DNA of 62,163 bases, the filler included, from Basidiobolus ranarum (Eukaryota), in NCBI GenBank assembly GCA_040143965.1. It is 14 parts of 14 records of this genome, joined end to end, with 100 filler letters (N's around TTAATTAATTAA, not from the genome) between each part and the next. Parts side by side here need not be neighbours in the genome. Positions count along the whole stretch, not along the records: positions 40,070 to 44,410 come from JASJQH010001999.1; 13 more parts are not named here. One strand, 5' to 3'. Below, in pieces: positions 1 through 62,163 of this stretch (positions within the stretch are counted from its first letter, which is position 1; each line of letters begins with the position of its first letter). A program made the position numbers and the translations under genes. The notes beneath the pieces were generated by a model that was given only the letters and a program-made list of their open reading frames with translations, did not search any database and had not been told where the DNA came from.

Positions 1-326
1 CAATATCTTAAAAGATTGATGTCTTGATTGTCACTTTGTTTAGATTAGTGCATAAGCTAAATAAAGTCCACACCACCTGGTGCTTTTCACCCCCCCAATA
101 TTGACAACTAATAAACTGTTCCACCTTGAATTGCTAGCAATGCTTCAGAAAGTAGAATATATCTTGTTAGCAATGCTTCACCAGGTACCAAGCGATATTG
201 CAAGTCCCGGCATGATGATATGGACAATTAATGGGGTTTATTATGGGATAGAAAGGTAACAAATAACAACCTGTACATGAATTCACAGTAGTATTTACAA
301 ATCATTTTTGTCACTTGATGTCATGG

Positions 327-1522
327 TTATTTTTGGGTTAAAATTGAGACTCCTTTTGTCTCTTCCTCTCCTTTCTCCAATTGTGGAGCATCATTGTCTC
401 CACGGATCACAACAATATCCTTCTCGAGATCTTGGAACCCTCCGTATTTGTATATAGCAATAGCCACAATCCAGATAAATACGAAAAGACTGACAATACA
501 GTATCCGATAATATCAAAATGATCTCCAACTTCGCCGAAAAACTCCCAGAATGCTCCTTTCAATTCAAGCTTATCTCCCAGTATGTTGAACACTTGCACT
601 ATACCAATGATCAGGGCGATGACCACTGAGATAAACGTAATGGTAAAGTTAAAGTAGATCTTACGAATGGGGGATATGAAGGCCCAGCTATAGGTACACA
701 GCATGAGCATTCCGTCTAAGGTGTCTATCAGTGACATTCCTGCAGTAAACAATAATGGGAAGAAGAGGATCAGTCCTATGGGCAAGCCGTTATTTGCTTG
801 AGTAGCAGATAAAGCCAACAGAGTGATTTCAGTTGCTGTATCAAATCCAAACCCGAAGAGAATCCCCAATGGGTACATTTTCCAACTGGCGTCAATGAAG
901 TTGAAAATAGGTCTAAAGAATCGAGATAAAACTCCTCCTGAATTAAGCATCTCTTCCACATCAATCTCCCTATATACTTTATCACGACGAAGGACTCTCA
1001 ACTGCTTCCAAATGCTCACCAAAACTACGGCATTCATGATACCAATGAGCAATAGAAACGCCCCCGACACGCAAGTACCAATAATACCACCAACATCTTG
1101 GAATGCTGGGAACTTATCTGCAACGGCAGTGGCGGTAGCGGCAATAGCAATGGATGCAACAATGACAATTGTAGAGTGACCCAAGGAGAAGAAAAGTCCC
1201 ACCAGGCATGGCCTTTTATTGGACTGAATCAGTTTACGCGTAACGTTATCAATTGCTGTTAAAGGGAAATGGTTAATTTTGGAGTTAAAGAGAATGATTA
1301 GCCGCGAAATATACCTGTGATATGGTCAGCATCCAACGCGTGGCGCAACCCGAGAGTGTATGCTAGAACGGCTTGACTGAGGAGTCCATTGTAGCTCTTC
1401 AGAGTGAGTACTGCGGCAATCCACAGACCGACGTTTACTAGCACCAGTGAAGATATGGTAATGATGACTTTACGTCTGAAAGGGCGATTCTCTTCCAGCA
1501 TAAATGCATCAACGATACCCAT
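327..1522 (-). CDS. nic1: High-affinity nickel/cobalt permease (NiCoT family), 2 exons (1522-1315, 1255-327), about 378 aa
   Basis: Removing a 59-nt GT..AG intron (1314-1256) gives [22 protein letters not shown] (NiCoT signature). This is followed by FFSLGHSTIV, LFGFGFDTATE and MSLIDTLDG, with multiple TM segments. Confidence 0.93.
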
Positions 1523-4360
1523 GACAAAAATCTACAACAGAAAGGAATAAGCAATCAGCTAAGCAGTGAGAGCAAGTAGGGCCAGCTAAAAGTGAAGCGT
1601 TAAATTGGTGGGAAGGAGTTCGAGACAAGATGACTGTTTTATAGCAGGCATTTGATGGGCAATGTTTGAGATTATATTCGTACAGGTTACAAATCATGAG
1701 GGGTGATTACTAAATTTGGAACAGTCGACAATTGATACCAAACCATATCTGACCAGTGAGTAGGGAAAAGGGGAAAGGGAAAAGAGAAAAGGGATGAAAG
1801 CCATGGCCAGTTTGAGATCTCACTGAGTCATGATCTTGTCCAACTATTTATCACCTACTGATGATCTCCACAAATCAGCACTAGGTTTACCCTGAGTCAG
1901 TTCTAATCTTCGTTTAGGACAGTTCTGAATATTTGTGCACTTTCTTATATCATTCAGTAAATAGAGATTAAAGAGAACTCAAAGACTTGTTTTGTATTGG
2001 GGAGAGTGGTGTAACCTTATTTCCAGATCTGTTTGAAGACTGATAAAAGATGAGAGCGATTGTAACCTTAAATTAAGCTTCGATCCTTGGGTAGATCATG
2101 CCTCAGTCAAGTGAACATTGGGCGTATCTGATCTGAATTTCTGGATCTTGCTACGACAATGATGAATCTCAAACACTACCGAAACCTCAGCTAAGCGGAT
2201 AATCCAAGGTGATTGGAACTTTTGATGATAGTATTAGTTGCACATAAAATGTTCAGGTTTGGAAAATAAAGCAAATATAACTCACCGAAATGAGCCTGTA
2301 AGCACCTAGTTCGTACATTCAACACGCCCTTGCTCTAAGTTGACAATCATGAGTGGGGCTAAAATGCAAATGATCTCTGTTATTTCCATAGCAGAGCGCT
2401 CTCTGTAAGCAACACTTGTTGACTTCTGACGACCAGTCTCACTTGAAGCAACCAGGGACTTTGGGACAATACTCTTGTGGATTAACAGTGCTATCATGTT
2501 TGAGTTCATTATGGTTACACATTCTAACTCATGGAAAGTAGCGTTGCTTGATGTAAAGCAAACGACATTCCATCAATTCAGCATGTGAAGATGAACAAGT
2601 ATCACTATCTGTGAATTTTCACCTTTTTTATCATCACCTATTTGCATATATTGAGCGGGAATACCTGTGGCAACACTCACGATGCGTTCATCAAGTTATG
2701 GACTTGATCAAATGTGATGTATGACCGAGCACCACCTGTGGATATATTATAGAAAGATACCTATATATATATGGTATTCCCATCATGTCTACTGCCAACC
2801 TAGGTAAAATTAAGATACAAATCTACTTGTTTAGAGAATAGTCAACATGTTAACTAGACATCAATTTGATGATGGTGATGCTTATCCAAGATGAATTTTT
2901 CTGACTGGATCTATGCGATATTGGTTCAATGATCTTCAATATGCCATTCAAGAGCAAGTAATATTTACCTGAAATATCTACTCATCCAACACGTATTAGC
3001 TTTATTTGTCTGGCCTTATGGATATCTAAGGAATCTTTAGTTTTCAGGCTCTTGCTCAGTGAATAATTTGGCGGATGAAATACTTGAGCGATTTGCTACA
3101 CTTGGCCAAGCTGATTTGAATCTAGAAATACATAGATTACCCAATAATTTAGTGTTAAAGCCCACTCATAGTGACATACTAATGTCAACGAGTTCATCAA
3201 AGCACCGTTATCAGAGCACCTGTCATCAGCATTGAATTTACATAAAATTCTCGACTTAGCAAATGTAATCTACACGTAATAAAAGTAATTATCGTTACAC
3301 TAGACTCATTATTAAAGCTATTTAACCGATATACAGTTCACTAAGCAGGGGTATATTAAAGTATAAAGTGAATGCCGTAGCTAGAAGAATAATGGTAGTG
3401 GTAATGGTAGAACTTCCCTGGTAAAAGTAGGTTACTACAACTAAAAAGGACTGGCATCAAAAATCTCAATAAGTCCACATTATGCTTATAAAGAGAATAC
3501 ATGCACTATTAAAGCTACGTAGCACCGGAGACTCTTTCTGAAGAAGCCCGTTTGTTAATCTGCTTCAATAAATGATAAGTTGGATATATTATTTCTTTAT
3601 TGTGTATGTAGTTGTCATAGAATATCTCAGCAGAAGCAGAGTAATTATATAAATGAATTCCTTCCGTGCTTGTCAAGCTAGCGCTGGTTTAACAGTATGC
3701 TCATCTAGCAGTAATGCTCTACGCTGTAGTACTCAACATGTGGGTTATCTTACTACAAGCAGTATGTAACTATTTCCATACTTCAATCTTCAACCTCAGC
3801 ATCAGTAGTAACCCATACCCAAAGCAACTTACGCAACCTGATATTAAAGGAGTTGATATTTATTAAAGTAATTAATGTTTCAGTCAATTTTGACTGTCGG
3901 GCATTCTAAACATTTACAGAGCCCCTAGAGTTGATTGTTTCAGCATTCACTACTGCCGTACATACTTTTCATATTCAACTTCTCATTGTCGCTATTCATT
4001 GGTCGCACATATTGTAGAAGTTTGAGTCTTCGCAGTAAAATATCGTGAATTACCACACGTCGCTTGGTGTTGGCGACATTGTGGGCCTGAATCAACACAT
4101 TAAATAGGAAAACTTCGATAATCATGGTTGGAGTGTTACAAATAAGCTGAGCAGCTTCGTTCCATAGCATACCACTAGCCATGCACACCAAGCTCAATGT
4201 GGTTAAAGCCGAGCCTAGTACAGACTCTGATATGGAACAGATGTAACCCCGTTACGTAGTTTTCCAATTATTTCAGCGGATACAAAGTTGGTGCAAGTAT
4301 ATAGAGATTGGAGGTGGTAATGATTTATTCCTGATGTCTGCGTCGATTTACTAACTACAA

Positions 4361-4460
4361 NNNNNNNNNNNNNNNNNNNNNNNNNNNNNNNNNNNNNNNN
4401 NNNNTTAATTAATTAANNNNNNNNNNNNNNNNNNNNNNNNNNNNNNNNNNNNNNNNNNNN
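4361..4460. other. Artificial contig linker N44-TTAATTAATTAA-N44
   Basis: Identical 100-nt spacer with stops in all frames, repeated 13 times. Confidence 0.98.
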
Positions 4461-5080
4461 TAAATAAGGAATCAATAAATATGACAATCATCTGGGCAAA
4501 GCTTGTGCGAGGATTGGGGTAGGGACAGAGGTCTTATCCTAGCCTCTGCTCGCAACTTGAAACCATTGGGTAACATTCTGGAATGCTAATCAACCTTCTC
4601 TCTACTAGTAGAGTCTAGGTGGGGTGCTTGTCTAGTGGTTTAAGTGATAGACAGGAGAGACAATTGCTCCTGGTCAAGAATGACTTATAATCAAGTGCTA
4701 AACGGAAACATGATTCCACTGAGGAAGAAACACTGCAAATTTCAAAAAGGAAAATATAGGGGTGAGAATGCACAGGAGACATCGCGGAAAGCCTCTTCTT
4801 GATTTACGCCTTTTGCTTGTTTCTCAAAGTTCCAAAGTAGTACCCGGAGATCATCTTCCGATTGGTTTCTTGAAACTCTAAACAGATAGTGAAAGGCCCA
4901 GTATACCTTCATTGGCACATTTACCTCCGGTACCTACAGATCTAGCTTACAGTTTAAACTAATTTTATTGGAAACAATTTGCCGAAGGTGGAGAAAGAAA
5001 AGATACTACTATAAGTATTAATGACATCCTGGAATATATGAAGATGTGATCGCATTTTTGGCGTTTTCAGGTGGGCAGTG

Positions 5081-5182
5081 AGACCACAAGTTGCAATCTA
5101 GCTTCCACAATTGGGTGGTCTGTGGGTGGGGGAGAGATTCCCCCGACATGGAGGGCGACTCAATAGACCGTCCTCCCCACCC
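5081..5182. other. GC-rich multi-hairpin island (candidate structured RNA or element terminus)
   Basis: Stems: AGACCAC/GTGGTCT (5081-5087/5115-5121), GGGTGG/CCACCC (5124-5129/5177-5182), GGGA/TCCC, GGAGGGCG/CGTCCTCC (5150-5157/5169-5176). Confidence 0.3.
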
Positions 5183-7882
5183 GGGAAGAGGAATCGAATT
5201 TTATTATTTTAATCATGTAGTATTGGCTTAATGAAACTTGACGGTATGAGACTATTATATTATATATTTGCCTAAGTAAATGTGCAATTGCACGAGTTTG
5301 CGTGCTATAAGTTCTATATCAGGATTCACAGGTCCAGATGTCGTACGTTTTCCAGTGAAAGTGGAAGTAGGTAATTTCAAGAAGTACTCTCCAACTCAAT
5401 CAGCTTCATAAGAATACTCGCCATCATCACTTGTTCCACTCTATACCATAGACAACTTACCTTCATTACCTGGGACAAGAAATGTCCCGTTGAGTTGCAT
5501 AATATATTTATAGATCGCACAGTCAGAGCAACATAAAAAGGATTTACATTCCGATTTCCTTTTGTTCAATCATTTTTAGTTACTTTTTGTACTTCTTTAA
5601 CCTGTTGATAAAATTTGTATTTACATCACCTAATCGGAATAACAAAATTGATGTATTATGCTGAATAGGACTCAGTGTTTGTTCAAGTGTATTATTGCTA
5701 TTGTATTTTCTATTTCTACTTCTGAATACTTTAACAGATATATCATGTTCCAGTTTGTTAACATTATTTAGTCTAATATCACATAGTTCAAAATCAGACC
5801 ATATGTTGAGCTTATTCATGAATAATCCCAGAATTAGGCAAGTTGAACTGAAAATTTTGAAGTTATTCCCATTAACTCCAATATGCTGTATTATTTCATG
5901 AAGATGTTCGGAACACAGCTTCATCAATTGTTCTTAATGTTATCTTCAAAACATAACTTCATTTTTTTCGTTGAATAAGAAACATCTCTGAAACTCACAA
6001 TAACTCTACTTCTTAAAACACATTTCATAACCTTGAATTATCTCAATAATGCTCTGAATAGAACAATATGGCAGTCAGGCGGGTTAAGCTGATGCTCCAT
6101 TGTTAGCATCATGGTTTCTGTTTCTAAATAATCAGCAGTCCTTGATTGAATATTCAGTAGTAAATTTCTGTATTCTATTCCTCTTTGAGAAATGCTGAAC
6201 ATATAGCACGCATTAGGGTGAACATGCTAAATGAATATCCTAGTGCTTGATTCTGATACTTAGGTGCTAGCTTCTTTGTGCTACATAATTGACATTGCAA
6301 CATGTTAAGACCATTTCTTTTGAGACATAAGCTCCATCGAGGTCGCTTTGATATAAGAACATTTCGGAGGTTATCAGTACGACACGTTCAAGCAAAACCT
6401 TAGAGGCTTAAAAGATATGTTTCCATTTTACAGTCGATATGAAATATTAATATAGGCCTCAAATCTTGAAGCAAGCATCATACTGTAGACGCAGGCTTAT
6501 TCAATTGACCGAATCAGAATCTCCATTTCTAAATTGACTGATCTTATAGAGAGGGATCAACATGTTAGTGTAGAATGGAGCCATATATGTCAAATTGCTC
6601 GGCACGAAAGTAGTACCATGGTTTACCTCATAAGTTCAATCGAGAAGATTTTGTTACTTACTATGGAGGTTGGCGTTCACGATTAGGAGTGTGACCGATC
6701 ATACTTACCGCAGAAATGTTGCTTTCTGTTTCAATGGGATCAGTCTAATATACCCTCATATAAACTATTATTAAAAATCCGAGTTCATATTAAACAAATG
6801 ACCTCCCATATGGATATTCATTTTCTAGACTTTATAGACTCTTGCTTCTGAATCTGCATAGAATTTCGGCAAAAATATCCATAATCATGATGAATGAATC
6901 ATCGGGATTCACCATCAGATAACTGATATAGCCAACCACATTCGTTAACTATGTTGAAGCACATTCAGGGATTAACAAAGACCTCTATATTCACAAATGG
7001 CGTCTATGACTGCTATACAGAGTCCTATCCCATGTCATAGCTTTCAGTTGCAACCAAAGAGAAGGTTTGTTCATTCAGGCTTTATGAAAACCGGAGGTCG
7101 ATATTCTATGCTACTCTCAACATTTTTCATAATGGAATGAATTCTTGTTTCAAAAGCAAACTAACTATTACTAAAAGTAGCAATCAACACTTGATCACCC
7201 AAAGGGACCGTGCAGAGTCCTACCCACTATGATGATGAGTCAAATCTGATCTTGAATGACTCAAACTTTAAGTGAATCAACTGGTTCCATAGTTAGATTT
7301 CTCATTTACTAGATCATGATTGATCCTTGGCAACGAATAGTAAGTACTTATCAGAGGCCTATGGGTCGTTCCAGGTCTCTGGTACCTGGCTAAATTACAA
7401 TTTTGGTTTCCGGTCAAAGTAAACAATGCGCAATGAATTTTCATTAGCAAAGCGAGATTATATCTATTCAATGACAACTAAAGAAACTAATGTTTCTGCT
7501 ATTGCATGAAAACCCTTCCCATAAGGGCAATGTACACTTATCTAGTACAGACAGATTCGCTCATCTCGTTTGGCTTACTACAGTAAAGGGATTTGTTTGC
7601 AATAGGCACTCTCACATTAAATAATTGACTACCAATACATGTTGGACAACAATCCCTTGTCGTATATGTTGACAGTTAGCCAGATGTACATTTATTTACG
7701 AGTAAAACATGTTTCAGAGAAGTTTGCTTATGGTTTGTTTCCTAATGCGGCAAATATCCCGATTGTGAACCTCGACTCGAATACCAGGATTAAAATGGTA
7801 AGGCTAACCCTAATTCAGACATAATTTTAGCAAATTTAAATCAAGAGGTACTTAACATGGAATTTATTTTGAACTATTTACA

Positions 7883-8818
7883 TTATGCCGACGCTGATGG
7901 ATATGGTGTTGGTGTTACATGGTCAATATCCACTACACAAGACTTATATTGACTAGTGAGAATCTCTGAATTTTTCTCATGATCTTTTTCTAACTGCGTT
8001 CGGATATCATCGGGGAATCGTATACAAAGGATATAGTAAATTAAAATATATAGAGTAATCCCAGTGCGAGCAATAATGGTAAATGGAATCTCAAATAGGA
8101 TCGGATAGCACATAATTAAGTCTGGGCGCCACGATAAGCCAAGACGACCACAGCTCCAGGATTGCCATACATTATAGAAGATGATTCCAGCCCAACAAAC
8201 GAATACTGCATCAGCATAGAACACCATTAGCTTTACGAAGTCATCAAGTGACCTGATTCTCACGAATGACCAGATAATACCAACCAATTGTGCGATTTCT
8301 CGAGCCAAACTAATTAGTTTCCATAAGGAATAGGTACGGGCAAACCACTTGGGGCCATAGGATAATCCTCCGGGAGCAAATAATACTCGTATCCATCTCA
8401 TCATGAACATACAGCCAGCAGGATCCCACGAACGCATTCGTTGATTTAGAAATGAGTGTTCCCCACATTTGCACATTGATGGATTTAGCTTTCTCCTTAA
8501 AGGGTCAGGTAATATATCGTACCAGTGCACGGCACAGTAGGGTACAACAGTTGGAACAATACAGTCTCGAACGTAGCCGATTCGACAGGGACAAGAAACC
8601 CCCAATTTAGGTTTTCTTCTTCCAGATAATTTATGAACGAGGTACCCCATCTCTAAATCTTCACCATTAAATATTGTACAGTGTCGGCTCAGTACCTCCT
8701 TGAGTGAGTTCAATCTCCATGTGGAAATTGCTCCTGATGCAAATAATTGAGTTCCAAAGTGAGAAGCAAAGTATCGACCGACATCTCCACTGAGGTATTC
8801 CACCTGTTGAATGGTGGC
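7883..8818 (-). CDS. Processive glycosyltransferase family 2 membrane protein, 5'-truncated at the contig edge
   Basis: Open frame runs to the contig edge. Motifs: QQVEY, ASGAISTW, GEDLEMG (catalytic Asp), QRMRSW (QxxRW-like), then several C-terminal TM helices. Confidence 0.75.
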   Translation of the reverse strand, partial: ATIQQVEYLSGDVGRYFASHFGTQLFASGAISTWRLNSLKEVLSRHCTIFNGEDLEMGYLVHKLSGRRKPKLGVSCPCRIGYVRDCIVPTVVPYCAVHWYDILPDPLRRKLNPSMCKCGEHSFLNQRMRSWDPAGCMFMMRWIRVLFAPGGLSYGPKWFARTYSLWKLISLAREIAQLVGIIWSFVRIRSLDDFVKLMVFYADAVFVCWAGIIFYNVWQSWSCGRLGLSWRPDLIMCYPILFEIPFTIIARTGITLYILIYYILCIRFPDDIRTQLEKDHEKNSEILTSQYKSCVVDIDHVTPTPYPSASA

Positions 8819-8918
8819 NNNNNNNNNNNNNNNNNNNNNNNNNNNNNNNNNNNNNNNNNNNNTTAATTAATTAANNNNNNNNNNNNNNNNNNNNNNNNNN
8901 NNNNNNNNNNNNNNNNNN
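8819..8918. other. Artificial contig linker
   Basis: N44-TTAATTAATTAA-N44. Confidence 0.98.
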
Positions 8919-8998
8919 AGGCAAAAATCTTCTAGACCCGGCAAACTTTATTCCAACTTGTTGGGTTTTGAGCATGTGGCTAACTTGAGTGCGTCTGA

Positions 8999-9280
8999 CA
9001 GTTATGGGCAGGAAAACATGGACAGATTTGTCTTTGAATGGGCCAGTAAGCTATTAACAGCAAGAAAACTTAAAATGCCCGGATGTTCATGTAGTTGTTT
9101 ATACTTTTAGAGAAACATAATGGATCAATTACGGCTGAGCATGGCGTTGGCATATCAAAGGTTAATTATATGAATCGTGCGAAATCACCTGTCCAAATAG
9201 AGTTAATGCGAGCTATCAAAAAAGAAATTGATCCCAATGGGATAATGAATCCGTACAAAATGGTACCTTCTGAATTGTAA
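8999..9280 (+). CDS. 3' exons of an FAD-linked oxidase (D-2-hydroxyglutarate/D-lactate dehydrogenase-like), partial; 5' boundary approximate
   Basis: FVFEWA, then a GTAAGC..TTTTAG intron, then KKHNGSITAEHGVGISK...IKKEIDPNGIMNPYKM (FAD-oxidase C-terminal AEHG and DPxGIMNP motifs). Confidence 0.85.
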
Positions 9281-9344
9281 AGCAACTACTAACATTATAG
9301 TTTAAGAAAAAACAAAAAAATTAAAGCGAACATTGGCAGCTGTT

Positions 9345-10223
9345 TTACAGGAATATGCAACCCTTCTTGTTGCCCTTAAGACGCTTTCTTGCCTTGGGGT
9401 TTAACAAAGCGGCAGCAGCAGCTTGTTCAAATACATCTTGAACTCCCTCATTTGACTTGGCTGAGCATTCCACGTATTTCACAGCTTCAATGCTTTTAGC
9501 TGCATCAAGTGCCTACAATAAGAAACTTGAAGCTTTGAGAAACTGTTCAGAGCTCAAAAAGCATTTATCTCCAAACCTCTTGATACTCTATAGGTTTCTG
9601 CATTGTCTTTTGTAGCTCTTTGATTATTTCTTTATCCTCTCTTAAATCACTCTTGCAACCTACCAAGACAATGGGAACGTTCTTGCAATATGCATCTAAT
9701 TCTCCAATCCACTTTAAGAAAAGTAAGCACCAACGCTGTTTGAGTGTATAGCCTATAAAAACTGAACATTTACCTTTTTTTGGATACTTTCAAAAGAGTC
9801 GCGCGAACTTATTGAAAAACAAAGTAACAGCACATGCGTATGTTGGTAAGATAAAGGGCGTAGGCGGTCATATTCTTCTTGGCCTATAAGATATAAAGTC
9901 ATAGTTCAGCTTCCGACATCTTAATTTATTATATATTTGTTATTGCCTTGCAATTGTTTACACCTTCTACAGTATCCCAAAACGCCATTTCCACTTCCCT
10001 GCCGTTGATTTCTAATTCTGCTACATAGCTATAAAAGACTCGAGGAATGTACTTTGAAATTGCATATAATCTTTTTTAACAGTCAGATAAAAAGCCACAT
10101 GCATTTACACTTTTATACCTCCGGGAGAGCTTGATTTACGTAACTAAATAACAAGCATGTTTTACCGCATCCGCCATCACCCACTACAACAAAATTTACT
10201 CTCTGTGGTAGTTGTGTCCCCAT
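9345..10223 (-). CDS. Rho-family small GTPase (atypical), 5 exons
   Basis: Not in the ORF track. Spliced: [25 protein letters not shown]...[13 protein letters not shown]...LVGCKSDLR...YVECSAK...[14 protein letters not shown] (polybasic tail plus CAAX). Four short GT-AG introns. Confidence 0.9.
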
Positions 10224-10732
10224 TCTTTATAACAGAAAAAATAAAACAAGTCTGATTATGTTCGATAAGAGAGAGTTGTAGAGCTAACAGTAAAAAAAGT
10301 CAAAAAAAGGCGGGAGGGGAAGGAAGAGACAAAAATCAGGCAACGCAAAAAGTTTCAAAATACCACGACGGCTTTTGTGCAGGACAATGTGATATAGTGG
10401 GATAATCAAAAAGGCAACCTTGAGCAAGAATAGCTTTTATAAAGGTGCTGATATGTTGCACGAAGAAGTTTCTTACTTTCTATTGTTGCTGCGGAATATG
10501 CATATGAAATAAGAATTGTCATTTGCCATTATATAGACAGAGTTGCTATTCTTGATAGTTTCTTTAAAACTGAAATTTCCATCCACCTTTCTCGAACTTC
10601 CTGTTGCAATAGTATTTCTGTGTATCTTGTAGTCCTATTTCTCATTAGTATTTTGATGACTTTGGTGAGCAACATCAACAGATCATATGAAGCACTATTT
10701 TGACTGTGTATCCAGAGATTGAAAGCAATCAA

Positions 10733-11060
10733 TGTTAAATTATTTGGGTGCCTGTTGGAAGTGGTTTGGAGAATTAGAGAAATTGGTGGTTGTCAGTTAT
10801 TGATTTATTGAGTAGAAAGTTGACATTTATAGTTTTGTCAAGATGTAAGCAAACTGACATGTAGAATGTGTTTAGGAAGGTCCCAGGAACATGTGTGCAA
10901 AGTTTGGGGCTTCTACACAAGTTTGAAAAATCTATATATCTGAGAACTTCTGGGTAAATTTCAATTGAGATTAATGGGTAATATCTTAGTAAGATATAAG
11001 ATAACTAAGTACTAAGCTATATATGACTATATAGGTGCTTAGGCAATACTAATTTTAACA
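10733..11060 (-). mobile_element. Solo LTR of Ty1/copia family A
   Basis: TG...CA termini, about 330 bp. Homologous to copies at 29606-30139, 44021-44368 and 53477-53822. Confidence 0.8.
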
Positions 11061-11179
11061 AAAACCAGAGGAAAATCTAAAATTTGGACTTACCCTCCAG
11101 GAATCAGTGAAATCCCTTCAGAGTACCACTGAGGAACTATAGGAAAAGTGCATAAAATCCAATGTATAATATTTCTCTT

Positions 11180-12185
11180 AGGGGGTATTAGCAATGGAGA
11201 TAGAAATGGTGGTGTGTGGAATGGAGGAGATAACAGTAAGGGCAATGGTGGCAATAGAGCTGGATCTTATGATGTTGGAAAATACAGTCATGAAAGTTGT
11301 CATGATAACAGGGATGCTGCCAATGGAGCTTACACTTATGATACTGGAAAGGGTGATAATTGCAACAAAAATGCTAATGGTTGTGCCTATAATAGAGCTA
11401 GTACTTATGGTATTGGAAAGGGTGGAAATGAGGGTGGCATGAAGCTTACACATATGATACCTAAAATGGTGAAAATAGCAAAGAAGATGGTAGTGATAGT
11501 ATTGCAACTGGAGGAGACAATGGCAACTATGGTTTTGAAGCTAGCACTCATGATGCTGGAAAGGGTGTTAATGGATATGGTGATGGAGGGGATATTGGCA
11601 ATGGAGCTAGTGCTTATAGTGCTGGAAAGCATGGAAATGGGAGTGGCACAAAGCTTGTGCCTATGATATTAGAAATGGTGTTAATAGCAAAGGAGATGGT
11701 AGTGGTGGTACTGGAACTGGTGGAGACAATGGCTACAATGGCAATGAAGCTGGTGTCTATGATGCTGGAAGGGGTTGAAATGGAAATGTTGATGACAACA
11801 GTGGTTTAGGTTACAGCAGGGATAATGGCAATGGAGCTATTACATATTGTGTTGGAAATGCTAATGGTAATGGAGCTTGAACTATGATACTAGAAATGGC
11901 AATAATAGCAAAGGAGATGGTAGCATTGGTGCCAGAACTGGAGGAGACAATGGCAACAATGGCAATGGAGCTGGTACTTATGATACTTGAAACAATGGAA
12001 ATGGTTGCAACAATGGTGTTTGTAGTAATGAATGGATAATGGCAATGGAAATAGTGCTTATGATGCTGCAAACTGGTACCAAAGATAACAGAAGGTGTGG
12101 TAATGTTGATGGAGATTGAAAAGGTGACAACAATGACAAAGGTGGTAATGGTGCCAACACTTATAGTGGTTGTAAAGGTTGAATA
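11180..12185 (+). pseudogene. Decayed Gly/Asn-rich tandem-repeat coding sequence
   Basis: Recurring units such as AATGGAGCT...TATGATGCTGGAAA and GGAGACAATGGC translate to GxGGDNGNxGxGAxxYDxGKG. Several frameshifts and stops. Putative acceptor TTTCTCTTAG near 11180. Confidence 0.55.
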
Positions 12186-13275
12186 GGCAAAGAATATCAG
12201 CACTGAGGTATATGGAGAGCTTGTAATTAGCAATAATTCTATACATATCTCATGTCTGTTGTTAAGCTTAGAAGGATTAGCTTTAATTAAAGAAGCCACA
12301 TATTTAAGAGCCAGAAAGGTATTAGCTTTTAATTTTTTGTATGAAATATATATATATTTAAGAAATGGACATTAACTTGTGGTGTCAATATATTTGTTCC
12401 AACAAGCCAATATTTGGTGGACCAAAAGTGCTAAAAGAACTAAAACCTCTCTACCACTTTAAGCATAAAACCATAGTTGATAAGCCCATTCAGAACAAAA
12501 AATTCACTGTATGAAGTCATCACGCTGAAAAACAAAGTAGTGAGGGGATGAAAAGTACCAATTAGTGTAAGCTTTATTTATCCAAAGAACTAATCTTAGG
12601 GTTAGTTAGAGGGGAGATAGTTACCAACTGGTTAAATCTTGATTACAAGTAAAATAAAGAAGCCATAACTACTTTAGGATTAGGTTCTTAGAAACTTCAT
12701 AGAACATTACCTAAATATAGTGTGCTTTAAGATAATCAAGGCAGGTGAATAGTAACAGAAATCAAGAAATATGAAATTCAAGTAATGCTTACATTAGGAA
12801 TAAAGGTAAAAGAGAATGGGTACAGCAATGTATCTCTATGAAAAATCTGCAAAGATTTCACTTGATCTTGATTTATCACTGAATCCCATGATCAATTTGG
12901 ATGAAACTGATTTCTGACTATAAAAAATTGATATACAGTTTGCTCAATCTATCATCCTACTGGATTGTCAATCTATTATAGGCTAAAAAAACTTTGTAAA
13001 AACTTCTCAATTGTAATTGAGTCATCTTCATAGGACACAATAAAATATTTTGGTTTTTATTCATCATTGTTAAGTCCAAGAGAAAAGTGGATAAAAAGTC
13101 TTGAACTTCACTGAACCAAAGAAACAGTTAAGTGCAGAATCTTAGAACTGTTTAAGCAGGATATATTGGCAGAGCAGATCTAACTAATATATGTCTTGGG
13201 AATAGCAGTGGGTTGCTATGTTATGGTAGAGAGTAGGTTTGCTAGGCAGCTAGGCTTGGTGTTCTATAGATGCTA

Positions 13276-13375
13276 NNNNNNNNNNNNNNNNNNNNNNNNN
13301 NNNNNNNNNNNNNNNNNNNTTAATTAATTAANNNNNNNNNNNNNNNNNNNNNNNNNNNNNNNNNNNNNNNNNNNN
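13276..13375. other. Artificial contig linker
   Basis: N44-TTAATTAATTAA-N44. Confidence 0.98.
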
Positions 13376-13496
13376 ACACAAGAGAATTCCATTAGAATAA
13401 GAAAGATGACAAATACCGTGGTAATTGATGAAAACTAGGATGTATACCAGAGATATTTATTTACACTTCGTATGCTCCAATACCAATGGTGTGTTC

Positions 13497-13787
13497 AATA
13501 TAGATATGTAATACTTAATCAACTTACTCAAGTTTGCGGTTTCCTGACTAGGACTTTGAAATGTTCAATAACTTCTTGTTGGCTCCTGCGTACATTATGA
13601 TGGACCCTGCTTTGGCGATATTGAGTGCAAACTGATAAAAGTGATTCAAGTTGCACTGGAACATTGGTTGGCATGCGAGTATACCAAGGGGTGCAAAAGA
13701 ACCAGTGCTCCAATGTTTCGATTATAAGATTCAGAGGTAGGGAATTACAAACATGAGTAAGGTGATTGAGTATTACATATCTATATT
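13497..13787. mobile_element. MITE-like element with 40-bp terminal inverted repeats
   Basis: 13497-13536 (AATATAGATATGTAATACTTAATCAACTTACTCAAGTTTG) matches the reverse complement of 13748-13787 with 3 mismatches. Confidence 0.65.
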
Positions 13788-16700
13788 AGACATGCCATGG
13801 ACTTGGAATAGTCAGGAAGGTACAAGATACAGATTCTTGCTAGGGAAAGCACTTCGGGACATATTCAATTCGGTTACTCTTGCGCTACTGATATGACCGT
13901 CTCAGTTGGGTATTCACTTGAAGCTACATGTACACTCACTCCATCAATACCATTGCAGAAACTCCTTGGGGCTAAGATGAAAAAACCCGTGATTATAGAT
14001 CGTTAGTAGTGACAACTATAGACCTTTGCATAGCACACCACGAGAGAAAGCGAAAAGAGGATAATAGAAGGTAAAGGAAAGAGAAGAAAATTTACCTCTA
14101 AATACTGCAAAGCAATCTTAATTATTTGGAGTGGTTTGACATACTGCGACAGCACCAATATTTTATATAGTTGATTGAAATTAATCAAGCAAAGAACCAG
14201 AAACTTCGGCGTACTAATCCGACTCTCGGAATGCTTTTTACTAAATCTTATCAATTATTTCCATATGCAAATCTGTATTAAATTTATAAGATTACTCACA
14301 GATGCGCATAATTGATACTATCTTGCAACATTATGTGTGTATGTCCTTACTCCCACGTATACTGAGTATTGTAAGACTGCACTGAATATCCAATGTATAG
14401 ATCGTCTAGTAGAAAAGCAGCAATAGATAGTTGTGTAAACCAAATCCTGATTGTAATGACCATTTACTTCAAACTAGGTAAACATCAATCCTAATACAAC
14501 TGATACACACATCTTGATAAGTGAAAAAAAAGGTATAAACAAAAGATGGCTAAACCAGTTGCTCACTAATCAGTGTCAATGCTTTTCTAAACTCTAATGC
14601 TAATCTATTGCGCATTACTCAAATAAACCTTACTTACATAACTGTCATAAGATTATCTGGTTAATTTAATTTATAATACAACTATATCGATTCCTTCATA
14701 CTAGATTCAAATCAGGTTGAATTGTCTCATCTCTGACTAATGCGGCTGAATGTTCCATCTGTACTAATATAGTAAGAAAAGCTGGTATGTGTGCTCTACA
14801 ATACTATCAATACATTTATATATTAGTAATGTTTAATATTATAATTAGAAATGTGGATTGTAATCAGGGGAGACCTACAGAGGTTCAGCAAACTATGTTC
14901 TAACTGACCGAGAAACTCGATTCATTGTTATATAAAGATAGAACATATTTTGTGGCACTGGATAAGAGAGCTAATGTTTATCTTTTTCCAACAGAAATGG
15001 TGAAGTGAAGGGGAAATAGAGCCAATGCCTTGTAAGCAATCTCGGTAGTTGGTGCACAGTATGTGAACTAAAGACAGGTGAGTGTTATTTAACTACTAAC
15101 TTATCGCGTATTTACTTGTTTATTACGTAACCATTGGGATAATAATACGCAAATAAATAAAATTTCAGTCGAGCGCTTAGTTCGCAGTACTGCCATTAAT
15201 GCTATTATGATATTGATCTGTAAGTGGGCTTTGTATTGTTTCAACAATTTCAAAATTTTGGTGGAACGAACCACACTACGATCTACTAACAAGGTAAAAG
15301 TTGAAGGCCCTCGACAACTGGCTATAATTCTTTGATGTCATCTACTCTCATGAAAGTTTATTCCAGTACGTGAAAGAACCAGGAAGCATTCAGGGAGCTG
15401 GTTATATTAGGAACCATCGGCATTGAATGGTATAACTTCCATGGCTTAAGCTGTTGCACTAGATTCCTGCTTGAGAGAGCAAATCGGATGAGACGAAATA
15501 TATCGATTCCTCTCAGACTGCTAGTGTAGATTAACTACTGTAATATAATTATCCATAACTCTGCATTATTCAACCCTCCACGTTCGGAATTTGATAGATG
15601 CACTATATTAATCCACAGCATATCCACAGTATTACTGTTGTATTATTGGCAGAATTCATATCAGTATATTCATATCTATGCGAGTTACATCTGCACCAAT
15701 TTGGTATGAAAAGATGGTACGTACGTTTTGTAGTAGTATTTATATATTTATTTATTAGCAATATTCAAATATTGTGCTCAGTTTATTGCGCGTTAAACAC
15801 ATCCAATACAATATAAGCATGAACAAATAGACAAAATCATAATATTTGTGAGTAAATATGCGAAGGTTTTCCAAATTTATAACTAATACATAATCTATCA
15901 AATATATAATATTGTCACGGATCATATTTGAAAAGGATACCAGCTTTTTTGTTTTCGTAGCTGCATTCACTTGATGATTTCAAAGTTGAGCTTCTGTCTA
16001 GATATACCTGTATAAGTGGGATTTAATGCAGCGTTCTTAAACCATCTCGCTATATAGAGAGACATGTAAACATTCAATTTATCAGTATTTTCTGCTATCA
16101 TGGTCATCAATGTTGGATACTTCGCTTCGACCGCTCTTTTATAGAGTAACATTTGAATGTCCATATGCCAAATGCTAATACCGCTTTACTGATACTCTGG
16201 TATACCTTTGTAGTCTACATTTAATGATTGGAATGTGAAGTAATGCAAGTAGTGTCATGCTATTGAGGGTACACTCTGAAAGCATGATTCGAATAGTTAA
16301 ATGGTCATCTAGCATCGAAGGTAATTCAGGATATTCCAGTAAGAAAATGAAACCAAGTGCGGATAATACCTCTATCAGTCATATTATTCCATTATTAGTC
16401 ATATCTTACTGTGATGTATGTAAATTGGTATTCCCAATGATAACTAATCAATATTCAAGAAATTCAGTAAAGAAACTCTAGAACTCAAGCAAATAGTGGA
16501 TAATAACAGGGAACAGAAGAGACATAGCGAGGAACTGAAACTTACTTGTGAAGTCTATTTCTATTATACACTTATATATGAGACTGTTTGGTAACATTTG
16601 TCATAATTTACGCTTATAGCATCGGAATTAACCAGTCGATGGGCCAATGCAATACACCCAGACGCTATCCGTAACACCGACCATCAAAAGGAAAGTGGCA

Positions 16701-17730
16701 TTTCTCTACTTTTGATTCACTCACATAATTTAGATCTTCATGCTTCAGGGCGATCATTCTCTACGTGAAGGGCCAACAAGGAATTCTTAATACAGAAGGT
16801 TAAGATTGTTTGCTTGAATTTCACTTTGATTGACCATTTTCCATATCAACCAAGCATACTGAATAACTTAATCCAAAGTATACTGTTGTAGCAAACCAAC
16901 ATAACTTCATTCAGAGCATTATAGTCGAATAAGTTAGATGTAAGACATATTAGTTGGAGTTCGTGTCAATGAAAGAACTTGTAGTGCTTTGAACAGCTTT
17001 GGCTTTCACCAAGTTTTTGATAAGTGGGTGAAGAGGCATGGTGATGCTACATTAAAGATAGTTCATGCACACCAACATCTCAAGCAAGACAAACTAGATT
17101 CTCTCCCTCTTATAAAACGCATGTCGCGCCTGTATAGCAATACACAAATCACACTTTGAAGTAAATACAGTCACAAACCTAATCTCTATTTCTTTATTGA
17201 TTTAACCACACCTACTGACTATTCATTTATGTCCAGATAGAGAGTTAGTGTTTAGGGATATGGAAAAAATAGCGAGCGTTTATAGTAATCATCAGCCCTT
17301 ACAGCGCTTTATTGAGCTCGTATATCTCTAGTATCCTCCTCAGAATTCAGATGCAATTCCCTCCATATTCTAATCTGTACTAGTTGAAACCATACTTGTT
17401 TATATCAACCATAACACTTTGAATAAGACTACAATGCTCATGGATAAAATATTTCGTAGGCGATTTAGCGATGACGACTCAAAATACTCTTCAATGCCAA
17501 GGTACAATTGTCACTATCCATGAAAAGAGAGAAGGAATTATTGGAGATGTTGCCAATAAGGTACCTATACACTTCAATGGAAGAAGGGGGAGGGGGAAAT
17601 TTACTGAGTATCTATGCAGTTACCATTATACTGAATCTTTGCGTTTACTTCTAATAACATTTGCGTGTACTCTGGGTACTTCAATGCAAGTAAATTGAAC
17701 AGGTTGAGAATTTTGGTGATAATTGAGATA

Positions 17731-17830
17731 NNNNNNNNNNNNNNNNNNNNNNNNNNNNNNNNNNNNNNNNNNNNTTAATTAATTAANNNNNNNNNNNNNN
17801 NNNNNNNNNNNNNNNNNNNNNNNNNNNNNN
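17731..17830. other. Artificial contig linker
   Basis: N44-TTAATTAATTAA-N44. Confidence 0.98.
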
Positions 17831-18330
17831 ATGGTTAATGGCATTCATCTTGATTCTAGGGCAATTGAGACATTCTTAGACTCATCTGGCAGGCTGCCAA
17901 GTAGTAGCATGACAATGTGATAAATATTTATAGGTGCTCCAATGAATGAGAGTTCATCTGCTTGGATCCAACTCATATGCTTAGCTAAGAATCATCAGAA
18001 TGTAGCTAAATAGAGAATAATTTTCACCTGAAATATAGCCAGTTGGCTACACTTTTAATCACATAGAGTCCCTAAAGTGCTTTTCATGCTTTTTGGGTGG
18101 TTGTAGCTGAGTATATATGTCTTGATTCAGTGTTTATAAGGTGTGGATAGAGTGTAGAGAGTAAATTTCTCTGCTTCTTGTTAAAGGTAAGGATAGCATT
18201 AGAGAGTACCTTTAGCTATATTTCTTCTCCTGTAGCAAATCCCTAAAGGTTGTGGTCTTCTATCACTATTTGCATCTTGAACTTCCCAAGGTTAAACTCT
18301 TCATCATCAAGCTTCTCTATATACACACAA
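17831..18330 (-). mobile_element. Decayed Ty1/copia gag fragment
   Basis: KLDDEEFNLGKFKMQIVIEDHNL (copia gag N-terminus-like) and later ADELSFIGAP...IVMLLLGSLPD (gag core), with stops. Confidence 0.6.
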
Positions 18331-19485
18331 AAGTTGATTATATTATTGGCAGATATTTCTAAATAGCTAGCTTGGCACACAAAACCTGATAAAAGTACTT
18401 GAGGTTTTGTAAGTGTTTTGGACAATTTTTTGATGTGTGAATTAAATACTTTTATCACAACTGCATTCTATAGCAGACTTGATCCATTAGACCAGGTCAG
18501 ATTCTGCTGCCCAATTCAGCCTGCTAACACACTTTCTGAAGCACTATGTCAGTAGCCATGGCTTGGTCCTATATCACTCAATCAGATCCTATAAGGAACA
18601 ATATGGCACCATCCCACCACAATTGGACACAATATTTTTTTGAAGATATGGTGCCAGCTTATACCAACTTACTAGATTTTGTATTTTGAATTAAAATTTT
18701 GAGAAACTGACAATGCAAGTTCTTCCTCAAGTTTGTAACTGACCAATTCTTGAATGAGTAACAAAAAACAATTTGTATTGTAATTTACCCAATCAAATGC
18801 ATAATCAAGACATTCACATGTTTATAAACAAACATATATCTCTTGGTCATCCAATATCCTGATTTTAATTGCACATATTAGCCCCTGTGTTATGAAGCCC
18901 CAGCAGTTTTGGTGCACAGGTGCCAAATCATAGCACTCAATGATGGATCAATCCTCAATATGATAATACTCAGTCTCATTGCTTAATGCATCCTCTTTCA
19001 ATCAGCAAGTTATTCATTTCATAATGGAAGCTTCTAATTGGGTGAGATTGTGAGCAGAATCAGCCATATTATGCCAAAAGGGCTGCACAAGCTTTTTATT
19101 GACAGAAATTTTTCATTCATTTTTAGTGAAACTGCTTGAATTATTAAGATGCCATTTTTTTGATACATGATGGTTGGAGGCTCTCAGTGTTTCATAAAGA
19201 TATAAGTTATCATGATACAACTGAAGCAATTTATGCTATATTTCACTGGAATCTGTTTTGTCACACATTAGGTACTGAACAGAAAAGATAGGATAATGTA
19301 AGTTTTAACAAGAGTGCTTATAAGTAGCCCAGGTTTGAAGTGATACATGCTGATGTGTTTCTGTAATTTCTTAGCCTCCTTGATCTTTCCACAGAAGGAA
19401 CTCTGCTTGAACATCTGCACTGGGTTGGTTGGTTTCATCCTGCTGAAGTTTGTCTGCCTGGGCCAGGAGCTGTGGCTTGAGGACA

Positions 19486-20075
19486 GTATGCAGTGGTATG
19501 TGTTGGCTTGTCCAGGCTAGTATGTGGTTTGTTTATTTCTACAGTCTTTGCTTCCAATGTGGAGCCTTCACTTAATGGGTCAACCAGCCATTGCTACTGG
19601 TACAGAGTTCAACATGCTGACCCAGAATGTCTCACTTGAGGTTTGTGCTTAACAGTTATTGCTTCTTCAACCATACTAGAAGCTCCATCTCTTTGAACAG
19701 GCCATGGCTGCAGTTGCAGGGCAGTAGATGTTGGAACAAGTTGTCTACCTCATGGTTGGTGTTTGGTGATTATGGCCTCAACCATAGAGCAAGCTTCATC
19801 TTTTTTGACTGGCCATGACCTCTGTTCCATGGCAAATTGCATTGACACATATAGTCTACCTTGAGGTTTGTGCTTGACTGTTATGGCTTCTATAATGTCA
19901 GTAAGAGCTTCAATATCTCTCTGAGACACCCATTGTCATAGTCTTGTGGGAGTAAGCATGGAAGCAGATTAATGTCATAGTAGTTTGCTCTCAGGTGTCT
20001 GATCTTGCTCCTACAAAGTAGAAGGCTGAATAATAATTGTCCTTTGTTGTAGCTATGCAGTGGTATGTGTTAAAC
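19486..20075. repeat. Diverged direct repeats (about 225-bp period)
   Basis: CTTGAGGTTTGTGCTT near 19635 and 19860; TATGCAGTGGTATGTGTT near 19488 and 20055. Confidence 0.6.
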
Positions 20076-20759
20076 CAGTATGCCTGTCTGGTGGCATGCT
20101 CCTTGGAGCTCACTCTTCCCCAGATATAAAGAGCTCACTGGTTGGTTTGGTTGAATTAATAAGTTGCATGCTATGATGCATGAGAATGCAGCTGGGCCTT
20201 TGAAATTTCTTCATTGACTGCTTGCTCTTCATAAAAAATGGTTGAAACATCACAGATTCTTCCAAGCTGATATTGATATCAATGGGTACTACTAACTGAT
20301 GAAACAACTTGTTGGACTCTTACCCTTGTTGGAGATTTTAACTTGAATCAAGTGGTGAGTTGTGTGGATTCTGATAAAAGTATTTAGGGGTTATGAAAGT
20401 GTTTTGGACAAGATTTAGATTTGTGATTTTGGCACTTAAGCTTTATAAAATTGAATAAGTCTTGTTTGTAGTTTACTAAGAAATAGAATTATTGGACAGG
20501 CTTAGATCATAACAAACATGCCTGTTAAGCATGGGTGAGAATTTACAGTGATTTAGAGAAGCTTTGAGAAATTGGTGGAAATTGGTTAAAGTGATCTAAT
20601 TGATATTTCTATCAATTAGAGCAATAAACTCATTTTTGAATGGCAGAAATGAGTGCTAAATAATCAGAGTACAAATAAACTAACTACCAAATTATGAGTA
20701 GCTATTTATCTAATTTCCATATTCCCATCAACTAACTATTTTGTATTTCTTTTAAATTT

Positions 20760-22180
20760 AACATATATCTTAATAATTCAAATTGTGTTTTAGCTAAAGG
20801 TTTTGTTAAGAATTCAGTATACATTTCTTCACTAGAGCAATAGACAACTTCAAGCATTCCATTCTCCATTGTTTTTCTAACAAAATGATGCCTAATATCT
20901 ATGTGTTTTGTTCTAGTATGTAGTGTAGGGTTTTTGGCTAATGATAAACAACTCTGGTTATCTTAAAATATAGTAGTAGCATGTTTTTGCATCTATCCTG
21001 AGTCTGTAAGTAACTTCCTTAACCAAATAGCTTTTGTGTAGCAGCAGAGGCAGTCATACAGTCTGCTTCTGGAGTGGAAAGTGCTATGGTTTGTTGCCTC
21101 TAACTATTCCAAGTTATTGCTTTGTTACAGTAGAGAAAGGTCTACCCTGTTGTTGATCTTATATCATCAAGGTTTCTTCTCCAGTCTGCATCACTGTAGC
21201 CTTCAAGCATTTCTGTATCAGGAGTGCCAGAGTGTTCCATAACTAGATCTACAGTTCCTTTTGAATATCTGAATATTTGTTTTACTGCAGATTTGTACTC
21301 AGATCCTGGATTTTTGAGATATTAGCTGACAGGTCCCACTGCCACAGCAGTGTCAGGACATGTTCCAATCATTGTATACATTAGACTGCCCACCATGGAT
21401 TGATAAGGGAAATCTTGGCTTTGATTTGAGTCATTTTAGGCAAAATTGGATGAAATTTTGATTAATTTCACATTGGGATCAATTAGTGTCAATAGATGCT
21501 TGCTATTTTCATGTTGAAGCCTTTTATGATATCTAGGATTTATCTAGGCTGATTCAACATCAATTTCTGATTGAGTTTTTTGCTCTTGATTTATATTCCA
21601 AGAAATTAACTTAATTCACCACATGGAAGTTTATTACCATCAACTCCTGAAACCTTGGAATAGCCTTCTGCAACTAATCTTGCTTTGTACCTTTCTGTGG
21701 TACCATATGCTTGGTTTTTGACTTTGTAGACCCATTGGCAACCAATTGGCTCTCTGCCTCATAGTGATAGACTTGATACCAATGTTTCATTGTTGTGAAG
21801 TGAAGAAAACATACCAGCCATTGCTTTTTGCCATATTTTTGACTCTGGACACTCCAGAGCTAGATCTAGAATCTGTGGCTCATCACAGAATGCTGCATAG
21901 GCATGTATATTGTCACTAGAGGTGTTCTACCAGTTCCCTGGCTTATTTCTACTTCTAGATGATCTCCTAAGTCCTGAATCATTGTCTCAAGTAATTGGGG
22001 CTAAAATTTCAGTTGAATAGGGCTCAAATAGAGCAGGTTTCTTTGTCTGAAACTTTGTGATTAGTGTTGATTTAGTTCTCTGGATCAAGAATTGTGATTT
22101 GAGGTGAAAAATTTGCTTTTTCATCAAAAATAACATCTCTACACTTAATTAACTCCTGATTTCTGGTGTGTAACAGTCTG
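20760..22180 (-). mobile_element. Decayed Ty1/copia pol (RT and RNase H)
   Basis: PIGCQWVYKVK, RYKARLVAEGY, PYQSMVGSLMYTMIGTCPD, GYSDADW and QTIALSTPEAD motifs, with many stops and frameshifts. Confidence 0.88.
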
Positions 22181-22280
22181 NNNNNNNNNNNNNNNNNNNN
22201 NNNNNNNNNNNNNNNNNNNNNNNNTTAATTAATTAANNNNNNNNNNNNNNNNNNNNNNNNNNNNNNNNNNNNNNNNNNNN
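22181..22280. other. Artificial contig linker
   Basis: N44-TTAATTAATTAA-N44. Confidence 0.98.
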
Positions 22281-25366
<3,086 letters not shown>

Positions 25367-26317
25367 AATTGAAAACACGCACAGGTTAGTCTTACTGTGG
25401 TGCTTTAGTTGCAAAGTAAGACAGTTTGATGTATTCCAGATTTTCTAGCAGTGCCTTTGCTGCCTTTACCTTGATGGTGAATGACATGTGACTTGATATA
25501 TATTTCTATTTGATAGGCAATAATATTTAATTCGTAAATAAATAGTTGCACTAATACATGAAAAACAATTTGAAATTTCCTTTTGCCAAAATAAAGTGAT
25601 AGAGAAACCAGTTTAATATAGTTGTCAGCGAAACGATTGGTAACCAAATCATTAAAATATTTAGATGGTAGTTTATTGGATATACTCTCGATTTTCAAGA
25701 GATCTGAATCCCATCCGATGGGAGAGCCTCGAACTCTAGCAGAAGACATTGGTTAACAATCACGTCTACAAAAAAGACTCAAAGATCGTCATATAGATCA
25801 GGTACATGGCGCGTGAGAAACCGATAAACATTAATGCTTATTTTTAGTGCGGTTACTGATGTTTCGGCCACATTAGGTTTGCACTTAAGTTGAAACATGA
25901 TCCTATGGATGTTACCTGTAGATACAGAGTCATCTTCGTATGATATACTCAGCATTCAAGGTTTCCGAAAGAAGCTGTTGATGTACAGAGTGGATTACAA
26001 ATTGATATGGCCATTATAGGACATTTAAGCGTGGTTATTTATAGACAATAGGTTAGGGCTAGGATCAATCATATGTATACATTCAAACTATACCCGTGTC
26101 TACAGTAATTGATACAACTGCGTAATAGTGACTAGGTCAAAGAGATTTGTAGCCATTTGGTACACGATTACATCGATTCAATTTGATGAAATCGTACTGG
26201 TTTTTATTGAAACGTATGGGATGTGATGATGGAAAGAGTCATATAAGCAACACCAGTCAAGTTAGGGAACTAATATAAACACTTGCAATTTACAAGTATT
26301 CGCCACTTTGAAGTAGC

Positions 26318-26630
26318 TTATTCAATTTGGTGAGCTGGGAATTCGAAAACGACGTCCTTGCCGGTCAACTTCTTGTAGACACCAGAGAAAGTATCGAGCT
26401 TGTACTCGAGGGAGCCAGCATCTTTACCATCAAGGAAAACCTTCATGACCTTGCTTCCATCGACCTTGACGCGAGTACGCTTGCCAACGATCTCGGTAGG
26501 ATAGACGATGTCATCAAGAATCTTCTCGTGAACAGCAGTCAAAGTACGGGATCTAGGGCGAGCTTGCTTGGCGCGGCTGCGACGAGTAGGCTTGCGCATG
26601 ATACGACGTTGAGCTATGAAAATAACGTGG
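26318..26630 (-). CDS. RPS7: 40S ribosomal protein S7 (eS7), 5'-truncated
   Basis: [14 protein letters not shown]...[26 protein letters not shown]...[15 protein letters not shown]. Confidence 0.96.
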
Positions 26631-26730
26631 NNNNNNNNNNNNNNNNNNNNNNNNNNNNNNNNNNNNNNNNNNNNTTAATTAATTAANNNNNNNNNNNNNN
26701 NNNNNNNNNNNNNNNNNNNNNNNNNNNNNN
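26631..26730. other. Artificial contig linker
   Basis: N44-TTAATTAATTAA-N44. Confidence 0.98.
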
Positions 26731-28103
26731 CGCTAACTTGGTGGCTATGTTTGCCGCTCTTCTGCTCACCTCTAAATTGACTTCCAGAATAGAGCGTGTA
26801 GGTCCCGGTAGGTGTTAATCGCATGATATTAAGTTGCATGCGAGACTTCTCATTTTGTCCATCCTGAACCTGATCATGTGAACGGAGCTTTTGGATGCTA
26901 CTTTCTAAAGGTACTGATGTGACTGGCATCGTTAAGAGCGATATACCAACAAGAGAATTGTAAATTTCAAATAGAGAAATCCCCTCACTTTATACGGAAT
27001 CACCAGTCTTGTGTGAACCTCTTGAAGAGTCGGTATTTCCGGAAAGAGCTCAAAGACCGTGATCTCAAATGGTCCAAGAGAGAAATTGCATTTGTTGGTT
27101 ACATATGCCTTGACACATCCGTGCACTCTGTTTGATTGTTATAGGATATTTATAATGGAATTCATGCAAAATAGAACTGGAGAGTCAATTTTTCGATTTA
27201 GCGAGTGGTTCAAATTATATGGTTCGTTAATTAACTACTGGACTGCCTAAGTAGACTGCCGGTATGCCTCAACTCAGATTGAAGTATGCACTGACCTAGA
27301 TACCTGAATCAAACTGTGTTTCAACCTGCATAGAATTGTCTCGCCATCCCAAATATTGGACAGCTGATTTCACCAACTTTGCCTTCATTTTAGCTTTATC
27401 GAAAAGCAAGTACCCTTTCCTCTTGAAACAAATGGCGTTGGTATGAATGTGTTTTGGATGCCCATCAATTACGTAAATGCAAGATTATTGTCTTTCTTAA
27501 TTCTCGTATAATTCAAACTTCTGATATATTCTTGCCTCGATCGCAACTCGGTAAATTTCAGCCCGAGGCTGCATTATCCATTATTTCCAGGAACATGTGA
27601 CCCATTTTGTAGTGTCAGATACATGCTCTCACAGTGATCCCCTTGGTTCACTTCAACTCCTACTCCTAGTACCTCAAAAGACTGGCCATCTCCAGTACAT
27701 ACCTTCAAATGTATGCTATTTTTTTGTGCACTTGATTAGTTATTTGAATCCAATAAACCTTGGGAAGTACCAGAAACAACATACCACTCATGAAAAGCTT
27801 ACTCAGATATCATTGAGACGGCACTATAATCATATGTTCCTCTACATCTGAAATTTGACTTGATGGTTCTGACCTCTATTATAGTTCGCTTCTAACTAGC
27901 AATCTCTTTTCTATTGGTTTTGTTTCACACAGTTGGCATTAATCTAATCTTTTGATAACCCTTTTTTCTTGCTTGATAACTTGGCCAAATGTCATCTTCC
28001 CGGGATACCTCTTTAATCTTAAGGAGTTATCTCTCAATGATACTACTATATACTAACAATGGAAACTTGTCTGAGTATGCTTCCAACACATATACAGGTA
28101 AGA

Positions 28104-28410
28104 TGTTGAAATTAGTATAGCCTAAACATCTATGTAGTCATATATAGCTTAGTATTTAGTTATTTCATTTTAAACCAAGATATCACTTGCTATTCTGAAG
28201 AGGAATTTACATGGAAGTTTGATGATTTGCAGATTTCGATAACTTGTCCTATAGGCCCCAAACTTTGCACACATATTCCTGGGACCTTCCTCAACATATT
28301 CAACATGTTTCTTAGCTCATATGTTAACAACACTATAAATGTCAACTGGTTACTACTTGAACCAGTAAGTGAAAACCATCAGTTCCCCTAGATCTTCAAA
28401 CCACTTCAAA
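28104..28410 (+). mobile_element. Diverged LTR (family A-related)
   Basis: TGTTGAAATTAG...GTCATATATAGCTTAGTATTTAG...GCACACATATTCCTGGGACCTTCC matches the other LTR copies. Confidence 0.65.
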
Positions 28411-28579
28411 CTGACCCTCAAATTACTTCAGCATATACTCTAAATAGATAAGATAGGTAATCTTAGATCTTGAATTTCTCAAAGCTGCATTTTATATGGA
28501 CATAATTTCACTGAATTTGGATCAATATTAGGTGGCACAAGCAGCCAAATTAGATGCTCTACTATATATACCATATAGA

Positions 28580-28690
28580 TGTGAAAGTATTTGGCAGCCT
28601 GTTGAAAGTGGTTTTGAGAATTAGAGAAATTGGTGGGTTTCACCTATTGATTTATGAAGTAGAAAGTTGACAACTATAGTTTGTCAAGAT
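28580..28690 (-). mobile_element. Partial LTR, family A
   Basis: GCCTGTTGAAAGTGGTTTTGAGAATTAGAGAAATTGGTGG...TTTTGTCAAGAT. Confidence 0.7.
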
Positions 28691-29605
28691 TTACACTTAA
28701 CTGCTATGATTTGATCAGATTCATAATTTTGAAGATTTTGGCACATAACTCCCACAGAATATGGAATATCTGGCCATGTTCCAGCCATAATATATATCAA
28801 ATCACCAACCATAGACTGATAAGGAAATTTCAGGCTTTCATTTCAATCCAAGTATATCAAATTTGGGCTATTTTTGATCAAGTTGAGATCTGTCTCCATT
28901 GGGATACATACTGGATTATATTGTTCCATTTCAAGCCTTTTAGAATATCTAGGATATACATAGACTGGTTGAAAGTTACTGTTTTGGTAGTTCTATTGAT
29001 CTTAGGTTGGATTCCAAGATACTATGTCAGTTCACCAAAATCAGTCATTTTGAATTTGGCGGATAAGTTAGATTTGGTTTTCACCAAAGTCTTCAAGCCA
29101 TTAATTGCTATAATATGTTCATCTACGCACATGACTAATAAAGCTGGGTCTGTCTTACCTAGCCTGAAGTAGATACTATAGTCAGCATTACTCCTTTGAA
29201 ATCAAGTGTTTCCAAAAACATGTCTATCATGCTGTTACATGCTCTTGGAGATCACTTTAAGCCACAGAGTATTTTGTGGAGTGTGCAAACTTTCTCAAGA
29301 CTTTCTGGGCCTGTAAATCCATCTGGCCAATCCATATAGAGCTCCTCAGCAAGCTCATCATTCAAAAAAGCAGCTCTAACATCCATCTGATATAAAACAA
29401 ACTGGCATTTGCTTAAATTGGTAAAACCAATCTAATTGAAATAACCTTTGCTACTGAAGCAAAGGTTTCTGCATAATCTATTTTCCATATTTGGGAAGAG
29501 CCTTTGGCTACTAGTCTAGCTTTGTATCATTCTATATTGCCATCAGAGTCTTATTCAATTTTAAAAACTCATTGGCAATATATTGATCTTAAATCATTAG
29601 GTAAG
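28691..29605 (-). mobile_element. Decayed Ty1/copia reverse transcriptase
   Basis: YKARLVAKG, QMDVRAAFLNDELAEELYMDWPDGF and LLVMCVDEHIIA motifs, with stops. Confidence 0.85.
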
Positions 29606-29880
29606 AGTTGAAGTTAGCATTGCCTAAACACTAATATATTCATACATTGTGTAGTACTTAGTTATCCTATTATTCACTATGATATTATCAATTATTCTCA
29701 ATTGGAATTTACTTAGAATATTTTTACCAAGTTTTAAGTTCTCAGATATATAGATTTTTTCAAACTTGCGCAAGAAGCCCCAAAATTTTCACACATGTTC
29801 CTGGGCCCTTCCTTAACACATTCTACATGCTAGTCTATTTACATCTTGACAAAACCATAAATGTCATCTTTCTACTCATT

Positions 29881-30062
29881 GGACTTGTTCCATTGTGCCA
29901 GGATTTATCGGACCTTGGATCAATATATTAAAGTAAATGTGATTGAAATTGATCATGCCAGAGGGTGATGGATAGTGCCAAATTGTGCCGCATAAATTTT
30001 AGAATACTTTATCCAATATGATATATACAGCACAATCTGGCACTATCACAGAGAACAAGTCC
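29881..30062. mobile_element. 182-bp MITE (PIF/Harbinger-like by its ends) inserted in an LTR
   Basis: TIRs GGACTTGTTC...GAACAAGTCC flanked by ATT and AAT. It splits the LTR sequence CTACTCAATAAATC seen intact in other copies. Confidence 0.75.
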
Positions 30063-30139
30063 AATAAATCAACAAGTGAAAACCACCAATTCCTCTAATT
30101 CTCCAAACCACCTCCAACAGGCTCCCAAATACTTTAACA

Positions 30140-30151
30140 GGTTATGAGCCC
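30140..30151 (+). promoter_or_regulatory. Primer-binding site complementary to the anticodon arm of initiator tRNA-Met (half-tRNA priming)
   Basis: GGTTATGAGCCC lies directly 3' of the LTR and is the complement of GGGCUCAUAACC in fungal tRNA-iMet. Confidence 0.78.
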
Positions 30152-30423
30152 CAAGCTTGCACTCTCTGTGATGTCTACTTCTCAAATCTATGGAACTTTT
30201 CCCTCTTCTGAAAAATTGGATGGAACCATTTATCAAGTTAGGAAAATTAAAATGAAAATGCTGCTGCAAGAAAAAGGACCTTGGGACACTGTTGTAGAAG
30301 AAGAAAACAATGCAAAACTACCTGAAGCCAAAGCTTTATTCCAGGTTTAAAAAGAACAAAGTGCCTTCAACACAATTTGTCTTAATGTTATAGACAAATT
30401 GCTAATTCAATGTTCAAGAGCCA

Positions 30424-31078
30424 TGTTGGATAAATAATCCTTATTCAACATCATAGTTAACTTTGGTTATGATACATATATCAGAGACAGAAAGCAATGT
30501 ATTGGTAGCCCCTATATTCTAATCAGGAATATCTCTATATCTATATAACAAGTATGTCTTATTACCCCCACTTATCTATTATATCTTATTGCACAAACTC
30601 CTGAATATCTCCAACAATTGATTTACTTTTCCACTATATAAGTCATCTTATACTCTCAAGAATAAAGCAACTAAACACACTATCATAAGTTGCTTCTAAT
30701 ACCCAAAGTCTACCCCCGTTATGCCAAGATCCTCCAACATGGTAGCAGCAAGTGAATTACAGTCTTCTTCCCAAAAGGAGATTACTAATACTCCAACATT
30801 CAATGGGGAAGATTTCCATGACAGGCAATTCAACATGCAACTTGTGCTTGAAGGGAAACATGTCTGGGAAGTAGTTCAACCAGATAAAGAAGAAGAAACT
30901 TCTGAAGAGGAAAGTACAGGTTCTGACACTGAAACAAAGATGCCCACACATAAAGAAGCCAACCTTTAAAGAAAAAGACAGATTAGCATTTAGGGAAATA
31001 TGTCTAAGACTGGGATCACAACTACTTATGCTAGTCAGAGATGCTGACTCTGCCAAGAATGCATGGGAAATCCTAGTG
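30424..31078 (+). mobile_element. Second copia element 5' end: LTR-like TG..CA segment (30424-30616) and gag fragment
   Basis: TGTTGGA...TCCAACA, then PTFNGEDFHDRQFNMQLVLEGKHVWEVV and, after a frameshift, LMLVRDADSAKNAWEIL. Confidence 0.7.
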
Positions 31079-31178
31079 NNNNNNNNNNNNNNNNNNNNNN
31101 NNNNNNNNNNNNNNNNNNNNNNTTAATTAATTAANNNNNNNNNNNNNNNNNNNNNNNNNNNNNNNNNNNNNNNNNNNN
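31079..31178. other. Artificial contig linker
   Basis: N44-TTAATTAATTAA-N44. Confidence 0.98.
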
Positions 31179-33626
31179 TTACTTAGGTAGTGGCTTAGCT
31201 CAGCTGGATTTGCCGGATTCATTTGCGACAAGGTACAAGATTGGTAGCTTAGGCACAAGAATGAATGCTAACATGAGAGTGTGATGGGTATGTAATTAAT
31301 GATCATAAATGATGACGTTCTGTCTATATGCATATGATTAACAAACAAAAGTGCCCACTGCTCTATAATCTTTAGAGGTGGTTCCATAAAGAAAAGGAAG
31401 AGAAAAACGAACTGATGCCATTTCTTTTATTATAACTTTTTCTTAAAGACAGCACTGATATATTGTCTTTTAGTAGATTATTTTTGTTTAATGATACCAA
31501 CAATAATGTCTGAAAAAGAACCGGGTTTTGTCTCAAAAATAAGAGCAAATCATCTCATTTTTTGTGTTGTACACGTCCCAGAAGAAAAGGTGAATCGTCT
31601 AATTTTAATTTTCAGATCATCTCAAATTGGATTTCCAATCGTCTCATTTTAGAGTAAAACACTGTATAAATTGGAAATCCGTAGTGCCGTAGTCATACTG
31701 CTGTTGTACGTGACATCAAGCAATACTAAAGTTGGAAGTCAGGTTTTTGCAACCCAAAGTGTATGGCATTCCTTGTTCTTAGAATCCAGTTTGCGACTGT
31801 TTGCGGGGAGAGACTGCTGAAACCGCGGTCGGGATGTTTTCATTTAAATCTCTGAATCCCACAAATCGACTCGGATTGGAAACCACCCGTTGAAAGTATG
31901 GTTGATAGGGTGACTGGGGGAGGTAGTCATCATAAGAATGGAAAGTTTGAGATATAGTTAGGCGCGTTTTCTGTCTGCATGAGATTGCCCCTTAAATTGG
32001 TATTGGTATTGTAAATCTAGATCCGAGCTTGTTGTCAACTAGTTGGTGCTTAAGGCCTTCAACCCCGTTACAGCAGAAAGCGGATACATGAACGATTGTG
32101 AGCTGGATGGTAAGCACCATCACTGAAGGCAGCAGCCAATGGTCACTGTCCATTAAGGGCGTTAATTATGAGGGTGAGCCAGAAATGACAGTGTCTTACT
32201 GCAAGGCATAGCGATGGAGATGTCTTGCCAGTCACCTCTGAACATGAGAGGGACATCAATCTAATTACTACTTTCAGGGAGAGTGTATCAGAGACCAGTT
32301 GAAGAGGTCAACTATATTGGCCCTGTATTTGATGCTTTTAGATTATGCGTCACCCAAGATTAGGTCATCCTGAAAAACTGTTTCACCCAATCCCGCCTAT
32401 ATCCATAGAAAATCCAGCAAACTTGAATAAACTCGCCTAATCATGAGCATCTTGCATCACGAGGACTAGGATATTCACATGTTAACTACAAATCAGCATT
32501 TAAACAAGGAGTTGTCTCACTATCTGCAGAAACCACATGAATATCTGAAGATGGTGGGATTCGAAGTGACTATTGCACATTTCAGCATCTTGTTCTTGGG
32601 TTACTCGCTATGTCAACTGATAAGATCCAGCAGAGTAGAAATACTCCGCGGTGCACCAACCTACTCTCCAAAGTCTCGAGCCTTCGATATGGCTGGTATG
32701 AGCACACTTGCCAGTGGAGGAACTTGATCTCTGTCAAGTGGAAGGCACCTCGAATCTTTCAGAGCAAACATGGTGGCATATGTCTGCTAGTGAAATTGTT
32801 ATGGGAATATAGAAAACTGACTGTAATTGTGCCCCATTAAGCATTTCATAACTGCTTAGCTAGACTCTGGATATGATTTATGAGTGCGATGAGCTTATAT
32901 CATGGCTTTCAAATGCATCTCAAGTCTTTGGATAACGATTAAGTGCACAACTCGCTTTATTTGAGCTTGGGTCTCTCTTGATAGAAATGAGTACTTCGAA
33001 CATAGAACAAAATCCATGAAGTCTGGCTATTCAAATATGAGCTTATTTTGGAGGAATGAGAAGACTAGGAGTAACGGCTAGTATTTACTGCTATCGGGAT
33101 AGGTAATGGACTGCATCAGCACTCCAGGAACTCGTCTCAGCATGCACCAACTCTATCTCGCAATTATTGAGCCCTCGTGGAATAAGCTCTGGCTACATCT
33201 ATTTCCCAGAGGCCAGTAGAATCAACCTCCTTGGTTCAAAATGGTAAATCTGCACAGACATGACCAATCTATGCATTTCAGCTATTGGAAACCAATTTCA
33301 CCAATCTCACTTGTTAGTTGATAATTAGTATTCTGTTTAGTCCAAATAGTCATGATTGGACTGCAATTATACTTCGCTACATCAGCACACTTTGGATGTT
33401 GTGCAATAATAATCAAATTTCCATTTGTGGAGCGGCACTCTAATCCATACAAACTCGTCCTGAGTCATTTGTCTCACTATAAACCCCAACCATTTTATCT
33501 CTTCTTTTCTTTGCTTTCTGCAAGAACAATATTCTCGGCAAATTGGATAGCCTGTCTCTTTATTTGGATACCCATATTCCTTCTTTCTTGCTATTCAAGT
33601 TCCCTCAATTCTTTAGGATTTTATAA

Positions 33627-34581
<955 letters not shown>

Positions 34582-35144
34582 TATTTTACAATCCCTTAAG
34601 TTAATTTGTTTATTACAGCTGACAGTTAGGGCTATAATACGCTTCTCTTTAATGTTTATTATACACCTTTAACATAATAAAAGCTTACCACTTGCCAATA
34701 TATGGTTGGCTCCCATCACACGGCTACGCCAAATCACTACAAACTAACAATGGGCTCATAATAGTAAAAGTCAGATAAGCTAATATTGATGGACTTGCTA
34801 TTTTGTAAGTGAGCAATGTCCAGTACTATATTTCACATGACATGTATAATGTTAAGGACTGCTCAGCCTTCCAAATATAACTGGAGATTGATTCAACATT
34901 GAAAACTACATCAACACGTAATTGGCCCAACGTGCAATGTGAGTGGTTTGATTCGATACAACAGCGTTTATACAAATGTTTACTTAAAATATTACTACGG
35001 ATCATCCGCTTCTAATCTGGAGGTTTCAAGGTGTTGTAGAGTTCACTCCAAGAAAATTCCTTTGAATAGAGTGGTTCAAGTCTTCAAGATTCTTTGAAAC
35101 CAATCTATTGCATCTTTTTTCAAGACCTTCTTTGGCTATACAGT

Positions 35145-35525
35145 ATGATCCAAGAAAATGGAAAAACCAGCACCCACAACTCTAAATGGAATCCAGTACT
35201 ACAACCCGCTGGGAATGGATTCTACTCACAAAACTTGAATGGCACTACACCCACCACAAATGGCCATACCTATAGTCCAGAACAAGGGGACGTTCAAAGA
35301 ACTGAGCATAGTAATCAACGTGGTTACCCCGCTCAACACAATGCTATCTGCTCACATCTTTATAAAATTGGGTTTCTTTCCGGAGCTTTTTCTGACGTTA
35401 TTCTACATGTGCCAAAATTTCCTGCGAATAACGTTTACAAATTGCATTCACTTAGTCTATCCCGCGCACCTTTCTTTCATCAGTTATTAACAATTGCTCC
35501 GCATCCTCATCCGCTTTCACTGGAC
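35145..35525 (+). CDS. BTB/POZ-domain protein, N-terminal part (truncated)
   Basis: HLYKIGFLSGAFSDVILHV...YKLHSLSLSRAPFF resembles the start of a BTB domain. Open to the contig end. Confidence 0.65.
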
Positions 35526-35625
35526 NNNNNNNNNNNNNNNNNNNNNNNNNNNNNNNNNNNNNNNNNNNNTTAATTAATTAANNNNNNNNNNNNNNNNNNN
35601 NNNNNNNNNNNNNNNNNNNNNNNNN
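35526..35625. other. Artificial contig linker
   Basis: N44-TTAATTAATTAA-N44. Confidence 0.98.
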
Positions 35626-35866
35626 GTATGATATTCAGTATCTAGATGCACCTAATTTAGAAATGCTCTCACTCGTTGAAGAATATGGGATTAATTTAGA
35701 GCCACAACTATCCGTCATTTAGATGTCCAATCAAATACTCAGTCTCGGTAAAATCTCTCAGTATAAAAGCAGTATCGGACTCGTTTGTGCGCCATTGAAG
35801 ATCATAGTATGCCCTACCTCGTGTAGTTAATTGCCGTGGTTAATAATGTTACTTCTATCTCTATTC

Positions 35867-37404
35867 ATGTCAGATAGTCCCACCTTTGACCTCAAAGAAG
35901 CCGATATCCCCGATGAAATATGGTTAGCCATCCTCACATTCCTCACCAGTCACCCGAGGTACCTCAATAAGGTACGTCTCATCAGTCGAAGATTCAAAAG
36001 GTATGTTGTTCTACTACAGACTTCTCAAAGGACCAGTGACTTATTGCCCGTTTACCAATATTTCTTAGGTACTGCGAAGAGGATCATCTATGGTTTCTAA
36101 CTTACAAGGCTACGTCACCCAATCTCTCACACGGTATCGCTTACCAATCATTTACCGATGGCGGTTTAACCTGGAAGGAAATGTTTCAAGATCATTGGCG
36201 ATCGTTACAGTCGTGGTCAGAGTACACCCCCAAATCACTCTTATACCAGCTTCCCTTTTGCTCCAGTAAGTTCGGTCCGCAATGGAGACATTTGGTGCAG
36301 AGTGACCCAGGGAAAGAATTTCACTACGTGTCTAGACGTCTCGTCGAAGATTATAAATGCAACTTGGTGGGATACGGTGGATGTGTTCAAAAAAAGCAAT
36401 ACAACGTTCTTATTTGGTCCCAGAATGATTGGAAACCAATAGGTAACTACAAGATCGCCATAGAAGGTGAGGAACATGTAGAACTTATTTCCGTGAATTC
36501 TGAGCGAGGGATTTTCGTAGTTGCGTATAATAACGATCAACAAGAGAATGAATGGGGTAAAATCCAACTTTACCACATGGACAATATCCATGAAGCCACT
36601 CTGCTCGCCGAGTTCCGTACACAAATGCAAGCGCACTTTCAGTATGGAAGTTTTGATGTGCCATATTGTGATGAGTTGGGTAACCAGTGCGAATCCGATC
36701 CAAACGCGTTCACCTTATTTGGAATCGAACCAGATAAAGAATATTCCATGTTCTGTCTAAGGTTCAACTATTTAACCGGTGAACTGATGACAAAGAAGTA
36801 TTACAAAAGTAATATTCAAGTGGTGAATTACCATCCCGCGAAAGCAGACCATCTTCTATTTGGAACCACGAATAGTGGATGTGTTCATGTTTGGGATTTA
36901 CGAAACGATCGTACTTGGCAAGTAACCACTAATGGCGCCGTAAATCCATGGGGAACTGAGCCCACTATCTTATTCAATCACGCAATCGACAAACAAGCTA
37001 TCAAAATGATAACAGTTGGTGATAACGAAATAGACAGCAATCATCTCGTTCTTTGGGAACTTCAAGATGATCCATCTTCACAACAAGCTCAATTGATATA
37101 CCAGATCGAAGTTCAATCTAGAGATGGTGTCTTTGGTTCTTATTGTGTGCATGGCTCATGCTTGTTGGGTTTGACTTATGATGGCACAATCATGGTGTAT
37201 CAACTAGAGAATCTTCGTAAACTGGCTTCAATCCCGATACCAAGTAAATACGATTTTTGTAAGCAATCCAGTCCAGAGAAGCTGTATGACATCTCTGTAA
37301 ATGATGCCAACCAGATTGTTGTCTGCACTTCAAGGGGATTGTTTATGCTACCACTTCCCACCTCAGATTCACTCAATACAACCATGTTTATGGTTGGTTC
37401 ATGA
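35867..37404 (+). CDS. F-box protein with a WD40-like beta-propeller region, 2 exons (35867-36000, 36069-37404)
   Basis: F-box IPDEIWLAILTFL...VRLISRRFKR-YCEEDHLW across a GTATGT..TTAG intron; GCVHVWDL and LVLWEL WD-like motifs. Confidence 0.8.
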
Positions 37405-37744
37405 CTTTTAGATTGTAAATATTTCAATGTACAGAAAGTTTAGGACGAATCCAATCGTAATGTCCTATAATCAATATATTCACTTCCCTCATATAATCAC
37501 TTAGCCAACAGGCAGATTCACTTCACACCTATAATAATCCACTGATCAATCATTTTACTCTTTGCGATAGGCTTGCTACTAGCCAAACCTATTTATTTTA
37601 GTCGCGGATGATTATTAGTTTAACGGCGCCAACGGGTGATGTCAATATAATTTAATGATATATTTCTAAGTGGCTTCTAGGTGTAACAGCTTCTAAAATA
37701 TGGATGCATTCTACCGAGGCCAGTGGCCTAAAAAGGTTACCAAA

Positions 37745-39124
37745 CTAAGTCAAATATTCAAAACAAAGCTCCGATGTTTCTGGAGTTAGTAGTTCGCCAG
37801 AGCTGATTTTCAAGGTTCCATTGGTATGGATTGAGTTCTTGGGTAGATACCAACTGTATTGTCGCAGCAATATCGACAAAGAGACCTATTAATGTGAAAT
37901 TTATACCAATACATTGTCTAGAATCAGTACCAAAAGCTAACCAACTAGACGACGCTAATTTATCTTCATCTAAAAACCTTTCTGGTTTAAATACTTCTGG
38001 GTCACTCCAATAGCTTTTGGATCTTTGCATGGAGTAAACATGTGATGCGAATTTCGTTCCAGTTGGGAACAATTTGCCTCGAATCCCAACAGGCTTCGTG
38101 CTTTCACGTGTAGCTAGGCTAACCGCCGGTGGAACTAACCTCATCGCTTCTTTGATTATGTAATGTGAGTAGATAAGCTTATCTGATCGTTCGTTGAATG
38201 TACCGTAGTCGAGTTTCTCTTGGCACTCGCGTTTCTCATTCTCGAGAATTAAATACAAAAGAGTGTTGAATTCTTCCATGTGTGCCATTAGTCTTTTGAT
38301 TTTGGGTAAAGGAAGTTTGGTTAAAATAGGACAAAATAGAACAGTAGGGTCAAATATTCCTTTCATCAATTCGTTGTATAATTTAAGCCTTTGGTTGTCA
38401 GGATTTTGCAACGCCTTAAAGTCGTACCCAAATAGTCCTTGGCTCAACACATCCAAAATCATTCTTTGCATTCGATTATGAGCATCCTGCGTCTGATTGA
38501 TATTTTTATCGATAGCAACGAACAAGTTATACACACTTTCAGCAAAGAGTTTTGTTGGCCAAGGTCGACGGAAAGCAGGTTTGGTCACTTTACGATGGTT
38601 TCTCCTTTCTTCACAGTTACAACTCACCACATTTACACCAAAGAATTTCAACAAAATTGGATTCTTATTCTTGCCAAATAATTGAATTTTCGGGAAGTCC
38701 TCTTGAAGACTGAAGAATCGATGAATTTATGAAAATATTAATCCCAACTATGCTCGTATGCTTACCAGTTTGCGAGCAAATTTTCTTACTGTCTTCTGGA
38801 TCTAACAGAAATACTACCCACATTGCTCCAAAATAAACCTGCTCAAGTAATTATCATCGATATTTTACACAACGAGTTAGCTAGTTAAAATAGCGCACTT
38901 ACCTTTGCTATTTTGTGCTCTTCCTATATCGGTTGTAAATTATTCCGTAATGTACGAGAAAATCCTTCTTTGGAGAATAGCCCTTTGAGTACAGTCATAA
39001 CTGATAGACCAGGAACATCATTCAAATATGACGGTGGCTGGACCCACTTATAGATAAGATGAATGGGAACGAGAGCTACGACAATGGTTGTCAACGGCCC
39101 TGGATATATCAATGGGATTACCAT
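37745..39124 (-). pseudogene. Cytochrome P450 pseudogene
   Basis: N-terminal anchor, EAMR (ExxR), PERF and FGTDSRQCIG are present. There is an in-frame TAG at 38924, the I-helix region is deleted, and a frameshift follows the heme Cys (EQR motif lost relative to the paralog at 39779). Confidence 0.8.
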
Positions 39125-39403
39125 CAAATATGATACAACTACAGCAAATAGTAAGAAGTTTGATGCTAGTGATATTGAGGAGGTTGGCAAATTGAAGGTT
39201 AAAATTCAACCTTGCCTCTATTTATAGGCCGCCAGTAGCAGAACTCATTAAAGTAAGGTTAAGCAATGTCATGATCATGATACAGAGCCATATTGATAGT
39301 GATTGCCTGAGGATTTACTAAGATTTGAAACCAAATTGTGTTTATGTGATGGCTTACAGTTCTGTTCGCAGCAATATTATATTAAGAAGCCAGATATCAC
39401 AGT

Positions 39404-39640
39404 GATAACGTTCAAAATCAACCCCGAAACAACGCCCTAACTGCGGATTGCGGAGCAGAAGGAGTTGAATAACATACAGTGTAGTATATCTTTTCTATTT
39501 TTATATATAAGTTCTTCATGATAACGCTCGGAATGGAACAATACCCTAAATACCGATTACGGAGCAGGAGTTTACAGTGTTACATATCTTCTCATTTATT
39601 AGAAGTTATATATAATTCTTTATGATAATGTTCGGAATGG
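39404..39640. repeat. Degenerate tandem duplication (about 105 bp) upstream of the CYP pseudogene
   Basis: GCGGAGCAG..ACAGTGT..TATCTT..ATATATAA..ATGATAACGCTCGGAATGG occurs twice with variation. Confidence 0.5.
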
Positions 39641-39778
39641 CAAAAGCGTAAGTGAAAGCAATTCTTATTATATGCGCATATAAGGCCCAATGTTGGACAT
39701 ACCAAGTATATGAGTGAAATAGTTATTACACGTGTGATAATTTGGTGTCGAAACTAGGGGCTACAAAAAGTTATCAAA

Positions 39779-39950
39779 CTAAGCCAAATGTTCAAAACGA
39801 AGCTCTGATGTTTCTGGAGCTAATAGCCCGCCAGAGCTGATTTTCAAGGTTCCATTGGTATGGATTGAATCCTTGGGTAGATACCAACTGTATCGTCGCA
39901 GCAACATTGACAAAGAAACTCGTTGCTCCATCAATGAGAAGTTCATACAT
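39779..39950 (-). pseudogene. 3' fragment of a tandem paralogous cytochrome P450
   Basis: MNFSLMEQRVSLSMLLRRYSWYLPKDSIHTNGTLKISSGGLLAPETSELRFEHLA*; highly similar DNA to 37745-37890. Confidence 0.7.
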
Positions 39951-39969
39951 AGATTCAGAAGTGTGATTT

Positions 39970-40069
39970 NNNNNNNNNNNNNNNNNNNNNNNNNNNNNNN
40001 NNNNNNNNNNNNNTTAATTAATTAANNNNNNNNNNNNNNNNNNNNNNNNNNNNNNNNNNNNNNNNNNNN
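39970..40069. other. Artificial contig linker
   Basis: N44-TTAATTAATTAA-N44. Confidence 0.98.
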
Positions 40070-40977
40070 ATTGGTAGGCCAAAAGGAAGATGGAATTCCG
40101 GATAGTTGCCATTTGAAATGCATTTGACTTGGTGTGTATGGAGTAGGCTAAATGACCCGTTTTCATTTTGGACCAAATACGGATACCTCACATGATACCG
40201 TCAAGTTTGACAGTGATTCAATCATGTGATATTTGCGGTGTTAATGGTGAGGAACAATTGTCCTTGCGGCGAGGACCGAACTATTGGGTTCCTTGGTAGA
40301 ATCATAATCCCTATGAAACAGACCCAACCTCGTCTGCACACTCGTGATGACGAAAGTTCTCATCTGGCCCTAACTTTTGTGGGACCGTGGAAAAATTTCT
40401 TGAATATTCCCAAATAAGAACTTACGATTTTGACATAACTGCATCTATATTAGGCATGAGTAGCATTATCATTACGTCCATGAGAATGGAATTAACAATT
40501 ATCCTGGAACCTATTCCCGGCAACTTAGTCAAACAAAGAAGATCAGTGATCGCTTCATGAATCCATGAAGATGTAATGATTAGATATAGTCAAAGTGAAG
40601 ATTACCACTCATACGTTCGATTAATCTACATCTTTATATGTTTATTTAAATTTGGCTAATCTATGTTGCCAGGATTGCGTTATTTCGGATTAATATCACT
40701 GAGTCAGAATGTATACATTTTTCAATCTCATAGTGTCAACAAATCAAGATATATACGCATTTGGCAATTGCGTGCAACATTGTTCCTGAAAATGTTCCAT
40801 TAACTTGTATCCTGAATATTGTACCAACATTGTATTTATTGCGCTCTATATGTTACATGTGGTTTTAGAATCAACGAAAATACATGTAGTTTGAGTTTGG
40901 GCTGTCATGGCTACCTGTTTCCTAATATAATTCCTATTTGATACATGATGTTTTGAGAAATCAATTTTGTAACGATA

Positions 40978-41047
40978 ACGCGTTAGCTGAATGGTCAGCG
41001 CCATGTTGGGTCAGCAAAAGACGAGGGTTCGAATCCCGATGCGCGTA
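40978..41047 (+). other. tRNA-like sequence (pseudo-tRNA or SINE head) with Pol III A and B boxes
   Basis: TAGCTGAATGGTCAGC (D-arm GCTG/CAGC), GGGTTCGAATCCC (T-loop), ACGCGT/GCGCGT terminal pairing. The anticodon arm does not pair canonically. Confidence 0.45.
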
Positions 41048-41316
41048 ATTCATATGGCCGATGACGAAAACCAATGGATGTGTCTTGCAGAAATCAAATA
41101 ATGTTGATTTAACCATTGTCTGCCTTCCTACTGAGGTTCCATATTTTACATCATTTTTGTTCAGTTTCTTACTCTATGTCATATCCATGATACCAAAGTA
41201 CTGTGTAAATAGGTCATCGGACTTTAATATTCATTCTTCAATTGAATCATTTCGTATTCTCGAACAAAACCGGATTAGAAGAAAACGAGTGAATAAAGTC
41301 CGAAATGCAAAAATAT

Positions 41317-42843
41317 TCAGGATATATTCTGCCTGGGAGCAGAGGATTCTACGAATATGCTATTCCTAGACCATGTCTGCTCTTCTGGTACTATCTCTGG
41401 AGCAGCCATGGTGGTCCAAGTTACGTGCTTTACTCCGGTTCCCTCAGCTTCTAATTCACGTCTCATCAATTCATCACTATAATGAGAATTAGTCCGCTGA
41501 AGTGTTTCGATATCTTTGCCACTCCAACTGGGTTTCCTCAACAGCTGTCTATAGGTATCCGCTATCATGCGAGCATCTTTCGCAGTTAGTCGTAAAGAGT
41601 TTTGAAGTTTACCAGAATCCAGCTCAGTTGATTTCTTTGACTCGGGATCCATTTCTATTCGCTGATTGGAGTTCAAAATAAATGAAGAGGGATCCGTATG
41701 TCCTAAGGAGTCCGGTCCATGGGTGGGTAAGGTATCGACCTCATCAAATGTTAAACACACAGTTTTTGGTGGTTGACGACGACGCACTATGAATATTAAT
41801 GTGCACTCTGGAGTTAAGGAAATATCTCTTATTTAACTGACTTGTATGAGTTATAACTTTAAAAAAGGATATAGAGCACTAAGGAGTACGGTTGCAAAGC
41901 AGCTGGCACTGATTCCAATAATTACCCAGGATGGTACCTTTCCCTGATTGGCTGACTGGGAATTACCATTACCGCTAATTATCGCTTCGCCATCACGAAT
42001 ATCACCAGTGGGTTGTGTACCGTATAGGCTTATAGAGGGCCTTTCCAATTTGTTGGATTCATTAACGTTGGTATTTTGTGAATTAGTTGGAGAATTCTGA
42101 CTCGTTGAAGGTGGGGGTTCTTTACAAATCACAAAAATCCATCAGTATTGGAGTACAAATGTGTAAGCGTAAGGGTGCATACCTTCGATATTAAAGATTG
42201 GTCCCCAGGGCTGATGTTCCGACCAGTCACCATGTGGAGTAATCATTAGTCGAAATTGCCTCAAAATACTGACGTTCTCTCGGTTACCTTGGACTTTAGG
42301 AAACCATTCGATATCGTTACTTAAGCCCACGGTCAACAAACCGTCATTATTCTGTATGTTGATCCATTCCTTAACGGGGTTCCGAGTGTCAGTCATCTCG
42401 AATAGTCTTACATCTACAAATCCTTGTACTTTAAACAGGGGGTGGTTATGATTCCATCGGATCATACCGCTCTGGAGTTTTCCTAACATCCAAGTTTCAT
42501 CGGGTTTTGGTAAGCAATAAATATCTGGACCACAATTCTCTTCTAGCACTATCGATAAAGTATAGATGGTGAATTTACGAATTTGGGTGTGATTGGATTT
42601 ATGTGCAAACACAGATCAAAACTAGTACCTACCATCACGTGGTATGACGGAAATAGTTTTGGTGATGCTATTTGTTTCCCACGTTGTAGTTGCTTGAAAG
42701 CTAGAGGAGGTTACGAAAGTTGTACTTGTGGCTTGCCAAGAAGTAGTGCTAGTGGCGGCGAGTACGTGAGATGTACTTGAAATATAATGGAAATAAAATA
42801 CACAGGAGAGTATCGCTCTAAAGGGCACAGGTAGTGGTTTCAT
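41317..42843 (-). CDS. Type I single-pass membrane protein, about 433 aa, 4 exons (42843-42633, 42542-42183, 42119-41873, 41800-41317)
   Basis: Signal-like N-terminus, Ser/Thr-rich stalk, globular domain, TM WVIIGISASCFATVLLSALLIFIV followed by RRR, cytoplasmic tail. Exon phases are consistent (1302 nt total). Confidence 0.8.
41801..41872 (-). other. U12-type (minor spliceosome) AT-AC intron, 72 nt
   Basis: 5' ATATCCTTT, branch site TTCCTTAAC, 3' CAC 12 nt after the branch motif. Removal gives an in-frame continuous TM helix. Confidence 0.85.
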
Positions 42844-43910
42844 CAGAAATAAATTATTTAAGCAAGCAGCTGGAGAACGGGAGAAATAAATCCCTGATTA
42901 AATTCAAAAATGAGTTATTAGTCTGGCTTAGATAGGAGCTTCATCATTCGTAACGCACCTAGTCTTGTATTTCTATAGATATCTTCAACTTGTTAGAGTA
43001 AATATGAATCAAACATTGACTTGTTCGGCCAAAAGCCATGAAAAAGATAAGAAATAGCTATTCTCTAGATTTATGGAAAACTAGCAGATGCGTGTTGAAG
43101 AGTCTATGTTATACAACAAAGTTTCCAAGATGTGTCACAAAAAAAGCCCAAGCAATGTGGAGACTGCTGCTTTATTATATTGGTAAACGCTCTTTTTCAC
43201 TCAAGCTGAACATAAACTCCGGAATATGTAATCTATGGAGGTGCAAGCGTAGTGATCAGGGGTATATGGGGGATGTGCAGACTAATTAGGCTTTTGTAAC
43301 TGAAAGAGAACTTAGCCCTAATTGATTATGGAGAGCACTAAGTATATTTTCACAGCTTTTCACTGCGTTAGTTGCAAATGAACTCTTATAGAAATGATAC
43401 GAATGGTGCATCCCCCCAAGTTATGCAAATATCGATGTACAATAACGTATAGCCAACTGATACTTTTACTTGCACTTAGATGTTAACCTTGCATATTTCT
43501 ATCTTTTATCCCGATTGCGAGCCTTTGTTGATATTCCTTACTACTAGTAAGCAACAAATACTTATATTACGCTAATTGATTTAAATGTTGCACCCGTTAT
43601 TTAGTGTTTACTTCCTGTCCTAAGTCCTCGCTAGAGCCTTTTGGCTCTCATTTCTCAAAAGTCAAATTCTGAACGAAGAATGTAGCGCAACTTTTCTTTT
43701 TTCTACTACAGATATATAGTAATCCGAATTTCACTGTATTCACTCAAAATATTGTAGTAAACATAGTAATTTTCGAGAGTAATGTAACATCAAAGTTTAA
43801 AATAGCTCTGTTTCATTCCAGAAAGGATGTGAAAGACATCAAAAGCACACCAAATTATCCTCTCAGCCTACTTGGTATCCTTGCAATATAGCTTGGTAGT
43901 TACTTATATA

Positions 43911-44020
43911 TGTTGAAATTAGCAATGCCTAAGCACCTATAGCTTAGTATTTAGTTATCCTATATTAAACTAAGATATTACCCATTATTTGATATTGGAA
44001 TCTACTTCAAATATGTTTAC
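43911..44020 (+). mobile_element. Partial LTR family A, opposite orientation to the adjacent copy
   Basis: TGTTGAAATTAGCAATGCCTAAGCACC...GCTTAGTATTTAGTTATCC. Confidence 0.7.
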
Positions 44021-44368
44021 TGTTTAGTATTTGAGAGCCTGTTGGAAGTGGTTTGGAGAATTAGAGAAATTGGTGGTTTTCACTAATTGCTTTATTGAGT
44101 AGAAAGTTCACATTTATAGTTTTGTCAAGATGTAAACAAACTAGCAGGTAGAATGTGTTAAGAAAGGTCCCAGGAACATGTGTGCAAAAGTATGGGGCTT
44201 CTAGCACAAGTTTGAGAAGTCTATATATCTGCAAACTTCTAAGTTGGTAAAAAGATTCTAAGTAAATTCCAATTGAGAATAATGGATAAGAGCTTAGTGA
44301 ATTATAAGATAACTAAGTACTAAGCTATATATGCCTATATAGATGTTTAGGCAATGCTAATTTCAACA
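44021..44368 (-). mobile_element. Full solo LTR, family A
   Basis: TG...CA, 348 bp, homologous to the other copies. Confidence 0.82.
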
Positions 44369-44410
44369 CTCTCCATCAACTAAATAGTCATATAAAGTAA
44401 TCCTAATCAA

Positions 44411-44510
44411 NNNNNNNNNNNNNNNNNNNNNNNNNNNNNNNNNNNNNNNNNNNNTTAATTAATTAANNNNNNNNNNNNNNNNNNNNNNNNNNNNNNNNNN
44501 NNNNNNNNNN
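44411..44510. other. Artificial contig linker
   Basis: N44-TTAATTAATTAA-N44. Confidence 0.98.
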
Positions 44511-45134
44511 CCAACCGTGAGGGATTTCAAGGAAGGAGAACCGGGATGGAGAGAGATCTACAGGCAAGTATAAGTAGTCTGATCAAACTGTCACAATAAG
44601 GAACTGGACAAGGACTGGAAACAACAACAAGAGGCTAGAAGGCAGGAGAGTACTTGGGTGTAGACCACAAGACAAGACTGGACAAGGAAGATACTTTGGC
44701 AAGAATCTTTATTGATAACTGGCATTGATTAGACTGGGGTCTGATCAAGGAATACATGGGGCTTATATAGATATTGCAAGGTGAAACATAATATACTGAA
44801 TAGGGAATATACTGTTGCAAGTTCAAGAGTTGGGGTGTTGGGGACTACAAGGACCAATACAAAGATGGATGATGTAAGGATCCTCAGGCAACCATCCATG
44901 GAAGGTCTTGGCGGAAATACACTATGTGTGGGATGTCATGATTGGTAGGCTTCATTGAATGTTCCAAAGAACATGACTTCCATATAAGGTAATCTGGACA
45001 AACTAACACAAGATTGCTAAGAAGGGATGGCACAGCAGATATGATGTCATAATCTAATATTAGAGGAGTTCCATTTGCAATATATCAATATGCCAAGATC
45101 AGAATCATGACACAAAGCTATTTATATGCAATTT

Positions 45135-46205
45135 CACTACATCAAGTTTACCATGCAAAAATTTCAATGCCAGTCAAAAAGCATTCAAAATTAAAATCAA
45201 AATTGGCTTCAAAGCAAAAGCCTGCTGGCACCAAAGGAAAAAACCTGCAAGAAGAGAGGACTTCATTGATGAGCAGTCTAGCAATCCACCGTCCACTTTG
45301 TTAGGCATCAACATGCTGGAAACTAACTCAAGTAATGATGAAGCATTGATCAATTTACCAGATGCATTCCTTTGTAGCAATAGTGCAAGCAAAGATATTG
45401 TAATCCCCCAACTACTTAGTAAATCAACAGTCGAGCAAAGTATGACGGAAACACCATCATTACCATCAACTTCCCAAATGGCTACTTTGCCCACTATTAA
45501 GCAACCTTCCATAGAAAACCTGGATAGAATTATCACAACAAGGTAATCACAAGCAGAAAACCATAATGGTTTATAAGTGATCATAAGTAAACACTACAAC
45601 GCTGATATACAGGCCATGACATGAAATAATGCCTCAAAATTGCAATTAATGTAGTGTTCAGAAGCAACTAGTCAACAGTTGGAAAGTCACTCAACAATGA
45701 TACAAACCATTCAGAATGCCATACTTGAGCTACAGCAACATGCTACTCCCTCTGTCCATTCTGATATGGGATTTCTATAAATCCACACCATAAATATAAA
45801 TGTCACTGTGACAATCTAGCAGAGCGGAAAATGTGTAGAACCATTAGGCCTTCACAACAACCCAAAATTGCTTGAGACAGGAAAGTAGAAATCTCATGGA
45901 AAACTGGCAAACCAAAAGACTCTGAATGTCAGAGTGCTGTCACTTGCTCTGATGATGAGTGGTTTTACATCTTTGAAACTGTGTGGAATCTTGCCTAAAA
46001 TCATCTCAATTTGAGCCAATCATGAAAAATCCAAAACCAGGTGTTACTCTGAATGTTCTTGACTTATTACATGCAGCTTATGCTGGGTTTTTGCAAGCAA
46101 ATGGCAATTGGGCTAGAATAGGCCTATTCTTGAAAAATCTCAAAAATATACACAATTATCAATTTGGAAAAAAAACAAATGCAGCTAAAGAAGTACCCTA
46201 ACAGA
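45135..46205 (+). repeat. Arm 1 of a ~1.07-kb diverged inverted duplication (decayed ORF, likely TE-derived)
   Basis: Colinear with the reverse complement of 47155-48240 (shared KLKSKLAS, NSSNDEALIN, LESHSTMIQ, AAKEV). Confidence 0.8.
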
Positions 46206-47154
46206 AGTTTGAGGATTGTTATTGTAGGAAATACATCACAATTTTAATCCATTTGGGTTTGACCATTTACTCACCATCAAAAAATTTTCAACTTATATTT
46301 GATTTTAATCAGTTTACTCAGTTTCAGGAGTGAAGTTTCTAGATCTTGAAAAAAAGTGGCACATGATTGGCTACAATCTCAGAGAACTATGGATCAACAC
46401 ATGTGCAAAAAACCTCACTCAAATTTTACACAATTGCTACTTGAATGCTAATTTGTCACCTTTGAAATCTCTATTCTCTTTGATATATTGTCCTGAATAT
46501 TTTTATAGAGTACTTCATACCCAAGGTTTAGCTCATACCCATCACAAGTTTGTATCAGTATCTCCATCAAAGCCCACCATTGTATTGATGTTGCTGAATC
46601 AACATTCTTCCAGCTATCTGGCAGGTACCCTGCAATATTGTGCCACTCTGTGTTAAGTTCTTCCTGGATATCTGCATGGTCAACACCAGACTAAATGTCA
46701 AGTCAAATGTTCTTCTTCTGAAGCCACTTTCTGCATACATGCACTGCATTCTTCCCTTCATACTTTTGAAACTACTCCTCAAGCACTTTGACTATTTCGT
46801 ACCTCCTTGTAGCATGACACTACAGAGGGTGCTTTGTGGTGTCGGTGGGGCTTTTTGCTTGCCTTTAACTTTGGGGCTAATTTCAACATTTTGAAAAGTT
46901 CCAGTTGAGGTTGGAGAGCCATGAGTTTTATTTACTGGTATTTGGCATGTTGAGAGGTGCCAGGTGTTAGATTAACTTCCAAATTTAGCACTCTTCCAAC
47001 TGGTGTTCCTGGTTCCATGGTGAAATTAAGCTTTTCTACCAGTATATCTGACACTTAAAATGCAGATCTTTGTAATGGTATGAAGAATTTGGTAATTGGG
47101 ACAGTAGAGCCTAATCTCACAGGCTCCTTTGCTTTTCCCTTGGGTTTACTAACT

Positions 47155-48240
47155 TCCTGCTCCTTGAGTACTTCTTTAGCTGCTTTTGTTTCTTTTTGAA
47201 TTTGATAATTGCATATATATTTGAGATGTTTCATGAGTAGGCCTATACTAGCCCAGCTATCATTTGCTTGCAAAACCCAGGATAAGCCACATTGAATGAG
47301 TCAAGAACCTTCAGAGTAATGCATGGTTTTTGGCTTTTCCACAATTGGCTCAAATCCAGGTGATTTTGGGCAAGATTCTGCACAGTTTCCAAAATGTTAA
47401 ACTACTCATTAACAGAACAAGTAATGGCAGCTCTGACATTCAGAGTCTTTTGGTTTGCCGGTTTTCCAATGAGTTTTCTACTTTCCTATGGCCAAGCAAT
47501 TTTGGGTTTTTGTGCAGGCTTAATGGTCCAACACATTTTCTGCTCTGCTATATTGTCATGGTGAAGAACATATGTATGGTGTGGGATTGATTGAAATTCA
47601 ATATGGGAATGGAAGAAGGGGGCAGCATGATGCTGTTGTTCAAGTACAGCATTCTAAAGGTCTTGTATCATTGTTGAGTGACTCTCTAGCTGCTGACTAG
47701 GTGCTTCTGAATGCTGCATTAACTGTGATATTGTGGCATTATTTCTTGTCATGGCCTGTGTAGCAACATTATAGTGTTTACCTATGATTGCACACAAATC
47801 ATTATAGTATTCTGCATGTGATTCCCATGTTTTAATAATTCTATACAAGTTGTCTAAAGTGGGTTTATAATAGTGGGAAGAGGAGCCATTTGGGAAGTTG
47901 ATAGTCTTGATGGTGTTTCAGTTGAACTTTGCTCAACTATTGATTTACTATGTAATTGGGGGATTACAATCTCTTCACTTGCACTGTTGCTCGAAAGGAA
48001 AACATCTCATAAATTGATTAATGCTTCATCATTACTTGAGTTAGTTTCTGGCATGTTAATGCCTTCCAAAGTAGATAGCAGATCACTAGACTACTCATCA
48101 ATTAAGTCCTCTGTTCTTGCTGGTTTTTTTCCTTTCATGCCAGCAGGCTTTGGCTTGGAAGCCAATTTTGATTTAAATTTTGAATGCTTTTTGAGTGGCT
48201 TTGAAATTTTCAGATGGTAAACTTGGTGTAACAAAACTGC
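47155..48240 (-). repeat. Arm 2 of the inverted duplication; the decayed ORF appears to continue toward about 46400
   Basis: See arm 1. CpG-depleted with multiple stops. Confidence 0.8.
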
Positions 48241-48413
48241 CTAGAAACAGCTTGTAATAAACCAAAATTGCCATCCATTACCAGAAATATCTTGTAAATC
48301 CCCCAATGACTCATCTGTGACACCATCTCAGAATCAGCTGATGATATTGATGGGCTATACCTAAAATACCACCCTTACGTGGGAGGTGTTCTTTTTTCCA
48401 CAATATCCTTCTC

Positions 48414-48849
48414 ATGCCGCAACACAAACGTTTAAAGAAGCCCTGCTATTATTGTTGCAAATTCTTGTGCTATGAAAGCCAGAGGCTTCATAGAAAAAAT
48501 AATCACAAGCATGGTCACTGTACAAAGCCACCAGCTGCACAAAGCCTGGTGTATAACAACAGTAATAAGTGCACTAAATCAACTTTAGTTTTGCCTATTG
48601 AGTCCACTGACTGTTGTTTGCCTCAAAGTTTTGGTAACACTGCTAAAAATCAAGATACTGTGGAGTTACCACAGTTATATGACCAGAATGATGTAGGTCA
48701 AAATGCAACTTTGGTTGAACCAGTAAGTCCAGACAACTTTGAGGACTTGCTGCTAGATGTTGACCTTGGTTATTCCAGTACTGATGGTAGTATATCAGAA
48801 GTTGAAGAAGAAGATGATGGTTTTGTTACAGACTCTTTGTTATTGGCAA
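48414..48849 (+). CDS. Truncated ORF with a Cys/His-rich N-terminus and acidic tract, possibly a DNA-transposon protein
   Basis: 145-codon open frame to the contig edge (CYYCC..C..H..HKHGHC; EVEEEDD), divergent from arm 2, CpG-poor. Confidence 0.35.
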
Positions 48850-48949
48850 NNNNNNNNNNNNNNNNNNNNNNNNNNNNNNNNNNNNNNNNNNNNTTAATTA
48901 ATTAANNNNNNNNNNNNNNNNNNNNNNNNNNNNNNNNNNNNNNNNNNNN
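48850..48949. other. Artificial contig linker
   Basis: N44-TTAATTAATTAA-N44. Confidence 0.98.
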
Positions 48950-50403
48950 TCCGCCTCCAAGTGAGCTTTTACCTGTAGGAAGCCTTCTGGTCATTGGAGT
49001 CATTCTGCCTGAGCGAGGATCACGACTCTCTATTACCTTTAGGGCAATACTGTGAGTCCCTGTAGAGCACAACATATCAAACACTGCATGAGAGATCGCC
49101 TACCATCTGGAATATCGTGTGTGATCGACTACTATGTGTGTTGTAATCTGTAGCGCTGATGTGTCTGTTGGCTAAGTAGGGCAAATAAGCGACAAGATGC
49201 AAGAACAAACGAGATGAGAATGGCGTATATACCTTCGCCTCTATGAATGACTCTCATCACTTGCTTTGGAGAAGTGACAATTTCCTCGCGTAGGGGGCTT
49301 ACATAGACACCTCTCTTCGACGTAGGTTAGACTGTAGGCTATTTATACTCAAAGCGATTGGACTTACCCGCTTATCTTCGTGAATTCGCAGATCCGTCAC
49401 CTCCGGAGATAAAAGGTCTCGGATCGTTTCATTATAAATCTCCATATAGGATACACGAAGGAGAAACTCTCTGCTCCCAGCAGTCTGTACTAGTAGTGTT
49501 AGATTATCATCTTTCAACATGCTTGTCACACCCGCAGATACACACCTCATGGATAAAATTGAAAACATCGGTTACAGCTTGTGGAATCACACCAGGCTGG
49601 GAATCGACACCTAATTATCAAAAATTTAGGGAGGTTCAACCGACGTTGTGATTGAATAAAATCACCATAACTTATTTTTCTTTAACGAACCTGTCTAATG
49701 AATAAAGCTCTCGTTAACAGACTGACGAAATACCAATGATTTAAATAACACATACCATAGTCTATATTTAACGATAGGTGAACAACGAGAACGACCATTC
49801 AATGGTTAGTACTACGGAAGATAAATCAACAAGACTATTTTAACTAGCTTACATAAGTCTTTCCAGAAGCTGTTTGACCATATGCGAACACTGTTCCATT
49901 ATATCCTTCCATTGTGGACCTTGAATAGCAAGAAAAAAGCAGAGCATATATGTGTGAGCTTCTATTTTTGTTTACATTTAATCGGCTTAACTTACCTGAC
50001 AATATCTCTGACGCATCTGTCATAGAGCAAGCGATTATCACTTCCAATAAGTACGGCATCTTTAGAAGGTAGACTTGATAAATCCTTTTTGTTGCTGTGT
50101 TATCAGAAAGGGGCTAAAATACTGTGACTAACCATATGTATATTCTGGGGTTTGTTTTTTTTGCTGAACGGCATACTCGGAATTCAACGAAAGCTTTCCT
50201 AGTATTGTATCTGTCTCCCAAATATCGGACCCATGTTTACTCAGCTCCGAAGCACTAGGAGGGCGTACTCGACCGGCTACTAAAACATTTTCATTTTTAG
50301 AACCAGACGAAATGGCGACACCTGTGCCATTAGATGTAGCTGAGGAAGCATATGAACTAGAGGAGCTTGAACGAGTCCTGGGGCTACTGGGTGGTAAAGA
50401 CAT
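48950..50403 (-). CDS. Kinesin motor protein (Kip2/kinesin-7-like), N-terminal part, multi-exon with micro-exons
   Basis: [75 protein letters not shown]. Truncated at the contig edge. Confidence 0.92.
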
Positions 50404-51314
50404 CGAATCAAATGTCTATATGGACCACTTGACGAAAGGAAGCGAGATTATGGACTTGAGAAAAAAAGTGACACTGAAAGTGCACCTAGAGCAGGAAAAG
50501 CTTATATTATCAATCATGCTATTACTAGTTAGCAAAGCAAATATGTTTGTAGATTTCGGGTTTAACAAAATAGGAAATTCTATCTTTACTAGAGTGAATC
50601 TGCTTATTTACCTCTTCATCACTGATCCAAGTATATTCGCCTGGCAGTGTTATTTACAAGTAGTAATTTGAATTAAACACCGATGTATGTTTGTAGTTAG
50701 GGATGTAGGATGTGGGATACCGAGGCCAGTAAAGAATGTTAAAAGTAAAAGAAAATCACAGTCAATATTTAAAGAAATGAGTACACAAGTACTGAAGCAA
50801 GGTGGTAAAATTATCCTCAACTACTTGAACAAATATTTATTAGAAAACTTTCTCCAATGCAAGGTACTCTCTATTACATTATACCAGAGCAGCACAGCTA
50901 TATTATATCGTTGTGGCTGACTTTACCTCCAAGCGTAGATGTGCCTATCTGGAACCAAAGCCTGAGAGTAACGTAATTAAATATCACATCTTGGTATTTA
51001 AAATGTGATTTAAAGTCGGATTTTTTATACACAAGTGCTTAGCTTCTTTCATTTTTTGAAGCGCTATTCTATTTTCTAGAGTTCCAGAATTTCAGATATT
51101 ACATACTAGAATTATTTACATCGATATACTTAGTTTATATAGATTGCTTCAAGAGACTAACTGAATAACGTGTAGCAGCACATTCGAAGGAACACTATGT
51201 GTACGTCATGAGCTTTATTATATTATGGGTGATCCACTATGTTTTGTCAAATAATTAACGTGAGGACTGAGTCTCGTTGAATGGCTTGACCTAGGTAGTT
51301 GAAATGACAAATAT

Positions 51315-51987
51315 TTAGATGAAGCCAATCTTGTTGGCAACATCCAAAGCATCAACATCAGCAGTAAGACGAACGTAAGCTTTCTTTTGTCCGTCAGGAC
51401 GAATAAGAGTGTTGATCTTAGCGGCGTCAACGTCATAGAGACGCTTAACAGCCTCACGAATTTGACGCTTGTTAGCACGAACATCACACAAGAATACAAG
51501 AGTGTTGTTGTCCTCAATCTTTTTAATGGCAGTCTCGGTGTTCAATGGTGAGCGAACAACCTCATATTGATCCATGCGGGGGGCACTAGGAACTGATTTG
51601 CGAGGATAGCGAGGAGCACGAGCAAGACGGAGAGTCTTGGGAAGACGGAAGGTTGTGGATGTACGAACTTTACGAGTAGCGTTACCATGGGTACCCTTTA
51701 AGGCAGCCTTCTTGGCGGCCATAGCCTTGTTCTTCTCTGAAGCAACTTTACAAAAGAACAAAGTGTATGTAAATAATTTGATTGATAAATAACTTCCCCG
51801 AAATGGGGTTCTATTTGGTGTCGAGAACGTAGTTAAGGACGAGTGCTTATGTGTGTTATCAATAAGGTAAATGGATGGATGGATAATGATATTGGATGGT
51901 AAACGCACTCGTCCTATTCTTCCGTCCCCAAACCTCCTCTTACTACCAAAACAAGACTCGATATGTACCTTTAGTTTTAGGAGCCAT
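51315..51987 (-). CDS. RPL25: 60S ribosomal protein L25 (uL23), 2 exons (51987-51969, 51745-51315)
   Basis: MAPKTK-VASEK...[14 protein letters not shown]...IEDNNTLVF...[18 protein letters not shown]...DVANKIGFI. Confidence 0.96.
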
Positions 51988-52384
51988 TTCTAAGTAATAT
52001 CTACCCGAAGAATTGAAGAGAAAGAGGAGGGTCTAGGAGCTCAGTTGGTTTTCTTTTGTATGGTGATCCCCAAATATTCTATGAACAAAAGAACCCTCTT
52101 TCGATTTTGAAAGATCAGATTCTGGAAATCGTTAGATCAGTTTGCGCTACATAAGATCCTGATCCTCCAGTTGAAATATACATATAGCACACGATACTTA
52201 TCTTTCCATTTTGCACACAGCTAGATGTGAGATATTGTTGCGAGGGTAAGAACATCTCTTTATCTTGAATGGATAGTTCGAGATACAGTATTTAGCGAGG
52301 TGTCTGTGTCGAAGGATAACGGTGTTTGTCTAGAGGATCTACATATGAAAATTATATAACGTTTCATTATTATTTTAGTCTTTA

Positions 52385-52760
52385 CCTGGCTCACTCAACG
52401 TGAGGTATAAGATTATCCAAACCATGGCCATTAAAGGCTTCAATGGCTTGAGTAGCTTCCTCACGATCAGAGAAACTGACAAAGGAGAAGCTTTTGCAAA
52501 TATTGGTTTTCCTGCAGGATAAACATGAGCAATATGACCCAATGGACAGAAAAGAGCGTATATACGACTTTCAACGGTATCCTAGGATAGATCAGTAACG
52601 CGTAGTGTGGGCATCTTTGGTATTTTGTACGGGTTAGAATAGTGACGTATATCTTTAATATCACTACTTGAAACGCTTCCACTAGCCATTCTGGCACGAA
52701 GCGCAGGTATTATTAAGAGCACCGGTTTCTGTTGACACTGTTTCCGTAACGGTAGTCTTG
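52385..52760 (-). pseudogene. eIF3 subunit g (TIF35) pseudogene fragment (linker and RRM); 5' boundary approximate
   Basis: PTLRVTDLS*DT..IYALFCPLGHIAHVY..(frameshift)TNICKSFSFVS..REEATQAIEAFNGHGLDNLIPHVE*A matches the eIF3g RRM (TLRVTNLSEDT...KGFAFVSF...GYDNLILxVEWA). Confidence 0.75.
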
Positions 52761-53109
52761 CTTTAATCCCATTATCATCGGGCCGATTATCTAGCTCCTC
52801 ATAAACTTGCTTTAATTTCCAATGAGACTGTCATGTTGTATTCTCGAAACATATAGGGAAATAACCTATCCATATATAGCTTAAATGAGCCGCTTGTGCT
52901 TGAGTGTTTCCTTCCAACGTTATCGAAGGAAATTATTGAAAATTCACCAGATTCAGAGTGAAATATGGTGCAAGAGGGATCAAATATATATTTCTACAAT
53001 GTTCACACAAAACCAATGATGTGCACACGAGTTACAGACATTAATTCATTTGGTTTGGTGAGTTTATTAACATCAAAATGATTAGACTATGGAAGCCCCG
53101 TGAAATGGC

Positions 53110-53288
53110 TTAGTAAAAAGTAGAAGGGCGCTTGGCGATGAAGAGGCTGCGATTGGCCTTGTCGGCAGGGCGAGCAACGCGATGGGGGAGGGGGAATCGA
53201 AGCTTGGGTACCATTAGCTGTTTAATGTAAGGACGACGAACATCAGCGTTAGCATCCTCAGCTACACGATTGATCTGAATGGATCTAA
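53110..53288 (-). CDS. RPL20: 60S ribosomal protein L20 (eL20/L18a), C-terminal end
   Basis: RSIQINRVAE...VRRPYIKQLMVPKLRFPLPHRV...FIAKRPSTFY*; not in the ORF track. Confidence 0.92.
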
Positions 53289-53388
53289 NNNNNNNNNNNN
53301 NNNNNNNNNNNNNNNNNNNNNNNNNNNNNNNNTTAATTAATTAANNNNNNNNNNNNNNNNNNNNNNNNNNNNNNNNNNNNNNNNNNNN
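53289..53388. other. Artificial contig linker
   Basis: N44-TTAATTAATTAA-N44. Confidence 0.98.
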
Positions 53389-53822
53389 GGGTCCATCCAA
53401 TTTTTCAGAAGAGGGAAAAGTTCTATAAATTTGAGAAGTAGACATTACAGAGAGTGCAAGCTTGGGGCTCATAGTGTGCTAAAGTACTTGGGAGCCTGTT
53501 GGAATTGGTTTGGAGTATTAGAGAAATTGTTGGTTTTGCTAATTGATTTATTGAGTCAAAAGTTGACATATTTAGTTTTGTCAAGATGTAAGCAAACTAA
53601 CATGTAGATTGTGTTAAGGAAGGTCCAGGAGAATATGAGCAAAGTTAGGGGCTTCCAGCACAAGTCTGAAAAATCTATATATCTGTAAGCCTCTAAGTAG
53701 GTAAAAATATTCCATGTAAACTCCAATTGAGAATAATGGATAATATCTTAGTGAATTATAAGATAACTTAGTACTAAGCTATATATGACTATATAGGTGC
53801 TTAGGTAATGCTAATTTCAACA
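53389..53822 (-). mobile_element. 5' end of a copia family A element: LTR (53477-53822), degenerate PBS and leader/gag start
   Basis: The reverse complement matches 29606-30225, including (c)TATGAGCCCCAAGCTTGCACTCTCTG. Confidence 0.82.
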
Positions 53823-53917
53823 TTATCCAGCACCCTCTTGCATGAGCAATTTTGACAACAATGACTGTGATATATCAATCCAGGGTTTGATAAAGCCTGG
53901 CACTATGGAACAAGTCC
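53823..53917. mobile_element. Half copy of the GGACTTGTTC MITE, interrupted by the LTR element
   Basis: The reverse complement aligns with 29881-29978 and ends GAACAAGTCC followed by AAT. Confidence 0.7.
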
Positions 53918-55109
53918 AATATGGAAAAGGAGATATTACTCTTCCCACTGTGGCTCAATGCATGTTAGTGAGGCAGCAAAATCTGGTCAGAATGTACGGA
54001 ATATTTAGCAAAGTATATAAGTGTGTACTATGATATTAATCCTGTTACAAATGAGATGTTTTTCAAAGACTTTTAGCCAATAATAAATGGGCAATGCAGT
54101 AGTGTAATAAATTGAATGAGCTGCAAATCAAATTTTCACCATCAGAAATAGGTTTTCAACTCAATTTATGATAGTATTCCTATGGCTTACCAGGATCAAG
54201 TGATATTTTTGGCAAATTTTCAGTGGTATTTCAGCTGGCATTTCTCATAGGGGTATATTTCATAAGGAATTAGGCAAAGACCTAATCTATTGCCAAATAT
54301 TCTCTTCTGGACTCTGTATACGTGCTTAGGCTATGCTTATTTCAACAGAAACTCCATTTAAAAGAGCTCCACAAGTTTCATGAAAACCCAGATTCAAAAT
54401 CCTTGTGCTTGGCCTTCTTGAAATTTGTTAAGTATTGTAAGGCACTCCAGATCATGTTTATATATGATGCTACTGGACTTTCTGTGCAAGGGCTCTCTGT
54501 TGATATTCAATCATTATAGATGTTCTTAGATGTATGGTAGAATTCTTATTGACCCAAACGCTATAAGATAACCGCTGGAAATACCTGATGATGACTTTTT
54601 GACCAACTATCTAGATATTACTATTAGCAGTCAGATATAACAGGTTCTAAAGTATACCTACAATCTATATCCTTTCAATCCAAGTAATTATTTGAGCCAT
54701 AGGGCATAAGAATAGGGAACCATGAAGGCAATGTTGCTGCTACAGCTCACCAGACACTACTAAGATCCGTAAAAGAGACTAAGACTTGTAGAAAAAGTGG
54801 TATTTACTCTATGAGAGTATGAATAATTGATACTATATACAAAGAACTTTTTACTATCAAGTAAAGGTGGAATTGGCAAGTATGCCACATGGATATAGAA
54901 ACTAGATCGAGTGTGGATTATCCCATAATGCATTAAGGCAAATATTGCATGATGAAAGGGACACCAAGAAACTTTGTCTATAAAAAGGAACATACCGGCT
55001 TATGTGATTCGAAGCAAGTATTTGTGGTTGGTGTTCATTGTTCACTACTATATCTCCTAATTAATTGAAACCAAACAATAAGGATCCTTCCGCCCAAATA
55101 GTGACCGAG

Positions 55110-56588
55110 AATGTTTGTACAGATCAAGTGTGTCCCTGAATGTCCGTGTAGAGTGATTGGATCTCCATAATAGTATTGTTGGGATGGGTTCACAGTTTAG
55201 TGCGATGTATGGAATCGTCAGGGAATCTCCAGATAAACTTACGCAATAGCATACTTAGTACCACTCTTTGTTCAATCATTAAGAAAGTCATACTGATACA
55301 ACGACGAACACCCCCGACGAAGGGCGACCAAGAAAATAGATCGCAACTCTTGTTATACAGAAACCTTTCAGGGTCGAACTTATAAGGATTCTTCCAAACA
55401 TTGGGGTTGTGGTGTAAACCGTACAGATGAATTCTTGTGTTAGTGCTGGTAGGTATTACATATTCTCTGAATCTTAGTGTCCTAGCAGTGCGACGAGGAG
55501 GGAGAACGGCAACCGGTGGGCAAAGTCGCATAGACTCTCGAATTACTGTTATGATAAATGGCATGTCATTTTGTTGTTGCTCGAAACTTGGGCAGATATC
55601 TTTACATTCATCACCTAATACCTTTGTTTCTCCACTTCGTCTCTTCCCCCTCCTAGATTCCTGGGTGAATACCAAGATAATATATGGCTACCGATAGTGC
55701 ATTGGCTGTGGTATCATGACTTGCAAGCAAAAATTCAACCACATCGTTTCGAATCTCTTCGGATGTTAAATAAAGTTTTTCTTCTTCGCTGGCTTGCAGC
55801 ATTAAAGTCCCCATTTCAGCCGTCTCTTGGTCTACATGTTTGCTGCACAAATTCTCTGCTTTCTCCTCGATGAGACCATAAATGAATCTATCAAACAGAG
55901 CGACCTTTTCAAACAGCATTTCTCGTCTAATAAATGGAATAGAATCCAAGATGGGGAACATGGAGTATAGAAGCTTATTAGCGCCAATCAGGAGCTCATT
56001 ATAAAGATCCACAAAGCTTCCATGCTGGTTTTCCGTTGCCTTGAATTCACAATCGAATATTACTTTTCCCGGTGCGTCTAGGGCCATTCGTGGCATAAAA
56101 TCTGTAACATTAACGCTCAGTCTATTCTCTTCAATCTGCTTGATGATTTTGGAAAATAACTCATCAAACGCCACGGTGGACCAACTTCGATGATATCCAG
56201 GATTGGCGATCCGTCTATGTCTTTTCCACTCCCGACCATTGGAGTTAAATATGTTAACTCGCATGAATCGAGCACTTCAACTTTCCGGGTATTCTTCGGC
56301 TAGAATACTTCTGGCGAAATCCTTGATATCCATCAGAATAGTCTTGACCCATTCAGGCTTGGTAACAAAGACTATCCATTTGCTAATGGTGAATTCTCTA
56401 GCGATACCATGTTTGTTCAGGATGTCCATTGCATATGTGTCGTAACGCTCGAATGCATCCATAGATGCCCTCAGGGTGCCCAACAGTGAGACAGTAGGGA
56501 TTCTTCGTAACAATACTGAGTATTTTAGCTTGACATAAGCCAGGTATTGATGAAGATATTTATACACACCCAAGACTTTGATTCTCAT
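55110..56588 (-). pseudogene. Intronless cytochrome P450, frameshifted (probable pseudogene); 3' boundary approximate
   Basis: Three consecutive ORFs: WKRHRRIANP, I-helix LASHDTTANAL, ESMR, PERF, FVGGVRRCIS. Frameshifts near 56270 and 55660. Confidence 0.8.
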
Positions 56589-57419
56589 GGCCCTACTCAA
56601 TGATTGCGGCGAAACCTTGCAGGAGAGTTTACGTAGTATTTCTGAGCATAGGACTCGTTGTGGATCAACTACAAAATAAAATTTGCATGAATCGTCAATG
56701 TCAGATAGATAGTCAAATGTATATTACTTGGATAAATTTCCGAGATTTTGCAGCGTCGTTTAGATCCAACTTGTTTCAAACTTACACTGATCAGCCTTGT
56801 TTAATGCTAGAATTTTTCTCCAAATACCTGTTTTATTCATATATGTTAAACCTACAGTATTCCACACGAACGAACCTAATAATAATCATATGCCTCATAT
56901 TACCAGCTCCGTTCTTGTATACATTATCAAAGGGGTGTTGATGACCTTGTGCTAAAACGTAATCATTTCTGTCACCGTATGATATTGTTATATACTGTAG
57001 GCGACCACACAGGAGATGGCATTGACTTCAAATGTCACTGAATATTGGAGGACCAATCACTATCTAACTATGCATACTTGGAGCACTCCAGCCGATTGTA
57101 GAATGGGCCAACCAGCCCGAAACCCTACGTCAGAACTAGTATGGTCATAAAGCTACGGTTTATCAATAGTTTATTACATTACAATCAACACTTGGGCAGT
57201 GCGAATATTTCACGTCTATCCTTAATACAAACTCTATTGCATAAAAAAGAAGGGGTTATTATCGTATAATAAACTAGGGCTTTAGTGAAGTGCTCAAACT
57301 ATACCAGGGATTTGCGCTTTATAGCACTAAGTGGTTAATAAAGGTATGCTGTAATATTGAAACGCTTATTGAAATACAGCTAAAATGCTGGAGGATGGAT
57401 TAGGATTATCCAGATGGCT

Positions 57420-57726
57420 TCATTTTTCTTTCAATTCAGTATCAAGTATAACTATTGGCTGGGATTCTCCTTCAAAGGAAAGAAGTGGCTTATCCATATT
57501 GCCGGGGACGGCATTGGTATATTGAGATGCTATAGGTGTGGGCTTATTATCGACCTGCGGATGCCCAATATCCCCAACATTGAATGATATCAACGGTTTG
57601 ATTTTTTGAGAACGTGGGTTTTTAAATGGAATCTCCCCCGGCTTTGAATCCAGCTGAAGTAATGGTTGGCCGGGGCTACGTCGAGATACAGTTGTGCGAG
57701 AGCGGGATAGTCCAGTTCGATGTTGC
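57420..57726 (-). CDS. C-terminal ~100 codons of an unidentified gene (truncated)
   Basis: Open frame from the contig edge, QHRTGLSRSRT...DTELKEK*, with repeated (K/Q)P(L/I)(L/I/V)x(F/L) motifs. Confidence 0.5.
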
Positions 57727-57826
57727 NNNNNNNNNNNNNNNNNNNNNNNNNNNNNNNNNNNNNNNNNNNNTTAATTAATTAANNNNNNNNNNNNNNNNNN
57801 NNNNNNNNNNNNNNNNNNNNNNNNNN
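57727..57826. other. Artificial contig linker
   Basis: N44-TTAATTAATTAA-N44. Confidence 0.98.
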
Positions 57827-57937
57827 TTGCACACATGTTCCTGGGGCCTTCCTTAACACATTCTACACGTTAGTTTGTTTACATCTTGACAAAACTATAA
57901 ATGTCAACTGAATACTCAATAAATCAACAAGTGAAAA
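57827..57937 (+). mobile_element. Partial LTR family A
   Basis: TTGCACACATGTTCCTGGG...TACATCTTGACAAAACTATAAATGTCAAC...AAATCAACAAGTGAAA. Confidence 0.75.
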
Positions 57938-59948
57938 TGCTTGCAAAAATGTACGTGTTAGTGATCTTCGTAGCCACTCTAAGCGTCATATCAGTTATTG
58001 TCGAGATAAAGTAGAGTTTAATGAATTACTTCAATTTCAGAAGTGTTCAATAAAAAATTTAAAAATAACCAATCATTTTTTAGTTGGTCACCAATACTTC
58101 TTTAGTAAGCCCCAAATTATTGTTTTAAAATCACTATTTAAATTTCTAAATTAACCAATATTTCCCAGCTTCACTGTATATATAACTGAATTGCAGTCAG
58201 CACGTGAAAGAACGTAGCGTAATTAATATTCGACCAAGTCCAATCATGTGATATTTTCTTTCATTTTCACAACAAAATAGGCATGTTAGGGCATAATATA
58301 ATGGATTATCCAACTCTCTTGTATTGTTGAATTATTATTCATGGTTCTCTCGTAGATGATAACTAAAGTGCCTACAGCGTTACCAAAGCAGCAATAACTT
58401 GCCATGATCCAAACTGAGATATCGACCCTCTTGAAACTAATCCAAGAGACTATTCCAATAGCGAGCAGCTCATTCACTGTCATTCACCTCACGAAAGGAC
58501 CACCAGTTTTGCCAATACTGTTGTAGATACGCGCTTAAGATCAGATTGAATAGATTAAGCACATTGGTACATCGATTTAATATATAGCATCAGCACAGTT
58601 GTCGTTGGGAAATGCGGCGAATTGCGCACACTGAGGCGGAATGGTGAGTCCCTATTTTAGAAACTTTGACATCTGCGCTCCCTATGACTCGCCACAAATC
58701 AACGGCAATGCGGATGAGATTATCCTTTAGTCAGGGGAGCCTAGCAAAGGGGTTTAGGCTTTTTCGACTTAAGATTGCGACGCATGTATCATGAATCATC
58801 AAGAGGCGACCGTGTTTCCTAAAGAGGAAAAAGTCACTTGTGATTTAGAAATCCTTCGGTTCTAGGTATAACCAATCTCTGACTCCTCACCCACACCTCA
58901 GACTCATCCTGTCCACACTGTGTCTTACAAGCACAAAATAGAACTTCCAATCAAAGCGATTTCATGGTCAGGAAGCATGCAGTGTACTCTTTCCTGTTAA
59001 GGATTATTCCGTACATTGAGCACATATGAATAGCTGAATCACAGAATCACTACATTGTTCTTTAAAATGATCCAAAATTGTTTGTAATTCACTTCTACTT
59101 CGTAATACTGAATGACCGGTCAAATGGTACAATTTCCAAAATAGTCTACCTTATGATGAATTACCTTCTTGTGGTTACCTAATTAGGGTAGTCAATCCGG
59201 AAGCTGTTTGGATACCCATTGGACCTGAGTTTCTATTCGAATCTTGCCTTCAACTTGGATAACAGGCATTGGCTGTCCAATACATGTCTCATATGGCTTC
59301 CTAATGTTCACAATATTTTGAAGATGCAACATCATGTTTCTCTGTCATTAGCTGCATCAAGTCTTATCATTCCTATGATATTATTCCCAAATGTAGCCTA
59401 GCATTTCCAGAGTCAGCGAGCTCCTGAGTCTTTCAATCCTAAACCCTAGCTAAATGCTTACTATATCATTGATCATTATACCAAGAGCTAGTTAAATGAA
59501 AGTGCAAACCAGTTATGTTTGCAACATTGGCTAGGATAGCGGGCGTTGGGGCATTGTGCCATTGTGGTGTGAACGTGTTTATATTACCAATACAATCGAG
59601 CGGTGGACAGAGTAAACTATTTTTGGAAATCATCAAAGCAATGGGACATTCATGTAAGACATCATCTGATCCAAATCCCCAAAATAGATTGAAAGACCCA
59701 AGAAGAGATCGATGTTTTTTCATGGAAATTGCTACATTTATGCATAACAGGTTCCCATGATAGGGCCGTTAAAACTATCCTATTCAACGGCTTTTGTCCA
59801 GGTTTTTCAACCAATAAGCTTCTATTGAATTGATTGTTTTAGTTCACCCCTTCATTCAACTCCCATAAAACGTACAATTTATCTCTTTGTCATCCACCAA
59901 ACGGTCCACTCACTTTGCATTTCCAACGATTCTACTACAGAAATTAGA

Positions 59949-60692
59949 ATGAGTGTCTTTAAACGTACCAAATCCATTTACTCAAGCCCTCTTCTTTCCC
60001 TTCCTGTCGATGCCCAAATTCTCATTTTTCAAAACTTAGACCCTTCTACCTTACTAAGTTTCATAAAGGTTTCTCCCAGTCTTTGGCAAGTAGCACACCG
60101 AGTACTTCAACAAAGCTTAGCGACAACACCACTTCGAGTTTCCCTGATATTTCACCAAGCCAACTCTTGGCGATTCTCAGCGGAATTTGAGTGTAAATCG
60201 TGCAATCTCAAAACAGCAGATTTATTATTCTATCCTTCACAAAGGGTATCTGTACGTTACTTTCATCACTCCAACAAAGAAGCGTTTATACCTTTTAAGG
60301 TAGGGAACCAAGAATTTCTTACACCCAACCTGACCAAAGAATCCAAGCGATACACGACAAGTATTACCGAAAATTCTCTTTCAGTTCAAGCCAAAACCTC
60401 TAAAAAACCTTCTTGGAAATTAACGTATACCGTGACGAAAAAAGCTTTCATTTCGTTTATACCGAAAATTTGTATAGGTGGACAGTGGTTAACTCCTCAA
60501 GAATTCATTTGTTCACCAGAGTACTTTTTTCAACAAAAGAGTACTTTGACAAAGATATTGCAATATCAACCGAAAGTCCTGCTTCAAAAGTTATGGAAGA
60601 AATCTTCTGGAAAAAGTTACGTCAAAGAAGTTGAAGGAATCCCATCTGAAGTATGTGCTCGTACTCGTGAACGTAGTATACGACAGTTATAA
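59949..60692 (+). CDS. Intronless F-box-like protein, 247 aa
   Basis: LLSLPVDAQILIFQNLDPSTLLSFIKVSPSLWQVA F-box pattern at the N-terminus of a clean ORF. Confidence 0.7.
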   Translation: MSVFKRTKSIYSSPLLSLPVDAQILIFQNLDPSTLLSFIKVSPSLWQVAHRVLQQSLATTPLRVSLIFHQANSWRFSAEFECKSCNLKTADLLFYPSQRVSVRYFHHSNKEAFIPFKVGNQEFLTPNLTKESKRYTTSITENSLSVQAKTSKKPSWKLTYTVTKKAFISFIPKICIGGQWLTPQEFICSPEYFFQQKSTLTKILQYQPKVLLQKLWKKSSGKSYVKEVEGIPSEVCARTRERSIRQL

Positions 60693-62163
60693 CTAATTCC
60701 TACGATAAAATCCAGCTATTGGACTTGTCTCTCCCGGTGACCAAGAGATAGCTACATGTACTTGTCCATAGTAATACCCTTAATTTAATCATTGTCACTT
60801 ACAGTAGAATATCTCTTAGTTGCTACCTGGTGATGTTCTTCCAAGTCTATCGAAATCCATCTCTTTCCCTTCTCCTCCCCTCCCCTCCACCGTTTTATTT
60901 CGATTGATTCGTCTAAACACTTTTGTATAGAATTACTTTGTTACCCTTCCTCTTTTCTCGTCTTTACTCGTGTATAGTAAAACATCAAGAAATTGCATTC
61001 ATTTCGTTGAAACAATATCTATTCATTAAAGATATCGAAATGTGCCGTTAATACTATTTTCCACTCCGCTCCCCTTTTACTATCATTGACCCATATGCAT
61101 ATGTTTAAAGTGCCTAATTTAGATGAAACATAATTAAACTTATTCCATTGGAATATTTTAGGAGTAATGGATGAGATTTGGTTAACAGAGATAAAGGTTT
61201 CTGTTTTTGAATATTCTTCCGCAAATTATGAATCTTATTTAGATATGAATGTAAAGAGATTTGATATCGGAATCTATTGAATATATATATGATACCTTCA
61301 TGGATTTGTATACTATAGTGGTCACGTTAAGGTTAGGTATCTATGGTTTTTATTTCTATGAAATATTGCATAGGATTGATAGATATAGACAGTAAAAGTG
61401 AAAGGAACCTTACCGTTTATTGTTATAGAGCTTGCGATGTTCGCCTAAAATCTAATCATGAAATATGGTCACTACCTTCACTCATCGCTAGTGATGGTAC
61501 ACGAACCTCTGAATCCTCACCAAAGTGAAAGTAATTATTATATGAATATTCCTTACCGAGAGAATCGATCCTGTTGTAAGTGAATGCGTAGCTGAGTTCG
61601 AGAGTAGAAATCTAATCAAATGGAGTGGAGTGAAATGATACGAAAGTTCGGGTATTGTCAAAGTGGTGATTTCGAGATCCACTTCTCATGATGTGCGAGT
61701 ATTTACTTGATGAAGCTTTCAAAACTATCTCCGAATGAGCAGCAAAGAAAATCTCGATGGTTGATGTGGATATGATACAATTGGTAGCAAAACATATAGA
61801 TCTGTCTCCACTCGCAGTTGAATGAGTGCGTAAGTAGTATGGTGTCGATAATCCTTTTATTATATTAGGTGTGTCTGTTGTGTTCGTACCGCAACGATTT
61901 GAAGGTGCTGAGTACGAAGCAACAGAGTTTGTTATTGAGCTGGTGATGATGGGTTCTTAGTTTTGGATTTTGTTGAGTTTTGGAAAATAAACTATTGGAG
62001 ATTGGTATTGCTTCTCTCTGGTTTTGGTTATTTCTTTTGTTTTTTTGGTTGCTTTTATGAGCATTTTTAATAGTGATTGTTTGTGCGCCTCAGAATTGAA
62101 AGACTGGAAGAATCGTGGTTGTTTCTACTGGTCCGATTAGAATTTTCGAAAGTTTGTTATAAA

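Follow-up and report, generated by a model that had tools for sequence, protein, structure and literature searches.

The window, by which we mean the whole stretch of Basidiobolus ranarum DNA that was analysed (62,163 nucleotides, filler included), carries on its minus strand a gene that we propose to be divided into four exons, with a 72-nt candidate U12-type AT-AC intron between the last two. Positions count along the window, and slashes mark junctions. The features of the gene are:

42633..42843, minus strand: exon 1 (proposed), with the ATG at 42843 as putative start; ends GAT G/GTAGGT
42549..42632, minus strand: intron 1, GT-AG, 84 nt, GTAGGTACTA...TCGATAG
42183..42548, minus strand: exon 2, conserved ectodomain (CGPDIYCLP...GPIFNIE); matches the protein models P0001 and P0002
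42120..42182, minus strand: intron 2, GT-AG, 63 nt, GTATGCACCC...TTTGTAAAG
41873..42119, minus strand: exon 3, which codes for the Pro/Ser/Asn-rich stalk and for 15 residues of the transmembrane (TM) helix, counted from just after its GIxxG-type anchor
41801..41872, minus strand: candidate U12-type AT-AC intron, 72 nt, GC 0.29, phase 2
41864..41872, minus strand: its 5' splice site ATATCCTTT, read from the sequence
41813..41821, minus strand: its branch-point sequence TTCCTTAAC, read from the sequence
41801..41802, minus strand: its 3' terminal AC, read from the sequence
41317..41800, minus strand: exon 4, last 5 helix residues, RRR and cytoplasmic tail; stop at 41319..41317

The plus strand holds only short frames at this gene. 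Exon 4 is 100% identical to the hypothetical protein K7432_015244 of Basidiobolus ranarum (P0001, an NCBI model) and shows 67% identity to the B. meristosporus protein P0002 (a JGI ortholog model), and the junction across intron 2 (NIE/E PPP) agrees with both. P0001 starts with MVV and lacks the upstream ATG exon at 42633..42843 (minus), which codes for a hydrophobic N-terminal part and a stretch rich in Ser and Thr. When position 41873 is joined to 41800 the frame is kept, and a coding sequence of 1308 nt is open to the stop. The resulting 435-aa product consists, in this order, of the hydrophobic, signal-like N-terminus, the Ser/Thr-rich stretch, the ectodomain, the Pro/Ser/Asn-rich stalk, a hydrophobic segment, RRR and a tail of 150 residues. 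Two motifs in the tail encoded by exon 4 (SLRLT.KDA..IADTYR.LLRKPSW and YSDEL..REL.AEG.GVK) are invariant or nearly so among 10 aligned relatives, and because these conserved motifs lie downstream, the frame of exon 4 must join the upstream frame. The product is very probably a type I membrane glycoprotein from a Psg1/Ykl077w-like family.

The protein family of the host gene

A search with the ectodomain returned 38 representative relatives (E<=0.001), with paralogs from B. ranarum and B. meristosporus and proteins from Smittium, Furculomyces, Neoconidiobolus and Calcarisporiella among the named members; a profile search built from 19 relatives yielded at least 9 proteins. Several members carry the UniRef name 'Mid2 domain-containing'. 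When 10 relatives were tested against PF14610 (Psg1/Ykl077w), all except one matched at E<=0.1 (9/10; positions 27 to ~184 of 186), and a single one of the 10 passed the curated cut-off (P0019, 32.0 vs 30.1). A Pfam scan of the window gene's own exons returned nothing relevant, with 0 matches at E<=1. A metagenome scan for the genomic DNA of relatives, made with a narrowed alignment, matched 69 stretches, of which 0 were confirmed by tblastn.

By protein comparison, the host belongs to what appears as a distant Psg1-like family of fungal type I membrane glycoproteins that is expanded in Basidiobolus. To the initial annotation of this locus the host had looked lineage-restricted; this holds in so far as the family is restricted to fungi, while the range has to be drawn wider than Basidiobolus, as members occur also in Smittium and the other genera just named. 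In yeast, Psg1/Ykl077w is described as a type I membrane protein that is connected with the maturation of Pma1 (PMC5607100). The relatives resemble it in their type I layout, in which one helix joins an ectodomain to a tail, and differ from it in that the conserved tail motifs of the window family lie outside the Pfam match.

Sequence and splice signals of the candidate intron

Across the junctions the minus strand reads ...AGT GCT CT/ATATCCTTTTTTAAAG...ATATTTCCTTAAC TCCAGAGTGCAC/A TTA ATA TTC ATA GTG CGT CGT CGT. The candidate intron opens with ATATCCTTTT (41872..41863, minus), the first eight bases of which, ATATCCTT (41872..41865, minus), have the form of a U12 5' splice site. The motif TCCTTAAC (41820..41813, minus) has that of a U12 branch point; the likely branch A is 41814, which lies 13 nt from the end of the intron. 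The 12 nt that follow the motif (TCCAGAGTGCAC) run up to the AC terminus and contain no pyrimidine tract. Donor, branch site, spacing and AC terminus of this kind are the textbook marks of U12-type AT-AC introns, in which the branch motif stands about 10-15 nt from the 3' end and a pyrimidine tract is lacking, and for 41872..41801 all four fit the U12 consensus. Two AGs, at 41808 and 41806, lie closer to the branch A than the AC does (6 and 8 nt past it), and these are out of frame with the AT-AC donor.

Exon 3 ends GCT CT, with the codon split after two bases, and the join CT/A yields a Leu codon. The AT-AC-joined product has a hydrophobic segment of 24 residues (W...V) followed by RRR, while upon retention of the 72 nt the frame reads YPFLKL and then meets a stop, after 6 codons. 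On re-reading of the minus strand, the letters and coordinates given for 41801-41872 in the initial annotation all proved correct. The U12 5' site and the branch site 12 nt from the AC that it described are present, its in-frame join to a 24-residue TM segment followed by RRR was reproduced as part of the 435-aa product, and translation likewise returned its retention reading, YPFLKL-stop, with a tail-less product. The alternative GT-AG junction which it had pointed out (41889-41806) also exists and is in frame. Protein searches yielded no transcript-derived protein across the junction, the matches being only P0001, the ortholog and one paralog, and an Rfam scan of the window gave 0 matches.

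The donor-type motif RTATCCTT shows no enrichment in the window (8 found vs 6.11 expected). The branch motif TCCTTAAC was found 9 times vs 2.18 expected, a count reached in 0 of 100 shuffles, and three of these nine sites sit in a dispersed repeat unconnected with the intron or its gene. Among 1500 simulated windows of equal size (first-order Markov), 41 had at least one donor followed within ~500 nt by a branch motif and an AC or AG terminus. The donor/branch motif pair alone is thus only moderately improbable, so that the reading frame and the family context must carry the claim of an AT-AC intron; these lift the candidate well above chance.

The dispersed repeat is ~40 nt long and is present in three copies, at 29810(+), 57850(+) and 53620(-), with the sequence ..CCTGGxCCTTCCTTAACACAxTCTACAxGxTAGT... 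A second AT-AC pair was noted on the plus strand at 57568..57870 (ATATCC...TTCCTTAAC...AC, with the donor at 57568 and the branch motif at 57851). It is unconvincing and was judged to be no intron, since its donor is ATATCCCC, masked N stands between donor and branch motif, and the branch motif lies in the three-copy repeat.

Public gene models lacking the membrane helix

The membrane helix is absent from both public models of the gene, P0001 and the ortholog model P0002. P0001 reads ...IISGN/VRRRQ... at this place, and from residue 4 to its end it is reproduced exactly if a much longer intron is assumed:

41787..41966, minus strand: GT-AG intron implied by the public model, 180 nt (P0001, residues 4 to end)

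This intron takes out the 72-nt stretch together with 108 nt of open, helix-coding frame. The ortholog model P0002 reads ...NIEV/MIIRRRH... and is also without the helix. It had been anticipated that annotation restricted to GT-AG introns would mis-model this gene, and both P0001 and its ortholog bear this out.

The public model would be right if the 180-nt intron 41966..41787 were indeed removed and the protein had no membrane helix. It is a GT-AG intron, it is in frame, it is what the NCBI entry P0001 encodes, and the JGI model P0002 agrees with it in the absence of the helix. However, the model drops a helix that is found in 12/12 intact relatives, fuses the stalk of the ectodomain straight to what in the relatives is a cytoplasmic tail, and requires that an intron contain 108 nt of open helix-coding frame. 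We consider it scarcely credible. The stop inside the AT-AC intron would force predictors that are limited to GT-AG into just such a helix-less model. With the AT-AC intron in place the gene model is corrected, the public protein being one that has been deprived of its membrane helix.

P0004 (K7432_008223) and P0043 (K7432_008222) are adjacent B. ranarum models on one 14-kb contig. They look like the N-terminal ectodomain and the C-terminal tail of one family member, which seems to have been divided at the place expected to hold its stalk, its helix and a presumed minor intron.

Helix length and read-through in relatives

Helix length was counted as the number of uncharged residues from the conserved GIxxG-type anchor to the basic cluster, in 12 intact and 9 non-intact relatives. 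Every one of the 12 intact relatives has either 20 (7 cases) or 21 (5 cases) such residues. For the window gene, the AT-AC join gives 20 residues and the GT-AG join of 41889..41806 gives 16.

Several of the non-intact models break at one and the same place. In P0003 and P0042, both from B. meristosporus, residue 15 is the last before the break and YPL comes next, P0017 (B. ranarum) breaks there and continues with YPF, and P0006 (B. ranarum) does so with YLF; the retained reading of the window also breaks after residue 15, followed by YPF. P0012 stops after residue 14. Its closest relatives, P0014, P0019 and P0041, show a Cys there, which would be consistent with TG/A at the intron junction. 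P0008 has an odd helix containing Lys and Arg and is uninformative. At the level of protein comparison, the intron position is accordingly common to homologs, as four other models break and continue with Tyr, and a fifth stops one codon earlier. A Tyr or Tyr-Pro after residue 15 is what would be expected from read-through of xx/A TAT CCx. That the paralogs have donors of the ATATCC type we infer from their read-through peptides only.

For one locus, K7432_009463, there are two NCBI products, P0044 reading ...AAAGI/ALVVYRRR... (spliced) and P0006 reading ...AAAGI/YLFI-stop (retained). As the two part ways right after residue 15, the intron of K7432_009463 lies at the very same codon, and since its start is read as (I)-Y-L, its first bases cannot be GT; ATATCT would be the natural reading of this donor. 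The two isoforms presumably rest on transcript data.

These comparisons bear directly on the in-frame GT-AG alternative:

41806..41889, minus strand: rival in-frame GT-AG intron, 84 nt, GTACTCCTTA...CTCCAGAG

If the major spliceosome removed this sequence, the product would have 431 aa and a helix reduced by four residues, and the motifs of U12 type would be coincidental or would serve only as a U2 branch site. The helix would then have 16 residues vs 20-21 in 12/12 intact relatives, which is outside the range of the family, even though a 21-residue uncharged run before RRR would be left that could span a membrane. The residues TVLLSAL would be lost, and these have counterparts in all relatives, among them those read-through models which reach residue 15; the Tyr-Pro read-through common to the paralogs would be left unexplained. 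The U12 motif pair is not astronomically rare (41/1500 simulated windows), and TTAAC could act as a U2 branch site, the fungal U2 branch consensus being CTRAY. The rival donor GTACTC, on the other hand, is unlike the two supported donors of the gene (GTAGGT and GTATGC), a weak argument with n=2; an ORF-bridging heuristic for the U2 splice-site consensus in the window produced 437 candidates, which were too noisy to yield a consensus that could be used. All in all, we think it very unlikely that this 84-nt intron is the one removed.

It is also conceivable that the intron is kept, either because the gene is a decaying copy or because the retained form is the product, a tail-less protein of 281 aa ending ...SALYPFLKL. 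Such a protein could still be anchored by its hydrophobic C-terminus, and P0006 is annotated as the retained isoform of a paralog. However, the downstream frame of 160 codons is open, is 67% identical to the B. meristosporus ortholog and has the family motifs intact, and such an open, conserved frame argues for translation in frame with the upstream exons. Retention as the sole explanation is extremely unlikely.

With signals, reading frame, helix length and the breaks in paralogs taken together, we regard it as very probable that 41872..41801 (minus) is a U12-dependent AT-AC intron inside the TM helix of this B. ranarum gene, and the initial annotation was very probably right to propose one.

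Proposed splicing of the intron

In the U12 system, U11 and then U6atac pair with the donor, and U12 pairs with the branch-point sequence. Applied to this gene, the U11/U12 di-snRNP would recognise ATATCCTTT (by U11) and TTCCTTAAC (by U12) together across the short intron, U6atac would take the place of U11 at the donor, and the AC 13 nt past the branch A would be picked by distance. The join CT/A would restore a Leu codon and with it a helix of the usual family length, the RRR and the conserved cytoplasmic tail, while a retained form would be without the tail.

Classical AT-AC U12 introns are conserved across paralogous families, for example in voltage-gated channel genes. The intron described here is like them in its ATATCCTT donor, in having TCCTTAAC near the AC, in its paralog-conserved position and in its non-zero phase. 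It is unlike them in that its host family is fungus-restricted and not ancient, and in being very short (72 nt).

Age and spread of the proposed intron

A maximum-likelihood tree was computed from 28 family rows, 20 of them from Basidiobolus, and these 20 form a single clade (support 85/86). Six rows mark the intron site; they come from two species and fall into six different Basidiobolus subclades. Five of the marked subclades are starred for support and the sixth (P0042 with P0008) has 86/59; each comprises a B. ranarum gene and a B. meristosporus or B. ranarum partner. Because the mark is visible only where mis-annotation exposes the intron, six is a lower bound on its spread, and the same position in six subclades indicates that the intron is older than the family's radiation within the genus. 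The phase-2 site, fixed at codon 15 after the GIxxG anchor and common to many Basidiobolus paralogs, thus appears to be inherited through the family expansion. The suggestion in the initial annotation of a relatively recent gain finds no support, as the position is marked in six subclades and two species.

Minor introns in Basidiobolus

Basidiobolus is a zoopagomycote fungus. For B. meristosporus, 249 minor introns (0.554%) have been given, the top density known in fungi, together with a low reconstructed ancestral density in Zoopagomycota and a bias of minor introns to old genes (main points of Larue & Roy 2023, PMC10639083). A count of 237 minor introns for the same species has also been published; the same survey names U11, U12 and U6atac for lineages of the zoopagomycotes and, for B. 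meristosporus, a U4atac that is putative and divergent (Olthof et al. 2024, PMC11347168). That the minor spliceosome is kept in some early-diverging fungi, as had been stated for this locus at the outset, accords with these reports of minor introns and snRNAs in the genus (PMC10639083, PMC11347168). Literature searches for minor introns in Basidiobolus found only these two surveys and their preprints, and the text passages concerned do not mention the host family.

The intron kind is therefore already documented in Basidiobolus, and what is new is a further case that is unannotated in the public model. It is like the catalogued minor introns of B. meristosporus in genus and in kind, and differs from that catalogue in that the host is B. 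ranarum and that the ortholog and paralog models skip the intron or read through it. Being absent from the public model, it would probably be missed by a catalogue of annotated introns. As the same annotation error occurs in several paralogs and in two Basidiobolus annotations, annotation-based counts of minor introns are probably too low. The gene offers a concrete and testable example of a minor intron whose host family is confined to fungi, set against the bias to ancient genes and the rarity of gains that the surveys describe. The family could help to decide the origin of the high minor-intron density in Basidiobolus.

If the intron arose after the origin of the fungus-restricted family, it would be a post-LECA gain, and an unusual one in view of the bias to old genes reported for minor introns (PMC10639083). 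A further-reaching idea is that a fungus-restricted family of Psg1-like receptors, when it expanded in Basidiobolus, took along and multiplied one U12 AT-AC intron that sits at a fixed TM-helix codon. We consider this rather unlikely in its entirety. If it were true, part of the minor-intron density of Basidiobolus would consist of paralog copies of a post-LECA intron, and this density would be under-counted, with copies hidden by GT-AG-only annotation. In its boldest form, inefficient minor splicing at this site would act as a putative switch for each receptor: one form would be full-length and have a signalling tail, the other would lack the tail and be anchored only by a hydrophobic C-terminus. 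The initial annotation, too, had proposed that retention could be a regulatory switch; the retained isoform annotated at one paralog locus does not in itself speak for regulation.

Other features of the window

The window contains 26 stretches of 44 N each, arranged as 13 pairs between 4361 and 57826 and recurring every ~4450 bases. They look like inserted masks and not like biology; in the one pair that was read, 12 bases (TTAATTAATTAA) stand between the two stretches. Open frames on the minus strand (37758..38726, 55190..56276 and 39779..40021) look like cytochrome P450 paralogs, with a C-terminal motif of the F..G.R.C.G type, and these P450-like frames may form a tandem family. A further minus-strand frame, 51315..51989, reads by eye like ribosomal protein uL23 (L23a/L25).
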